In this document: positions 1 to 64,000 of the stretch, piece by piece | How the letters are laid out: every line of letters starts with the position of its first letter | Position numbering within the stretch: the first letter of the stretch is position 1 | Assembly: GCA_963674695.2 (NCBI GenBank) | Contig: CAXXGI010000001.1 | Coordinates: 896,001-960,000, forward strand | Origin: a bacterium | Lineage (GTDB): Bacteria > UBA10199 > 2-02-FULL-44-16 > JAAZCA01 | Direction of reading: 5' to 3' | DNA length: 64,000 nt | Translations under genes and position numbers: made by a program | Notes under the pieces: model-generated | What the model saw: only the letters and a program-made list of their open reading frames with translations | Databases searched by the model: none | What the model was told of the DNA's origin: nothing

Positions 1-11
1 CCACGAAACAT
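1..11 (-). CDS. mraZ: Probable 5' end of mraZ (gene runs off the left edge)
   Basis: Minus strand ATG TTT CGT GG = MFRG, a typical MraZ N-terminus; GTGG boxes at 10-nt spacing upstream. Only about 4 codons visible. Confidence 0.5.
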
Positions 12-41
12 ATGGAATTCCGCCTATTTCGACTGTCCGTA

Positions 42-55
42 CCACTCCATCCCAC
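42..55 (-). promoter_or_regulatory. Putative MraZ-binding repeats (GTGG-N6-GTGG)
   Basis: ccac at 42-45 and 52-55 (minus strand GTGGGATGGAGTGG) just upstream of the MFRG start. Confidence 0.45.
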
Positions 56-488
56 TTTATGGGAGGATAGCGACATTCACCGATGATCGTCAAGCTCTTT
101 CTCCCTCTAATACCTTGAAAACGTTGGGTTTTTTGGGTTCCGGGTCGTCTTTTGGGGGTTCCTAAAAAGGTCTGCAAATTGAGCTGTTGGAGGGACGTAT
201 AAAAGTATTTTATTGATAGGCTGTATATCTTATTGATAAATAAGGGTTTATAAAAAATGCAATTTTCAAAGACCATCGGCGCTGCAAAAGACCACACAGT
301 CGATATCTGCACAGGGAACCGCGTGCAATCCACCGTATGCACTCGATATGGCGGAGATGACTACCATCGAAGCCCCTCCAAATCAACACCTGCCGCGAAT
401 TTGACCGATTCCCATGGCCGCCGATATCGATCGCGTTCGTTCGATACAATCGACCATCGCAGTCCCATGGATGTGTTAAGATACCGCC

Positions 489-1277
489 ATGCTCGCTGAC
501 CACCGATTGCCACCGCTGACGCTCATCCTGGGACTGTTCGCCCTGGTGACTTTCCTCGAAATTCCAATGGGCATACTCATCGATCGCATCTCGCCGATCC
601 TCGGGGTCTTCCTCAACGAAACCGTCATCATCGGGCTCCTCCCGATCGCCGGCATCGAACTGGCGGGCTACTCCATCGCCCCGCTGCTTCGCTTCGAGCG
701 ACCGTCGCGCCGCACGTTACTCGTCGCCCTCTGTATCACGATCGGCGCCGGAGTCCTGCTGACCTATGGCCAGCGACTCAGCCACGAACTCATCCCCATC
801 CCCGAATTCATCGTGCGACGTCATCACGACATCGTGCGTGTCGCCTTTTGGGAGGAACTCTACGTCAAACTCGCAATCCTGGGACTGATCGCGCCCGTCT
901 GCGAAGAGGTTCTCTTCCGAGGATTTTTACAGACATCCCTTGCACGTCACACCACGAAGACCACCGCGATTCTCATCACTGCCGTACTCTTCACGCTGGC
1001 CCACAGCACGACTTTTCAACCACACCTGTATTTGATTCTGGGGCTCATGCTTTCGTGGATCTATGCGATGACAGGATCGCTGCGTATCGTCATCGCCTGT
1101 CACGCCCTGCACAATATCTGGACGCTCATCAACCAGGTTCGCGGATGGCGCCTGCCGCTGATGGATCCGATCGGACGCGTCGATCTCCTGCTCATCGGGA
1201 GCAGCGCAATGATCGTCATCGCCGGAATGCTCTGGCTCTGGCGCAAACAGAAAATGGGAAAAACGGAAAAAACGTAG
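489..1277 (+). CDS. CPBP (CAAX/Abi) family intramembrane metalloprotease
   Basis: CEEVLFRG, FTLAH and HALHN motifs; multiple TM helices. Confidence 0.9.
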   Translation: MLADHRLPPLTLILGLFALVTFLEIPMGILIDRISPILGVFLNETVIIGLLPIAGIELAGYSIAPLLRFERPSRRTLLVALCITIGAGVLLTYGQRLSHELIPIPEFIVRRHHDIVRVAFWEELYVKLAILGLIAPVCEEVLFRGFLQTSLARHTTKTTAILITAVLFTLAHSTTFQPHLYLILGLMLSWIYAMTGSLRIVIACHALHNIWTLINQVRGWRLPLMDPIGRVDLLLIGSSAMIVIAGMLWLWRKQKMGKTEKT

Positions 1278-1284
1278 GGAAAAT

Positions 1285-2094
1285 TCAGCGCAAAGCCGCC
1301 TGACCCGTGCGCCGCAAACCGATGATGGAAAGAAGGACCGCCGCCGCACCGCAGGTGATCAGCGCCATATCGATTGAACGAAAATCGCCGCGCAGCGGAA
1401 ACGTGATCCCCATGTGGAAGAGCGTGAGCGTCACCGCATTATTGATGACGTGACAGAGGATCGAAGCCGTCAGCGTTCCGGTGATCGCATAGACCCATCC
1501 GAGCAGGATCCCCAGCAGAAAGTAGAGATGTAGATACCAGGGATTTCCGTGCAGCAGCGCGAAGAGCCCGGCGGTGATGAGGATGGCTGGCCACGCACCC
1601 CAACGCGCAGCGATAGAGGTCTGACAAAACCCCCGAAAGAAGATCTCCTCACAGACGCCGGGAACGACGCAGAGCAAAAAGAGTTTCCAGATGAAGATGG
1701 GAGTCGTCGCTGCTGCCATCACCTGCGCATACTGGAGACGCAGATGCTCCGGCAGGGGCGCGATAAATTCGCTCGCTGCGGTGAGATACTCCATGATCGC
1801 ATCCGCTCCGAGCGTGAGCAGCACGACGAACAGGACGATCGAGAGCTTCGGAACGACGATCGGTAGCAGACGATGCCGATCGAAGCGCCTCCACCGGATC
1901 AGCAGGAGCGGAATGCCCGCGACGGCGATGAGTTCGCTGATGAGCACGCCGATGGAGAGATGTCCCTCGCGGATGAGCAGATGCCCGGGCAACTGCGCGA
2001 AGGTCACGAGCGAGACCACCGCGAAGACGAGCGCCACCGAGGGAAAAGACTCCCCAGGTCTCCAAAATGCCCGCAAAAAGTAATGGAGATTCAT
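1285..2094 (-). CDS. CPBP (CAAX/Abi) family intramembrane metalloprotease
   Basis: CEEIFFRG, FALLH, HVINN motifs; start taken at MNLHYF (2094). Confidence 0.9.
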   Translation of the reverse strand: MNLHYFLRAFWRPGESFPSVALVFAVVSLVTFAQLPGHLLIREGHLSIGVLISELIAVAGIPLLLIRWRRFDRHRLLPIVVPKLSIVLFVVLLTLGADAIMEYLTAASEFIAPLPEHLRLQYAQVMAAATTPIFIWKLFLLCVVPGVCEEIFFRGFCQTSIAARWGAWPAILITAGLFALLHGNPWYLHLYFLLGILLGWVYAITGTLTASILCHVINNAVTLTLFHMGITFPLRGDFRSIDMALITCGAAAVLLSIIGLRRTGQAALR

Positions 2095-2176
2095 CGAGGC
2101 ACGGTAAGGAGAGAACGCGCCCCTGTCAAGGGATGTGCGCATTTTGCCTTGGCATCGGCGGCCAAAAACCCCTAGT

Positions 2177-3100
2177 ATGATGAACATGCATCTTTCATCC
2201 CCTCTAAAAGCTGGCGATACGATCGGCATCGCCGCACCCGCCAGCCCCTTCGACCGAGCGCGCTTCATGAAGGGCGTGCATGCGCTCGAACGCCTCGGGT
2301 TCAAAACCTTTTATCGCAAGGATATCTTCGACCAGAACCGCTACTTCGCCGGGAGCGATGAGCGTCGCGCGCAGGAACTCATAGAACTCTTCGAACGCCG
2401 TGAGGTCCATGCGATCATGTTCGCGCGCGGCGGCTATGGCAGTCAGCGCATCATCCCGTTGCTCGATGCCGATCGCATCGCCGCGCACCCAAAACCCGTC
2501 GTCGGTTTTTCGGACCTGACCGCACTGCTCGCCTTTCTGCGGCAGCGCTGCAATCTCCCCACCTTCTATGGCCCCGTGGTGACCCAACTGGGAAAAGCAA
2601 AGTCGGCGATCACGGGCGAATCCCTTCAGCGCGCACTCACCACCGACGGCGCGCTCGGGCCGATGCCGATGGGCCAAGCCCGCGTCATCCGCGAGGGCCA
2701 CGCGCAGGGCCCGCTCGTCGGCGGATGCTTGACGCTGATTAACTCGAGCATCGGAACGCCGTACGAGCCGGCCCTCGACGACGCGATCCTCTTCATCGAA
2801 GAGGTGGGAGAGAAGGTCTACGTACTCGACCGGATGCTCACTCAGCTGATCAACAGCAATCGGCTGGGGAGCGTGCGTGGAATCCTGTTCGGCTCGCTCC
2901 TGCCACCACCCGAAGAGAGCTGTGACGTCGAGTCGATGATCCGCGACGTCCTGCGTCACTTCGAAGGCCCCGTCGTCGCGGAATTTCCCGCAGGGCATAT
3001 CGACGCATTCGTCACGCTCCCGCTCGGAATAGAGACCCAGCTGACCGCGCCCGACAGTGCAGAACCCACGCTCGCCTTCACGCAAGGATCGTTCTCATGA
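2177..3100 (+). CDS. ldcA: LD-carboxypeptidase (peptidase S66, LdcA-like)
   Basis: ARGGYGS, GFSDLT, GGCL, FIEEVGE, AGH motifs; start uncertain (2177/2180/2186). Confidence 0.88.
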   Translation: MMNMHLSSPLKAGDTIGIAAPASPFDRARFMKGVHALERLGFKTFYRKDIFDQNRYFAGSDERRAQELIELFERREVHAIMFARGGYGSQRIIPLLDADRIAAHPKPVVGFSDLTALLAFLRQRCNLPTFYGPVVTQLGKAKSAITGESLQRALTTDGALGPMPMGQARVIREGHAQGPLVGGCLTLINSSIGTPYEPALDDAILFIEEVGEKVYVLDRMLTQLINSNRLGSVRGILFGSLLPPPEESCDVESMIRDVLRHFEGPVVAEFPAGHIDAFVTLPLGIETQLTAPDSAEPTLAFTQGSFS

Positions 3101-4254
3101 ACACTCAAATCAAACGCGCCTTTCAGGATGCCCTCGAAGAAGGCGTCTTCCCCTCGGCTGAGGTGCTCGCCGCATGCGGCGACGAGATCCACCTGCACGA
3201 ACACTTCGGCGCCGCACGTCAAGACACCTGCTTCGATATCGCATCGCTGACCAAGTCCGTCTCCAGCGCCACCATCGCGATGACGCTCGTGGCTGAAAAA
3301 CTCCTCAAGCTCGATGACAACGTCTATGATTGGCTCGGCGGAGCGCGTCAGCCGGCACACCGCGCGATGACGATCCGCATGTTGCTCAACCATACCTCGG
3401 GTCTGCCCGCATGGGATCCCTACTATCGAGAGCTGCCGATCTCGCTCATCGGCACCGATGCGGGACGACGCATGATCCTGGACGCCTGTTTTCGCGAAAC
3501 GCCCGTAGCCGAACCGGGGACGAAGACGATCTACAGCGACATCGGCTATATCCTCCTCGGAGAGATCCTCGAACAGGCAGGGGGCGCACCGTTGGAGGCC
3601 CTCTTCGCCCAACACGTCTCCCGTCCGCTCGACCTGACCAACACCTTCTTCATCCGCCAGGTCGGCGCGCCGCTATCGACGACCAGCCGACACACCACGA
3701 CGCATGCCAACCAACACGTCCCTGCCGGCGACACCCTGCGCGGCGCGCGCACGGCAGGCGTGCACCGCCGCTTTGCCCCGACCGAGGACTGTCCCTGGCG
3801 CGAACGCGTCGTCCATGGGGAGGTGCACGACCCGAACGCCTATGCGCTCGGAGGGGTGGCCGGACACGCCGGGCTCTTCTCCACGGCGACGGATCTGCAC
3901 CGATTCGCGCTGGAACTCACGCGCTGCTATCGCGGGGAATCCGACTGGATCGAGCCTGCCGTCGTACGCACCTTTCTCGAGGAGCACACCACCAAACCGA
4001 CACGGGAATCCTTCGTCCTCGGCTGGAACCGGCCATCGAAGCGCAATTCGGCATCGGGCCATCATTTCTCACCGAACACCGTGGGTTTTCTCGGATATAC
4101 CGGCTGCTCGATCTGGATCGATCTCACACGCGACTGCTGGATCATCCTGCTGACCAACCGGGTTCACCCATCGGACACCAACCAGAAGATCAAGATCTTC
4201 CGCCCCATGATCCACGACCTGATCACGTCGACCTGTTTTCCCGAGAACCACTAG
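3097..4254 (+). CDS. Serine hydrolase, beta-lactamase/AmiE-like family
   Basis: SxxK (ASLTK), LLNHTSGL, YSDIG, GEVHDPNAYALGGVAGHAGLFS; overlaps ldcA stop (ATGA). Confidence 0.85.
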   Translation: MNTQIKRAFQDALEEGVFPSAEVLAACGDEIHLHEHFGAARQDTCFDIASLTKSVSSATIAMTLVAEKLLKLDDNVYDWLGGARQPAHRAMTIRMLLNHTSGLPAWDPYYRELPISLIGTDAGRRMILDACFRETPVAEPGTKTIYSDIGYILLGEILEQAGGAPLEALFAQHVSRPLDLTNTFFIRQVGAPLSTTSRHTTTHANQHVPAGDTLRGARTAGVHRRFAPTEDCPWRERVVHGEVHDPNAYALGGVAGHAGLFSTATDLHRFALELTRCYRGESDWIEPAVVRTFLEEHTTKPTRESFVLGWNRPSKRNSASGHHFSPNTVGFLGYTGCSIWIDLTRDCWIILLTNRVHPSDTNQKIKIFRPMIHDLITSTCFPENH

Positions 4255-4392
4255 GCGCCCGCGTGCATTTCCCTTGCGTTCGGCAGGGGGATCACGTAAA
4301 AAACTCAAGGAGTTCAATCACTTGGAGCGAGACCCGTCGCCCCCTTCGAGCGAGGGGCAGGTGCGCTCATTTCTGATGGAGACGAAGACGCC

Positions 4393-5850
4393 ATGCGCAT
4401 CCACCTTCTCGGCATCGGCGGCACCGGCATGGGGGCGCTCGCGGGACTTTTGATCGAAGCGGGACACACGGTCACCGGAACCGATGGACCGATCTATCCC
4501 CCGATGAGCGATCAGCTCGGGGCGCTGGGCATCATGCCGTTTGTCGGATATGCTGCGGAGAACATCGAGACAGCCCGCCCGGATATGGTCGTCATCGGCA
4601 ACGTCATTCGACGGGACAACCCCGAAGCCCAGGAAGCGATGCGCCGCAACCTCCCCTATCGCTCGATGGCCGATATGCTGGCGGAGCTCTTCCTCGAACA
4701 CCGCATGCCCCTGATCATCACCGGCACGCACGGCAAGACCACCTGCTCCACACTCGCGGCGTGGCTCCTCGATGCCGCTGACCTGGCCCCAGGATTCTTC
4801 ATCGGTGGCGTCGGTCGAAACTTTGACCGCAGCTATGCACAGGGCCGCGGACCCTTCTTCGTCGTGGAGGGGGACGAATACGACACCGCCTTCTTCGACA
4901 AGACGCCCAAGTTTCTCCACTATCGCCCCCAGGCGATCCTCATCACCAGCATCGAATTCGATCACGCCGACATCTACAACGATCTCGATGCGATCATCGA
5001 CGCGTTCGCCCGCCTCATCGCGATCATGCCGCCGGACGGATTGATCGTGGCCAACGCCGAGGACGAGACGGTGATGCGACTCGTTCACAGCGCTCCCTGT
5101 CGCGTGGTGCGCTACGGTCGTGAAGCGCGCGACGCCTATCATCCCAGCGAGGTCAGCGCCGACAGCGAGGGAACGCGGTTCACCCTTCTGCCTCCCCGCG
5201 CAGCTCCGGAAAAGACCACCCCCTTCCTGTTGCCGATGTGGGGCGAGCACAACCTCATGAATGCCACGGGCGTACTCGCACTCCTGCTCGAATCCGGCGT
5301 GGAACCCGATGCCCTCGTTCGAGGACTCGCCGCTTTCGAAGGCGTGCGCCGCCGTCAGGAGATCGTCTCCCAGCAGAAGGGCGTCACCATCGTGGACGAC
5401 TTCGCGCATCATCCGACGGCGGTTGGCAAGACGATCGAGGCGATGCGCCTACGCTTTCCCGGCGCGCGCATCTGGGCGATCTTCGAGCCGCGCTCGAACA
5501 CCTCGCGGCGCAATATTTTTCAGAAAGAATACGAGCGTGCGCTGGGTCTGGCCGATCGCGTGGTCATGGCCAGCCCCTTTCACGCCGACGAACTCGATTC
5601 CGCGGAGCGTTTCGACGCGGATGCGATCGCAGAGACGCTCATGCATCGCGGCATCGATGCCCATCACATCCCCGACGCCGATCATATCACCGAATTCGTC
5701 ATGCGTTCGGTCGACGCGGGAGATGTGATCCTGGTGATGTCCAACGGCGGATTCGACGGGCTCTTACAGAAACTGACCGAAGCCCTGAAGACGCGACGCA
5801 TCGTCGCCGATCACGATGCCATTGCACCGGGGCGCATTCCGAAACGCTGA
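4393..5850 (+). CDS. mpl: Murein peptide ligase Mpl
   Basis: GIGGTGMGALA, GTHGKTT, EGDEYDTAFFDK, DDFAHHPTA, FEPRSNT, MSNGGF. Confidence 0.92.
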   Translation: MRIHLLGIGGTGMGALAGLLIEAGHTVTGTDGPIYPPMSDQLGALGIMPFVGYAAENIETARPDMVVIGNVIRRDNPEAQEAMRRNLPYRSMADMLAELFLEHRMPLIITGTHGKTTCSTLAAWLLDAADLAPGFFIGGVGRNFDRSYAQGRGPFFVVEGDEYDTAFFDKTPKFLHYRPQAILITSIEFDHADIYNDLDAIIDAFARLIAIMPPDGLIVANAEDETVMRLVHSAPCRVVRYGREARDAYHPSEVSADSEGTRFTLLPPRAAPEKTTPFLLPMWGEHNLMNATGVLALLLESGVEPDALVRGLAAFEGVRRRQEIVSQQKGVTIVDDFAHHPTAVGKTIEAMRLRFPGARIWAIFEPRSNTSRRNIFQKEYERALGLADRVVMASPFHADELDSAERFDADAIAETLMHRGIDAHHIPDADHITEFVMRSVDAGDVILVMSNGGFDGLLQKLTEALKTRRIVADHDAIAPGRIPKR

Positions 5851-5884
5851 TCGCGCCACTCCCTCATCGACGAGGCATCAGAGC

Positions 5885-8800
5885 ATGTCCAGATCTCTCC
5901 ATTTTCGTTTCCGCCACCTGGTCGCAGCCATCGCCCTGATCGCCGGGTGCATCAGCGCCACCGCATGGATCATCAATCGACCCGAGGTCCTTCATCACGC
6001 GCTCTCGCTCGTGAACATCCGAAGCGACTGGCGCATCGACGTGCAGCGTTTCACCTGGCACCCGCTCAAACGTGAGATCGTCATCGAAGGAATCGATCTC
6101 GAACATCGGGAAAAGGGAAAGCGTCTGCAGGTCGAACGCATCGATTGGCACTACCGTTTGATGGGCCTGCTCAAGGGAAAACTCGTCTTCGACACCTTCC
6201 TCTTGAAAGACGTCCGCATTGCGCTCCCACCCGATACATCTGCACGCCTGAAAGAACACCGCCGCATCGACCTGACCAAGCTCGTCCTGCTCAAGAACGT
6301 CGAGCTTGATGACGGTCGCATCGACGGGTTCCGTCTCGCCTTCGGCAAGGGGTTCGTGCTGAACACGGATCAGATGCACTTCCAGATGGGCAGCAGTCTC
6401 TTCGGACCGAACACGCTCGCCTTTCGCACCGACGGCGCCATCCTCAGCCGCGAGGACAAATCGATCCTCTCCGCCGGGGCGCTGACCGTCAAAGCATCGA
6501 CGGAGTTTTCCCGCTGGCACGCGGAATTTCCCTACCTCAATGACCTGGGGGGTGAACTTCGCCTGGCCGATGCCAACCTGGAGGGACTCTCGGTCGAAGC
6601 ACTCGAAGCACACGCCTCCTATCGGGATGGAAAGCTCGAACTGACGGAGCTCGCGCTCACATCCGGCGGCAGGACGCTTCAGGGAAAACTCGGCGCCGAT
6701 ACGCAGACGCAGACCTTCGCCCTCAATATCGACATCAGACGACCGATCGCGCTGCCGCACATCGGTCGTCCCCTCCAGACGATCGACACTGCGGGAGACC
6801 TCTCCGGCACCATCCAGCTGAGCGGACAGGGCTTCATCCCCTCGGAGAGCTCCGGCCGAGCCGATGTGCATGTCAGGCATCTCTTTCAGGCCCCGCCGCG
6901 AGCGGGGGTCGACCTCAACGCCGACATCGCCTGGAAGCGCGGCGTCTTTCAGATCGCCCAGGCGCGCGTCTCCTCGGGTGACCATTTTCTCTCGGTCGAT
7001 GGCACGATCGACATCCCAGGGAAGAACCTCCGCCTCACCGCAACAGGAAAATCTTTTCCGATCGAACTGGTCTTCAACACCTTCCGCAACCCCTACTTGA
7101 GTCGCATCTTCGGCCAGACCGATGTCGAAGGAACCTTCACGGGATGGGGCAAAAAATTCGAAGCCCATGTCAAAGGAACGACCTACGAGGGGGGATGGGA
7201 CCCGATCGTCGCCGATCGGGTCGAGACGGAACTCACGGCCACCTATGACGATCTGAAACTTACGGGAACGATCTTCTATGACGATGCCCCCTCGGGCGGC
7301 GCGGATCTCTCGATTCACTTCGGACCGAAGGTGGGGGATGCGGTGCGGAGCAAGCGGGTCGATCTCGATGCCCGCATCGCCGACGTCCCGCTCGACGATG
7401 CACTTGCCGCCTATGGGCTCACCGGAACAGGGAATGGAAGCATCACGCTCAAGGGGCCGATCACCGCCTTCGCTGGAGAGGTGGGCGCCACGATCGTCGA
7501 CGGGAGCTGGCACGGCCTCCCCTTCGAACGCGTCGGCGCGACGCTCGAGCTCTCGCGCCACAACCTCACCTTTCGCGAGCTGGCGCTCAAGCTTCCGGGT
7601 ATGCCCGCGACACAGCCGGAGAGTTTCGTCGCGGATCTCAGCCCCGGAAAGTTGCGTCTGCACGGAACACCGCTGCCGGGGTTCACGATCGATGCCGCTT
7701 ATCTCTACGCACCCAAGCGCTGGACGATTGCGGAATTGAGCTGGGACGATCCGGACCACCCCGGTCAGCAACTCGAAGCCGAGGGGACGCTCGTCAGCGA
7801 CGGCCCGATCAACCTGAAGATCGACGGGCAGATCGGTCTCAATCGCCTCATCCTCGTGCCCATGCTCGCGCGCGGAGGCGAGGGGGCCACGACGGTCGAT
7901 TTGCGCATCAGCGGCACGACGCACGACCCCAAGGCCTTCGGCAGTCTCACCTTCAATCGCAACCGTCTTGCCATCCGTCCGATTCGAACGATCCTTGAGG
8001 ATCTCTCGGGGACCATCCGCTTCGAGGGATCTCGCATCCGCTTCGAGGAATTTACCGCTTCATCGCGCGAAGGAAAACTCGAACTCACCGGAACCCTGGA
8101 TCACCATCATCTGCGTCCGAGTGCCGCCGACCTTGCGCTCACCGGAAAGGGGATGAGCGTTCGCTCGCGCGATCGTCTGCTGCGCGTCGAGTTCGATGGC
8201 AACCTCGCCCTGAAGGGGGCATTTCCGAGCCCCTTGCTCTCCGGATCGGTCAACATCATCGACGGCCGATACAAACGTAACTTCGCCATCCTGGATTCGA
8301 TCACCGGCGGCACGAAGCCCATCGCCCCGACGGCCCTCACCGAGGAGATGGCCTGGTTCAATCCGCGCCTCGACCTGCACCTGCAGACCGCGGGCGACTT
8401 CTCCATCCGCAACAACATCGGCGACATCTATCTGAGCGCCAACGTCGAGGCGAAGGGAACGCGGAATGAACCGCGCGTTTCGGGATCGATCGAAACGCCC
8501 TATGGGAAAATTCACTACTTAGGACTCAACTTCGAGGTCACCAAAGGGTTCATCGAATTTCGCGAACACTATCGCAAACCCTATCTGGAGGTACACGCCG
8601 AGCGAGAGATCGGCACCTACAACGTCTCCATGACGCTCTATGGCCAAACCGACAATCTCCAGCTCGATCTCTCGGCCACATCCCCCTCGGGGCCCTTGGA
8701 AAAACGCGACGTCGTCTCGCTCATCATGTTCGGGCAGACACAGCAGGACAAAGCCGCATCAGCGACATCGCGCGCCGGCGGGCGAATGGCCACTTCGATG

Positions 8801-9094
8801 GCGGCGCAGTCGCTCGGCGGCCTCCTCGAACAACCGATCACACAGTTCACGCACCTGGACGTCTTTCGGCTGGAGGCAGCCGATCCGGACAGCACCGCCA
8901 TCTCGCGCGTCTACATCGGAAAACACCTCTCCGATCGTCTGACGATCAACTTCGCCACGGACATCGGCACGCAGGATGCAGCGCAAACAGTAACGGCCGA
9001 GTATCTCATCACCGACAACCTCCTGCTCAAGGGATCGCGGTCGAGCAACTCAAAATATGAACTCAGCGGAGCGCTCCGATTCCAGATGAGGTAG
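5885..9094 (+). CDS. TamB-like translocation/assembly module protein
   Basis: N-terminal TM anchor, long beta-rich body, DUF490-like C-terminus; directly upstream of an Omp85 gene. Confidence 0.75.
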   Translation: MSRSLHFRFRHLVAAIALIAGCISATAWIINRPEVLHHALSLVNIRSDWRIDVQRFTWHPLKREIVIEGIDLEHREKGKRLQVERIDWHYRLMGLLKGKLVFDTFLLKDVRIALPPDTSARLKEHRRIDLTKLVLLKNVELDDGRIDGFRLAFGKGFVLNTDQMHFQMGSSLFGPNTLAFRTDGAILSREDKSILSAGALTVKASTEFSRWHAEFPYLNDLGGELRLADANLEGLSVEALEAHASYRDGKLELTELALTSGGRTLQGKLGADTQTQTFALNIDIRRPIALPHIGRPLQTIDTAGDLSGTIQLSGQGFIPSESSGRADVHVRHLFQAPPRAGVDLNADIAWKRGVFQIAQARVSSGDHFLSVDGTIDIPGKNLRLTATGKSFPIELVFNTFRNPYLSRIFGQTDVEGTFTGWGKKFEAHVKGTTYEGGWDPIVADRVETELTATYDDLKLTGTIFYDDAPSGGADLSIHFGPKVGDAVRSKRVDLDARIADVPLDDALAAYGLTGTGNGSITLKGPITAFAGEVGATIVDGSWHGLPFERVGATLELSRHNLTFRELALKLPGMPATQPESFVADLSPGKLRLHGTPLPGFTIDAAYLYAPKRWTIAELSWDDPDHPGQQLEAEGTLVSDGPINLKIDGQIGLNRLILVPMLARGGEGATTVDLRISGTTHDPKAFGSLTFNRNRLAIRPIRTILEDLSGTIRFEGSRIRFEEFTASSREGKLELTGTLDHHHLRPSAADLALTGKGMSVRSRDRLLRVEFDGNLALKGAFPSPLLSGSVNIIDGRYKRNFAILDSITGGTKPIAPTALTEEMAWFNPRLDLHLQTAGDFSIRNNIGDIYLSANVEAKGTRNEPRVSGSIETPYGKIHYLGLNFEVTKGFIEFREHYRKPYLEVHAEREIGTYNVSMTLYGQTDNLQLDLSATSPSGPLEKRDVVSLIMFGQTQQDKAASATSRAGGRMATSMAAQSLGGLLEQPITQFTHLDVFRLEAADPDSTAISRVYIGKHLSDRLTINFATDIGTQDAAQTVTAEYLITDNLLLKGSRSSNSKYELSGALRFQMR

Positions 9095-9100
9095 AACGCA

Positions 9101-11815
9101 TTGATCAGACGTCTCTCCATCCTCTTGATCCCGATCGTGCTCGCTGCGATCGCCCTCCCCCCGCTGACAGCGAATGCGGAACCGATTGCACACGTGCGCG
9201 TACAGGGCCTGGAGACACTCTCCGAAGAACGCGTGATTGATGTCCTCGACATCGAACCCGGCGAAGAATTCTCGCTTGAACGACTCGACCGCGCGGTCAG
9301 CCACCTGCGCAAATGGGGTGTATTCGACTCGATCCAGATCAGCCCGGAACAGCACGAAGGCGGAATCGATCTCACCTTCTACCTCAAGGAGGCCACCGTC
9401 GTCGCGGGCATCTTCATTGATGGGAACTATCCCTTCCTTGAAACGAAGCTGCGCAAATACCTCACGCTCCATGTCGGCGAGATCTATACCCCCAAGCGAC
9501 TGGCCGACCAGATCAAGCGCCTCGATGAATTTTATAAACGGCAGGGCTATTTCGACACCCAGGTCCTCGTCGAAGAGGAGGCCGATCCGGAGGTGCACGG
9601 CGTCATCCTTACCTTTCACATCAAACGCGGAATCGTGCTGCGCTATCGCACCGTGACGATCGACGGGAACAGAGCCTATCCGGACGGGCGGTTCGTCTCA
9701 GCGATCAACACCTGGAAGCCCTATTCGGAGCGACGCCTGCGCGAGAGTCTTGAAGACCTGCGCGAATTCTATCACCACCATGGCTACCCGTTAGCGCGCA
9801 TTCGTGTGAAAGAGAAGCGCTTTGATTTCGATGATCACCGCATCGACCTGGCGCTTACGGTGGATGAGGGGCCCCATGTCGAGGTGCGCTTCGAAGGCAG
9901 CCCCCATACGAGCCGTAGGCTTCTGCGCCGAACCATCACGCTCTTCGATGAAGGCAGCATCGACACCTTTGAGATCGAGGCAAGCGTCGAGGAGCTGCGC
10001 ACGCTCTTCCACAACCTGGGGTATCCGCATGCACGCATCACCTCCGATAGCATCACGCGCAAGGACGGTACGATCCTGATCACTTTTCGTATCCGAGCGG
10101 GGGAGTCCAAACGGATCAAATTCCTGCATCTGGAGGGACGCAAAGACGTTCGAACGAAAGCGATCACCGAGGAGATGAAAAACCAGCCCATGGCTTTCAA
10201 ACGGCGCGGCGCGTACCTCCCAAAGGCGACCGAAACCGATGACGAGGCAATTGCAACCGCGATGCGCCGAAAGGGGTATCTCGAAGCGACGGTCGCCGAC
10301 TGGGATGTCAGACCGACCAAGCAGGGATATACCCTCGACATCATCGTCCCCATCGAAGCGGGCCCCCAGACCGTCCTGGGAGAGGTCCTCTTCGACGGCG
10401 CCGACCACTTCACCCAGAAACAACTGATGAAGGCGTTGGACCTGCGCCTCGACAAACCCTTTAATGAACCGGAGCTCCCGCGCAAAAAGCAGCGCCTCCT
10501 CACCTTTCTCGCCGACAACGGTTTTCCCTACGCACAGGTGCGCGAATCCTACACGGTCGACAAAGAGACCCATCGCGCCGTCGTGCGCTTCGACGTGGTG
10601 GAAGGAGAGCTCGTGCACATCGGGCGCATCCTCTTCCTAGGCGATCTCCTCACGAGCCAGAAGGCGCTCACAAAAGCCATGTCGATCCGGAGGGGCGACA
10701 TCTTCAGCTATCGCAAGATCCTGGAGAGTCAGCTCAACATCCGGCGGCTGGGGGCTTTCAGCTCGGTCTCGATCGAGACGATCGGTCTGGACGAAAAACT
10801 TTCCGTCGTCCACCTGCGGGTCAAGGTGGAGGAAGCACGCCCCTTCCGCATCGACACGGAGCTCTCCTTTTCCACGCGCGACAAGCTCTCGGCCGCACTC
10901 ATCTTCATGAATCGAAATGCCTTCGGCTGGGCAAAGACGAATTCGCTCAAGCTCGCCGCGGGACAGAAGCTGGCAAAGGCGGAGTTGGCCTGGCATGACC
11001 CGCGCTTTTTCAGTTCCGACTTTCAGATGTCGGCGACGAGCTGGGTGCAGTACAAACAGGAGCCAGTCTATTCCTATACGCAGTACGCCGGCGCACTCAG
11101 CTGGTTTCGCACGCTGCGCCGTTGGAACTTTCTCTTTCGGTATGAGATCGATCGAAACTACTTCGTGGAGGGAGACTCCACCGCCGCCGATGCCGACAGC
11201 TTGCGCAACAACACCATCTCGCAGATCGCGGTCAACACGAGTTTTGACTCGCGCGACAGCTTCTCGGATCCTACGCGCGGCTTCTACACCTACGGCGGCG
11301 TGACGATCTACAACGAGATCCTGGGAGACAAGGCCGACTTCGTGCGCTTCAGCTGGCAGGGGGAAAACGATTTGACGCTGCTCTGGTGGCGACTCGTCCT
11401 CGCAACCGATCTGCGCTTCGACCGCATTCAAACGATCGGCAGCAATGTCTCGGTGCCGACAAACGAACTGCTCTTCCTGGGCGGTGCGGATACGATCCGC
11501 GGCTATGCTGAAGATTCGCTGGGACCAGTCGATGCGCAGGGTAAACCGACCGGCGGTCGGACCCGCTGGATCTGGAACGAAGAACTGCGGCTGCGCATCT
11601 GGAAGCAGTTTCAGCTGGTCGCCTTCTTCGACATGGGATCGCTGACCAACACCTTCTCGGCAATCAACTGGAACTCAATCCGCCGCTCGGTCGGCACGGG
11701 TCTGCGCTATGTCACACCCGTCGGTCCGATCCGTGCGGAGTATGGCTTCAAGCTCGACCGCAAACCGGGCGAAAGCCTCGGCCACTTCCACTTCACGTTT
11801 GGATATGTATTCTGA
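9101..11815 (+). CDS. Omp85 family (TamA/BamA-like) outer membrane protein with POTRA repeats
   Basis: Signal peptide, POTRA-like repeats, IRGY motif, TPVGPIRAEYG, terminal FTFGYVF. Confidence 0.88.
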   Translation: MIRRLSILLIPIVLAAIALPPLTANAEPIAHVRVQGLETLSEERVIDVLDIEPGEEFSLERLDRAVSHLRKWGVFDSIQISPEQHEGGIDLTFYLKEATVVAGIFIDGNYPFLETKLRKYLTLHVGEIYTPKRLADQIKRLDEFYKRQGYFDTQVLVEEEADPEVHGVILTFHIKRGIVLRYRTVTIDGNRAYPDGRFVSAINTWKPYSERRLRESLEDLREFYHHHGYPLARIRVKEKRFDFDDHRIDLALTVDEGPHVEVRFEGSPHTSRRLLRRTITLFDEGSIDTFEIEASVEELRTLFHNLGYPHARITSDSITRKDGTILITFRIRAGESKRIKFLHLEGRKDVRTKAITEEMKNQPMAFKRRGAYLPKATETDDEAIATAMRRKGYLEATVADWDVRPTKQGYTLDIIVPIEAGPQTVLGEVLFDGADHFTQKQLMKALDLRLDKPFNEPELPRKKQRLLTFLADNGFPYAQVRESYTVDKETHRAVVRFDVVEGELVHIGRILFLGDLLTSQKALTKAMSIRRGDIFSYRKILESQLNIRRLGAFSSVSIETIGLDEKLSVVHLRVKVEEARPFRIDTELSFSTRDKLSAALIFMNRNAFGWAKTNSLKLAAGQKLAKAELAWHDPRFFSSDFQMSATSWVQYKQEPVYSYTQYAGALSWFRTLRRWNFLFRYEIDRNYFVEGDSTAADADSLRNNTISQIAVNTSFDSRDSFSDPTRGFYTYGGVTIYNEILGDKADFVRFSWQGENDLTLLWWRLVLATDLRFDRIQTIGSNVSVPTNELLFLGGADTIRGYAEDSLGPVDAQGKPTGGRTRWIWNEELRLRIWKQFQLVAFFDMGSLTNTFSAINWNSIRRSVGTGLRYVTPVGPIRAEYGFKLDRKPGESLGHFHFTFGYVF

Positions 11816-11839
11816 TATCGAGGTGACAAAGCGGTGATG

Positions 11840-12445
11840 TCATCCTGAGCGACACCGATTCGGCTTGATCTCGTCCGGGTTGATGATCGCGCGACGCAGG
11901 AGTTCCACGTCGATCGGCTTTCCTGCAAAGAAATCGTCGAAGAAATTATTAGCCGCATAGTAGAACAAGCCCATGAGGCTGACCTGCCCGATGATGAATT
12001 CGGCACGCTTGCGCTCATCTCCTGTGAGCGAAACGCGTGCCTCGCTCGCCTTGGCTTTCGTACGCTCGATCGTCGTGATGGAGTCGGTGAGATTGCGACG
12101 GATCTTTTCGAGAAAATCAGAGAGGACCTTCTTCGGATAGGTACGCTCGGCAGCATAGTAGTCGCGCCGCGAGCCGCGCACCCAGACCTTTCGCACGAGG
12201 CTGTAGTCTTCGAGCATGCGAATATTGATGGAGATGTTGCTCTTGGAGACGGCGAGTCGTTCGGCAATCTCGTCGAGCGAGAGCGGCTCGTCGGAAATAA
12301 AGAGCAGCGCATAGATCTGACCGCCGACCCGGTTGATCATCCCCAGGAGTGCCGCTGAAACCTGCCCCGCCCCCTGGATGAAGACATCGACCGCCTCTTC
12401 GAGAAGCTCCTCGCCGTCTTCCGATGGCGTTATTTTTTTGCTCAT
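11840..12445 (-). CDS. GbsR/MarR-family transcriptional regulator
   Basis: GQIYALLFISDEPLSLDEIAERLAVSKSNIS...GSRRDYY pattern. Confidence 0.8.
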   Translation of the reverse strand: MSKKITPSEDGEELLEEAVDVFIQGAGQVSAALLGMINRVGGQIYALLFISDEPLSLDEIAERLAVSKSNISINIRMLEDYSLVRKVWVRGSRRDYYAAERTYPKKVLSDFLEKIRRNLTDSITTIERTKAKASEARVSLTGDERKRAEFIIGQVSLMGLFYYAANNFFDDFFAGKPIDVELLRRAIINPDEIKPNRCRSG

Positions 12446-12475
12446 CACACCCTCCAGCAGTAAGCCGCCCATAGA

Positions 12476-14803
12476 CTATGGAGCACAGCGCTCGACCGGC
12501 TCGACGCTCTCGATCGGCTCACGCAGAACGCCATCGATGGCGTGACGCGCCTCGATGCCCAGAAGATCCAGCACCCGGGCGAAGATATCGGCCGTGCGCA
12601 CGACTCCCGCGCGCATCGGAATGCTCGACAGATACGGCACGACGAGATGTTCACGCGCGAGCGACCCCTGGGTCGCCGTCGCCGCAGGCGTGTCCGAGGT
12701 GAGAAGCGACACATCCGGCGCCGCGCTCACGACCAGATCGCCCGAACGACGCGATCGGAAGAGTTGCGCCAGTTGCACCAAGCCATCGGGATAGGACCCC
12801 GAAGACGTCGTACGAAGCGCCTCGTTCGCATCCATCACGCGACCCAACCCTTCGTATCCAAAGGGATCGCTCCCCTTGACGATGTAGGTGATCCGCCCGT
12901 CCGCATCCTCCAAGATCTGTGCGCGCCCGCGACGGCTCTGCACGCAGATCCCCCCGTCGACGCTGCGTCCCGCGATACAATCGATACACTCCTCTTCGAG
13001 GAGCGACCCCACGAGCCCTCGCTGTTCGATCTCTTCGAAGAAGGGGCGTCGCTCCCAGCCACCATCGTGGCGCAACGAGATATGCGCCATCGACGTCCCC
13101 GAGGGAAGCGCGATGACTTCGGCTTCCTGCCAATCGCGCATGCGCCGACCCAGGGGCGCCACGCGAAAACGCTTCGCCAAAAATGCCTCCAGATCGAAGG
13201 ACCGCGCATTGACCCCGGTGGCGTGATCGCTCGCCAGCATGAGCACCGAGCGCTCCTCCATGCCGCGCTCGCGCAGCAGATCCACCGCACGCCCGACATC
13301 CTGATCGAGACGACGATAGGCATCGACCACCGCTGAACGCGCATCGCGACCCTCTTCGAGGAAATTCGTGGGAGGAAAGCAGTAGAGGACGAAATCGGTC
13401 TCGCGCCGAATGGCCGAGGCAAACCAATGCGCCGCAGCGGCATCGGCGGTTTCGATATCCGACAAGCGCTGTGCCCGATGAAAGCGACTGTGCAGGCGAA
13501 AGAAGGCGGGATCGCGCACGAGACCACAGCCGCGATTGAGGACGCCGAAGATGTTCACCGCCTGGCGTGAATACTCGAAGATCGTGGAGACCGACTTGGA
13601 CAGGTCGTGGTCCATCGCGTAGGCACCCCACCCCGCATAGTCGCGAAAGCGGTTCATCGTGAGCACGCGGCTTTCCGGCACCGTGCGGTCGAACCAGCGC
13701 ACACCCGGAATATCGCAGGTGCCGGGAAAACAACCGGTCACAAAAGGAGCGGTCGTCGGGCCCACCGCCGAAGGGAAGGTACTGATCGCCTCACTGCGCC
13801 CGCCACGCTCGAGCATGTAGCGCGCGACGTTCGGCAGATCACCGCGGGAGAGCATATCATCGAAGACCTTCCGATCGATCCCACTCATCAGAAAGAGGAT
13901 CACGTGCGCCGCCTGCGCGCGACTCCGATCATAGCCGTAGCGCGCCTTCTCCCAGAAAGCCTCACGCCCCTCGGGCGTGGCCAGCCGCGTGATGATCTGT
14001 GGAATCGATTCCTTCTCGCGACGGTCCTCGGTGTCGAGCGCATTCATCGTAAAGATCATGCGACGAATCGCCGTCGCATTGGTCATCACCGCGATCAGCA
14101 AGAGCGAAAGGATCACCAGCACCGGCGGCGGCATCGGCCACCAACGCGTGAGCACCAGAGACACTACGGGGCTGAAGATCGAAGCGACCCCCAGATAGAC
14201 GATGCGCTCAGGCCGTTGCATCGTGCCGACCGTACACTCGACCCCCATCGCCTCGGCGCGTGCACGCGTATAGCTCACCAGGAAGGATCCGATGAGCCCC
14301 GCCACGATGACGACAAGCAGCCAGCTCGAACGAAAATAGTACGCCAGTCCCAGAAAGACCGCACCCTCGCTGAAGCGATCCATCACGGCATCGAGAAAGC
14401 CGCCGGAACGCGAGGTCTTGCCGGTGATGCGCGCCACGCGCCCGTCGAAGATGTCGAAGGTAGCGCCGAAGATCATCGTCCAGCCCGCATAGCCGAACGC
14501 CCCCATCGCGTAGAGGATAGCGGCCACGAAGGAGAGGATCGACCCGATAGCCGTGAGCGCATTCGGTCCCAGGTGCGCGCGCACAAAGAAGTGGACGATC
14601 GGGTCGGTCGTCCAGAGCCACCAATCGCGCGTAGCGCCCGAGAGCAGATGCGATGCCCCGCGCTTGGCCCCGGCGAAATTATGTTCGCGCCGTTTTCGTC
14701 CCCAGACCAGATAGGTGATGTAGGAGGTGAACAGAACCGCATTGATGATGACCAGCGGTCCCAACGTGATCCAGATCGGATTGAAGGCAGCAAGTCCAAG
14801 CAT
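12476..14803 (-). CDS. CDP-alcohol phosphatidyltransferase fused to an alkaline-phosphatase/NPP-fold domain
   Basis: DIFDGRVAR...GGFLDAVMD motif; C-terminal STFPS, IPGVRWFDR, SDH, RSGDLVVSA. Confidence 0.82.
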   Translation of the reverse strand: MLGLAAFNPIWITLGPLVIINAVLFTSYITYLVWGRKRREHNFAGAKRGASHLLSGATRDWWLWTTDPIVHFFVRAHLGPNALTAIGSILSFVAAILYAMGAFGYAGWTMIFGATFDIFDGRVARITGKTSRSGGFLDAVMDRFSEGAVFLGLAYYFRSSWLLVVIVAGLIGSFLVSYTRARAEAMGVECTVGTMQRPERIVYLGVASIFSPVVSLVLTRWWPMPPPVLVILSLLLIAVMTNATAIRRMIFTMNALDTEDRREKESIPQIITRLATPEGREAFWEKARYGYDRSRAQAAHVILFLMSGIDRKVFDDMLSRGDLPNVARYMLERGGRSEAISTFPSAVGPTTAPFVTGCFPGTCDIPGVRWFDRTVPESRVLTMNRFRDYAGWGAYAMDHDLSKSVSTIFEYSRQAVNIFGVLNRGCGLVRDPAFFRLHSRFHRAQRLSDIETADAAAAHWFASAIRRETDFVLYCFPPTNFLEEGRDARSAVVDAYRRLDQDVGRAVDLLRERGMEERSVLMLASDHATGVNARSFDLEAFLAKRFRVAPLGRRMRDWQEAEVIALPSGTSMAHISLRHDGGWERRPFFEEIEQRGLVGSLLEEECIDCIAGRSVDGGICVQSRRGRAQILEDADGRITYIVKGSDPFGYEGLGRVMDANEALRTTSSGSYPDGLVQLAQLFRSRRSGDLVVSAAPDVSLLTSDTPAATATQGSLAREHLVVPYLSSIPMRAGVVRTADIFARVLDLLGIEARHAIDGVLREPIESVEPVERCAP

Positions 14804-14955
14804 ATGGATTTGTCCTTTTTCTTTATTTCTCGGGGAGTTAGTCGAGAAGGACTGCCCCATTTCCCCGGCATTGTCAAGCGCGCGACCGGTGCGGGAAGCG
14901 CCAACTCAGGGCTTTTGCTTGAAAAAGACGGGGAAAGCGACTAGCCAACGGCCTC

Positions 14956-15894
14956 ATGACCGCGACGCGAAAAGCCGGAAAGGGTGTTTGGCGCAGCCGC
15001 GTGCTGGGGCGGGTCGCCCTCACCGTCTGGCCGCTGCCGAAAAACACCTTCTGTTCGATCGATGTCACGAACCGCTGCAACCTCCGCTGCAAACACTGCT
15101 ACTTCTTCGCCTCCGATCAGGATCAGATCTCGGAGCTTTCGGTGCAGGAATGGCTCGCACGCATCGAACGGATGCAGACCTGCCGTGGCGCCTTCTTCAG
15201 CTGCACCTGGGTCGGGGGAGAGCCGCTCCTGCGTCCGGAGCTCATCGATCGGGGTCGGCGCTTCTTCAAGTCAAACCGCGTGGTGACCAACGGCACGATC
15301 CAACTCCCCGATTGGGAGAACGTCGAGTTTCATATCTCGGTCGACGGCACCGAGGCCTTGCACGATGCGATTCGCGGCCAGGGCTGCTATGCGAAGATCA
15401 AACGGACGATCGATGATGCGCGCGAACGCGGCATCGCGGTGGTGCTGGCCTGCTGCCTCAACCGCAGCAATGTCACCTGCATCGAGGCGCTCATCGACGA
15501 ATGGAAGCAATATCCCAACGTCCGTCACATCCTCTTCGACTTCTTCACCCCCATGCGCGATGGGGACCGGTCGCTCTGGCTGACATTCGAAGAGCGCGAC
15601 CGGATCCTCGATCGCCTCTGCAGGCTCAAAGAACAGCATGGCGATATCATCGGTGCCCCACCAGGGACCTTCGACCTGATGCGCGCGCCCAACCGCCACA
15701 AGGCGGTCGGGCGCAACTGCGTCTTCGTGCGTCACGGCACCGCATTCGATGCGTTGGGAAATGTGAAGAAGCCCTGCGTGATCGGCGCTGCCGCCGATTG
15801 CGACAAATGCGGCTGCATCGTCCCCTTCTCCGTCAAGGCCTGGAAGCGTCCTGCCAATCTCCTGCGTGAAGCGTGGAATGAGATCGTACGTTAA
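14956..15894 (+). CDS. Radical SAM protein with C-terminal Cys-rich region
   Basis: CNLRCKHC, GGEPLL, ISVDG, C-terminal CVIG...CDKCGC. Confidence 0.88.
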   Translation: MTATRKAGKGVWRSRVLGRVALTVWPLPKNTFCSIDVTNRCNLRCKHCYFFASDQDQISELSVQEWLARIERMQTCRGAFFSCTWVGGEPLLRPELIDRGRRFFKSNRVVTNGTIQLPDWENVEFHISVDGTEALHDAIRGQGCYAKIKRTIDDARERGIAVVLACCLNRSNVTCIEALIDEWKQYPNVRHILFDFFTPMRDGDRSLWLTFEERDRILDRLCRLKEQHGDIIGAPPGTFDLMRAPNRHKAVGRNCVFVRHGTAFDALGNVKKPCVIGAAADCDKCGCIVPFSVKAWKRPANLLREAWNEIVR

Positions 15895-15895
15895 C

Positions 15896-16040
15896 CGATG
15901 TCATCCCGAGTGACCCGGAGCGAACAGCGTGAGTCGAAGGGGAGTCGAGGGATCTCATGGGATCCCTCCACGCGCTCATTTCATTCACTTGGTCGGGATG
16001 ACAAGCATATGCCCAGCTCATTCACTTGGTCGGGATGACA
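15896..16040. repeat. Left 145-bp direct repeat containing a REP-like doublet
   Basis: Near-identical to 16549-16693; GTCATCCCGAG...GGGATCTC / GATCCC...CGGGATGAC. Confidence 0.9.
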
Positions 16041-16113
16041 AGCATATGCCCAGCTCATTCACTTGGTCGGGATGACAAGCGTATGCCCAGCTCATTCACT
16101 TGGTCGGGATGAC
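15981..16113. repeat. 37-bp tandem repeat, about 3.6 units
   Basis: TCATTCACTTGGTCGGGATGAC at 15981, 16018, 16055 and 16092, with linker AAGC(A/G)TATGCCCAGC. Confidence 0.92.
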
Positions 16114-16168
16114 ATGATGGCTTGTCATCCCGAGCGAAGCCCAAAGGGCGAAGTCGAGGGATCTCTTG

Positions 16169-16459
16169 ATGCGCCATCACAACTATTACGTCTACATCCT
16201 TTCAAGCCTCAGCAAAACACTCTACATCGGGATGACCAGCGATCTCATTCGTCGCCTCTACGAACATCAAGAAGGAGCGATCGAAGGCTTTAGCAAACGA
16301 TATCATTGTCATTCATTGGTTTACTATGAGCACTACACCAACATCAAAGACTGCATCGCACGCGAAAAACAGCTCAAAAACTGGAATCGCGCCAAAAAGG
16401 AATGGCTTATTCAACAGATGAATCCCAACTGGAGAAATCTGAGCAAGGAGATTTCATGA
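16169..16459 (+). CDS. Small GIY-YIG nuclease
   Basis: YYVYIL...LYIGMT..LIRRLYEH...LVYYE...AREKQLKNWNRAKK...NPNW. Confidence 0.92.
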   Translation: MRHHNYYVYILSSLSKTLYIGMTSDLIRRLYEHQEGAIEGFSKRYHCHSLVYYEHYTNIKDCIAREKQLKNWNRAKKEWLIQQMNPNWRNLSKEIS

Positions 16460-16548
16460 GATCCCTCCACTCCCTCGCGTTGCTCAGTCGGTCGGGATGA
16501 CAGCGTGCAGTCCACATCCCCATAAATTTTCCCCTGGGCTTCTCCTTG

Positions 16549-16693
16549 CGATGTCATCCCGAGTGACCCTGAGCGAACAACGTGAGTCGAAGGGGAGTCG
16601 AGGGATCTCATGAGATCCCTCCACGCGCTCATTTCATTCACTTGGTCGGGATGACAAGCGTATGCCCAGCTCATTCACTTGGTCGGGATGACA
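16549..16693. repeat. Right 145-bp direct repeat containing a REP-like doublet
   Basis: Copy of 15896-16040. Confidence 0.9.
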
Positions 16694-16703
16694 CACATAC
16701 GAC

Positions 16704-16736
16704 AAAAAAATCCCGGGGGTTGCCCCCCGGGATTTT
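16704..16736 (-). terminator. Intrinsic terminator of porin gene (possibly bidirectional)
   Basis: AAAATCCCGGGGG..CCCCCGGGATTTT hairpin, T7 on minus strand. Confidence 0.85.
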
Positions 16737-16763
16737 CTGTTCTGCTTGAACGTTGTTTACGAC

Positions 16764-17960
16764 TTAGAAGTCGTACACAAACGCCATGGCGCCACCGTAG
16801 GTGTACTGCCACTGGGTCGCCAGACCCGAGTTGCCACGCGGCTTGACCATGTCAAAACGGCCTTCGAGCTTCAACTTCGCACCGTCGGCGACTGCATACG
16901 AACCAGCCAGGGCGATCTGATGCATCGTCTGGGCTGCGCCGGTCAGGTTGCAGTTGAAATACTGCGTCTGCAGGCCAACACCGTTCACGTTGCTACGCTG
17001 CTGCGCGAACGCATACTTCAAGGTGCCATCCCAAACATCGCTGAAGACGTAGTGCAGGTTCAGCAAAGCGGCGAAGTTGGTGATGTTGTTGCCGGCCACG
17101 ACGTTCGTCGTCTTCGTGACGGCGTTGTTGCGGGAGTACAGACCCTCGAGACCGAGAGCGAAGGACTCCGTGATCCACCAGTTCAGATCGAGGTCGCCCA
17201 AATACGTGAAATGCTTGTTCGACACGCGCGATTCCGGACCGAACATACCGGAGATACCGAGCGTGCTCTCGGTGCCTTCGTCGCCCCAGTTGAAACCGAG
17301 ACGGAAGCCCAAGCTCGGGATGTCGCTGCCCTTGACCAGGCTGTCCTGATAGAGGGTGTTCACGACGTAGAAGTGCAGGTCGACCAGATCAGAGAAAGCA
17401 TAGTAGATCTTCGCACCGGTCATGTTCGCCGGACGCAGGCCTTCCACCAACACGGACTTCGAGATGGTGTCGTTCTCAGCATTGTCGACTGCTTCGAAAC
17501 CGACCGGGGCGTTGAAGCGACCGATCAAGAATTCGATGCCATTGCCAACCGGAATGTTGGCCGTAGCATAGGCCTGCTCGAGCACGAAACCGCCGGCCGG
17601 ATAACCGAGACCTGACGAGTTGAAACGTGCGAAATCGAGGTCGGCACGCAAGCGGACGTTCTCGCCGAAGGACTTCATGAGGTCGAGTTCAACCTCATCG
17701 ACGAAGAATGAAAAATGATCCGTGCGAGCGCCCGGAGCCTGACCGAGCCACTTGCCCAGCACGCCAGGACCGTAGACGTTGTCGCCGTCGTTCGTGGCAT
17801 AGCTGTTGATACGATTGTTGTGGTGCTGATAGCCACCACCGACCATCACATGACCTGCGGCTTCAAAGCCACCGGCCACATAGCGTTCCTGCGCGTTCAC
17901 GGTGGTGGCCGCGAAAGCGACGAGCGCCAATGCGAGTACTATGGTGATAAATTTCTTCAT
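16764..17960 (-). CDS. Outer-membrane beta-barrel porin-like protein
   Basis: Signal peptide, LEQAY, GRFNAPVGFE, terminal Phe; strong SD. Confidence 0.85.
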   Translation of the reverse strand: MKKFITIVLALALVAFAATTVNAQERYVAGGFEAAGHVMVGGGYQHHNNRINSYATNDGDNVYGPGVLGKWLGQAPGARTDHFSFFVDEVELDLMKSFGENVRLRADLDFARFNSSGLGYPAGGFVLEQAYATANIPVGNGIEFLIGRFNAPVGFEAVDNAENDTISKSVLVEGLRPANMTGAKIYYAFSDLVDLHFYVVNTLYQDSLVKGSDIPSLGFRLGFNWGDEGTESTLGISGMFGPESRVSNKHFTYLGDLDLNWWITESFALGLEGLYSRNNAVTKTTNVVAGNNITNFAALLNLHYVFSDVWDGTLKYAFAQQRSNVNGVGLQTQYFNCNLTGAAQTMHQIALAGSYAVADGAKLKLEGRFDMVKPRGNSGLATQWQYTYGGAMAFVYDF

Positions 17961-18469
17961 GTGGTTCCTCTCCTTTATTCGTTTTCCCGTTTTTCGCTGG
18001 GACTACCCCAGCATGACGGGAGGTCCTACAGGTGTTTCATCACAGATGTCGTACGGAGAACGTCTTCCCTCGGAGCAGCCGTTTCGTGGAGAGGTTTCAC
18101 CTCCTTTCCCGGCCAGTTTTCCGAATTGGATTCGATGGATATCACGTCGTGTCTGTAAAAGAGCGCTACCCTCTTCATTGCCAGCGAGCACAGGGAAAGG
18201 GGCGCATCGCCCGCATCCCACACGCGGACGATTTGGAAAGTGCACCGTCTCTAACGATTCGCCATCCCCCTGTCAAGACGCCGGGATAACAACGCTTTTT
18301 AAAAAAGCCTTATTTCCCGTGCGCTTAAAGAAGGATAAAGTAAATACTTCACTCCTGCAAGCGAAATTACTGTTTCAAAACCCCTTTTCCCTCATAACAC
18401 CAAAAAAGCACCGAAATGACCCCTTTTCCCTTGACGGAGGTCCCGAACGGCATGTAACCATTTGAAATC

Positions 18470-18895
18470 ATGGATAATAATTCGAATGCCCCTCGTATTC
18501 TCGTCGTCGATGACGAACCCGACATCCACACGGTGCTCGGAAAACTGCTCTCGAAGGAGGGCTATGCCGTCGACAGTGCGTATAATGCCGAGGAGGCCTA
18601 CCAGGCGATCACCGAGAACAAACCCGATCTGATCATCCTGGATATCATGATGCCCAAGATCAGCGGCATCGAGGCCTGCAACCAGCTCAAGGCCGATCCG
18701 GCGACCAAGGACATCCTCATCCTCATCGTCTCCGCGCGCGACGCCCAGGCCGACCGGCTCGAAGGGCTCAGCCACGGCGCGGACGACTACGTCTCCAAAC
18801 CCTTCCACCTGCGCTCGCTCGTGCGCAAGATCGAACACATGCTCACCAAGAAACGTGAAGATGACTTCGAGAAGGAAATTACGGTGGAGAAATAA
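18470..18895 (+). CDS. Single-domain response regulator receiver
   Basis: ILVVDDE, DLIILDIMMP, GADDYVSKPF. Confidence 0.92.
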   Translation: MDNNSNAPRILVVDDEPDIHTVLGKLLSKEGYAVDSAYNAEEAYQAITENKPDLIILDIMMPKISGIEACNQLKADPATKDILILIVSARDAQADRLEGLSHGADDYVSKPFHLRSLVRKIEHMLTKKREDDFEKEITVEK

Positions 18896-18911
18896 CCCAT
18901 AAACTGAGGGG

Positions 18912-18983
18912 TGTCATTCCAGCGAAAGCGGGAATCTCGCCTTAAAATGGTCAATCGAGATCCCCGCGTTCGCGGGGATGACA
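18912..18983. repeat. REP-like inverted doublet
   Basis: TGTCATTCCAGCGAAAGCGGGAATCTCG...CGAGATCCCCGCGTTCGCGGGGATGACA. Confidence 0.88.
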
Positions 18984-18988
18984 AAACA

Positions 18989-19450
18989 TCACTTCATCTC
19001 AAAGATCCCCGCCAATTCCACACACGCATTGAAGGGCAGGCTTGCCACGCCGACGAGCGTTCGCACGTGTTTTCCGTATGGGCCGAAGATCTGCGTGAAC
19101 AATTCGCTCGCGCCATCGACCACCTTGGCGTGATCGCGAAAGTCCGCACCGCATGCGACAAACCCATCAAGGCGAACGATGCGCCGCACGGCTGTGAGCG
19201 ACCCCTTCCCTTCTCGGGCGACGAGCGCGAGCATCTGCACCGCCGCTGCGCGCGCGGCTGAACGCGCATTGTCCAGGCGCACCTCCACGCCGACGCGCCC
19301 CGGAAACTGGATGCGCCCTTCGGCCTGAGGCAGGACGCCACCGATGTGCAGAAGCTTTCCGACCTTGAGCGCGCCGAGACTCGCGCCCATCTCCACCGGC
19401 GGTTCCGGCAGGTCGATGAAGAGTTCTTCAAAACGTTCGTCGAAGTTCAC
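18989..19450 (-). CDS. RidA/YjgF family protein
   Basis: DHAKVVDGASELF..IFGPYGKHVRTLVGVASLPFNACVE. Confidence 0.85.
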   Translation of the reverse strand: MNFDERFEELFIDLPEPPVEMGASLGALKVGKLLHIGGVLPQAEGRIQFPGRVGVEVRLDNARSAARAAAVQMLALVAREGKGSLTAVRRIVRLDGFVACGADFRDHAKVVDGASELFTQIFGPYGKHVRTLVGVASLPFNACVELAGIFEMK

Positions 19451-20223
19451 GAGGCCCTCGCCTTCGGCTTATAGATGAAGAGGAAGGCAATCAGCGGCGT
19501 TCCCTTCAGGTTGCGATAGATGCCGATCTCCTGTTCGTGGAAGAATCCGCGCAGCGATTCATCGACGACCGCCTCGCGCACATCGATCACGCGAAAGCCG
19601 GATTGGCGACTCAGGCGATAGTAGTCCTCGAAGCGCTCGATCCCCGAGTCGGCCGGCCGCAAGCGCCCACTCCCCTTTTTGGCGAAGAGTCCGAACGGGT
19701 GATAGTCGATGATCACCCCCTGCCCACCGGGTTCGATCACGCGCCCGATCTCCCGAAAGGCCCGCACCATATCCCCCTGCAGGGTCGTGGCCAGCCGCGC
19801 GACGACATAGGCAAAGCACCCGGGCGGAAAGGGCATGCGCGCGAGTTCCCCGCGCACGACAAACCCTCGCGAGACATCCCCCTGCCGCCCGATGGAGGCC
19901 CCACCGATCTCGAGGCCCACGGCCATGCGCGCTTGAGAGGCCAGCAGCTTTGCCCCCAGAGCAACCGGACCTTCGCCCACTTCGAGGGCATCCTGCCCCT
20001 TGAGCGAGGGGATGGTCCCGAGCAGGACTTTTTCGGAAGCGCTATCGATGAGTTCACGCAAGCGATGGGGCGAGAGCTGGCTCTCCACCGAGAGCACCGG
20101 CTGCACACCGCCGCGGCTCTCCACCCGCATCCGCGCATGTTTCGCCTTGCCGATGATCGCCTCGACATGGTGGCCGAGCCATTCCATCGCGCGCCGGAGC
20201 GTCTGTTCGAATGATTCAGACAT
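19447..20223 (-). CDS. Class I SAM-dependent methyltransferase-like protein
   Basis: DALEVGEGP motif I-like; MPFP; EIGRVIEPGG..IIDYHP. Confidence 0.65.
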   Translation of the reverse strand: MSESFEQTLRRAMEWLGHHVEAIIGKAKHARMRVESRGGVQPVLSVESQLSPHRLRELIDSASEKVLLGTIPSLKGQDALEVGEGPVALGAKLLASQARMAVGLEIGGASIGRQGDVSRGFVVRGELARMPFPPGCFAYVVARLATTLQGDMVRAFREIGRVIEPGGQGVIIDYHPFGLFAKKGSGRLRPADSGIERFEDYYRLSRQSGFRVIDVREAVVDESLRGFFHEQEIGIYRNLKGTPLIAFLFIYKPKARAS

Positions 20224-20317
20224 TGTCGCCACTGTAACGAAAAGAGGCCCTGCTCACAACAGAAACCATTTGAAGTCCATCCAAACGATCCCACAGTTGT
20301 GCTTCCCCAAAAAACCC

Positions 20318-20587
20318 TCTACATAATGTCTGTTGGAAAAGGGGGTTTTGTCGTCATTCCCGCGAAGGCGGGAATCTCGAAGCACTTGTAAATCGAGATT
20401 CCCGCCTTCGCGGGAATGACAAAAAACGGTGAAACCAGCATTTCCCGACAGACTCTACATAGTGCCTGTTGGGAAAAGGGTTTTGTCGTCATTCCCGCGA
20501 AGGCGGGAATCTCGAAGCACTTGTAAATCGAGATTCCCGCCTTCGCGGGAATGACAAAAAACGGCACTCCCCGACAGGTTCTACATA
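20318..20587. repeat. Two tandem ~135-bp units, each carrying an identical REP doublet (20353-20420, 20488-20555)
   Basis: GTCATTCCCGCGAAGGCGGGAATCTCGA...TCGAGATTCCCGCCTTCGCGGGAATGAC twice; units bounded by TCTACATA. Confidence 0.92.
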
Positions 20588-20624
20588 CATAATGATAACG
20601 ATTTCAGCAGAGCGAGGAATATCC

Positions 20625-22178
20625 ATGAAAATTCAACTGATGAAAACCTCTCCCGAGAAATATGCCGCGGACATGATCGTCATCGGCCTCTATGAACGGG
20701 AGCGGGATAGATCCAAGAAGAAGCCTGCGCGCAACACCGCCGTCCTCAAGCATACCGATGGCGGCGTGGCATTGGACCGTGCGCTCAACGGCGGGATCGG
20801 AAAACAGATCAAACAGGAGAACTTCTCGGGGGGTCGGGGGGAAACGATCTGCCTCTTCACGGCCGGGCGTATCCCTGCGCGCTTCGTCCTGCTCGTGGGA
20901 CTCGGCCCCAAAAAGGAATGGAACCAGGAGAAGCTTCGCGAAGCGGGGGCAACCATCGCCCGCCAGGCCGAGGAGGTGCATGCCAAGGAGGTTGCGCTCG
21001 TACTGGAACGCAGCGAGCTGGAGCAGATGACCGCACCCGAACGCGCGCGCGCAATCGCTGAAGGGATGCAGCTGGGCACCTATCGGTTCGACCGCTACAA
21101 GACAACCGATGCCGGAAAACCTCCTCCCGTGAAGAAGCTCACCTTCCTCTATGCCGGAAATGGAAAACCGATCCACGATGCCACCCGCGTTGGAGCGATC
21201 GTCGCCAAGGCGACCTGCTTCGCACGCGACCTGGGAAACCAGGCGGGATCGGACAATACGCCACAGGCCTTGGCCCGCACCGCGCGTCGCATGGTCAAGC
21301 GCGGCAAGCTGCGCTGCACCGTCTGGAATCGCACCGCGATTGCCAAAGCACGTATGGGGGGAGTGTTGGCCGTCGCAAAGGGGTCGAGCGAGCCCCCGGC
21401 CTTCATCCGACTCGACTACAAGCCGACCGGAAAGAGCACAGGACACATCGTCCTCATCGGCAAAGGCGTCACCTTCGATGCGGGAGGCATTTCGCTCAAG
21501 CCCCCGCGCTCGCTTCCCCACATGAAAGACGACATGGGTGGCGCAGCCACAGTGCTCGGCGCCATGCAGGCGATCACAGAGCTCAAACCACGCACGCGCG
21601 TCACCGCGCTGATCCCCGCCGCTGAAAATATGCCGGATGGAGGTGCCTTCAAACCCGACGACATCATCACGATGCGCAGCGGAAAGACCGTCGAGATCAT
21701 CTCGACCGACGCGGAGGGGAGGCTCCTGCTCGCAGATGCGCTCTCGCTCGCGGGTGAACTCAAACCCGACGCCATCATCGACGTGGCCACGCTCACGGGA
21801 GGCGCGGTCTACTGTTGCGGTGAACTCTATACGCTGGTCGTCGGAACCAACCAACGCCTCGTCGATCGATTGCTGCGCGCCAGCAGCATCACCGGTGAAC
21901 GCGTCTGGCAACTCCCCCTGGTCGAGGAATACCGGAAAGGATTCACCACCGGCATCGCGGATCTGCGCAACACGGGAAAGTCCAAGGCACAGACGATCAA
22001 CGGCGCCATCTTCTTAAAGGAGTTCGTGGACGAGAAGATCCCGTGGGTGCATCTGGACATTGCGGCCTCCTCGTTGGCGGAGGAGGAACTGCCGCTATCA
22101 CCGCAGGGTCCAACCGGCGCCATGGTGCGCACGCTCGTGCAGTTGGTGATGGATTATCGAAAGCGGATCACGGATTGA
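20625..22178 (+). CDS. pepA: Leucyl aminopeptidase (M17)
   Basis: GKGVTFDAGGISLK, MKDDMGG, AENMP, STDAEGRLLLAD, ATLTG, HLDIA. Confidence 0.92.
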   Translation: MKIQLMKTSPEKYAADMIVIGLYERERDRSKKKPARNTAVLKHTDGGVALDRALNGGIGKQIKQENFSGGRGETICLFTAGRIPARFVLLVGLGPKKEWNQEKLREAGATIARQAEEVHAKEVALVLERSELEQMTAPERARAIAEGMQLGTYRFDRYKTTDAGKPPPVKKLTFLYAGNGKPIHDATRVGAIVAKATCFARDLGNQAGSDNTPQALARTARRMVKRGKLRCTVWNRTAIAKARMGGVLAVAKGSSEPPAFIRLDYKPTGKSTGHIVLIGKGVTFDAGGISLKPPRSLPHMKDDMGGAATVLGAMQAITELKPRTRVTALIPAAENMPDGGAFKPDDIITMRSGKTVEIISTDAEGRLLLADALSLAGELKPDAIIDVATLTGGAVYCCGELYTLVVGTNQRLVDRLLRASSITGERVWQLPLVEEYRKGFTTGIADLRNTGKSKAQTINGAIFLKEFVDEKIPWVHLDIAASSLAEEELPLSPQGPTGAMVRTLVQLVMDYRKRITD

Positions 22179-22180
22179 TC

Positions 22181-22414
22181 TCACCCAAAAAATTTGGTGC
22201 GAGCAGGGGAGAGCGGGGTCTTCGATTGAGACTTGCCCGCCTTCATCGCCTTGTTGGGAGCATCGGAGACGAACTCACTGCGCGAGTGATTGAAGAAGGC
22301 GACCGCACTGCCCTCCTCGTCTTGACCCTCGTTCACGAGCGAGACGAAGCGCCTGTCCTGGGCAACGGAGGTCGTAGGCTTGGTCATCACGTTTTTTGGA
22401 ACCTTGTTCACCAT
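22181..22414 (-). CDS. Small hypothetical protein
   Basis: 77-aa ORF with GGGAGA SD and an upstream sigma28-like motif. Confidence 0.5.
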   Translation of the reverse strand: MVNKVPKNVMTKPTTSVAQDRRFVSLVNEGQDEEGSAVAFFNHSRSEFVSDAPNKAMKAGKSQSKTPLSPARTKFFG

Positions 22415-22453
22415 GGACAGAAGTCTCCCGTGGATGCACCTCTCCTATAGCTA

Positions 22454-22481
22454 TTATCGGCAGCTTTGCCCCAAATGTTGC
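22454..22481 (-). promoter_or_regulatory. sigma28-like promoter GCAAC-N15-GCCGATAA
   Basis: Exact FliA -10 octamer; same arrangement at 43929-43956. Confidence 0.55.
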
Positions 22482-22545
22482 GTGGGAAATGTAGCGACGG
22501 GAAAAAACACAATTCCTTAATAATATCAAATAGATATAAGAATAT

Positions 22546-23031
22546 TCACCGAACGGGATGGGTGAAATCCTGCTCCAGAGACGCAATGCGTTCGGTCAGC
22601 CATCCGAGCCGAACCGAGCCGGTCTCCTCGATGAGCGGCAGCCAGGGCTTGATGTCGAGCACCGCCGTCCCCTCGATGAGGTCGAGGCCGCGCACATGCA
22701 GCACACCCCCCTCGATGCGTTCGAGGCGCACGGTCGTAAGGGCGATCGGGTTGGGGCGATCGGGCGAGCGCGTCGAGAAGACGCCGCGCGGCTGCGTGTC
22801 CCACGGCGGATGTGCGGTGAGACTATCGCGCCGTCCCTGATGCAGATAGGCCACGATGATGATGTGAGAAAATCCGTCGAGATCGGCGAGCCCCCCGTGA
22901 TACGCGGGATCGATCTCCACCGTCCCGACGATCTCCTTCTTTCGTGCATACGGCCCCTTGGGCACATCGGTCCGATCGCAAAAAGGGGAATGAACGACAC
23001 CGATGGGTGTAAAGGCAATATTCTCCGTCAT
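22546..23031 (-). CDS. trmO: tRNA (t6A37)-N6-methyltransferase TrmO/TsaA
   Basis: PIGVVHSPF, GVFSTRSPDRPNPIAL, GLDLIEGTAVLDIKP. Confidence 0.9.
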   Translation of the reverse strand: MTENIAFTPIGVVHSPFCDRTDVPKGPYARKKEIVGTVEIDPAYHGGLADLDGFSHIIIVAYLHQGRRDSLTAHPPWDTQPRGVFSTRSPDRPNPIALTTVRLERIEGGVLHVRGLDLIEGTAVLDIKPWLPLIEETGSVRLGWLTERIASLEQDFTHPVR

Positions 23032-23120
23032 CGTTCACCTCGCTTAAAAAAATGTTGTCACAGCGTTCCCGATCGGGGAAGAGAACGCAAATGGATTTCG
23101 ATTCGAAAAAGGAACGCCCT

Positions 23121-23600
23121 ATGAATGCCAACGACGTGATCACCATGCTCAAGCTCGAACCGCTTCCCGAGGAGGGAGGGTTCTATCGGGAAACGCATCG
23201 TGCCCCCCAGACCATCGAGGGGAGGAGCATCTCGACATGCATCCTTTTCCTGCAGACGCCCCAGGAGTTCTCGGCGTTTCACCTGCTGAAAAGCAGCGAT
23301 GAAATCTGGCACTTCTCCGCCGGCGACCCGATCGATCTCGTGTTGATCGACAACGACAGCGGACAGGCGCAGCACATCACACTGGGTTCGAATCTCGCAA
23401 AGGGGCAGGTCCCGCAATGGATCGTTCCGGCCGGCACGTGGTTCGCCTCGCGGCTCCAAGACGACGGCGCGTGGGGACTCGTCGGATGCACGGTCACACC
23501 CGGATTTACATTCGATGATTTCGTGATCGGGAATCGCGAGAAACTGCTCGCGCGCTATCCGAAAGCAGAAGCCGAGATCCGGGCGCTGACGCGGGGATGA
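23121..23600 (+). CDS. Cupin domain protein (DUF985/Cupin_5)
   Basis: LEPLPEEGGFYRET, SDEIWHF, VPAGTWF, VGCTVTPGFTFDDF. Confidence 0.88.
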   Translation: MNANDVITMLKLEPLPEEGGFYRETHRAPQTIEGRSISTCILFLQTPQEFSAFHLLKSSDEIWHFSAGDPIDLVLIDNDSGQAQHITLGSNLAKGQVPQWIVPAGTWFASRLQDDGAWGLVGCTVTPGFTFDDFVIGNREKLLARYPKAEAEIRALTRG

Positions 23601-23624
23601 ACAGCCCTCACTGAAGAGGGCCAA

Positions 23625-23930
23625 TCACTTCAGTTCAATCTTTCTCTTTTCGGGATCCGCATGCTGGCGATAGAAGATCGCCTGATGGCCGATCATACCG
23701 ACGCATTCTGAGGAGGTTGCCTCCTCTATTTTCGCTGAGAGCTCTTTCTTCTGTTCCTTCTCCTTAAAATCGACAAAGCTCAGTTTGATGAGCTCGTGCG
23801 TATCGAGCGCCGCATCGATCGCACCGATCACCGACGGCACCAGCCCCTGCTTGCCGATGGAGACCACGGGCTTGATGCCATGTGCAAGTCCACGCAATAA
23901 TTTTCGCTGCGACCCTTTCAACTTTTCCAT
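23625..23930 (-). CDS. yhbY: YhbY family RNA-binding protein
   Basis: LRGLAHGIKPVVSIGKQGL...HELIK...IGHQAIFYR. Confidence 0.88.
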   Translation of the reverse strand: MEKLKGSQRKLLRGLAHGIKPVVSIGKQGLVPSVIGAIDAALDTHELIKLSFVDFKEKEQKKELSAKIEEATSSECVGMIGHQAIFYRQHADPEKRKIELK

Positions 23931-23932
23931 GA

Positions 23933-24043
23933 TCATCTCCTCGCTGCCGTCGGAGTGGTCGTGCCGCTTCCACTGCCGCCACAGGCAGCAACCACCGCCA
24001 CGCTCAGCCCTGCCCGTATCATCGCGATACGCTTGAAATTCAT
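23933..24043 (-). CDS. 36-aa lipoprotein-like peptide or remnant (not in ORF track)
   Basis: MNFKRIAMIRAGLSVAVVAACGGSGSGTTTPTAARR*; lipobox VAAC, purine-rich SD. Confidence 0.4.
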   Translation of the reverse strand: MNFKRIAMIRAGLSVAVVAACGGSGSGTTTPTAARR

Positions 24044-24201
24044 ACCCCCCCTGCCTCAATAAAGGCAGATTAATCGACGCAGCCCAAGAGAACAAATAGA
24101 TTCCTCCGCAACGAGAACCAATCATTTTGGGGCCTGCGAATGGATATTGATAACAACTTGATATTCATGTAAAAATGAAACTCATTTCGAAGGAGACCCC
24201 C

Positions 24202-25461
24202 ATGCATTCCGTCATGAAGAAACTCTCTCTCGCCGTCGTCCTGCTCATCGCGACCCTGCCTTCCTTGCCGTCGTTCGCCCTCACCAAGGGCTTCCAGGCT
24301 GTTTCCCTCAACCCGGCGACAGACGGCGGCCCCTATATCGGCATCTGGGGGAGCGATAATCTCGGTCAACTCGAGTGGGAACTGGGCACGCTCGGCGTCT
24401 ACGCCTATCGTCCGCTGCAACTCACGGCGGGCGGCAATCGGGTACGTGGCATTCTCGACAACACGATCGTGCAACATTTTTACGGACAACTCGGCGTGAT
24501 CGATCGCTGGCTCTCCATAGGCTTCGACCTGCCGATGGGCTGGTGGGCGCAGTTCCGCGACCCGAACGTCGCCGGTGCGACGAATCAAAACAAGGTCGTG
24601 GTCGGCGACGCCACCATCAACTTCAAGTCAGAGCTGGTCAAAACCGAGACGTTCGGCCTGGCCCTGCGCCCGTTTCTCACGATTCCCACAGGATATGGGA
24701 AGGAATTCTTTGGCAATGGCACCGTCACCGGCGGCGGAACATTCATCGCCGAGGTGACGCCGATCAAACGGTGGTCGATTGCGCTCAACGCGGGCGTGCA
24801 GGGGAGGCAGGAATTCAATTTTCGCGACATCAAGAAGGATACGCAGCTCGAACTCGGGCTCGGCACGACGGTGCAGATTGCCAGCCCCGTATCGCTCGTC
24901 GCAGAAGTAGCAACGACCACGCGTTTCATGGATCCCTTCGGTGAAAAGGTCGAAACGCCGACCGAGGCGCGTGGAGCGGTGAAGTGGAAGATCGGCAAGA
25001 CGGGACTGCTCGCCAGCGCTGGCGGCACCGCAGGCATCGTTCGCGGTTCTGGCGCTCCAACGTACAGCATCTTTGCGGGGTTGAGCTTCTCACCGCGGAG
25101 GCGCCCCCATCGCGCAAAGCGATCCGCACTCGATTTCAGCGACTACACCGTGCACTTCGCATCGAACAGCGCCCAGATCACCGAAACTGAAAATGCTGAC
25201 AAGATTTGCGACCTCTCCGATAAAATCCGCGACACGAAGATTGACCTCCTCATTGAGGGCTACACGGATTCAACGGGAACTGCGAAGTTCAACGAAACGC
25301 TCTCGAAGAAACGCGCCGACAAGGTCGCGTGGTTCTTAAAGCTCCTCGGCATCAAGCCATCGCGCATAACGAGCATGGGTAAGGGCGAGGCGAATCCAGC
25401 GGAGAGCAACGAGACCCGAGCGGGGCGCGCCGCCAATCGACGTGTGGAATTTTCTCAATAA
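24202..25461 (+). CDS. OmpA-family protein (N-terminal beta-barrel, C-terminal peptidoglycan-binding domain)
   Basis: Signal peptide; IEGYTDSTG...NETLSKKRA...NRRVEF. Confidence 0.88.
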   Translation: MHSVMKKLSLAVVLLIATLPSLPSFALTKGFQAVSLNPATDGGPYIGIWGSDNLGQLEWELGTLGVYAYRPLQLTAGGNRVRGILDNTIVQHFYGQLGVIDRWLSIGFDLPMGWWAQFRDPNVAGATNQNKVVVGDATINFKSELVKTETFGLALRPFLTIPTGYGKEFFGNGTVTGGGTFIAEVTPIKRWSIALNAGVQGRQEFNFRDIKKDTQLELGLGTTVQIASPVSLVAEVATTTRFMDPFGEKVETPTEARGAVKWKIGKTGLLASAGGTAGIVRGSGAPTYSIFAGLSFSPRRRPHRAKRSALDFSDYTVHFASNSAQITETENADKICDLSDKIRDTKIDLLIEGYTDSTGTAKFNETLSKKRADKVAWFLKLLGIKPSRITSMGKGEANPAESNETRAGRAANRRVEFSQ

Positions 25462-25604
25462 AGAACCACTCGCCTGAAGATATCCGACGGATCGTCGCAA
25501 TGCTCGCAACGGGCAGGATACAGCGGAAACAGACTATCCGGGGAAATGATTGATAACGCACTGTTATGAATGTATATTTTACACATCCTTCCAAAGGAGG
25601 GAAC

Positions 25605-27737
25605 TTGCCTTGTGTCATCAAAAAAATCGTCCCCGTCGCCTTGTTTTTTTTCTTCATGTCCTGCGGCACGGGCCCGGCGTTGGAAGAAAAAACGGGTAGC
25701 AATGCATCGGTGAACGTCGCCACCGGATCCGTCGATGTCGATATCAATTCAGGATTCACACTCGAGTTCAGCGTCGCCGCCAACACAGCAAGCGTTACGT
25801 CATCAACCTTCTTCGTCGTTCCGACAATCGTAGCGGACACATCTGCAGACATCGCCACGAAGGCCGCGATCAACACCAGCATCTGCGATCCGGCAAACGC
25901 CCTATCGGGCTCGATAACGCCCTCCACTCCGGGGAGCTGCGTCACCTCTTATTCATTGACCCCCGATTCCCCCCTTGGATATGAAACCGAGTACGCCCTC
26001 TGCGTGACCTCGGGAATTTCTTTCTGCAATCCAAATGTAAACGGCTTCTTTTCGGGGATGATGGAGACATTTACCACTGTTGCCGAGGGCGCAACCTACA
26101 CGGTCGGCGGAACGGTTACGGGTCTCAGCGGAACAGTCGTCTTACAAAATAACGCCGGTGATGACCTTACCCTGACAGGAGATGGAGCATTTACATTTTC
26201 AACCGCTATAACAGATGGCGCGGCCTATGACGCAACCGTAAAGACAAACCCGGACACACAAACCTGCACCGCATCGAACAACAGCGGGACGATCAGCGGC
26301 GCCAATGTCACAAATGTAACGGTAACATGCTCCACACATACATATACAGTTGGAGGCTCAGTCTCCGGACTTTCCGGAACCGTGGTGTTGCAAAATAACG
26401 CAACCGACGATTTGTCAGTCAACGCAAATGGCAGCTTCACCTTCCCGACCGAAGTCGCAGATGGATCTGGATACGCCGCAACTGTAAAAACAAATCCGAG
26501 TGAGCAGGCATGTGTTGTCGTGAATGATTCGGGAACTATCGATGGCGCCGATGTCACAAACGTTTCCGTAACGTGCACAACGAACACATATTCCATTGGT
26601 GGAACTCTCACGGGACTCGACACAGGCAGCGGCCTTGAAGTCGTCTTGCAGAACAACGGCGGTGACAATAAGACGCTCGATGCAAACGGTGCATTTACTT
26701 TTTCTGCGGAGCTAGAAGCCGGAGATGCGTATGCGGCAACCGTATCGACACAACCGGATGGTCAGGCCTGTCATGTGACGAATGGAGCAGGAACTATCAG
26801 CGGTGATGTTTCAAACGTAACCGTGTACTGCGCTTACTTTGCATATGTTGCAAATCGGACCGATGAAACAATTTCCGTAATAGATACAACGGACAACAGT
26901 GTCTACACCACCATAACGGATGGCTTGGGCTCTGGGCCATACGGCGTCGCTCTCACTTCTGATGGCAGCACTGCATATGTGACAAACAGGAGTGGCACAA
27001 CTGTCTCGGTCATCAGCACTGCTTCAAACACCGTAACCAACACCATATCTCGGGGAAGCGCTCCGCTCATTCAGCAGCCGATCGGTGTCGACATATCCCC
27101 TGATGACAACACGCTTTATTTTGCAAGCCACGACAATGACCTCTTATTTGTTTACGATATAAGCGGAAGTCCATCGTACACAACCGCCGTTTCCGTAGGC
27201 GACGGACCTGCAAACATTGCCGTTAATCCTATTGGCACCTATGTCTATGTGCCAACCTATGGCGCCAACATTTCAATCGTCGACACATCAGATAATACCG
27301 TGTCCAAGACACTCGCCGTTGGAACCAATCCTCACAACGCCTCCTTCTCTCCCAACGGAACTCATGCCTTTATTTCAAATAACGGAAGCAGCAATGTTTC
27401 TGTCGTAGAGACAGCTGGGCAAACGGTTGAAAGAACTGCCTCTGTTGGAGCCAATCCTCAAGGATCGGCAGTGACGCCTGACAGCGCCTTTGTCTATGTG
27501 ACAAATGCCGGACCCGGAAATCTCTCCCTTATCAATACATCCACATGGGCGGTTTCAACAATATCCGATGCCAGTTTTGATGGCCCAACTTTTGTGACAA
27601 TAGATAAGGATGGAGACTATGCGTATGTGAGCAACTCCGGCAGCAATACGGTGACTATAATAGATATGTCGGACAACAGCATTACCGGCACCATCACCGT
27701 TGGTAACGGGCCGGAAGGGATGGCTATCCAAAAATAA
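25605..27737 (+). CDS. Lipoprotein with three ~82-aa Ig-like repeats and a YVTN beta-propeller
   Basis: AGGAGG SD with TTG start, lipobox FMSC, Y(T/S)(V/I)GG...VVLQNN repeats, AYVTN/VYVTN blades; visibly lower GC. Confidence 0.82.
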   Translation: MPCVIKKIVPVALFFFFMSCGTGPALEEKTGSNASVNVATGSVDVDINSGFTLEFSVAANTASVTSSTFFVVPTIVADTSADIATKAAINTSICDPANALSGSITPSTPGSCVTSYSLTPDSPLGYETEYALCVTSGISFCNPNVNGFFSGMMETFTTVAEGATYTVGGTVTGLSGTVVLQNNAGDDLTLTGDGAFTFSTAITDGAAYDATVKTNPDTQTCTASNNSGTISGANVTNVTVTCSTHTYTVGGSVSGLSGTVVLQNNATDDLSVNANGSFTFPTEVADGSGYAATVKTNPSEQACVVVNDSGTIDGADVTNVSVTCTTNTYSIGGTLTGLDTGSGLEVVLQNNGGDNKTLDANGAFTFSAELEAGDAYAATVSTQPDGQACHVTNGAGTISGDVSNVTVYCAYFAYVANRTDETISVIDTTDNSVYTTITDGLGSGPYGVALTSDGSTAYVTNRSGTTVSVISTASNTVTNTISRGSAPLIQQPIGVDISPDDNTLYFASHDNDLLFVYDISGSPSYTTAVSVGDGPANIAVNPIGTYVYVPTYGANISIVDTSDNTVSKTLAVGTNPHNASFSPNGTHAFISNNGSSNVSVVETAGQTVERTASVGANPQGSAVTPDSAFVYVTNAGPGNLSLINTSTWAVSTISDASFDGPTFVTIDKDGDYAYVSNSGSNTVTIIDMSDNSITGTITVGNGPEGMAIQK

Positions 27738-27775
27738 AAAAACGAAGACTGAATTCGAATGTATAAAAAGGAAAA

Positions 27776-27810
27776 GGCCATAACCTGCTGTGGGTTATGG
27801 TCGTTTTTTT
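27776..27810 (+). terminator. Intrinsic terminator
   Basis: GGCCATAACC..GGTTATGGTC followed by T7. Confidence 0.7.
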
Positions 27811-27974
27811 GCTCGGGTGGCCAGGCGCCGGCTCGCTTGCCCGCCGAAGCTTTAGCGAAGGAGGGCGCACGCACTCGCCGGCACTTCAGCATTATATGGC
27901 TTTGCATGCGCAAAGCCTCAAAGTATTGAAGGTCGTCGAACAGGAGCCTTACGGCTCCGTTCGAGTCAATTTCA

Positions 27975-28028
27975 AAGGAGCCAAAAGAAACGGGGAAGGC
28001 AATTGCCTTCCCCGTTTCTTTTGGCTCC
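27975..28028 (-). terminator. Long hairpin downstream of and overlapping the tRNA 3' end
   Basis: GGAGCCAAAAGAAACGGG..CCCGTTTCTTTTGGCTCC inverted repeat. Confidence 0.6.
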
Positions 28029-28417
28029 GGTGGCCAGACTCGAACTGGCGACCCGCTGATTACATGTGTTCCACTCGTTTCCGAGCGGCATGGACTATCT
28101 CATCACCATATCCACATTCGGACTGTAGGTGGCGGGCGCTTGTGGGGGATTATTCTTTCGTCACCCCCTAGTCTCTGCACCTTCCCCCCGCCTTTGACAT
28201 CGGGAGGCTTGGCTCAGGGTTACCCGCCGCTTCGCGGAAATCCAAATCTCAAATGACTAAATCCTCAATGAAACATTCGGATCCAGGATTTGGAATTTAG
28301 GATTTCCCGACGAAGTCGGGGAGGGATTCCCTGAATTCACCCGCTTTTCACCCTGCCGTTTCCGACAGGGGCTGCCTTGTGACAGTCAGCTGCTCTAACC
28401 AACTGAGCTACACCGGA
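28022..28417 (-). tRNA. tRNA-Asn(GTT), intron-containing; exons 28417-28382 and 28062-28022
   Basis: Spliced sequence TCCGGTGTAGCTCAGTTGGTTAGAGCAGCTGACTGT^TAATCAGCGGGTCGCCAGTTCGAGTCTGGCCACCGGAGCCA (77 nt) forms a complete cloverleaf with G73 and encoded CCA. Confidence 0.93.
28063..28381 (-). ncRNA. Group I intron (319 nt, no ORF) in the tRNA-Asn anticodon
   Basis: 5' exon ends in U paired to G in P1 (CUGU/GCAG); terminal G; P2 with GAAA loop; P3 GCGGGUG/CGCCCGC; core motifs GAAUUCAGGGAA, AACCCUGAGCCAAG, GGUGCAGAGACUA, GAGAUAGUCCA; P9 with GAAA loop. Confidence 0.9.
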
Positions 28418-28466
28418 ATATTACACCTTTCAAAGAGCGCGAAAAATCGCGCATGCCTAACACCAA

Positions 28467-29057
28467 TCATTCGGCGTGTAAACCCCGTTTCGCATGGTTC
28501 TCGGCGTGCTGGCCCCGGCGCAGGATCGGCGCATAGACGCGAAAATAGGCGATCTCCGCAGTGAGCATGCCGGCCAGAATGAGGCCGGGGAGGGTAAGCG
28601 ACTCCATCCGGCCATCCCAGCGGCTCGCGGCGAAGATGGCTGCGGAGCTGCAGACCAGCCCCAGCTCGACGGCGAAGGCCCAGTGATGGCCGCGATGCAG
28701 ATCCCGTTCATGCAGGCCCACGCCCGGAATCCAACCGCCCCAGGGCGTGACATGCATCCGGCGGCGATTGATGAGATCAAAGACCCAGTGCGACAGCACG
28801 CAGCCGCCATAGATGAGCGCATCGACGGCATTCGCGCCGAAGATCAACGCCGCCGCGACCGTCGCCACGGTCAGCAGTGCGACCGCCAGGAGGGTGTGCG
28901 AAAAGCGCTCGTCGGCGCCCAGGCGCTCAAGCCCCAGAAGGACGAGGAGCGCGTGCACCAGATCCACGAGTAGACACAGCCCCATCGCCAGCGGCAGATT
29001 CACTTCCGGCCGGAGGGCCTTGGCCACGAGTGCGGGGGCGAGATGGGCGACGAGCAT
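28467..29057 (-). CDS. Membrane protein, putative metal-dependent hydrolase (YdjM-like)
   Basis: MLVAH, D, FSHTL, SHWVFD pattern in TM helices. Confidence 0.6.
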   Translation of the reverse strand: MLVAHLAPALVAKALRPEVNLPLAMGLCLLVDLVHALLVLLGLERLGADERFSHTLLAVALLTVATVAAALIFGANAVDALIYGGCVLSHWVFDLINRRRMHVTPWGGWIPGVGLHERDLHRGHHWAFAVELGLVCSSAAIFAASRWDGRMESLTLPGLILAGMLTAEIAYFRVYAPILRRGQHAENHAKRGLHAE

Positions 29058-29146
29058 GTCGACATCGTGCCCGCTTTTTCCGCCCATCGCAACCCCGCCC
29101 CGTTTTTCCTTGCCCGCCCGGCCCGGCGGGTCTATGTGGAGCGCCT

Positions 29147-30040
29147 ATGGCAATGGTCGACCACAGACGCCTTTCCAACGAAGAACTCATCGACCTCCTC
29201 TTCAACCAGGAGGATCGGCTCCCGCGCGCCGCGGTTGATGAGATCCTGCGCCGCGAGTCCGAAATGTTGCCGATCTTGAGTGAGATCGCCATGGACCGCA
29301 CCGTCTGGATCGCCGACACCCCCGAGTGGTGGGCGCCGGTGCATGCCACCTATATCCTCGGCGCCATCGGCGGCCCCGAGGTCCTCGTCCCACTGCTTGC
29401 CGCGCTGCGCTGGTCGGACGCCTACGACAACGAATGGGCCGCTGAAGACCTCCCCTCCATCCTCGGCTCGATGGGGGAGATCTCCCGCCCGGCCATTCTC
29501 GGCTGCATCGCCGATCGCAGCGCCGGCTGGTCCGCACGCTCCATCGCGATGGACGCCCTGGGCTCACAGGCGATGCGCACCCCCGACACGGAAGAGGAGT
29601 CAATGGGACTGCTCGGGGCAATCCTGCGGGATGAAAGCGAAGAATACGGCGCACGTCGGAGCGCAGCCTACATCCTGCTCGACTTCCGGCGCACCGATTT
29701 CAAGAAGGAACTCATTGCGATTGCCTGGGAGGAGGATCGGCGCCAGCAGCAACTCCCCGACTATCGCGTCGCCTTCACCCCCGACCAGATCGAGAGCGAG
29801 CTCACCCTCCCGCGCCGCGGCATGGACGTCTATCTGCGCGATTGGCTCACCTTCTATGACGCCGATGAGATCACGCGGCGACAGTCGCGTTGGACGGAAC
29901 AGGACAGCCGCCGACGCATGGAGGTCGACGAAGAGCTGGCCCCGCATTCGCGTCAAAGCTTCGTCATCTCGCCCAGCGATCCCTGCCCCTGCGGCAGCGG
30001 AAAACCCTATCGACGCTGCTGTTTCAAGAAGCTGCATTGA
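29147..30040 (+). CDS. DUF1186-like helical protein with C-terminal SEC-C motif
   Basis: DPCPCGSGKPYRRCC; HATYILG. Confidence 0.75.
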   Translation: MAMVDHRRLSNEELIDLLFNQEDRLPRAAVDEILRRESEMLPILSEIAMDRTVWIADTPEWWAPVHATYILGAIGGPEVLVPLLAALRWSDAYDNEWAAEDLPSILGSMGEISRPAILGCIADRSAGWSARSIAMDALGSQAMRTPDTEEESMGLLGAILRDESEEYGARRSAAYILLDFRRTDFKKELIAIAWEEDRRQQQLPDYRVAFTPDQIESELTLPRRGMDVYLRDWLTFYDADEITRRQSRWTEQDSRRRMEVDEELAPHSRQSFVISPSDPCPCGSGKPYRRCCFKKLH

Positions 30041-30094
30041 CCTCATGAACCATCCCGAATAGAATAGTTCTGTTCACCATCGCAGGAGGGGATC

Positions 30095-30511
30095 ATGCCG
30101 AATTGGAACGAAGTGGAAACGCAGGCAAAAAAACTCATCGACGAAGGCATTCGCATGCTCAAGACGGGCGCAAACGAAGCCGAGGTCATCGCGGGCAAGA
30201 CCGCCAGCTCCGCTAAACTCCATGTCGCCATGGGGCAGAACCGCCTGGAAAACTATCGCACCGTGCACGACCTGGGCGAAATCGTCTTCAAGGCACTGAA
30301 GAAGGATGCGACGAGCAGCGCCATCGCGGTGACGCCCAAGATGAAGGAACTCTTTACCAAGATTCAGAAACGAGAGACAGTCGCCGCTGAAGCGGAAGAT
30401 AAACTCAAACACTATACGATCGTGCGCACGGATGCCCCGAAGAAGTCAAAAGCCGCGCCGAAGAAGACCAAACCCTCCGGCACGAAGGGGTCATCGGCCA
30501 AGCGTCAGTAA
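30095..30511 (+). CDS. Hypothetical helical protein with basic tail
   Basis: Strong SD (AGGAGG); coding-like composition. Confidence 0.7.
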   Translation: MPNWNEVETQAKKLIDEGIRMLKTGANEAEVIAGKTASSAKLHVAMGQNRLENYRTVHDLGEIVFKALKKDATSSAIAVTPKMKELFTKIQKRETVAAEAEDKLKHYTIVRTDAPKKSKAAPKKTKPSGTKGSSAKRQ

Positions 30512-30957
30512 GTAATCTCTCGCACCCCGCGCATCGCCTCATCGAGCATATCGGGCGAACGCGCAAATCCCCCCAACGCAAACGCCGCATCGCGCACCTC
30601 AATATCATCGCTGATCACGATGATCTCTCCCGGTGCGCCCGCGTGCGCATACCCCTCCACCTCTCCTGCGCGCAGACGACGCAGCAGGTCGGCCAGCATC
30701 GTGTCCGCCGACTGCCCGCGCTTAGAGAATAAAACATCCACGCCGGCAAACGTTTCATGTGTGGAGAGTGCAGCATCCCCGGCCGGGCGACCCGCACCGT
30801 CGAAGACGACGATCGCGGCGTGCCCGCTTGCAGCCGCATACTCCTCCAGGGCCATCAGAAATGCCTCACGGCCGGAGGCAAGACCTCCGCCTTCGACGCG
30901 GCGAAACCGCGGAATGCGGCGAATGGCGTTATAGCCGTCGATGAGGAGCAGGGCCAT
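30505..30957 (-). CDS. NYN domain protein (YacP-like)
   Basis: LLIDGYN, VVFDG, SAD, VISDD. Confidence 0.82.
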   Translation of the reverse strand: MALLLIDGYNAIRRIPRFRRVEGGGLASGREAFLMALEEYAAASGHAAIVVFDGAGRPAGDAALSTHETFAGVDVLFSKRGQSADTMLADLLRRLRAGEVEGYAHAGAPGEIIVISDDIEVRDAAFALGGFARSPDMLDEAMRGVREITY

Positions 30958-31065
30958 GGGAGGGCCACCTACTGCGCTGAAGGTGAAATGACAAGCACGG
31001 ATGACAGGGTTATGCGACTATGCTAAGGACATGCCATACGCTAAATGCTGAAAAAGGAGGTTCAT

Positions 31066-31263
31066 ATGCTCTCCCTCATCGCATTTGCTCGCCCCGGTAT
31101 CGGGGAGATCCTCCTGGTGGCACTCGTCATCCTCGTCATCTTCGGTGCACAGCGTCTGCCGGAGATCGGCCGCGCGGCCGGAAAGGCGATTCGTAATTTT
31201 CAGCGGGCCTTTCGCGGCCAGTCCTCCGAAGACAAAACCCCCGACTCCTCCGACACCAACTGA
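31066..31263 (+). CDS. tatA: Twin-arginine translocase TatA
   Basis: EILLVALVILVIFGAQRLPEIGRAAGKAIRNF. Confidence 0.88.
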   Translation: MLSLIAFARPGIGEILLVALVILVIFGAQRLPEIGRAAGKAIRNFQRAFRGQSSEDKTPDSSDTN

Positions 31264-31270
31264 GGCTCCC

Positions 31271-31453
31271 ATGTTCGGCATCGGTATGACAGAAGGCATC
31301 GTCATTACCCTGGTGGCACTGATCGTCTTGGGACCCAAGCGCGCGCAGGAGATCGCCCACCGCGCGGGCGCAAAGATTGGCCGCCTCATGGAAACGGTGC
31401 GCGAGTTTTCAGAGACGAACGCAGCGGAGACTGACCGCGATGACAACGCCTGA
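31271..31453 (+). CDS. tatB: TatB-like subunit
   Basis: MFGIGMTE...ALIVLGPKR. Confidence 0.75.
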   Translation: MFGIGMTEGIVITLVALIVLGPKRAQEIAHRAGAKIGRLMETVREFSETNAAETDRDDNA

Positions 31454-32198
31454 CACCCCCAGACCCGTCAGCGAACACCTGCGCGAAATGCGTCGCCGAA
31501 TCTTCATCTGCATCGGCGCGCTGGCATGCGGGGCGCTCGCGGCCATCCCCTTTCAGGATCAACTCCTCGCCTTCATCATGCACCCGCTGCGCGAAGCGTT
31601 CGGACCGGAAATATCGCTCGTCGCGCTCACCCCCTTCGAAGCCTGGATCATCTCGCTCAAGCTCGCGCTCGTCGTGGGCGCGGTCATCGCACTGCCGATC
31701 ATCATCTGGCAGGCCATCGCCTTCTGGGCACCGGCATGCCGTAACCGATCGCCGCGCGCGACACCAATCCTGATCCTGGCCCTGGCGGGAATGTTTTTGG
31801 CAGGCGCTGCCTTCTGCTATAAACTCATCCTCCCCGGCGCCTACCGCTTTGCGGCCGCCAACATGGACGACGCCCTCATCACCTTTCTCCCCCACGCCTC
31901 GGCGATCGTCACCTTTACGCTTCGCCTGCTCCTCGCCTTTGGCATCGCCTTCGAGTTGCCGTTCATCGTCGCGCTGCTCATCCGTTTGAATCTCGTCTCG
32001 CCGGACAGGCTTTCGCGCGCGCGGCCCTTCGTCATCATCGGCGCGTTCATCCTTGGCGCGCTGCTCACCCCGCCGGACGTCATCACCCAGGTGATGCTGG
32101 CGCTGCCGCTGATGGTACTCTTCGAACTGGGGCTTCTGCTCGGGCGATGGCTCGCACGCAGGCGCCGCGCTTGTCCTGCCCCCTCCCATCTGGTATGA
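31440..32198 (+). CDS. tatC: Twin-arginine translocase TatC
   Basis: EHLREMRRR, FGIAFELP, LTPPDVITQ. Confidence 0.92.
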   Translation: MTTPDTPRPVSEHLREMRRRIFICIGALACGALAAIPFQDQLLAFIMHPLREAFGPEISLVALTPFEAWIISLKLALVVGAVIALPIIIWQAIAFWAPACRNRSPRATPILILALAGMFLAGAAFCYKLILPGAYRFAAANMDDALITFLPHASAIVTFTLRLLLAFGIAFELPFIVALLIRLNLVSPDRLSRARPFVIIGAFILGALLTPPDVITQVMLALPLMVLFELGLLLGRWLARRRRACPAPSHLV

Positions 32199-32226
32199 AT
32201 AGATCCATCTTCGAAAGGATGCGCGC

Positions 32227-33879
32227 GTGAAAACCATCAAGATCATGATGAACGGGAAATCGCTGACGGCGAGCATCGGCTCACGCATCGCCGAGCTCCT
32301 GCCCCGTGCACCGCACCGCGGCCCCTTCACGCCCGTGGGCGCCATCATCAACAACCGCCTCGACGGCCTCTACTACGAACTCAAAAGCCCCGCCACGATC
32401 GAGACGCTCGACTACTCCAATCGCCAGGGCGTGGACATCTATCGACGCACCGCCTCCACGCTCCTCTATGCCGCCTTCGCCGACATCGCTCCCGAGGCGC
32501 ACGTGGTCGTCGGTCAGTCCCTCTCCGATGGCTACTTCTTCGAGATCCACGGCTGTGCGGTCAATGCAGCGCTCATCAGCGAAATCGATGCGCACATGCG
32601 CCAGATCGTCGAGGCCGACATCCCCATGCAGCCGGAATGGACGACCGTCGAAGAGGCGATGACGATCTTCGAGCGGCACGGAACGCCCGAAAAGGTGGAG
32701 ATGCTCAAACAGCTTCGCCGCTCGGAAGTGCCGATCATCACGCTCGGCAAATACCGTGGGCTCGCGTACGGACCTGTCGCTTCGCGCACGGGGCTCATCG
32801 ACGCCTTCCGCATCCACCCGTATGAACACGGCATCGTCCTCGGCTTTCCCGATGCAGACGGCAACCTGGCGAAATCCATTCCGCAACAGCCAAAACTCTT
32901 CGCGATGTACGTGGAGGTCAAACGCTGGAATGAATTGGTGCACATTCAGAATGTGGCTGAGCTCAATGAGCGCTGCATGTACGGCGGCGCCATCGAGTTG
33001 GTGCAGGTGGCTGAGGCGCTGCACGAACAAAAGATATCAGCCATCGCCGAGGAGATCGTGCAGCGCAAGAAGACGAAGCTCATCCTCATCGCGGGTCCGT
33101 CCGGCTCCGGGAAGACGACTTTTTCCAAGCGGCTCACCATTCACCTGAAGACACTGGGACTCGAACCGGTCGCCATCTCGATGGACAACTACTATGTCGA
33201 TCGGCAGGCCACACCCAAGCATGCCGATGGCAGCTACAACTTCGAATGCCTCGAGGCGCTCGATGTCGAACTCTTCAACGACCAGATGGCCCGGCTCATG
33301 CGCGGCGAGGAGATCGATTCGCCCTACTACTCCTTTCCGATGGGGCGTCGCGATCCCGCGCGCAGCAAGCGCTTCAAACTCGAGCGTCACCAGGTCCTCA
33401 TCACCGAAGGAATCCACGGCCTCAACGAAGGACTCACGCCCGGCATCCCGGCGGACCGCAAGTTCAAGATCTACGTCTCGGCGCTCACGCAGCTCTGTCT
33501 GGATGATCACAACCGCATCTTCTCGACCGACACGCGGCTCTGCCGACGGCTGGTGCGCGACCGCCTCTTTCGTGGCACCTCCGCGGCCAATACGATCGCG
33601 GGCTGGGCGAGCGTTCGCGCCGGCGAGGGAAATTACATCTTTCCCTTTCAGGAGGAATCCGACGCCATCTTCAACTCGGCCATCGCCTACGAGCACGCGC
33701 TGCTCAAACCCTATGCCGAACGTTTTCTGACGGAAGTTTCACGTGAAGATCCGTCGTTCGCCGAAGCCAGCCGCCTCTACCGCTTCTTCTCCTACTTCAT
33801 CCCGATCCTCTCGCACGAGGTTCCCCACACCTCGATCCTGCGCGAGTTCGTCGGCGGCAGCGCGTTTCGATATCGATAA
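32227..33879 (+). CDS. Nucleoside (uridine) kinase with N-terminal ThrRS-like domains
   Basis: IAGPSGSGKTTF, EGIHGLN, RRLVRD, IFPFQE, SILREFVGGS. Confidence 0.88.
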   Translation: MKTIKIMMNGKSLTASIGSRIAELLPRAPHRGPFTPVGAIINNRLDGLYYELKSPATIETLDYSNRQGVDIYRRTASTLLYAAFADIAPEAHVVVGQSLSDGYFFEIHGCAVNAALISEIDAHMRQIVEADIPMQPEWTTVEEAMTIFERHGTPEKVEMLKQLRRSEVPIITLGKYRGLAYGPVASRTGLIDAFRIHPYEHGIVLGFPDADGNLAKSIPQQPKLFAMYVEVKRWNELVHIQNVAELNERCMYGGAIELVQVAEALHEQKISAIAEEIVQRKKTKLILIAGPSGSGKTTFSKRLTIHLKTLGLEPVAISMDNYYVDRQATPKHADGSYNFECLEALDVELFNDQMARLMRGEEIDSPYYSFPMGRRDPARSKRFKLERHQVLITEGIHGLNEGLTPGIPADRKFKIYVSALTQLCLDDHNRIFSTDTRLCRRLVRDRLFRGTSAANTIAGWASVRAGEGNYIFPFQEESDAIFNSAIAYEHALLKPYAERFLTEVSREDPSFAEASRLYRFFSYFIPILSHEVPHTSILREFVGGSAFRYR

Positions 33880-33930
33880 CGAATACAACCAAGAACCGAA
33901 GAAATTGGGAACCGAGAAACCGGACGGGGG

Positions 33931-34001
33931 TTGTCATCCTGAGCAAAGCGAAGGATCCCCTGGAATTCCATGGAGATCCTTCGCTTCGCTCAGGATGACA
34001 A
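33931..34001. repeat. REP-like inverted doublet (GTCATCCTGAG subtype)
   Basis: TTGTCATCCTGAGCAAAGCGAAGGATC...GATCCTTCGCTTCGCTCAGGATGACAA. Confidence 0.9.
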
Positions 34002-34011
34002 CTGAAACACC

Positions 34012-35139
34012 CTACCGAAAGACTTTGCGGAAGCGGAGCGCGCCGACCGTGAACGAGACGGCGCCGATCGCGGTCAGCGCTACGAGTTCCCGCCACATAA
34101 AGATGAGGCTGTTCCCCTTGAGAAAAATCCCCACCCCCAGGTCGATATAGTACTTCAACGGCGAAAAATGCACGAGGGTCTGCATCCAGTTGGGCATCGC
34201 CTCCATCGGCACGAATGCGCCCGAGAGAAACATGATCGGCACGAGCACGAGGATCGAGAAGAGCACCGTGTCGGAGAGGTTCGACGAGATCGTCGAGATC
34301 ATGAGCCCCAACCCGGAGATCGCCGTGACATAGAGCAGGGTGACGAAGAAGAAGGCGACAACGCTCCCCTGGAACGGAATGCCGGTGACCGGCACCAGGA
34401 TCACGAAGATGGAGATGAACGAAGCGAAGAAGAGCACGACGACCATCGGCACGATCTTGGCGACCATGATCTCCCAGGTTCGAAGCGGCGTCACCATGAG
34501 CTGTTCGATCGTGCCGAACTGTTTCTCGTTCACCATGGCCGTGGCGATGAGCAGGATGCCGATGAGGGTTAAGTCGACGAAGAACTCCATGAGCGAGAAG
34601 TTCCAACGGTCGAGCAGGTTGGGATTGTACCAATTGCGCTTGGCTGAGACCACCTGCGGCACCACCTGCTCCGCCGACGGCGTGACGTTCCACTTCGTCA
34701 TCATGAGTTCGATATTGCGCCGCGCCACGATGTTGGCGATATAGCCCGCGGCCAGCTCCGAGGAGTTGCTGATCGATCCATCGAGCAGCACCTGCATCTG
34801 TGCCGGTTCACCCGCCCCCATCTTCCGGCTAAAATCCTCCGGGAAGATGACCACCACGGCCACCGCGCCCGACTCGATGATGGGTTCAATCTCGTCCTCC
34901 TGCTGAAGGACATGCGTGATCTGAAAGAACGGCTCGCGCAGGTCCTCGATCACCTGCCGACTCTCCTCGGTCTTGGAGAGATCATAGACCGCCAGCGGAT
35001 AGTCGTGGATGTCCATGGAGATGGAGCCAGCCGAATAGACGTCGATCGTCATGCAATAGAGCACGATGATGATGAGCGGCAGGTTCCGGAAGAACTGCAG
35101 GAACTCCTTGCGCATCAGGATGTAGAGTCGAAAACCCAT
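34012..35139 (-). CDS. ABC-2 permease (YbhR/YhhJ-like)
   Basis: RKEFLQ, EKQFGTIEQLMVTP, FLSGAFVP. Confidence 0.88.
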   Translation of the reverse strand: MGFRLYILMRKEFLQFFRNLPLIIIVLYCMTIDVYSAGSISMDIHDYPLAVYDLSKTEESRQVIEDLREPFFQITHVLQQEDEIEPIIESGAVAVVVIFPEDFSRKMGAGEPAQMQVLLDGSISNSSELAAGYIANIVARRNIELMMTKWNVTPSAEQVVPQVVSAKRNWYNPNLLDRWNFSLMEFFVDLTLIGILLIATAMVNEKQFGTIEQLMVTPLRTWEIMVAKIVPMVVVLFFASFISIFVILVPVTGIPFQGSVVAFFFVTLLYVTAISGLGLMISTISSNLSDTVLFSILVLVPIMFLSGAFVPMEAMPNWMQTLVHFSPLKYYIDLGVGIFLKGNSLIFMWRELVALTAIGAVSFTVGALRFRKVFR

Positions 35140-35142
35140 TCG

Positions 35143-36291
35143 TTATCCAATTCGTTTCTTGAACAAGCGGATGCTCAAGCCGAAGAATCCGAAACAGAAG
35201 AGCAGGATCATCGCGACATCCTTGTGGAGATAGGAAAACCCCGCCCCCTTGACCATGATCTTGCGCAGCATATCGATCTCGAACGTGGTGGGCATGATCC
35301 ACGACATGGACTGCGCATTCTTCTCCATGCTGGAGATCGGCACCATGAATCCCGAGAAGAGAAAGGACGGCATCACCGTCCCCACGAAGGTGACGAGGAT
35401 CGCCGCCACCTGGGAATTGAGCATGACCGCCACGAAGAGCCCGATGGCCACGACGGAAGCGACATAGAAGAAGGAGAAGAAGCAGAGGATTCCCAGCGAC
35501 CCGCGCACGGGGACGTCGAAGATGAAGACGGTGAAGGCGAGGAAGAGCAAAAAATTGGCGTAGGCGATCAGGACATACGGCGTCATCTTGCCGAGCAGAT
35601 ATTCGGCCTTACTCAGGCTCGAACAGTACATGTTGAGGATGGAGCCGCTCTCCTTCTCGCGCGCGAGCGAAATGGTGGCGACGATCGGCGGGAAGAAGAT
35701 CATGACGAGTGCAATGATCGCGGGGACCATAAAGTCATCGCTGCGAAAGGCCGAGTTGTACCACCCGCTGGCCATGAGCTCGATGGGCACCGCATCGGCC
35801 GCCGCATACCCCGGACGCGTCGCGGCATATTTGGCCAGGACCTGGGAGCTATAGTTGGCCAGGATTGCATCGACATACCCTCCCATGAGGCTGGCCGTGT
35901 TCGGATAGGCACCATCGACGAGCACCTGCACCTCGACCGGAATACCTTTTTTTAACTTCTGCGAATAATAGGTCGGGATGACCAGGATCACCCGGATGTG
36001 CCCGAGGTTCATCTCGCGCACGGCCTCGTCGTAATCGTTCGCCACGACCTTGAGGTTGAAGAGATCGGTGGCGTTTTCAAACTGATCGATGAGCTCGCGA
36101 CTCGTCGCGGTCTTGTCCAGGTCCACCACGCCCATGGGGCTATTCTTGGCATCGAGCGGCAGCCCGTAGGCAAAGAGAAAGTAGAAGATCACCGGCGCCA
36201 GGATCGTCATCAAAAAGAAGATATGGTTGCGCTTGAGTTCCAAGAACTCCTTGCGCATCACCGCCAGATATCGTCGGAAACAAAAACGCAC
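35143..36291 (-). CDS. ABC-2 permease (YbhS-like)
   Basis: RKEFLE, AREKESGS, FLFSGFMVP; GTG start inferred. Confidence 0.85.
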   Translation of the reverse strand: MRFCFRRYLAVMRKEFLELKRNHIFFLMTILAPVIFYFLFAYGLPLDAKNSPMGVVDLDKTATSRELIDQFENATDLFNLKVVANDYDEAVREMNLGHIRVILVIPTYYSQKLKKGIPVEVQVLVDGAYPNTASLMGGYVDAILANYSSQVLAKYAATRPGYAAADAVPIELMASGWYNSAFRSDDFMVPAIIALVMIFFPPIVATISLAREKESGSILNMYCSSLSKAEYLLGKMTPYVLIAYANFLLFLAFTVFIFDVPVRGSLGILCFFSFFYVASVVAIGLFVAVMLNSQVAAILVTFVGTVMPSFLFSGFMVPISSMEKNAQSMSWIMPTTFEIDMLRKIMVKGAGFSYLHKDVAMILLFCFGFFGLSIRLFKKRIG

Positions 36292-36378
36292 GAAACACCT
36301 CTCATATAGGGGCACCTCTAAAAACACAGCTATTGATGCCACCTCCTGGGGAAAACGGAGATGACAGAACCAAAGGGT

Positions 36379-36453
36379 GTCATTCCCGCATGGGGTAAGC
36401 GGGAATCTCGATTGTTACGAAACATCGGGATCCCCGCGTTCGCGGGGATGACA
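36379..36453. repeat. REP-like inverted doublet inside the ABC operon
   Basis: GTCATTCCCGC...GCGGGAATCTCG / CGGGATCCCCGCGTTCGCGGGGATGAC. Confidence 0.85.
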
Positions 36454-36478
36454 CTCCCGAGGCCAGCGTGCCCAAACA

Positions 36479-38428
36479 TTATTTTCCCTCACCACTGGCC
36501 TGTTCGCAGAACGTCACGAAGACGTCTTCGAAGGGCATCTGTCCCAGTACCGCTGCGCGCAGTTCGATCCCCTTCTCCTTGAGCAGGTCGCGAATCTGCC
36601 CCACCGCGCGTTGGCCCTCCTTGGTATAGAGATGCACCTCCGCGCCATAGATGAAGCAGTGCTCGAACGTGGACTTGAGCGCATCGACCGCGCCGAAGGG
36701 ATCGCTCGTGGCGAGTTCAAGCAGTTGCCCGATCTGTGCGGTCACCTGCCCCTTCAGTTCGTCGGGCGCGCCCAGCGCCACGAGCTTACCGCGCGTCATG
36801 AGCGAGAGGCGATCGCAGTGCTCCGCCTCGTCCATATAGTGCGTGGTGACGAGGACGGTCACGCCCATCCGGCGCGAGAGCAGATAAATGATGTCCCAGA
36901 ACTGGCGCCGCGCGATCGGATCCACCCCCGAGGTCGGCTCATCCAGAAAGATCACCTCCGGCTTGTGAATGATGGCACAGCCGAGTGCTAAGCGCTGCTT
37001 GATCCCCATGGGCAAATCACCCGTGACCGCATCGCCCTGCCCCGCCAGATCCGCGATGCGCAGGATGAGATCGCGCCGGTGAGGGAGCTCGTCGCGCGGC
37101 ACGCCGTAGATCCCGCCGTAGAGTTCGATGTTCTCCTCGACGGTCAGGTCGCGGTAGAGCGAAAACTTCTGCGACATGTAGCCGATGCTCTTCTTGATCT
37201 CGAACTGCTGGCGGAAGAGATCGAGCCCGGCGATAAATCCCTTGCCGTCCGTCGGCGGATAGAGGCCGCAGAGCATCTTGATGGTCGTGGTCTTTCCCGC
37301 GCCGTTGGGACCCAGGAATCCAAAGATCTCGCCGTGGCGCACATCGAGGGAGACGCGATCCACCGCGGTGAACGCGCCGAAGCGTTTGGTGAGCTCCTCG
37401 GTGCGAATCATCACGTCGCGGTTTTCAGGCGCATGCCCCGCCTGTGTGCCAAAGAACTCTTCGAAGGCGGCCTCGTCGATCCCCTCGCGCCCGCTGGCGA
37501 TCTTCGAGAGGAAGACGTCCTCGATGCCCGGCGTGTCAACCTTTGCCCCCTCGATTGTGGCCCCATGCGCACGCACATACGTGGCGATCTGTTCCGGGCC
37601 ATCCTTTTTGCTGATCACGTTGATCGCGTCGCCCATGGGATAGGCCATACGCACATCATCCATCTCCTTGATGACCTTGAGTGCGCGCTGTTGCTCCTCG
37701 ATCGTGGCGACGGAGACCTGCGAAAATTTTCCGTCGAGTTTTGCCGGAAACGATTCCGGCGGACCCCGCTCGATGATCTCACCGCCGTGCATCATGAGGA
37801 TCTCGTGACAGCGCGCGGCCTCATCCATGTAGGAGGTGGTGAGAAAGACGGTGAGCCCTCGCTGTTTGACCATGTCGTTGACGACCGTCCAGATATCGCG
37901 GCGCGAGATCGGATCGACGCCGGTGGTCGGCTCGTCGAGAAAAACGAGCGGCGGCTCATGGATGAGCGTGCAGACGAGTGCGAGCTTCTGCTTCATTCCG
38001 CCCGAGAGATTCTTGGCCGGTCGGTCGCGGAAGGGATCGAGGCCCGTCGCATCGAGCAGGAGTTTTTTACGCGTGTCGCGCTGCTCGCGCGAGAGCAGGT
38101 TGATCGCCGCAAAGTAATCGACGTTCTCCTCGACGGAGAGCTCCTGCGCGAGCGACATCCCCAGCCCCTGCGGCAGGAGGCCGATGGAGGTCTTGATGCG
38201 CTCCGGATCGGTCAGCACATTGCAGCCCAGCACCGTGACCGCGCCCTGTTTGGTCCCCAGAACGCCGCTGATGATGTGGATGAGGGTCGACTTCCCCGCG
38301 CCGTCCGGCCCGATGAGGCCAAAGATCTGGCCGGGCTGCACCACGAGCGAGACGTCGTCGACCGCCCGAAGTTTTTTGTAAAACTTCGAGACGCCCTCGA
38401 CCCGGATGATGGGATCGGCATCGGTCAT
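36479..38428 (-). CDS. Dual-domain ABC ATPase (YbhF/RbbA-like)
   Basis: GPDGAGKS and GPNGAGKT Walker A motifs, LSGGMKQK, two LDEPT. Confidence 0.92.
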   Translation of the reverse strand: MTDADPIIRVEGVSKFYKKLRAVDDVSLVVQPGQIFGLIGPDGAGKSTLIHIISGVLGTKQGAVTVLGCNVLTDPERIKTSIGLLPQGLGMSLAQELSVEENVDYFAAINLLSREQRDTRKKLLLDATGLDPFRDRPAKNLSGGMKQKLALVCTLIHEPPLVFLDEPTTGVDPISRRDIWTVVNDMVKQRGLTVFLTTSYMDEAARCHEILMMHGGEIIERGPPESFPAKLDGKFSQVSVATIEEQQRALKVIKEMDDVRMAYPMGDAINVISKKDGPEQIATYVRAHGATIEGAKVDTPGIEDVFLSKIASGREGIDEAAFEEFFGTQAGHAPENRDVMIRTEELTKRFGAFTAVDRVSLDVRHGEIFGFLGPNGAGKTTTIKMLCGLYPPTDGKGFIAGLDLFRQQFEIKKSIGYMSQKFSLYRDLTVEENIELYGGIYGVPRDELPHRRDLILRIADLAGQGDAVTGDLPMGIKQRLALGCAIIHKPEVIFLDEPTSGVDPIARRQFWDIIYLLSRRMGVTVLVTTHYMDEAEHCDRLSLMTRGKLVALGAPDELKGQVTAQIGQLLELATSDPFGAVDALKSTFEHCFIYGAEVHLYTKEGQRAVGQIRDLLKEKGIELRAAVLGQMPFEDVFVTFCEQASGEGK

Positions 38429-39372
38429 GGTTTGTCGTAGGACGTCCACTTAGCCTTCGGCTTGATGCGGATGGCGCCGCTCGCCGGCATGCCGGGCTTG
38501 AGCTTGTGCTCGGGATTTTTTTGAACGTCACACTTGATCCGGAAGACGAGTTTGGCCCGCTGGCTCTTGGTCTCGACGTTCTTCGGCGTGAACTGCGCCT
38601 TCGGGGCGATCTTGGTCACGCGCGCCTCGAACATGTCGCCGGGCAGCGCATCGGGGAAGATGCGCACGTCATCATTCAAGTTCACCTTGCCCGCCCAGTC
38701 GGTGGCGAGAAAGACCTGGAAGTAGAGTTTGTCGAGGTTGACCATCGTGACGATCGGCGTGCCCACGGCGACGACCTCGCCCGGGCGCACGACCTTGGTG
38801 ACGACCGTCCCGTCGGTGGGCGCGACCACGAGCGTGTCGGCAAAATCGGCCTCGGCCGCCACGAGCGCCTCGGACGCGACGGTCTGGTCCTTCTGGTATC
38901 GGTTGAATTCCAACGACGCGATCGCGCGTTTCGCGAGCAACCGTTTATGGTCCTCATATTCGATATTCGCCAGCGTCGCCCGCGAACGCGCCTGTTCGAG
39001 TGCGGCCGCGAGCTGTTTGGATTCGATGCGCGCGATCGGATCGCCCTTGGCGACGACCTGCCCCTCGTCGACGAAGACCTCCATCACCTTGCCCGCCACC
39101 TTCGTGCCCGCGTGGTATTCATAGGCCTCGATACGCCCACTCACATCCATAAACCCATGGCGCAGGTTGCTGCCGGAAAAGTAACGCCCGATGAAGACCA
39201 GGAGCCCCACAAAAACCAGGAGGACGAAGAGGCCGGCAAAGATCAGTCGCGCCTTGTGCTTGGATTCCTGAAACTTCTGCCACGCCTGGCGAATGGCCGC
39301 GACAGCGCGCTGCAGGAGGCCCTTGGAGCGCTCTTCGACCACGTCGAGCTTGAGTCGTTTATTCTGCGACAT
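38425..39372 (-). CDS. HlyD-family membrane fusion protein
   Basis: TM anchor, lipoyl-like halves, AQFTPKNVET, LKPGMP. Confidence 0.9.
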   Translation of the reverse strand: MSQNKRLKLDVVEERSKGLLQRAVAAIRQAWQKFQESKHKARLIFAGLFVLLVFVGLLVFIGRYFSGSNLRHGFMDVSGRIEAYEYHAGTKVAGKVMEVFVDEGQVVAKGDPIARIESKQLAAALEQARSRATLANIEYEDHKRLLAKRAIASLEFNRYQKDQTVASEALVAAEADFADTLVVAPTDGTVVTKVVRPGEVVAVGTPIVTMVNLDKLYFQVFLATDWAGKVNLNDDVRIFPDALPGDMFEARVTKIAPKAQFTPKNVETKSQRAKLVFRIKCDVQKNPEHKLKPGMPASGAIRIKPKAKWTSYDKP

Positions 39373-40666
39373 CCACCCCTCCATTCTCAAACACCGGAAC
39401 GCCCGCCACCTGGCGCAGCCGCGCCGCGATGAGCTGACGGGAACAGCGCGCCTCATAGGATCGCAGCGTCGCATTCGTCCAGAGCGCGATCGCCTCTCGA
39501 ACATCGAGCGCCGGCACCATGCCACTGGCATAGCGCTCGCGCACAATACGCAGGTTCTCCGCCGTTTTGGCCCGATTGCGCGACGCCACCCGCACCTCTT
39601 CGCTGGAGCGCTTCCAGGCGCGCATCACGTCATCGCGCTCCACCGCATAGGCCTCGACGAGCGCCTGCCGCTCGAACCGATAGCGCACCTGGCGCGCCTG
39701 CGCGGCCTGTCGCTGCCCCCAGTGGCGGCGCCCATCGAAGAGCGGCAGCCGCACACCGCCGACGAACTTGTATTGATCCTTGTTCATCGTGAAGCTGTCA
39801 TCCGTATAGGAGACCTCGGCCCTCCCATAAAACCGTGGGAGATAGGCCAGCCCCTCGGCCTGCGCCTCGAGGCGCGCCGCCTCGGTCTGGGCATTCTTGG
39901 CCTTGACCTCGGGTCGCTCGATCGGCTCCGGAATGAAGGCCGGAGGCACCGGCACCATGGGTTCCGCCACATCCCCCGGCATCTGCCCGATGATCGCGGC
40001 CAGGCGCATGGCCTCCACATTCACGCCGTCTTCGGCCTCGCGCACCTTGAGCCGTGCATCGGCAGCGGCCACCTCGGCGGCGAGCACGTCGTTGTAGGCG
40101 ACCATGTCCTGCCGATAGCGCAGGCGCGCCACACGCTCGTGTTCGTTCCAGGCGCTCGCGGCCTTGCGCGCGACCTCCATCTGTTTTTTTGAAAGATAAT
40201 ACCCGCTGTAGACGTGCACGAGCTCCACCGCGCGCGATTGCGTCCGCGCCGTGACCGTGTGCTCGGCCGCATTCACGTTCTCGCGCGCACTCTTATATCG
40301 CGCGATCGACATACCGCTGTCGAAAAACATCTGCTCCATGCCAACGGCGACGCTGGGAACGGTATCGTCGGTCGCCTTGAAGGGAATGGTCTGGTTGATT
40401 CCGAGGGCGGGAACCGGCTCCATCATCCAGCCGAAGTCCTTGGCGAAATAGCGAACCTTCGCCTCGCCGCCGATCTGCGGGAGAAAGGCCGCCATCGCGG
40501 ACGTCCGCTCCCCCTTGCTCTCGGGCAGGATCTCGCGCGCCGCCTGCAGGGCGGGGTCGTTGTCCATGGCCAGCTCCCACGCCTCGGAGAGCGTGAGCAG
40601 ATCGACCGCATACGCGTGAGCGGAGAGAAAGAGGAGAACAACAATGGCCGCGACGGTTCGTTTCAT
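39359..40666 (-). CDS. TolC-family outer membrane efflux protein
   Basis: Signal peptide, AFLPQI / AYLPRF repeats, LPLFDG. Confidence 0.88.
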   Translation of the reverse strand: MKRTVAAIVVLLFLSAHAYAVDLLTLSEAWELAMDNDPALQAAREILPESKGERTSAMAAFLPQIGGEAKVRYFAKDFGWMMEPVPALGINQTIPFKATDDTVPSVAVGMEQMFFDSGMSIARYKSARENVNAAEHTVTARTQSRAVELVHVYSGYYLSKKQMEVARKAASAWNEHERVARLRYRQDMVAYNDVLAAEVAAADARLKVREAEDGVNVEAMRLAAIIGQMPGDVAEPMVPVPPAFIPEPIERPEVKAKNAQTEAARLEAQAEGLAYLPRFYGRAEVSYTDDSFTMNKDQYKFVGGVRLPLFDGRRHWGQRQAAQARQVRYRFERQALVEAYAVERDDVMRAWKRSSEEVRVASRNRAKTAENLRIVRERYASGMVPALDVREAIALWTNATLRSYEARCSRQLIAARLRQVAGVPVFENGGVDVAE

Positions 40667-40753
40667 GGGCCCCACATGAACGATCGAAAATAGGGAGATG
40701 AAATCGGGGCAGATTGTATCTGTTTTGAGCTATTTCGCAAGGAGTTGTAGGGC

Positions 40754-40850
40754 TGTCATCCCCGCGCAGGCGGGGATCTCGATTGGCCATTACAAGCGAG
40801 ATTCCCCCGCCACACAACCGGCGGGCAGGCTGCCTGCGCGGGAACGACAG
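40754..40850. repeat. REP-like doublet with 25-bp internal insert
   Basis: GTCATCCCCGCGCAGGCGGGGATCTCG...CGAGATTCCC[CCGCCACACAACCGGCGGGCAGGCT]GCCTGCGCGGGAACGAC. Confidence 0.85.
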
Positions 40851-40890
40851 CACGAGAAAACTTTGTCAGCAGTCTGAAATGCTTCAACGC

Positions 40891-43875
40891 TTATGGTTTG
40901 GCACTCATCCCCGCCGCGATCTCGGCTTCGAGGGCGGCCGTGCTGAAGAGCGGCCATTGGGGGATGTCGTAGACTTGGATGGCTTTGGTCTTTGCGAGCA
41001 TCGCTTGGGCATTCGCGATATCGCCCATCGCAAAATACGCGCGGGCCTGGATGAAACAGCCCGCTGGCTGTTTCGGCGCGCGCTGGGCGAGCGCCTCGCC
41101 GATGCCAAGCGCCTCCTCGGGGCGACCCAGCGCGATGAGGGCGTGGGCCTTGATATTCGATGCGTTGATGTTCATCGGCATGCGCGCAAGGACGGCTTCG
41201 GCACTGACAAGCGCCTCTTCAAAACGCTCCTCGCGCAGCAGGAGGCTCGGCTCGACCGTGCGGATCTGATAGACGTCGGGAAAACGCGCGCGCAGCTCTT
41301 CGAAGCGCGCACGCGCCATCGCGACCTTCTCCACCGTGTCCGCTTCGGTGATGTCGAGACCGACCATGTTCGCCTCGACACCCCAATCGTACGGATTGGC
41401 GGCGATCGCCTTCTCGCAATACATACGCGCATCATCGAAGTTTCCGCGGGCGAAGGCGAGCCAGCGCTCGAGCTGGGAGACGATCGCCGGGTCCGTCCCC
41501 GGCGTCTCGATCGCGTCAAAGAGACTCGCCTCGAGAGAGGCGATGTCGTTCTCGCTCCACCAGAGCTGTTGCTGAAGCGAGCGGCGAATCTCCGGATGCT
41601 GCGCCGCATCGATCCGATCGATCTGCTCCCGTGCCGCATCGAGGTCGTTCATCTCTAGGGCGATACTCGTACGAAAAAGCCGGGCATTCATGTCGCGCGG
41701 ATGGTATTCGATCTGGCGATCCAGCACCGAGATGGCTTCCTCGTAATGGCCCATCATCGCCTTGGCGCGAGCGAGGGAAATGCTCCGAGGATCATTGGCG
41801 CGCTCCGATCTCACGTTGCCAAACCACCGCAGCGCCATGCGCGGGTTTCCCTTCATCAGCTCCAGATCGATTTTGAGGAATGCCCCCATCGGATTTCGCC
41901 AATAGACCGTCGCTTCCCGTCCCGCCTCTACGGCGGCGCGATCCAGATCACCGCGCACCTGGGCAATGGTCGTGAGCGTCGCATGGCTCCCGGGGAGATT
42001 GGGAGCAACCTCCATCGCATCGGAAAGAAGCGATTCAGCGGCATCATATTGAGAACGCATCACCTCATCGAAGGCGATGACTTTCAGCATCAGGGCATTG
42101 CGCGGATTCTGCATCAGCGCGCGTTCGGCATACGCGATGGCATCGGCCTTGTGTCCCAGGACGCTTTCGCGCTGAGCCAACATCGTCTCCGCCCAGCCGG
42201 AGAAGGGAAGCTTTTCTTTAAGCTCACCGGCAGCCATCGTGAAATTGCGCTCGATCATCGCACGGGAAAGAACCCGTTCCTCTTCATCGACCGGCTGCAT
42301 CCCCGTGACCCCCATCGCCATGATCAACGGCAGGATCGCGTGTGGGTTGTTGGGAAACCGGGTGACGACCGCCATCCCCAACTCACGAGCCACTTCGGGG
42401 GAGAAGCGTTGCATCCAATCACTGAAATAGTTGAACAACGCGATCCGCTCCGGAATCGCCTCTACAGACGGCTCAACCTCCTCGATGATGGCATCGATAA
42501 TCGCAGCGCGTTCTTCGGGCGACGCGGATGCATCCGACGAGATCAATTTGAGTGAATTGAGGTGATTCCGAATGGAGCTATAATCAGGGCATCCTTCCGG
42601 ATCGATAAAGTGGGCAACGCGATGGAGAAAAGAGCCATCTTCCTGACTGCTGGCGAGACTGCTCAGATACATCGCCACCGGATTGACCTCGCGCGACCAG
42701 CCGATCTCGCCGATCCCGATGGGGTCGAGGCTCTTGCCCTCGCTGGCGGGATAGACGTGGTTCTCGGTCATTCGGCTCTCGACGCTGCACGGAACGCCGG
42801 TCGCCGCGAGCGCGGCCTCGACCATGTACATCCGCTCCGAACAGCTCCCGTAGTTTTGGTTGGGATCGCGACAGACCGCGAACGACTCGGCCGCCGTCAT
42901 CTCAACGCTCGCAAGCTCTTCATCGATACTCATCGTCCGCGGCTCATCGGAGGCAAAGCAGAGGCCCCCCTCGGCGAAGGCGGACGTGCCCGCCTCGACG
43001 AACTTCGGACGAAAGGCATTGCAGAAATTCGGATCGTCACGGGAGATGCCGATCTCCGCCTCGACCCGCGCAGCGATCTCTCGAGCGCGCGCGACGTCCT
43101 CGGGGGAGAGGTCCTGCAGATCGATCGGGTGGCGCACGCCCAGCGGTTCGAGCACGTGCGCAAACCGCAGCCAGTCTGCGCGCGTCACGGCAAACGCCGC
43201 CGCCTCGGCCAGTTCCACGCCACCATCGCCATTGAGATCGAGTGCCGCGACATCATCCAGGCTGGCGACCTTGACGATCTCGGCAATCTGTCGCATCTCT
43301 TCGATCTGTTCCTCTTCCCGCTCAACATCCGCGGCGACAACAGCGAAGAGCCCGCCGGCGATCTGGTCGGCCGAAAGCCTCCCATCCGCGCAGGCAAGAA
43401 TGGCCTCCGGCGTGAGCCTCTCGACCATGTGCGCCGCGATCCGCTGCGCCGTTTCAAACTCCTCCTCGTCAATACAGGCGCGCTCGATGAGCGTTCCATC
43501 CTGATATTGTCGATCACGCATGAGGCAACTGGCGGCACCCCCATCGTCCGATGACTCCTTCACGTGAAGAAGCGCCGTGCCGATGATGGAGGACCAGAGA
43601 CAGCTGCGGCCCGTGAAGAAGAACATCTCCGCCCCGCAGTCGTTCATCCCGGCATCAGCATCCCGATAGGCATCGCCGGCAAAACAGTTCTCACGTTCGA
43701 CATCGGTGGCCTTTTCCTGGCAGGCCTGCTCCTGCGCCTCGAATTGAGCGGCGATATCCCCACAGAGCTTCCCCTTCGCCGCCTGCTCCTCCTCGGAGGG
43801 CGTGCCCAAATCCCGATCCAGACGCTCGAAGATGCGCCGGCTCGCCTCGGTCATCGTCATCTTCTCGGCCATCAT
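40891..43875 (-). CDS. Large TPR protein with EF-hand-like loop and transglutaminase-like core
   Basis: DLNGDGGVELAE; GSCSER...GVP...HVY...LDP; C-terminal TPR-like repeats. Confidence 0.65.
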   Translation of the reverse strand: MMAEKMTMTEASRRIFERLDRDLGTPSEEEQAAKGKLCGDIAAQFEAQEQACQEKATDVERENCFAGDAYRDADAGMNDCGAEMFFFTGRSCLWSSIIGTALLHVKESSDDGGAASCLMRDRQYQDGTLIERACIDEEEFETAQRIAAHMVERLTPEAILACADGRLSADQIAGGLFAVVAADVEREEEQIEEMRQIAEIVKVASLDDVAALDLNGDGGVELAEAAAFAVTRADWLRFAHVLEPLGVRHPIDLQDLSPEDVARAREIAARVEAEIGISRDDPNFCNAFRPKFVEAGTSAFAEGGLCFASDEPRTMSIDEELASVEMTAAESFAVCRDPNQNYGSCSERMYMVEAALAATGVPCSVESRMTENHVYPASEGKSLDPIGIGEIGWSREVNPVAMYLSSLASSQEDGSFLHRVAHFIDPEGCPDYSSIRNHLNSLKLISSDASASPEERAAIIDAIIEEVEPSVEAIPERIALFNYFSDWMQRFSPEVARELGMAVVTRFPNNPHAILPLIMAMGVTGMQPVDEEERVLSRAMIERNFTMAAGELKEKLPFSGWAETMLAQRESVLGHKADAIAYAERALMQNPRNALMLKVIAFDEVMRSQYDAAESLLSDAMEVAPNLPGSHATLTTIAQVRGDLDRAAVEAGREATVYWRNPMGAFLKIDLELMKGNPRMALRWFGNVRSERANDPRSISLARAKAMMGHYEEAISVLDRQIEYHPRDMNARLFRTSIALEMNDLDAAREQIDRIDAAQHPEIRRSLQQQLWWSENDIASLEASLFDAIETPGTDPAIVSQLERWLAFARGNFDDARMYCEKAIAANPYDWGVEANMVGLDITEADTVEKVAMARARFEELRARFPDVYQIRTVEPSLLLREERFEEALVSAEAVLARMPMNINASNIKAHALIALGRPEEALGIGEALAQRAPKQPAGCFIQARAYFAMGDIANAQAMLAKTKAIQVYDIPQWPLFSTAALEAEIAAGMSAKP

Positions 43876-43928
43876 CCCTCCGGGACATTACAGGCGATCA
43901 TGAGCACCGCGTGGCCCTGTACACAGTA

Positions 43929-43956
43929 TTATCGGTCGCGCAGGTGCCAGAGTTGC
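43929..43956 (-). promoter_or_regulatory. sigma28-like promoter GCAAC-N15-ACCGATAA
   Basis: Same motif and spacing as 22454-22481. Confidence 0.5.
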
Positions 43957-44062
43957 CTGTTTTTCGTGTATTTTAACAACATTGTTTCGACGCAGATGGC
44001 ATTTGGCTCACGTATTCCCAAAAGCGGGGCGAAATCACCTTGCTCAGATTGCGGGATCTGCT

Positions 44063-44566
44063 ATGACCACCCCCATGGGACCTCAAAAGATCGCGAATGA
44101 ATTCAAAGGGTTTTCCGCCTCCATCCGTCGCGAGGTCAAAAACCTCCTCGAGATGTTCGAGTTCTTCCTCTCGGAACGACAGCTGGAAAAACCGATCGAC
44201 TTGCTCGGCGAGTCGGTGCGCGACCTGCGCATCATCATCGGACGGCTGCTCGTCGATCACTTCCTCAACCTCTCAACCGAGGACGAAGAGCGCTTCACCG
44301 AGGCACTCGCCGAGCTCCTCGTCGATCGCGCCGAACGCATCCCGACGGAGAACGAGGCGGATGTGGAATATTTCGAATATGTCGTCGGTGAAGTGTTGAT
44401 GGCCTTCGAATATGCCCAGGAGATCAAAGCGGCCTACGCCGAGGATCCCATTCAGCAGAAGATCATGGCGCTCGACATCCCCGTGCTGCGCCCCTTCGAC
44501 TACGGCCTGCAGAAAAAACTCAAGCTCATCAAGAAGGCCCGCCCGCACAAAAAACATCCGTCGTAA
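44063..44566 (+). CDS. Hypothetical acidic helical protein
   Basis: Coding-like composition; no recognised motif. Confidence 0.7.
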   Translation: MTTPMGPQKIANEFKGFSASIRREVKNLLEMFEFFLSERQLEKPIDLLGESVRDLRIIIGRLLVDHFLNLSTEDEERFTEALAELLVDRAERIPTENEADVEYFEYVVGEVLMAFEYAQEIKAAYAEDPIQQKIMALDIPVLRPFDYGLQKKLKLIKKARPHKKHPS

Positions 44567-44592
44567 AATATGAGCAGATGTATTCCGAAGGA

Positions 44593-44688
44593 TGTCATTC
44601 CCGCGAAGGCAGCCTGCCCGCCGGTTGTGTGGCGGGGGAATCTCGATGGACACGAAACATCGAGATCCCCGTTTTCACGGGGATGACA
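44593..44688. repeat. REP-like doublet with 25-bp internal insert
   Basis: Arms near-identical to 45674-45768; spacer differs. Confidence 0.88.
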
Positions 44689-44750
44689 AAACTGGGGTTT
44701 GCCCCCACCCACCGGTGTTTCGACAAAAACCTCTCGTTTTCACTGCACAC

Positions 44751-44801
44751 AAAAAACTGCGGTCGGGCGGCGGCGGGGGAGCCGCCACCCGAACCACAGT
44801 T
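44751..44801 (-). terminator. Probable terminator of comEA
   Basis: AACTGCGGTCGGG...CCCGAACCACAGTT hairpin with T-run on minus strand. Confidence 0.55.
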
Positions 44802-44817
44802 GGCGAAGACCCACCCC

Positions 44818-45159
44818 CTATCGGGCGGACTTCCCCGCCGTGCCAGTCTTTGCCTGCGCGCCTCCCGCAACGGTGACAAACGGGCTGATCTTGGCGAGCA
44901 ACTTCTCGCCGATGCCCTTGACACTCGTGAGCTCATCGACCGAGGCAAACTTCGTGTTCGAGCGGTGCGCGACGATCGCCTCGGCCTTTGATGCGCCGAT
45001 CCCCGGGATCTCCATGAGCTGCTCGACGCCGGCGGTGTTGATGTTCACCGGGGAAGCCGGTGCCACCTTGGCGGCCATCGCGCCCGTGGCCATCGTGAGT
45101 GCGGCCAAGAGCCCGAGCGTTGCGATCATCGTCTTCATCCGTGCGTGTCCTTTTTTCAT
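44818..45159 (-). CDS. comEA: ComEA-family helix-hairpin-helix DNA-binding protein
   Basis: VNINTA..EQLMEIPGIGASKAEAIV...VKGIGEK; signal peptide. Confidence 0.9.
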   Translation of the reverse strand: MKKGHARMKTMIATLGLLAALTMATGAMAAKVAPASPVNINTAGVEQLMEIPGIGASKAEAIVAHRSNTKFASVDELTSVKGIGEKLLAKISPFVTVAGGAQAKTGTAGKSAR

Positions 45160-45185
45160 CTCTTCCTCCTTGTGGTGGTGGTTGT

Positions 45186-45410
45186 TTATCCGTTGTTCAT
45201 GGCCTTGCCGTTCGAGGCAGCGCCACGTCCCTTGCGGGGGTCGCGGATCTGCAGCTTGCCTTCGGTGGGAAAGGTGCCGAGCAGGACGTTGATCGACCCG
45301 TCGCGGTTCACATAGGCGCTTCCCACGCGGGTCCATTTCGACGTCCGCTCCTGACCCTCCCCTTCTTCTATGATGTTGAAGACATCCTTGGTCGTGCTCT
45401 TCTCCGTCAT
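45186..45410 (-). CDS. Small conserved-looking hypothetical protein
   Basis: WTRVGSAYVNRDGSINVLL...GKLQIRD; SD AAGGAG. Confidence 0.7.
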   Translation of the reverse strand: MTEKSTTKDVFNIIEEGEGQERTSKWTRVGSAYVNRDGSINVLLGTFPTEGKLQIRDPRKGRGAASNGKAMNNG

Positions 45411-45673
45411 TGCGCTCTCCTTTCCGATGGGGCGATCGATCGCGTTATGCAGATGGAGAAAGCAAGGAGCGTGCCAACGCAGAAGAAAACGGTGCAGGCA
45501 GACAACCGTTTAAAATTCTAAAACAAATAGACGGTGTTTGATTCTCGGAACAGGATGGAGGTGCCGAAAAACGCAGCAGCACTGCCGAAAAACGCAGCAG
45601 CGCTCTGGCGTGATGGCTGAATCGTGAGATGGCTGAATGGCTCAATCGTTCCCGTCCGGAAAAGGGTTATTGC

Positions 45674-45768
45674 TGTCATTCCCGCGAAGGCAGCCTGCCC
45701 GCCGGTTGTGTGGCGGGGGAATCTCGCTTGTACGGCCAATCGAGATCCCCGTTTTCACGGGGATGACA
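45674..45768. repeat. REP-like doublet with 25-bp internal insert
   Basis: GTCATTCCCGCGAAGGCAGCCTGCCCGCCGGTTGTGTGGCGGGGGAATCTCG...CGAGATCCCCGTTTTCACGGGGATGAC. Confidence 0.88.
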
Positions 45769-45770
45769 AA

Positions 45771-46781
45771 CTACAGGGCTGGTTCGATATCGATCTGGCG
45801 GACGGTGATGCCGGCTTCTTTGAGCAGATGCAGCGGGACCTCGTTGATCGCGTAGGCCTTGTTGTAGACGACCTCGGCGATGCCGGAGTTGATGATCATC
45901 TTCGTGCAGATGAGGCAGGGAGAATAGGTCGTGTAGATCGTCGCCCCCTTGATGGAGACGCCGTGGTAGGCGGCCTGAACGATGGCGTTCTCCTCGGCAT
46001 GCGAGCAGAGGCATTCGTCGAGCTTCTCGCCCGAGGCCCCGAAGTGGTTGCAGCGCGGACAGCCCCCCTCGTTGCAGTTGGTGATGCCGCGCGGCGTGCC
46101 GTTGTAGCCGGTGGAGACGATGCGTTTGTCCTTCACGATCACCGCGGCGATCTTGCGCTTGATGCAGTTACCGCGCAAGGAGACCACGCGCGCGATCTGC
46201 ATGAAGTATTCGTCCCAGTCGGGACGGACGGTATTGGCCGCGAGCGCCTGGACGACCTGGCGCATCTGTTCCTTGAGCTCTTCGATGGTGGTATCGTTGG
46301 TCACGACCGCATCAGCGAGCTCCGCCGTGCGGTTGAGCTGCTGGGCAGCCAGATCGTTCGAGGAGGCCTCGCGCGCATCGATGTCGAGGAAGGCCTCGTA
46401 GGTCATGGGGTCCCCCTCGCGGTTGCGATCGCGGACGCGCTCGAAGCGAACCTTCGAATCGGCCTCGATGGCGACAAGGTGAAAATCGTTTCGACGCCGC
46501 AGGACCTCCACCTCGAACGGATTGCGGATGGAATCGACCACGACGTGCATGTCGTCGGTGAGCCGTGCGATCACGCGCTCGGCCAGGACCCCCGCGCCGC
46601 CTTCCTGGCGCATCCGGTTGGCCGTCTCGATGAGGCGCTCGCGCGTCACCTCGTGCCCCTCGTCGCGGATCTGGTGGCGCACCTCGTCGGAGAGCGAATA
46701 GTACTCATATCCACTCGCCTTCAAAAAGTCGGCGGCCACGCCCTTGCCCGATCCATTCTTTCCCGTCAGTCCGATAATCAT
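45771..46781 (-). CDS. P-loop kinase-like domain fused to dCMP deaminase
   Basis: IIGLTGKNGSGKG; RPDWDEYFM, TGYNG, HAEEN, PCLIC. Confidence 0.88.
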   Translation of the reverse strand: MIIGLTGKNGSGKGVAADFLKASGYEYYSLSDEVRHQIRDEGHEVTRERLIETANRMRQEGGAGVLAERVIARLTDDMHVVVDSIRNPFEVEVLRRRNDFHLVAIEADSKVRFERVRDRNREGDPMTYEAFLDIDAREASSNDLAAQQLNRTAELADAVVTNDTTIEELKEQMRQVVQALAANTVRPDWDEYFMQIARVVSLRGNCIKRKIAAVIVKDKRIVSTGYNGTPRGITNCNEGGCPRCNHFGASGEKLDECLCSHAEENAIVQAAYHGVSIKGATIYTTYSPCLICTKMIINSGIAEVVYNKAYAINEVPLHLLKEAGITVRQIDIEPAL

Positions 46782-46820
46782 GGGGCGCGCTCTAACAGAA
46801 AGGCCTGCGTGGCGCAAGCA

Positions 46821-46848
46821 TTGACACTTCCGCCCCATTGCCTACAAT
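46821..46848 (+). promoter_or_regulatory. sigma70-type promoter TTGACA-N16-TACAAT
   Basis: Near-consensus boxes; -10 ends 9 nt before the ATG at 46858. Confidence 0.65.
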
Positions 46849-46857
46849 CCGCCGCGT

Positions 46858-47793
46858 ATGATCCACGTCGAACACCTGCACAAGCACTTCGGACCGGTTC
46901 AGGCCGTGAGCGATGTCTCCTTCGATGTCGCCAAAGGTGAGGTCGTGGGCCTTCTGGGCCCCAACGGCGCGGGCAAGACGACCACGATGCGCGTCATCAC
47001 CGGCTTCCTGCGCTCCAGCGCGGGGCTGGTCACCGTGGATGGCATTCCGGTCTCGCCCGAAGAGATTCGCACGCGTCGGCTCATCGGCTATCTCCCTGAA
47101 AATGCACCCCTGCCGACCGATCTGGAGGTCACGGGGTTTCTCGACTACATCGCGCACCTGCGGGGCATCGCCACGACGGCCATCCCTGGCGCGATCGACG
47201 AGATGATCGACACCTGCGGCCTGGCCACGGTGGTGGGTCGCCCGATCGGCCAGCTCTCGAAGGGATATCGGCAGCGCGTGGGACTCGCCGCGGCGCTGCT
47301 CCACCGGCCGCCGATCCTCATCCTCGATGAACCGACCTCCGGCCTCGACCCGAATCAGATCACCGAGATCCGCACGCTGATTCGAGCCATCGGACAGGAG
47401 CGGACGGTCGTGCTCTCCACGCACATCCTGCAGGAGGTCGAAGCGACCTGCTCGCGCGCGCTGATCATCAGCAGCGGAAAACTCGTCGGCCACGGCACGC
47501 TCTCAGAACTGATGCGCGCATCCGGCGGGCACGCGCGCTATACCGTCGCCCTGCGCGCCGCGCGCGAGGTGATTCGCACGGCACTCGAAGCGCTGCCCCA
47601 TCTGGAGATCGCCGAATGGCTCTCGGGACCAACCGATGAACGCCAGCGCTTTACCCTGGCGGGACAGGATCCCGAGGATCGCTCCGAGGAGATCTTTGGC
47701 TGGGCCGTGGCGCAAAATTTAACGCTCGCGGAACTGACCCACGAGACGGCCTCGCTCGAAGAGGTTTTTCGGGAGTTGACGCAAACCCCGTGA
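46858..47793 (+). CDS. ABC ATPase (GldA-like)
   Basis: GPNGAGKTT, LSKGYRQRVG, LDEPTSGLDPNQI. Confidence 0.9.
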   Translation: MIHVEHLHKHFGPVQAVSDVSFDVAKGEVVGLLGPNGAGKTTTMRVITGFLRSSAGLVTVDGIPVSPEEIRTRRLIGYLPENAPLPTDLEVTGFLDYIAHLRGIATTAIPGAIDEMIDTCGLATVVGRPIGQLSKGYRQRVGLAAALLHRPPILILDEPTSGLDPNQITEIRTLIRAIGQERTVVLSTHILQEVEATCSRALIISSGKLVGHGTLSELMRASGGHARYTVALRAAREVIRTALEALPHLEIAEWLSGPTDERQRFTLAGQDPEDRSEEIFGWAVAQNLTLAELTHETASLEEVFRELTQTP

Positions 47794-47866
47794 ACGGTAA
47801 ACCGTGAACGGTGAACAGAAAATCGTTCACGGTTCACCGTTCACCGTTTACGGTTAACGGTTCACG
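47789..47866. repeat. Inverted heptamer array (4 x SGTRAAC, then 6 x GTTHACS)
   Basis: Read directly from sequence. Confidence 0.85.
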
Positions 47867-47869
47867 ATT

Positions 47870-48586
47870 ATGAAAAACATCTGGACGATTACCAAGCGAG
47901 AGTTCACGGCGTATTTCGTCAGCCCGATCGCCTACGTCTATCTCATCACCTTTCTCGTCGTCACCAACTGGCTCTTCTTCCGCACCTTCTTCGTCCTGGG
48001 GCAAGCGGACATGCGCCTCTTCTTCGGCCTCATCCCCTGGATCTTTCTCTTCTTCGTTCCAGCGGTGGCCATGGGCAAGTGGGCCGAGGAGCGCAAGCTC
48101 GGAACGCTCGAGGTCCTGTTCACGCTCCCGGTCTGCCTCCTCGATATCATCCTCGGAAAATTCTTGGCGGGACTCGGCCTTATCGCGACCGCGCTCCTGC
48201 TCACGCTCCCGATGGCGCTCACGATCGCAGGGCTCGGCGATCTGGACTGGGGCCCGGTCATCGGCGGCTACATCGGCTCGCTCTTCCTGGGCGGCGCCTA
48301 CCTCGCGGTGGGACTGACCATCTCATCGCTCACCGAAAATCAGATCATCGCCTTCATCCTGGGAGTGGCGGCGAGCTTCGGCCTGCTCATCATCGGCACG
48401 CCGATGATCGCCGGCGGCAGCTCCGGACCGATCGCCCAGGTCCTCCAATACATGGGCCTGGAGATGCACTTCACCTCGATCGCTCGGGGCGTGATCGATA
48501 GCCGTGATCTCATCTATTATAGTTCGGTCATCGGTTTCTTTCTCTATGTGAACCGCAAACTCCTGGAGACGTTTGCCCGACGATAG
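47870..48586 (+). CDS. ABC permease (GldF-like)
   Basis: YFVSPIAY, AEERKLGTLE, GVIDSRDLIYY. Confidence 0.88.
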   Translation: MKNIWTITKREFTAYFVSPIAYVYLITFLVVTNWLFFRTFFVLGQADMRLFFGLIPWIFLFFVPAVAMGKWAEERKLGTLEVLFTLPVCLLDIILGKFLAGLGLIATALLLTLPMALTIAGLGDLDWGPVIGGYIGSLFLGGAYLAVGLTISSLTENQIIAFILGVAASFGLLIIGTPMIAGGSSGPIAQVLQYMGLEMHFTSIARGVIDSRDLIYYSSVIGFFLYVNRKLLETFARR

Positions 48587-48596
48587 GCGTGAAACA

Positions 48597-50189
48597 ATGC
48601 CCAAGAAGAACGCGATCATCATGGTCCTGACGGTGCTGCTGCTCCTTGCCACCGTCAACGTCATCGCTGCACGCTTCCCCCTGCGCGCCGACCTGACGGA
48701 AAACCGCACCTATACGCTCGCGCCAGCCACGCACGACATTCTGAAACACTTGGACGACATCGTCTCGATCACCGTCTATTTTACCGAAGAGCTCCCGCCA
48801 CAGCTGACCACGCTCCGGCGAAACGTGGAAGACCTGCTGGCCGAAATCAAACGCGCCTCGAACGCCCGCGTCCGGGTTGCCTTCGTCGATCCGAACAGCT
48901 CCATGCTGGATGAACAAAAGGCCGCGCTTCTGGGTATCCCGCCGATTCAGCTCAACGTCCTCAAACACGATCGCCAGGAGGTGGCCAAGATCTATCTGGG
49001 GATGGCCGTCACCTACGGAGACCAACAACAGGTCCTGCCCGTCGTCCAACGCCTGGAGACACTCGAGTATGATCTGGTCGAAGCGATCCTCAAGGTGACG
49101 ACGAAGGAGATGCCGCCGATCGCCTGGTGGGAGACGCCAACCGACAGCGCGGCCGCCGGGGGATTCAGCCTGATCCGCCAGGCGCTCGAACGCCGTTATA
49201 CCATCGTCCCGCTGAACGCGGAGACGGCGATCGATGCCGATCCGAAGCGTTTTCCCGCGCTGGTGCTCGCCTCACCTCGCACGTTCTCGAATGAAGCGCT
49301 CGTCTGGCTCGACCAATACCTCATGGGCGGCGGCCGCATCATCGCGCTCATCGATCGGTTCGATATCGATGGGCAACTCAACGTGACGCCCGTCGAGACG
49401 AACGTGACGGAGCTCTTGACCCACTACGGCGTGACCGCTGACGACGAACTCGTGCTCGACACTGCAAACGCCATGGCCTCGTTTTCCGGCGGCATTGTCA
49501 CCTATCACATGCCCTATCCGTATTGGCCGGACGTGCAGAAAGCATACCTCAATTCGGACGAGCCGATCGTGGCCGACCTGGAATCGATCGTCCTGCCTTG
49601 GACGAGCCCGCTCACCCTGGCCACGACCGCCGCTGAAACCGGCACGCCCCTGGCCACGACCACCGATCAGGCCATCGCGATCCCCGCACATGAGGCACAG
49701 CTGGATCCACAGGCCGCCGCCGAAGCGATGGCGCAAGGCAAACCGGCAACCGCCGTCTTGTCCGCCCTGCTCGACGGACCGTTTTCGAGCTTCTTTGCCG
49801 ATCGCGACCGCGCGCCCAAAGGGGCGACCCTCATCGGCGAGAGCCCCGCCAGCGCGCGTCTGTTCGTCGTGGGATCATCGCGCTGGGTGAGCGACTCATT
49901 TCTGCAGGTCTTCCCCGCCAACGCCGCCTTCTTCCAGAATGCAGTGGACGCCTTCGCCATGGGCGATGCCCTCATCGGCATCCGTTCGCGCGAGCAGACC
50001 ACGCGACCGATCGCCGCGCTCTCTGAAACAGGCATCGCTTTCTTCCGGTGGACGAACCTCCTCATCGGCCCGATCATCGTGTTGGTCATTGCCCTGGTCG
50101 TCTTTCTGATGCGACGTGCACGATCGAGGTCGATCCAAAGACGCATCGGCTCACGCCGCGAACAGAGAAAAGCGAGTCCACCCGCATGA
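48597..50189 (+). CDS. GldG-like ABC auxiliary component
   Basis: DLTENRTYTL, LEYDL, LDQYLMGGG, C-terminal TM. Confidence 0.85.
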   Translation: MPKKNAIIMVLTVLLLLATVNVIAARFPLRADLTENRTYTLAPATHDILKHLDDIVSITVYFTEELPPQLTTLRRNVEDLLAEIKRASNARVRVAFVDPNSSMLDEQKAALLGIPPIQLNVLKHDRQEVAKIYLGMAVTYGDQQQVLPVVQRLETLEYDLVEAILKVTTKEMPPIAWWETPTDSAAAGGFSLIRQALERRYTIVPLNAETAIDADPKRFPALVLASPRTFSNEALVWLDQYLMGGGRIIALIDRFDIDGQLNVTPVETNVTELLTHYGVTADDELVLDTANAMASFSGGIVTYHMPYPYWPDVQKAYLNSDEPIVADLESIVLPWTSPLTLATTAAETGTPLATTTDQAIAIPAHEAQLDPQAAAEAMAQGKPATAVLSALLDGPFSSFFADRDRAPKGATLIGESPASARLFVVGSSRWVSDSFLQVFPANAAFFQNAVDAFAMGDALIGIRSREQTTRPIAALSETGIAFFRWTNLLIGPIIVLVIALVVFLMRRARSRSIQRRIGSRREQRKASPPA

Positions 50190-51181
50190 ACCTATCGACC
50201 AACAAGCCGATCCTCTATTTCAGCGCGGCGCTCCTTCTGCTGGCCATCGTCGTCCTCACCCAGCACACCGACACCTCTCGCGTCGGCGATGAGACCGAGC
50301 ATTATTTCATCGAAGACTACGACAGCGCCGATGTCGTACGCATCGAAGTCGAACAGCTCATCGATAGCATCGAACTGCGCCGCACCGAGAAGGGATGGGA
50401 GGTCTCCGAACGGATGACCCCCATGCGCCGCGCTCTCATCAACAAAGGGGGAGAGTCGTTCCCGAAAGAAAAATGGCATCGCGCAGATCCCTCGCGCGTG
50501 GCCAATGCCCTGGGCTCATTCGGCGGTCTCTCTGAGGGGCTGGTGATCTCCGACGACCCGGATCGGCGCAAAATCTACCACGTCGGCCAGACGGGACTTG
50601 CCATACGCCTCTACGACGAAGGGGACAGCGTCATCGCCGATCTCGTCATCGGAAAAAACGCGCCCGATTTTACCTCGAGCTATATCCGCCGCAGCGATGA
50701 AAACGAGGTCCATCGCGTGCGACGACCGCTGATGGGGGCCTTCTCCCCCAGTGCGGAGGATTGGCGCGAACGCCGCCTGTGGACGCTGGAACCGAACACC
50801 ATCACCACGATGACGATCGCCGGCGGAAAGGTAAACAACACTTACGAACAGAACGCAGAGCATCATTGGAGCTGCCGCCGATGTCCGAACGCCACGGTCG
50901 ACCAGGAACACCTGCGCAGCTTTGCCATCAAGCTCGCCTTCTTGCGCGCCGACCAATTTGCCGACGATGTGAGCATCCACAAGGCAGGGCTCGACCATCC
51001 GAGCATGACGGCCACCTTCACCGACAAGAAGGGGGAGACGCGCAAACTGAACATTGGACTGCCTGAGGGTGAATCGTTCTACTATGCCAACGTCGAAGGC
51101 ATCGACGAGATCGTCCTCATCGGCAAGGAAATCGTCGAGCTCGCAAAGGACCTGCCGCGCGAAGCCATCAAACAGAAATGA
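50186..51181 (+). CDS. DUF4340-like protein
   Basis: N-terminal TM, LVIGK...YIRR, DWRERRL, GLDHP; usual position after a GldG-like gene. Confidence 0.7.
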   Translation: MNLSTNKPILYFSAALLLLAIVVLTQHTDTSRVGDETEHYFIEDYDSADVVRIEVEQLIDSIELRRTEKGWEVSERMTPMRRALINKGGESFPKEKWHRADPSRVANALGSFGGLSEGLVISDDPDRRKIYHVGQTGLAIRLYDEGDSVIADLVIGKNAPDFTSSYIRRSDENEVHRVRRPLMGAFSPSAEDWRERRLWTLEPNTITTMTIAGGKVNNTYEQNAEHHWSCRRCPNATVDQEHLRSFAIKLAFLRADQFADDVSIHKAGLDHPSMTATFTDKKGETRKLNIGLPEGESFYYANVEGIDEIVLIGKEIVELAKDLPREAIKQK

Positions 51182-51188
51182 AGGCGAC

Positions 51189-51659
51189 ATGATGCAGAAC
51201 GAACGCCGCAAAAAAGCCATTCGAACCCTCGCGCTTTGCATTGCCGCCACATCCATCCTGGCCCTTGCCGCGCGCACGAACCATGCACAGTCATCGTCGG
51301 TGGAACACCTCCTGCCGATGACGATCGCCTTCTCCCCCGGAACGCAGCTGATCGCGCGCAACGACGAGACGCGTTTGCGCCTGCTCGCCCATGCGCTGGC
51401 GCAACCCGCTTACAACGGATGGAAGCTGCGCCTCACCGGATACGCCGATTCCACACACGCCACGACCGAGCAGAACCGCCAGCGCCTCATCTTCTATTCG
51501 CAACAACGCGCGATCGCTGTTCGCAATTATCTGGGCGCACAGGGACTCACCGACGATCGCTTCGTGATCGTCGCCGCGGGGGCGGCGTCGTCGCCGGGAA
51601 CAAATAGCCGAAAGGTAGTGATTCAGGGGATACAACCGAGAGAAGCGTCCGGACGGTGA
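51189..51659 (+). CDS. Small OmpA-like peptidoglycan-binding protein
   Basis: Signal peptide, LTGYADS...SQQRAIAVRNYL...SRKV. Confidence 0.72.
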   Translation: MMQNERRKKAIRTLALCIAATSILALAARTNHAQSSSVEHLLPMTIAFSPGTQLIARNDETRLRLLAHALAQPAYNGWKLRLTGYADSTHATTEQNRQRLIFYSQQRAIAVRNYLGAQGLTDDRFVIVAAGAASSPGTNSRKVVIQGIQPREASGR

Positions 51660-52508
51660 TCAGGCTTCGCGCGGAGACGTCGCACCTTCGACACTCTGCG
51701 AAAGCCTTCGATAGCTTCTTTGCAGGCTCGCCAGATCCTCGGCGCCGTCGTCGATCTCCTCTTTCTCCGCACCGCGCTTCACATACCGATAGAGGGTGAA
51801 CGCCCCCGAAAGCACGGCAGCGCCCTCACCGAGCACACGAGCCCATGCGATCAGTTCGGACCACCCCGGATAGCTGACGGTCAATTCATCCGAGAGAATT
51901 CTGCCGAAAAAGAACAGCCCCACGACCAGGGCGATCTGCGTCACTGTCTGTTTCTCACATCCATCCCAATCCTCCATCCGCTCCCGGGCTTGATCTTCGA
52001 GCACATCGGCCATGAAGCTGCTGAACGCCACGATGGAGGCATCCGAGATAAACCCGTGCGACCGGAGACTGATGAGCGACTGGGGATGAAAGGATCGATG
52101 GAGCTGCGACACCGACTGAATCGCGCATGGCTTCGAAGGGGTCTCTAATTTCGGCGCAAGACGAGACAGGGCCGCGGTCAACACCGGCGACGCTTCCCGC
52201 ACGAACGCGTTCTTCATCTGTGCATAGGTCGGCTGGGCGCGAATGTCGGCGATGACCTCGCTTGCCTGTTTCATGCCCAGCTGTGCAAACGCGTCGGAGA
52301 CGGCAACCGGCTGCGCTCTCGTGAAATGATATCTGTCGAGCGATTCGCGTGCGACATCGACATCGCCCGCCTGGAGAAAATCGTCGGCCGCGCCCAGCCC
52401 CATCTCGAGTGCCGCAAATTCCCCATCGAGGTTGCCGGGATAGAAATTCGCCGCCGACTGAAATGAGGGGACCGACACCGATCCCACGGATGGGGTGAAG
52501 AAACTCAT
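51660..52508 (-). CDS. Hypothetical protein with two C-terminal TM helices (paralog A)
   Basis: Shares FYP..LDGEF....GLG..DDFL with neighbour. Confidence 0.7.
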   Translation of the reverse strand: MSFFTPSVGSVSVPSFQSAANFYPGNLDGEFAALEMGLGAADDFLQAGDVDVARESLDRYHFTRAQPVAVSDAFAQLGMKQASEVIADIRAQPTYAQMKNAFVREASPVLTAALSRLAPKLETPSKPCAIQSVSQLHRSFHPQSLISLRSHGFISDASIVAFSSFMADVLEDQARERMEDWDGCEKQTVTQIALVVGLFFFGRILSDELTVSYPGWSELIAWARVLGEGAAVLSGAFTLYRYVKRGAEKEEIDDGAEDLASLQRSYRRLSQSVEGATSPREA

Positions 52509-52622
52509 ACCCCCGTATCGCAGAAATCAGTCCGAGGTTTCGCGGTATGTAACTGTTGAGGAGAAAAACCCGCCAGATTTATTTAACACCCTGCGCGGCC
52601 GGATGATGGGATGGCATCTGCG

Positions 52623-53446
52623 TCACAATGATGAGCGTGCGAGGGAAGTATAGCTGGCGCGAAGCGTTTTGATGCTTCGCAGGCGCCCATCGATGGTATT
52701 CCGATCGCGAACATGGAGGTCGCGCTGACCGAAGAAACGGTTGTAGGCGTCTATGGCCGCTCGCCCCCGAGGATAAGGACGATCCCTCCGTAGATGGCAT
52801 AGGGCGCCCACGCCGGAAATGACGCGGGGAGGTTCAGCACCGCGACGGCGGATACCATGACTATCCCGGCACGGGCCATTTCGGCGAGAAAGAAGCCGTC
52901 GTAATCGGCGCTCATTCGGCTGACCTGCCGGACCTCCCGCCGCAGCGCTTCATCCATGAACAGGGCGAAGTTCGCCACGTCCTCCGAGGCGAGGATGCCT
53001 TGGTCTCGCCGTTGCTGGAGCGTGCGCGACAAGAACGGGCTATGGATCTCCTGCAGCCAATAGGGGGCACGAACCCGATAGCGCTGCATCGACTCGACCT
53101 TGTCATGAAATCCCTGCTTTAGTGCGGGCGCGGCCGATGCGATAAACGCATCCCGCATCTGCCCCAATGTCGGCCTGTCGCGAATCTCGGCGAAGACCTC
53201 GTCGGCGTTGTCCATCCCGAGCCAGGTGAACGCCTTCGGAACGGAGATGGCCCGTTCGTCCTGGGTGCGCTGATCGAGCGCGGCACGGGCGAGATCCTCG
53301 GTCGGCGCGTCCAAAAAATCATCGGTCACGCCCAATCCCAGTCCCAGCGGCAGAAATTCCCCATCGAGGCTGGCCGGATAGAACGACGGCGCCATCTGAA
53401 AGGCCGAGCCATACACGCCGGAACTGTTCGCCAGAAACTCGTTCAT
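52623..53446 (-). pseudogene. Paralog B, frameshifted near 52762-52768 (or sequence error)
   Basis: Frame ends LILGGERP* at 52751; alternative frame continues AAIDAYNRFF...LRASYTSLARS, matching the paralog A C-terminus. Confidence 0.6.
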
Positions 53447-53630
53447 GGTTCGGTTATCGCTCGGGAGGAGAAAAAGTTTTGTGTTTTTTTCTACATTGCA
53501 GGAATGAGCGGATGACCCTATCGCGCGCATAGACGGCGCCACAGCATGAGACCAAAACCGATGAGGAGGGAGAACCCTGCGACGCTGAGCCAACGATCGG
53601 TCGCGAGGCAGCATCGAGCACATCGACACA

Positions 53631-54959
53631 TCAACTCCCTCGATCACCTTCGAGAAACACCGTGTCTGGGAAAAGAGAGGCTGCATAGAGGGGATAGTTG
53701 CAAATACCCCGCGACGTGCTGAAATTGGATTGCGATGTGCGCGATAAGAGAGAGGGTTTGTATCTCTTCCCATACTCACCGAGGCTTTTCGACCGTTTGA
53801 CCATACCCGACTTGACCTCCAGCGGGAGAACCTCTTCATCCTTCGCGACAATGAAATCAATTTCTGCACGGCCACGGCTTGTCCAGTAATAGAGTTGTCT
53901 CTCGTGTCTTGCTCTCAATTCTTGCGCGACATAATTTTCGACAAAAGCACCCTTGAAATGCGTAAAGAGCTTGTTCCCCTCGACAATCGTCTTTGGAGTG
54001 AGATCCAGCATTGCTCCCAAGAGGCCCGTGTCCAGCATGAAGAGCTTGAAGATATGATGTTCAGCATATCCCTCGAGCGGCACACCCGGAATGGAAACAT
54101 TGTAGGATTTGTAAATGAGCCCCGCATCGACGAGCCACTGAAGCGCGTTCTCATATGCCCTGGCACGGGCGTTTTTGCTCAGCGTGGAGAACGTGAATTT
54201 CTTGTTCTCCCTTGAAAGATGGGTTGGTATCGATTCCCAGATCTGACTGATCTTCATCACATCGCTACTCGGCGCATGTTTCGAAAAATCCAGCGCATAT
54301 GATTGCAGGATCTCCTTCTGCGTATCTCTCACGATGCTGAAATCGCGCGTAGCGAGGTAGCTGGAAACGACCTCCGGCATGCCTCCTGTGTAGTAGTAGA
54401 TCCTCAGCAGGTCTATGAGTTCGTCATGAAAGGGCCGAAGGAGAGGGGTAAAGGACGTATGCTCCTCGACGACTCGCCTCAAGTTCAATTTCCCCACGGC
54501 AGTGAGAAACTCGAAGAAGGTCATGGGGTAGAGATGAAGGAAGTTCACCTTTCCGACCGGAAATGGCTTTGTCCTTGTCAGCTTGATTCCCAGGAGCGAA
54601 CCGGCTGCGATCACGTGATACTGACCTGCCTTCTCGCAGAAATACTTGAGGCTGTTCAATGCGCCTGGAGATTCCTGAATCTCATCGAGGACGATGAGTG
54701 TCGCCCCCGGTTTTATCCTTTCGTTGTCGTACGCTGAGAGGCGTTCGATGAGCGTGGAGGGTTCGAGGCTTCCCTGAAAGAGGTCGTCGAGACCGGGGTC
54801 TTCATCGAAGTTGAAGGAGGCGAGATGATCGTACTCGCTATTTCCGAATGCCTTGAGGAGCCAGGTCTTCCCGACCTGACGGGCGCCCTGAAGCACCAAG
54901 GGTTTGCGCCGCGGTGATGACTTCCAGGAAAGGAGCCTGGCATATAAATCTCGTTTCAT
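53631..54959 (-). CDS. AAA_14 ATPase with DUF4143 domain
   Basis: GARQVGKT, LDEIQ, AGSLLG, GGMPE, DTGLL, EIDFI, PLEVKSG. Confidence 0.9.
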   Translation of the reverse strand: MKRDLYARLLSWKSSPRRKPLVLQGARQVGKTWLLKAFGNSEYDHLASFNFDEDPGLDDLFQGSLEPSTLIERLSAYDNERIKPGATLIVLDEIQESPGALNSLKYFCEKAGQYHVIAAGSLLGIKLTRTKPFPVGKVNFLHLYPMTFFEFLTAVGKLNLRRVVEEHTSFTPLLRPFHDELIDLLRIYYYTGGMPEVVSSYLATRDFSIVRDTQKEILQSYALDFSKHAPSSDVMKISQIWESIPTHLSRENKKFTFSTLSKNARARAYENALQWLVDAGLIYKSYNVSIPGVPLEGYAEHHIFKLFMLDTGLLGAMLDLTPKTIVEGNKLFTHFKGAFVENYVAQELRARHERQLYYWTSRGRAEIDFIVAKDEEVLPLEVKSGMVKRSKSLGEYGKRYKPSLLSRTSQSNFSTSRGICNYPLYAASLFPDTVFLEGDRGS

Positions 54960-55005
54960 AACAATATGTTACCGAAATGGAGTACCAATAACAAGCGTTA
55001 AGTTG

Positions 55006-55064
55006 ATAAAACGTGATAAATGACACGTTTTATCATCGTAAAACGTGACCACATTCACGTTATA
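55006..55064. promoter_or_regulatory. Two tandem operator-like palindromes
   Basis: GATAAAACGTG-N8-CACGTTTTATC and AACGTG-N8-CACGTT. Confidence 0.5.
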
Positions 55065-55080
55065 GGCTGATATTGCGTGA

Positions 55081-57339
55081 TTATCTGCCGGTATATCGAA
55101 TCTTCATACGCAGTCGCAGGACGGCGGCGAAGCCGATGAGGAGGGAGAACCCTGCGAAGGTCAGCCAACGATCGATCGTGCGGCCGTCATCGACGAGCGC
55201 ACAGCTCGAAGAACCGCCGCCGTCGAGATCGCCCGTTCCGCTGTAGGCGGAGGTGTCCGCACTGACGGAAGCGAGCACATTCACGGCGTTGACCTTTCCC
55301 GCGCCGTAGCTGTTGGCCGCAACGACGGTCTTGGCCGTCATGCCGTCGGTGGACGCGCCCGTCTGCAGGGCGGTGCGCACCTGACTCACCGAAAGCGTAT
55401 TGTTGCGCTCGAGCAAGAGCGCCACGATCCCCGTCACATGCGGCGAGGCCATCGAGGTCCCGGCCGCCTTGTAGTAATTCTCCCCTACCGTAATGGCGGA
55501 AGAGAGTGTGGACCCTCTGGCCTTGGCCGCAATGATCGGCTCGCCGGGCGCAACGATGTCGGGCTTGGTGGTCTCCGTTGCATCCGCCTCCGGTCCGAGG
55601 CTCGAAAACGAGGAGAGATCTGCAGTCGTACTTCCATATCCCCCGTCGGCGACGACCGCCTGATCATAGGTGATGCCGTTATCCCCCGTCCAGGATGAGG
55701 TCGCTGCACCCACGGGTTTGGGCGGCATGAAGCTCCCGACGGCGATCACGCCCGATGCTGTGGAGGGAACGGTGGCGGTGTAGAAGCTGTCACCATCGGC
55801 GAGCGCATATCCGGCCTCGGCACCCGCGCCCACATCGAACCCCGCACCGGCGACGTTCTGCAAAAAGTCATGGACGCTCGTCACATCATAATAGAGCCAC
55901 ATGTGCCCGGTGCACGCGCCGCCCGAGGCGCGGATGACCACATCGAACCAATAGTTGTTGAGGGCCGAGCCGCGGCTGCCGGAGGGCTTGAAGAGCACCT
56001 GCGCGTGCGGGCGATCGTTGCGCGAGTCCTGGGCATCCACACCGATGGATGCGATGACGGTCCCGTCGGTCGCGGTCACATCATCGGACGTATCGGTCGC
56101 GAAGGGGACGTCGCCCGTCGCGAGTTCGGCATCGTCGGTCGTGGCGATCCCCGGGAAGGTGAAGTCCTGGCTGGCGCGTCCTTCGGTGTAGCCGAGAGCC
56201 GCAACCGAACAGGTGTCCTTCTGGCCGGCATCGAGCCAGGTCTCCACGAGCGACCCGCCGGTGAAGAGGGCGGCGGCGGAGGCGCCGGAGAGCACCATCA
56301 CGCGCACGGCCTTGGACTCGCCCGCGGCGACGCTGATGGAGTGATGCAATCCGCCCAGATAGGTTCGCTGATCGCCGGAGAAGAGCGCGGGCACAAGATC
56401 CTCGTTGCCCGCCGCGTTGACGATGATGCGCCCGCCCTTTGTGGAGGAGAGCGCGGTGAGTCCCTGTTCGAGAAGCGAGGTCCCGTCGTGCGCGCCGATC
56501 GACGTCCCGAGGCTCAAGTTCACGACCGCCGCCTTATCGAGCACATCGGCCTTCTCGAAGATCACATCCACGCCTTCGAGGACATTGGTCCCAAACGTTC
56601 CACCGGAATCGCCGTTGTTGCCCGCGCCCACGAAGACGAACATGATGTCGGCGAGATTCGCTACCCCTGTATAGGTCGCATTGCCCCCCGCGGCGATGCC
56701 GGTGACGTGCGTACCGTGCACACCGCCCTGCCCTTCGTCCGTGATGGAACAACTGCCCGCATCGATCTGCCCCTTCGTGCAGGTCAGAAGCGTCCCGTCC
56801 TCAGTCTGCTGCACATACTGCACGCGCGTCTTGCCCGTGCTCTTCAGAAAATCCGGGTGCCCGTAGTCGAGCGATTCATCGACGATGCCGACGACAACAT
56901 TGGTGCCGTGATAGGCCGTGCCCAAACCCCCGCCGCCTTCCTGCACCGTCTGCACGCCGGAATAATACCGCGCGGTATTCATCTTGCTCGAGAGGTGACC
57001 GGCCGCCTCCATCGCCGTGACCTCCGCGCGCGCGGCGATGATCTCGACCACATCGAGCGGCAGGCGCGCCGAGAGAACATCGCCCGCGATCGCGCCGACG
57101 CTCCCGCCCCATGCCTCCACGGCATCGACCGTCGCGTTCACGTCGCTGCTCTTGATGAAACAGGGGACGAAGAGCGCATCGTTCTCGCGCACGAGCGACT
57201 TGGAAGCGAGCGCTTCCCCCTGCTGCGCATCCCGCACGATCGCGCGAAGCGAAAGATCCATCGGGGAGGCCTGTGCAACCGCACTCGCGGTGCACAACGC
57301 CATCGTCACCGTCATCATAATGATCGTTCTTCGCATCAC
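55081..57339 (-). CDS. S8 (subtilisin) serine protease with C-terminal Gly/Ser-Cys-TM sorting-like tail
   Basis: VGIVD, HGTHVTG, AAGN, GTSMASPHV; tail GGGSSSCAL...TM...RLRMK. Confidence 0.9.
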   Translation of the reverse strand: MMRRTIIMMTVTMALCTASAVAQASPMDLSLRAIVRDAQQGEALASKSLVRENDALFVPCFIKSSDVNATVDAVEAWGGSVGAIAGDVLSARLPLDVVEIIAARAEVTAMEAAGHLSSKMNTARYYSGVQTVQEGGGGLGTAYHGTNVVVGIVDESLDYGHPDFLKSTGKTRVQYVQQTEDGTLLTCTKGQIDAGSCSITDEGQGGVHGTHVTGIAAGGNATYTGVANLADIMFVFVGAGNNGDSGGTFGTNVLEGVDVIFEKADVLDKAAVVNLSLGTSIGAHDGTSLLEQGLTALSSTKGGRIIVNAAGNEDLVPALFSGDQRTYLGGLHHSISVAAGESKAVRVMVLSGASAAALFTGGSLVETWLDAGQKDTCSVAALGYTEGRASQDFTFPGIATTDDAELATGDVPFATDTSDDVTATDGTVIASIGVDAQDSRNDRPHAQVLFKPSGSRGSALNNYWFDVVIRASGGACTGHMWLYYDVTSVHDFLQNVAGAGFDVGAGAEAGYALADGDSFYTATVPSTASGVIAVGSFMPPKPVGAATSSWTGDNGITYDQAVVADGGYGSTTADLSSFSSLGPEADATETTKPDIVAPGEPIIAAKARGSTLSSAITVGENYYKAAGTSMASPHVTGIVALLLERNNTLSVSQVRTALQTGASTDGMTAKTVVAANSYGAGKVNAVNVLASVSADTSAYSGTGDLDGGGSSSCALVDDGRTIDRWLTFAGFSLLIGFAAVLRLRMKIRYTGR

Positions 57340-57445
57340 TGCCCTCCGCGGTATGAGAATGGAAATCGTGCTATTCGGTCAGCGCACAAAATGCAATCCT
57401 TGGTCTTTTGCCTTGAGGGGGGGGGAGATCTCTCGAAATGAGGCT

Positions 57446-58354
57446 TCAGCTGCATTCCGGCGCAGAAAGGAGCGATGGCAACCGGGCGCCGCGCATGAGC
57501 GCGCGCACGGGAATCGCGGTGTCGCGCTCGGGCCAATCCTGCGCCAAGCGCGTGATCAGATCATCGTCGAGCTGCTCGATGGCGATGCCGCCTCGCATGA
57601 GTTCCGCGATAATCGCAGCCTTCCGACGCCCTCCGTATCGATTATAATGATCGGGAAAGAAGAGGAGCTCATCGGCGCGCAGCTCGACGGGACGGTAGAC
57701 GAGTCGCACCGGGACGGGGGTGTGCAAGCGCACCTTGTGGGTTCGGCGGCGATTCGACCGATAGGTCTGAAGGAGCTTCGGATCGTTCTCATCGGAAAAG
57801 GTGCGCTGCAGATACCAGGCGATCGCCTCGACCTCGTCGTTGTTCATACGCATGCAGCCATGCGACGCCGCGCGCCCCACCGTCCAGGCCTTGTTCGTCC
57901 CATGAAAGAGGATGGCATCGCCGAGCGCCATCTTGGCCACACCCAGCGGATTGCCCGGTCCGGGCGGCGTTGGCTTATCGTTGCGCGCCCAGCCAGACGG
58001 AGGCGGATACCACCAAGGATTCCATTCGATGCGCCGAATGGTCGACTCCTGCTCCGGCGTTGGATAGATGCCGCGACCGATCGCGATGCGGCGCCGAAAG
58101 AGTTCGACGCCGTCTTCAAAGAGCGCCATCTCGGTCGCGGGGATATTGACCACGATCTCGATGTTCGGCGGCATCTCCGGTTCCATCGTCATTCGTGATG
58201 CCGGGGAAGACTCGGCCGTACCAGCGACGACGGTCTGCTCCACTTCCTCCTCGGTCGGTTCATCGGGTTCGGGTCCGAACCCCCACACCCCCAACCCCAC
58301 GGCCACGATGATCGCCAACATCCAGTAAGCGGGCTGCTTGTAGAACCTGGTCAT
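57446..58354 (-). CDS. L,D-transpeptidase (YkuD family)
   Basis: PGPGNPLG, HGTN...ASHGCMRM. Confidence 0.9.
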   Translation of the reverse strand: MTRFYKQPAYWMLAIIVAVGLGVWGFGPEPDEPTEEEVEQTVVAGTAESSPASRMTMEPEMPPNIEIVVNIPATEMALFEDGVELFRRRIAIGRGIYPTPEQESTIRRIEWNPWWYPPPSGWARNDKPTPPGPGNPLGVAKMALGDAILFHGTNKAWTVGRAASHGCMRMNNDEVEAIAWYLQRTFSDENDPKLLQTYRSNRRRTHKVRLHTPVPVRLVYRPVELRADELLFFPDHYNRYGGRRKAAIIAELMRGGIAIEQLDDDLITRLAQDWPERDTAIPVRALMRGARLPSLLSAPECS

Positions 58355-58484
58355 GCATCCCCCCCAGAACCCTTCTCCGTTGCCCCCTTTATTGTAGCGT
58401 CTGTATCATCAGGAAAACACTTGAAAATCATGCATCATCCCCCCATCTGCATTATTCCAGAATTGATAGCATTACACTCCTCCT

Positions 58485-58606
58485 GGGCCATCATCACCGC
58501 GTTTCGCGTTCTTCCCGGAGGAGTATCAAGGCGCGTTTGCGAGGGGTAGCGAGCGAAGCGCGCCCCACGACGAAGGGAAGAGCGCGAAACGCGGTGATGA
58601 TGGCCC
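58485..58606. mobile_element. MITE-like element with 32-bp terminal inverted repeats
   Basis: GGGCCATCATCACCGCGTTTCGCGTTCTTCCC ... GGGAAGAGCGCGAAACGCGGTGATGATGGCCC. Confidence 0.6.
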
Positions 58607-60981
58607 TACTGTCCGATGATGACTTTGAGGATGTCGTCGGTGTCGTCGATCGTGGCGGACCCGGGGGCTGTGGGGAGCGGCGCGCGATATTCGGGTTGGC
58701 GTGCGGGTGGACGCACCCGTCGCTTCGGACGAGCAGCGCGTTTCGGAGCGGATTTTATTTCGGGCACACCCTTTGCGGGCGTCTCCGTCACGATCGTCCG
58801 AGGTTTTTCCACCTTCTTTTCAACCGGCTTCTCCGGCGCTGGCTCCTGTACGCGAATGAGCGTCGTTGCCTCCGCCGCGGCGGGTTTCTTGCGCGCATCG
58901 ATCGATGCGGCAAACGCCGCCGCGTTGAGCACGAGCTGCGGCTTTTCGATCGTCCCGGAAAGCAACATCGGCAGATCGAGGGCGCCCTCTCGGTCGAGCA
59001 GCACCCCCCTCTCCGTCGCATTTGGAAACAACGCGTGCGCGATCACCTTGGGCAGGCGTATCTCCCCCCTGCCCTCAACGTCGCCTTTCGCATCGATCGT
59101 CGCCGTCAATTCCGCCTGATAGCGCGCGTGCCGCCAAGAGAGTTCATCGACGCGAAGGAGATCGCCCTCCTGAGCGAACTGTGCCTCGAACCGCTCGAAC
59201 GCGCTGCCCGAATCCGTCAGGAGTTTCGCCTCGGCCGCATCGACCTCGGCCGATTCGCCAACGGCGAGCTCTTTCCAGAACGCGTCGGAGAAGAGCGCCT
59301 CTCCCAGCGCGAAGGCATCGAACGAACCCGACGGAATGGAAAGCGTCCCGGAAAAAGCCGCGCTCGATGCGAGCGTGACCGGATCATGACCGGAGGCGGT
59401 GAAGACGACCTCCATCGACGACTCGCCGGAGAGCACTCCGGCCAAGCGAGGAATGCGCGCGGCATCGACCTTGCCCAGCACCGCTTCGAAGTGCCAAGCC
59501 GCCTCCTCGCCCATAGCGATCGTGCCGTTGCCCGCGAAGACACCATCGGCATAGCGACCGCTCAACGTGGGGAAATGGATCTTCTCCTTCGTGACCTCCA
59601 GGCTTCCGCGCACCTCGTCCACGGCAACACCCACCACGCCCAGATGCGCGGCGGAAAAACTGCCGGTGAAGACGGATGGCGTCTGGGCATCCTGCGAACC
59701 GCTGAAGGTGAGCGCAACGTCGAGGCCTGTAGCCTCATCCGGAACGGCCAGGAGCGGAAAGAAATTCATCAGCGTATCCGCATCGAGTCCTGCACCCTCG
59801 ACGCGCGCCTCGTATGCGCGCGAACCCGTTCGCGCGATCGACCCCTCGACGTCGATGCGATTGTCCTCGAGGGAGATGCGCGCATCGTGCAGGGCAATCG
59901 TGTTCGCATCGACGACGCATTCGGCCTCGGCCTTGAGCCCGATGCCGGCGCGCTTGGAGAAGACATTCCCCATGCGGACATCGGCGCGCGTCGCATCGAG
60001 GTGCAAGGCGATGCGCCTGCCCTCGCGCGTTCCCGCAAGCGAGAGGTCACCGGCGACCGATCCCGTCCAGGTGAGATCCCCCGGCAACGCTCCCGCATAT
60101 TTCGGGAAGAGCGGTGCCAAGACCTCGGGGGTGAGCGATGCGGTGGCCAGATGGAGGTCATAGGTGACCGGATCGTTTTCAAAGGAGATGCTCGCGTCCG
60201 CACGCATCTGCGCGCCGGCGAGAAAGAGGCTCAGATCGTGCGTGGAGAGTCGGCGCACGGCACGATCATAGAGAACGGTTCCGGCAAGGCGCGCATTGGG
60301 TTCATCGCTCCCGGGAAGCGCCCCGACGATCTCGACATCGACACGGACCCCCTCGGCGACCGTGTGATTGCGACCGACAAAGGAGATATCTCCCATGACG
60401 AGCGGCTCATCGCGATCGGGCGCGTGGAGGATGAGCTGTCCCTTCGTTGCCGTAACGGAGCGAACGACGAGATGATCCGATTCTCCGGCGTCGGCAGAGG
60501 CATCCGGAGATGTCCCCTTCCCTCCGAAGAGCGCTTCGATATTGGTGGTGTCGTCCTGATGGAGGATCTCGACGGTCGGCTGCGTGAGGTTCACGGCGGT
60601 CACCACGCGACCGCGCAGGAGCGCAAAAAACTTGAGGCTTCCATCGATGTGCGGCACCGAAAGGATGCGACGCCCCTGAAAGGGGGCAGCGGTCGTAATG
60701 AGCGAGAACCCCTCGATGCGATATCCGGGCGTGGGCAACAGGCGCAGATGGAAGGAATCGATGGCGACGCGCGCCGCGAGTTGGCGAGAGAGCGTGCGCT
60801 CGACCCAACGCTGATAAGCGGGTGTGGGCACCAGGGCGGGCACGATCGCCGCCGCGACGAGCAGGAGCGCGATCGCGCCGAAGCCGACGATCAGGAACAG
60901 ACCCGCACGCCGAGGCCGTCGGCGCACGGAACGCTTCGGGCGCTTGGGCAGCGGAAATTTTCGTCGTGATGATCGTGCCAT
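58606..60981 (-). CDS. AsmA-family protein
   Basis: N-terminal TM, LRLLPTPG, beta-rich body, LPMLLSGTIEKP. Confidence 0.75.
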   Translation of the reverse strand: MARSSRRKFPLPKRPKRSVRRRPRRAGLFLIVGFGAIALLLVAAAIVPALVPTPAYQRWVERTLSRQLAARVAIDSFHLRLLPTPGYRIEGFSLITTAAPFQGRRILSVPHIDGSLKFFALLRGRVVTAVNLTQPTVEILHQDDTTNIEALFGGKGTSPDASADAGESDHLVVRSVTATKGQLILHAPDRDEPLVMGDISFVGRNHTVAEGVRVDVEIVGALPGSDEPNARLAGTVLYDRAVRRLSTHDLSLFLAGAQMRADASISFENDPVTYDLHLATASLTPEVLAPLFPKYAGALPGDLTWTGSVAGDLSLAGTREGRRIALHLDATRADVRMGNVFSKRAGIGLKAEAECVVDANTIALHDARISLEDNRIDVEGSIARTGSRAYEARVEGAGLDADTLMNFFPLLAVPDEATGLDVALTFSGSQDAQTPSVFTGSFSAAHLGVVGVAVDEVRGSLEVTKEKIHFPTLSGRYADGVFAGNGTIAMGEEAAWHFEAVLGKVDAARIPRLAGVLSGESSMEVVFTASGHDPVTLASSAAFSGTLSIPSGSFDAFALGEALFSDAFWKELAVGESAEVDAAEAKLLTDSGSAFERFEAQFAQEGDLLRVDELSWRHARYQAELTATIDAKGDVEGRGEIRLPKVIAHALFPNATERGVLLDREGALDLPMLLSGTIEKPQLVLNAAAFAASIDARKKPAAAEATTLIRVQEPAPEKPVEKKVEKPRTIVTETPAKGVPEIKSAPKRAARPKRRVRPPARQPEYRAPLPTAPGSATIDDTDDILKVIIGQ

Positions 60982-61041
60982 ATAAGGATATCAAGTGCAG
61001 CCGAATGATGGGCGCGTGAGGGTGATGACAAACCCTGCTGT

Positions 61042-61141
61042 TGTCATCCCCGCGAAAGCAGCCTGCCCGCCGGTTGTGTGGCGGGGGGATCTCGACGTGC
61101 CCTGACAATCGAGATTCCCGCTTACCCCCGCGGGAATGACA
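61042..61141. repeat. REP-like doublet with 25-bp internal insert
   Basis: GTCATCCCCGCGAAAGCAGCCTGCCCGCCGG...GATCTCG / CGAGATTCCCGC...GCGGGAATGAC. Confidence 0.88.
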
Positions 61142-61177
61142 GCGCGAGAGGGGTTTGTCAGCCATCTCACGCGTCCA

Positions 61178-61489
61178 TCAATGATGAACCTGTTTTTTGA
61201 TTTCCTCCAGCCACTGCATCACCAGGTCGTGAACCCGCTTCTCCAGGCCCTCGGGAAACTGCTGCGTGCGCAGGACCTGCATGAAGGCGTCGAGTGCCTC
61301 GCGTGTCTCGCCAACGTTAAGGGCATCTTCGCTGTCGCGCTCGAGTTCATCGCGATAGCGAAGTGCGGTCTCCACGAGCATGGCGAACATGGCCCGGGCG
61401 CCCTCGTCGGCGTCCTTAAAGTGTTCGGCCACACGGTCGAAAAGGTCCTGAATGTCCTGTTTATCGATGGAGGAATTGTCGATCGTCAT
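61178..61489 (-). CDS. Hypothetical helical protein
   Basis: Coding-like composition; start at MTIDNS inferred. Confidence 0.65.
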   Translation of the reverse strand: MTIDNSSIDKQDIQDLFDRVAEHFKDADEGARAMFAMLVETALRYRDELERDSEDALNVGETREALDAFMQVLRTQQFPEGLEKRVHDLVMQWLEEIKKQVHH

Positions 61490-61586
61490 ACAAAAGGGTG
61501 TGCCATGGGCATGGCGACCCTGCAACCCCAATTCCCGTCAAAAGTTCCCCCTTGCGGCACCGCGGGCGATCCGCTATCGAAGCCCC

Positions 61587-62243
61587 ATGGCGAAGATGTT
61601 CATCACATTCGAGGGGATCGAGGGGTGCGGCAAGACGACGCAGATTCGCCTCTTGGCCGAGGCCCTGCGCGCCGCCCACCAGGAGATGGTGCTCACGCGC
61701 GAACCGGGCGGAACCATCATCGGCGAACAGATCCGCAAGGTCTTGATGGATGCCAGCCATCGGGAGATGACGCCGCTGGCCGAGCTCCTGCTCTATGAGG
61801 CCGCGCGCCACCAGCACGTCGTCGAGGTGATCGAACCCGCGCTTGCCGCCGACCGCATCGTCCTCTGCGATCGTTTTTTCGATTCGACGACGGCCTATCA
61901 GGGCGCGGCCAGGTACCTCGATGCCGATCTCATCGTCCAGCTCAACCGCATCGCCACGGATGGACGCCGGCCGGACCTGACGATCCTCTTGGACTGCCCG
62001 GTCGAGGAAGGGCTCGCGCGCGCACGGCACCGCAACGAACGCGATGCAACCGACGGCGCCGAGGACCGCTTCGAACGCGAGGAACTCGATTTTCACCGGC
62101 GCGTGCGCGAAGGATTTCTCGCGATCGCCCAGGCCGAACCGGAACGCGTCGCCGTCGTACCGCTCGCGGAGAGCATCGATACGACCCACAAACGCATCTT
62201 GCAGATCGTGGAAGAAAAACTGAATTCTTGTCGTAACTCGTAA
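61587..62243 (+). CDS. tmk: Thymidylate kinase
   Basis: FITFEGIEGCGKTTQ, TREPGGT, LCDRFFDSTTAYQG. Confidence 0.95.
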   Translation: MAKMFITFEGIEGCGKTTQIRLLAEALRAAHQEMVLTREPGGTIIGEQIRKVLMDASHREMTPLAELLLYEAARHQHVVEVIEPALAADRIVLCDRFFDSTTAYQGAARYLDADLIVQLNRIATDGRRPDLTILLDCPVEEGLARARHRNERDATDGAEDRFEREELDFHRRVREGFLAIAQAEPERVAVVPLAESIDTTHKRILQIVEEKLNSCRNS

Positions 62244-62260
62244 CGCGGACAGCGTTCTTT

Positions 62261-62355
62261 CGAGTCACGAGTAACGAGTAACGAGTAACGAGTCACGAGT
62301 CACGAGTAACGAGTAACGAGTAACGAGTAACGAGTAACGAGTAACGGGTAACGAG
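62261..62355. repeat. Heptamer tandem array CGAGT(A/C)A x13
   Basis: Counted directly (one unit is CGGGTAA); two imperfect inverted units at 62231-62244. Confidence 0.92.
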
Positions 62356-63339
62356 ATGTTCTCAACCATCATCAGCCATGAACGCCAGATCGATGCGCTC
62401 AAACGCGCGCTCGAGCGAGAGCGTCTGCCCAACGCCTATCTCTTCACGGGTCTGCGCGGAGTCGGCAAACGGCGTACGGCCGATGCGCTCGCAGCAGCGA
62501 TCGCCTGTGCGCAGGCGAATGCCCCCGCCTGGGAGGCCTGTGCGACGTGCCCCAGCTGCCGCAAGCGCGAGAACGGATCCCATCCGGACCTCTTCGTCAT
62601 CACCCCCGAGGTCTCCGAGCGCGTGGGTTTTAAGAGCATCAAGATCGAAGGGGTGCGCACCCTGCAGGGGCGATTGCAATATCACGCCCTGGAGGCCAAG
62701 GCCAAACTCGCGATCATCGACGAGGCCGACTGCATGATCCCCGCTGCGGCCAACGCGATGCTCAAGATCCTGGAAGAACCGCCACCGGCGACGCACTTCA
62801 TCCTGATTTCATCGATGCCGCATCGACTGCTGCCGACGATCCGTTCGCGCTGCCGCGAACTGCGTTTCGAGCCGATCCCGGATGCCGCCATCGCCCAGGC
62901 CTTGATGGACCAGCGGGGGTTGGGCGATCTGGACGCCACGCGCATCGCACGCCTGGCCGGCGGAAGTTTGGGGCAGGCGCTGGCCCTGGACCCGGAGCTG
63001 GTCGACGACGTCCTGGGGCGCTTTTTCGCCCTCATCCGCCGGGGAAGTGCGGCCGACATCCTCGAGACGGCCCAGGCCTGGGCGGGGCAGGATGCAGAGC
63101 GAACGGCCCTCACCTTCGACCTGATCGCCAGCGTCCTGGGCGATCTGCTGCGTACGCACGCCACCGGCACGCGCGGAGCGCTCATCCATCCCGAGGCACA
63201 CGACGCGGCAAGCGCCTGGACGGAACGCCAAGCCCAAGGAGCATTCGAGGCCGTGGAGCGCGCTCGCCGCGCGTCATCGACCACCGCAAATAAACAGTTG
63301 ATGTTTGAGGAGCTTCTGTTTACGCTCGCTGGTCGATAA
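62356..63339 (+). CDS. holB: DNA polymerase III delta' subunit
   Basis: AYLFTGLRGVGK, Cys motif, HPD, AANAMLKILEEPP, LLPTIRSRC; synteny with tmk. Confidence 0.93.
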   Translation: MFSTIISHERQIDALKRALERERLPNAYLFTGLRGVGKRRTADALAAAIACAQANAPAWEACATCPSCRKRENGSHPDLFVITPEVSERVGFKSIKIEGVRTLQGRLQYHALEAKAKLAIIDEADCMIPAAANAMLKILEEPPPATHFILISSMPHRLLPTIRSRCRELRFEPIPDAAIAQALMDQRGLGDLDATRIARLAGGSLGQALALDPELVDDVLGRFFALIRRGSAADILETAQAWAGQDAERTALTFDLIASVLGDLLRTHATGTRGALIHPEAHDAASAWTERQAQGAFEAVERARRASSTTANKQLMFEELLFTLAGR

Positions 63340-63389
63340 AACCCTTGTGAATACGGCGTTTGCGGACTGCCCGCGCCGATACCCAAACC

Positions 63390-64000
63390 ATGACCGATCA
63401 ACCACACGAAAAAGAGATCGTCCCCGCCCATAAGCCTCCGGATGGGCACCCGCCCGCCACGCTCGCCGTCGGCGTCCAGTTTCAGACCGCGGGAAAGATC
63501 TACACCTTCACGACCACCGACCCGGAACTCGCCCTCGGCACCGCGGTCATGGTCGAGAGCGATCGCGGTGCCGCCCTCGGGACGATATCGCGCGCCTCCT
63601 ATGCCACGCCTGAGGCGAAGCTCCCCCGCGGAGTCAAGCGGGTCCTGCGACGCGCCTCGCCTGAAGAGATCGATGCGGACTATCAGCACCGGGAAGAGGC
63701 GATGGGGTTCATGGGCATCTGCAACGAGCGCATCCGAAAATACAATCTCGAGATGAAGCTCCTCGATGCGCAGCTCGAGGAGAACGGGCGCAAGGTGGTC
63801 TTCCTCTTCTTCTCCGAACAACGCATCGACTTTCGCAGCCTGGTCAAGGATCTGGCCGCGACGCTCAAGAAACGCATCGAAATGCGCCAGGTCGGTGCGC
63901 GCGACGAGGCCAAGGCCACCGGTTGCATGGGCTCCTGTGGCATGACCACCTGCTGCTCGACGCACCTGCGTCAGTTCCAGTCGATCTCGATCGCGATGGC
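63390..64000 (+). CDS. ricT: PSP1/RicT (YaaT) family protein, truncated by window edge
   Basis: GVQFQTAGKIYTF...RIDFRSLVKDL...RIEMRQVGARDEAK..GCMGSCG..TCC; tmk-holB-PSP1 synteny. Confidence 0.88.
   Translation, partial: MTDQPHEKEIVPAHKPPDGHPPATLAVGVQFQTAGKIYTFTTTDPELALGTAVMVESDRGAALGTISRASYATPEAKLPRGVKRVLRRASPEEIDADYQHREEAMGFMGICNERIRKYNLEMKLLDAQLEENGRKVVFLFFSEQRIDFRSLVKDLAATLKKRIEMRQVGARDEAKATGCMGSCGMTTCCSTHLRQFQSISIAM

Follow-up and report, generated by a model that had tools for sequence, protein, structure and literature searches.

A predicted group I intron in the only evident tRNA-Asn(GUU) gene of a bacterial genome, and its repeat-built P5 arm

From the analysis of a 64,000-nt stretch of bacterial DNA (hereafter the window) we conclude with high confidence that the only tRNA-Asn(GUU) of this genome would be made from a 396-nt precursor, in which a 319-nt group I ribozyme is predicted between U35 and U36. 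A first-pass annotation of the same DNA had proposed a group I intron splitting tRNA-Asn(GUU) between positions 35 and 36, and at the level of sequence both this observation and the identification were confirmed. Below, we describe the gene and its intron, weigh other readings of the locus, and consider a large P5 arm that sets this copy apart from its relatives.

Architecture of the split gene and its intron

The pre-tRNA-Asn(GUU) runs from 28417 to 28022 on the minus strand (the letters quoted in the first-pass annotation are the reverse complement), and the limits that had been given for the precursor (28022..28417) and for the intron (28063-28381) proved exact. The parts of the gene and the hairpin behind it are as follows.

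28382..28417, minus strand: 5' exon of tRNA-Asn(GUU), 36 nt, tRNA positions 1-35; acceptor and D arms, anticodon stem and loop as far as U35, ending in ...CUGACUGU
28063..28381, minus strand: group I intron, 319 nt, ORF-less, with omega-G at 28063
28022..28062, minus strand: 3' exon of tRNA-Asn, 41 nt, U36 to A76, starting with UAAUCAGC; T arm, acceptor strand, G73 and an encoded CCA
27981..28021, minus strand: perfect palindromic hairpin of 18 bp, immediately 3' of the CCA; core rich in G+C, 3' arm rich in T

When 28063..28381 was removed in silico, ARAGORN called a tRNA-Asn(GTT) of 77 bases on the spliced sequence, the very product that had been expected from intron removal. In an alignment of 30 precursors the acceptor, D, anticodon and T stems paired in 100% of the cells, in the case of the anticodon stem by construction. 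An intronless counterpart is present in a genome of the same family, G002. Over its 36 nt the 5' exon matches the first half of that gene at 100% identity (G002:C35:366-401; query 1-36) and the 3' exon is 97% identical to its 3' half (G002:C35:327-365; query 356-394); the two halves are contiguous, and the uninterrupted G002 gene (L020) is named tRNA-Asn(GTT) by ARAGORN. The discriminator base G73, a mark of tRNA-Asn identity, was found in 30/30 aligned tRNA-Asn genes.

Judged by its sequence, the palindrome directly downstream of the gene is likely a transcription terminator. It was not among the features listed by a simple scan and was read directly off the sequence. In run X2, one contig reverses upon itself at this site, which is probably an assembly effect of the palindrome. 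A promoter scan returned no sigma-70 promoter upstream of the tRNA-Asn gene.

The Rfam group I intron model (RF00028) matched the locus with 71.4 bits against a gathering score of 50 (E 4e-16; 28432..28071, minus strand), over the full model (1-253 of 253), so that the covariance-model check proposed in the first-pass annotation came out in its favor. Within the 64 kb of the window no other Rfam family passed its gathering score, and the match at this locus was the only one to RF00028 in the whole genome. The helix map was taken from the Rfam alignment, a thermodynamic fold and direct reading of the window sequence, and contains the following elements.

28372..28385, minus strand: P1; CUGUC (CUGU from the exon, C as intron base 1) pairs with GGCAG, the internal guide
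28351..28370, minus strand: P2 hairpin, 8 bp, GAAA loop; both-side changes in 8/8 pairs
28225..28311 (approximate limits), minus strand: P5 extension private to the window copy, ~80-95 extra nt; AAATCCN heptamer words, then their inverted complement
28092..28175, minus strand: 3' part of the catalytic core, with P7, the hairpin between P7 and P3', P3' and P8
28175..28169 (5' strand) and 28097..28092 (3' strand), minus strand: P7, 6 bp, in a pseudoknot with P3; presumed guanosine-binding helix
28168..28144, minus strand: hairpin between P7 and P3', 5-bp stem, with the 15-nt conserved loop UGACGAAAGAAUAAU; called P7.1-like in the first-pass annotation
28138..28132, minus strand: P3'
28131..28104, minus strand: P8
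28071..28088, minus strand: P9 hairpin, 7 bp, GAAA loop; the next 8 nt run to omega-G; both-side changes in 6/7 pairs

In addition, the intron has a P3 of 7 bp, a P4 of 6 bp and a P5 of 3 bp plus its extension, and P6 and P6a are present. Every mapped helix pairs in the window copy, and the fold of the precursor (-167.2 kcal/mol, z -5.85) recovers P1-P6, P8 and P9. The 5' splice site is marked by a wobble pair between U35 (28382) and a G at 28375, and this U.G pair occurs in 30/30 aligned introns. The intron-final G is likewise present in 30/30 rows, where it was required by the filter; in the 13 unfiltered rows a G lies directly before the TAA of the 3' exon in all cases, at the same junctions. 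A P10 pairing of the 3' exon with the guide was not apparent on reading the sequence.

To the MAFFT alignment of 30 precursors the window copy contributed one row, relatives found by BLAST twelve and named public genomes 17, with four long ORF-bearing introns excluded. Across these 30 same-site introns, standard pairs filled 93.1% of 2343 cells, compared to 74.4% in shuffles and 36-45% with slid partners, a comparison in which the structure is favored over the slid controls by having been derived from the window sequence and in which the rows are related to each other. Both-side (compensatory) changes were seen in 57/81 pairs and none of the 500 shuffles attained any of the five measures, where the covariation is partly circular in that the anticodon stem, U-1 and omega-G were demanded by the filter, and the guide GCAGC was preset for 17 rows by the search pattern CTGT...GCAGC. 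Besides P2 and P9, such changes affected 4/7 pairs of P3, 5/6 of P4, 2/3 of P5, 8/9 of P6/P6a, 3/4 of P8 and 5/5 of the hairpin after P7. All six pairs of P7 were formed in 30/30 rows; five are invariant and the sixth is changed on both sides in 2 rows. The stem of the hairpin after P7 thus covaries while its 15-nt loop is nearly fixed, the loop being found in 17 loci (the window and 16 others), which suggests that it may serve as a tertiary contact or a binding site. In copies of the CPR type, two small hairpins stand in place of this single hairpin.

The elements that the first-pass annotation had listed (P2, P3, the P4/P6/P7 core, the P7.1-like hairpin, P8 and P9) are therefore all present and supported by covariation, and the U.G splice pair and terminal G it had pointed out were borne out as well. 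It had also described the intron as free of an ORF, and this too held: on the intron's own (minus) strand, the frames that overlap it reach 39 aa at most and those confined to it 27 aa at most. An antisense frame of 124 aa gave no Pfam match.

Identity, supply and predicted splicing of the tRNA

The interrupted gene is the only evident source of tRNA-Asn in this cell. The 3.03-Mb genome is rated 100% complete, and default ARAGORN found 43 tRNAs for 19 amino acids in it, with Thr(GGU) among them and none for Asn. Lowering the ARAGORN threshold brought up one further 'Asn' candidate (C1:243300-243380), which we rejected as a second tRNA-Asn in view of its poor cloverleaf, its mismatched stems and its lack of a T-loop consensus. 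The search for another, intron-less tRNA-Asn, which had been recommended in the first-pass annotation, thus yielded no credible one at either setting. With the genome 100% complete and no other credible tRNA-Asn in it, the intron would have to be removed accurately.

Routine annotation handles the gene badly, in line with the earlier expectation that tRNA callers may miss or miscall it. Default ARAGORN reported 0 tRNAs in the 64-kb window, and with the intron option it named the gene at this locus tRNA-Thr(GGU), with a 319-nt intron and the boundary one base off. The same intron mode gave 29 calls in the genome, and the one at 28417..28022 was the only call that coincided with a group I match. 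Detection of introns of this kind lay outside the design of tRNAscan-SE 2.0, as its authors state.

The ARAGORN name corresponds to an alternative reading in which the gene is a tRNA-Thr(GGU) and the intron is shifted 5' by one base, to the site between 34 and 35. The ambiguity is a formal one and general to the class: when U35 is moved into the intron and omega-G into the exon, GUU always turns into GGU, and many homologues are also named Thr by ARAGORN. At the Thr boundary, however, the base before the 5' splice site would be G and the intron would end in U, against the U.G/omega-G rule, which holds at the Asn boundary in 30/30 homologues. Moreover, a normal tRNA-Thr(GGU) is already present in the genome while tRNA-Asn is otherwise missing, and ARAGORN itself gives the name tRNA-Asn(GTT) to the intronless G002 gene, with which the exons share 97-100% identity. 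Since the splice-site signature, the existing Thr(GGU) without any other Asn, the exon identity with G002 and the conserved G73 all point the same way, we consider the Asn identity settled and the Thr reading extremely improbable.

Both splicing and its independence of protein are inferred here from established group I chemistry, according to which the reaction would proceed as follows. The 5' exon end CUGU would pair with the internal guide and form P1 with its U35.G wobble, whereupon a free guanosine held in P7 would attack after U35. The last base of the intron (G 28063) would subsequently take the same P7 pocket, and the freed 3'-OH of U35 would attack after this G, so that U35 and U36 would be joined and the GUU anticodon restored. 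The repeat hairpin of P5 is peripheral in this scheme and should leave the core undisturbed. Three contigs covering the locus contained no spliced joint, and these contigs are uninformative on expression; at the DNA level, the locus with its whole intron, P5 arm included, was found without differences in the contigs of two samples from one study (the second being X3).

We considered whether the intron might instead be a dead relic, disabled perhaps by the insertion in P5, which would make the gene a tRNA-Asn pseudogene and leave Asn codons to be read otherwise. Such a reading can draw on splicing being predicted from sequence and on the ~80-95-nt P5 insert being unique to the window copy, but the insert lies distal to P5 and has an identical sequence in the second sample, and all helices still pair. 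The 65 invariant columns of the alignment are all kept in the window copy (by definition), and 51 of these lie in the exons, the P1 guide or the catalytic core. Together with a complete genome that offers no substitute for tRNA-Asn, this makes a relic very unlikely in our view. A less radical departure would be a true group I intron that is not purely autocatalytic, in that it needs help from a protein of the chaperone or maturase-like kind, or has its splicing modulated by the P5 repeat hairpin. The conserved 15-nt loop could be a protein site just as well as a tertiary contact, the large P5 hairpin could slow folding, and P10 is not evident. Against this, nothing in the data indicates a specific factor, the intron has no ORF, and self-splicing in vitro is the general behavior of small group I introns from bacterial tRNA genes; a dependence on a helper or on the arm seems to us unlikely. 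We thus retain the reading of a functional ribozyme that would splice by itself the precursor of the cell's tRNA-Asn.

The P5 arm and the heptamer repeats of the genome

The most distinctive part of the window copy is the extension of P5. BLAST matches of the relatives end at query positions 97-106 and resume at 194, the gaps in the alignment agree with these limits, and the insert is missing from all 16 related copies, in which P5 is simple. By itself, the insert folds into a long hairpin (-52.2 kcal/mol, z -5.6).

The words from which the arm is built are found elsewhere in the same genome. Tandem repeats with a period of 7 account for 348 TRF rows, far above periods 4 or 5; ten of the period-7 rows have units within one mismatch of the AAATCCN words, eight of them exactly, and several sites of the AAATCCN type fold as similar palindromes. 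An AAATC array followed by a GATTT array within 160 nt occurs at 5 distinct loci in the genome, the intron included, whereas the reverse order and five control word pairs occur at 0 loci each; these are counts of word clusters under relaxed settings with controls, and a stricter count missed the intron locus. Similar words are also present in a spacer of a class-level relative. We looked for the insert as a discrete mobile element and rejected this possibility: BLAST against the own genome gave word-level matches only, with a best E of 0.043. For this reason, we describe the arm as repeat-built rather than as a copy of a defined element.

Compared with the dispersed heptamer repeats, the arm shares the AAATCCN words and their inverted complement, with arrays elsewhere in the same genome, but its repeat block sits in a ribozyme that is itself part of an essential tRNA gene, and not in a gene spacer. 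A tentative explanation, to which we give a little less than an even chance, is that the arm is a repeat palindrome of the AAATCC type that spread at the DNA level into a terminal loop of the ribozyme, where it would be tolerated or might even tune the rate of folding or splicing. If true, a selfish repeat would here have settled in a second selfish element within an essential gene, as an instance of such nesting in nature, and structured RNA genes would be open to invasion by repeat arrays at any place that their structure permits.

Other tandem repeats were noted in the window. Two heptamer arrays, which exemplify the period-7 repeats found throughout the genome, lie at 47790-47866 (GTGAACG x3.9, directly followed by the inverted complement GTTCACG x6) and at 62261-62355 (CGAGTAA x13.6). 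Longer units are repeated at 15981-16114 (37 nt, x3.6, 98% match) and at 20317-20564 (135 nt, x1.8, 95% match), the latter with an inverted repeat of its own.

Related introns, their distribution and significance

A same-site intron was found in 16 of 60 relatives, namely in 4/12 of the same family, 4/9 of the same order and 8/39 of the same class, and an uninterrupted tRNA-Asn in at least four genomes of the same family (G002, G005, G008 and G009). Identity to the window intron by BLAST was 85-88% within the family and 68-81% beyond it. A maximum-likelihood tree, which includes the short exons and may therefore favor host relationships, placed the window copy with four family copies and two copies of the same order (89/93 support). 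Since identity falls with kinship and the tree groups the copies in this manner, the intron appears to have been inherited vertically within the family, with losses. Elsewhere in the intron tree the copy of G052 (L019) pairs with that of an Omnitrophota MAG (L153; 100/99) and a 'delta proteobacterium' MAG with a Nitrospira MAG (L114, L132; 100/97), pairings which hint at lateral transfer or at mislabelled bins. One further genome of the same family, G012, holds two split tRNA-Asn copies on different contigs (C96:10478-10793 and C86:179-494); it is rated 5% contaminated, and the double copy could reflect duplication, strain mixing or contamination.

Among public genomes, taken as one per species, at least 17 strictly verified split tRNA-Asn genes were present among the 118 stretches listed; these stretches also contain many ordinary tRNAs and serve as examples and not as a frequency, and the strict test for a split gene kept the 17. 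A profile of the intron family matched beyond the 5' exon in ~37 of the 118 stretches listed. Going by record titles, 10 of the 17 verified cases among the matches listed belong to Patescibacteria/CPR groups, and the other 7 among these matches to a Nitrospira sp., Planctomycetia, Omnitrophota, Elusimicrobia, a 'delta proteobacterium', Gammaproteobacteria and one further bacterium. The view in the first-pass annotation that Asn 35/36 introns were reported mainly in Patescibacteria fits this sample. Its suggestion that a deltaproteobacterial-like genome would extend the host range did not hold up, given the same-site introns in 16 of the 60 relatives and in named MAGs of several other phyla: the intron is common in this bacterial class and occurs in many phyla, and is not rare. 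As for the host itself, its RpoB is 82% identical to that of G001 of the same family and 57-66% identical to those of nine named genomes (Citrifermentans 66%, two 'Deltaproteobacteria' MAGs 65-66%, a 'delta proteobacterium' MAG 65%, Methylomirabilota 65%, Binatia 62% (partial), Nitrospira 60%, Elusimicrobia 57% and Desulfocapsa 57%), values that are too even for a placement.

Four class-level relatives carry a longer form of the intron at the same tRNA-Asn site. These copies measure 536-554 nt and hold an open stretch of 119-147 aa with an HNH-like pattern of cysteines and histidines, which starts 1-5 nt 3' of the 5' splice site.

L007:1736-2092, minus strand of the locus: HNH-like reading frame
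L012:868-1245, minus strand of the locus: HNH-like reading frame
L014:1633-2073, minus strand of the locus: HNH-like reading frame
L015:1680-2087, minus strand of the locus: HNH-like reading frame

One of the four frames passed the Pfam HNH cut-off (23.2 bits against 21.4). At the place of the HNH frame, the copy in G035 (L011) has an insertion of ~60 nt, which looks like a remnant of such a frame. Thus, in comparison with mobile group I introns that carry an HNH homing endonuclease, the same intron at the same site is armed in four relatives, whereas the window copy, with no frame above 39 aa on its own strand, does not count as one that encodes an endonuclease. As there is no nuclease gene in the intron, the window copy would not be mobile by itself.

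Introns of the same sequence family were also observed in other tRNA genes of relatives, with core matches to the window intron of 72-87% identity; under their ARAGORN names these genes are tRNA-Leu(UAA) (L018 in G005 and L021 in G033), tRNA-Lys(CUU) (L022 in G045) and tRNA-Leu(CAA) (L028 in G031). In the two tRNA-Leu(UAA) introns the core is shared at 76-87% identity over matched stretches of 51-109 nt. The conserved hairpin after P7 recurs in the Lys(CUU) copy, which suggests that the intron family may have moved between tRNA genes.

With the other same-site tRNA-Asn introns (16 in relatives and at least 17 named) the window intron shares the gene, the insertion point, the U-1/omega-G signature and the core, and all of these align; the private P5 hairpin of ~80-95 nt and the absent nuclease ORF are features of the window copy. 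With the introns of tRNA-Leu(UAA), initiator Met, Ile(CAU) and Arg(CCU) it has in common that they are small, ORF-less ribozymes of the anticodon loop, whose bases contribute to a short P1, and often sit in the sole gene for that tRNA. It differs from these classical introns in the tRNA and in the position within the loop, and also in its covarying hairpin between P7 and P3', which to our knowledge the IC3 archetypes lack. Both L2 and L9 of the window intron are GAAA loops.

In the literature, the classical four settings are named Leu.3Ug, fMet.2Ug, Ile2.5Ug and Arg.5Ug and assigned to subgroup IC3 in the accessible part of Williams 2020 (bioRxiv 10.1101/2020.01.27.920355), which raises the number of tRNA settings of bacterial group I introns from 4 to 21. 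Under that nomenclature, the window intron would be 'Asn.4Ug', as it lies between the 4th and 5th bases of the anticodon loop, with a U before it and a g at its end. Our literature search found no paper describing a group I intron in a bacterial tRNA-Asn, and 'Asn' does not occur in the accessible running text of Williams 2020. Other studies mention short 'introns' in cyanobacterial tRNAs for Arg, Gly and Lys, with Asn not among them (PMC5733544), group I introns in some tRNAs of the genomes concerned (PMC8172020) and Leu(TAA) introns in Burkholderia (PMC2686568); in PMC8155191 the term turns up among the references only.

What is known about group I introns stays unchanged by these results; what is particular to the window copy is that it sits in the sole tRNA-Asn gene and has a repeat-built P5 arm. 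For annotation, the consequence is that the genome would seem to be without a tRNA-Asn, since default callers miss or misname a gene that is present and essential. For the evolution of such introns, the survey illustrates how, within one bacterial class, the same intron has been retained in places, lost in others and sometimes equipped with an HNH gene. The locus also adds a documented case in which the whole supply of one tRNA would depend on a ribozyme, and in its repeat-built P5 arm nature offers a modest test of how large a peripheral insertion can be tolerated by a minimal group I ribozyme.
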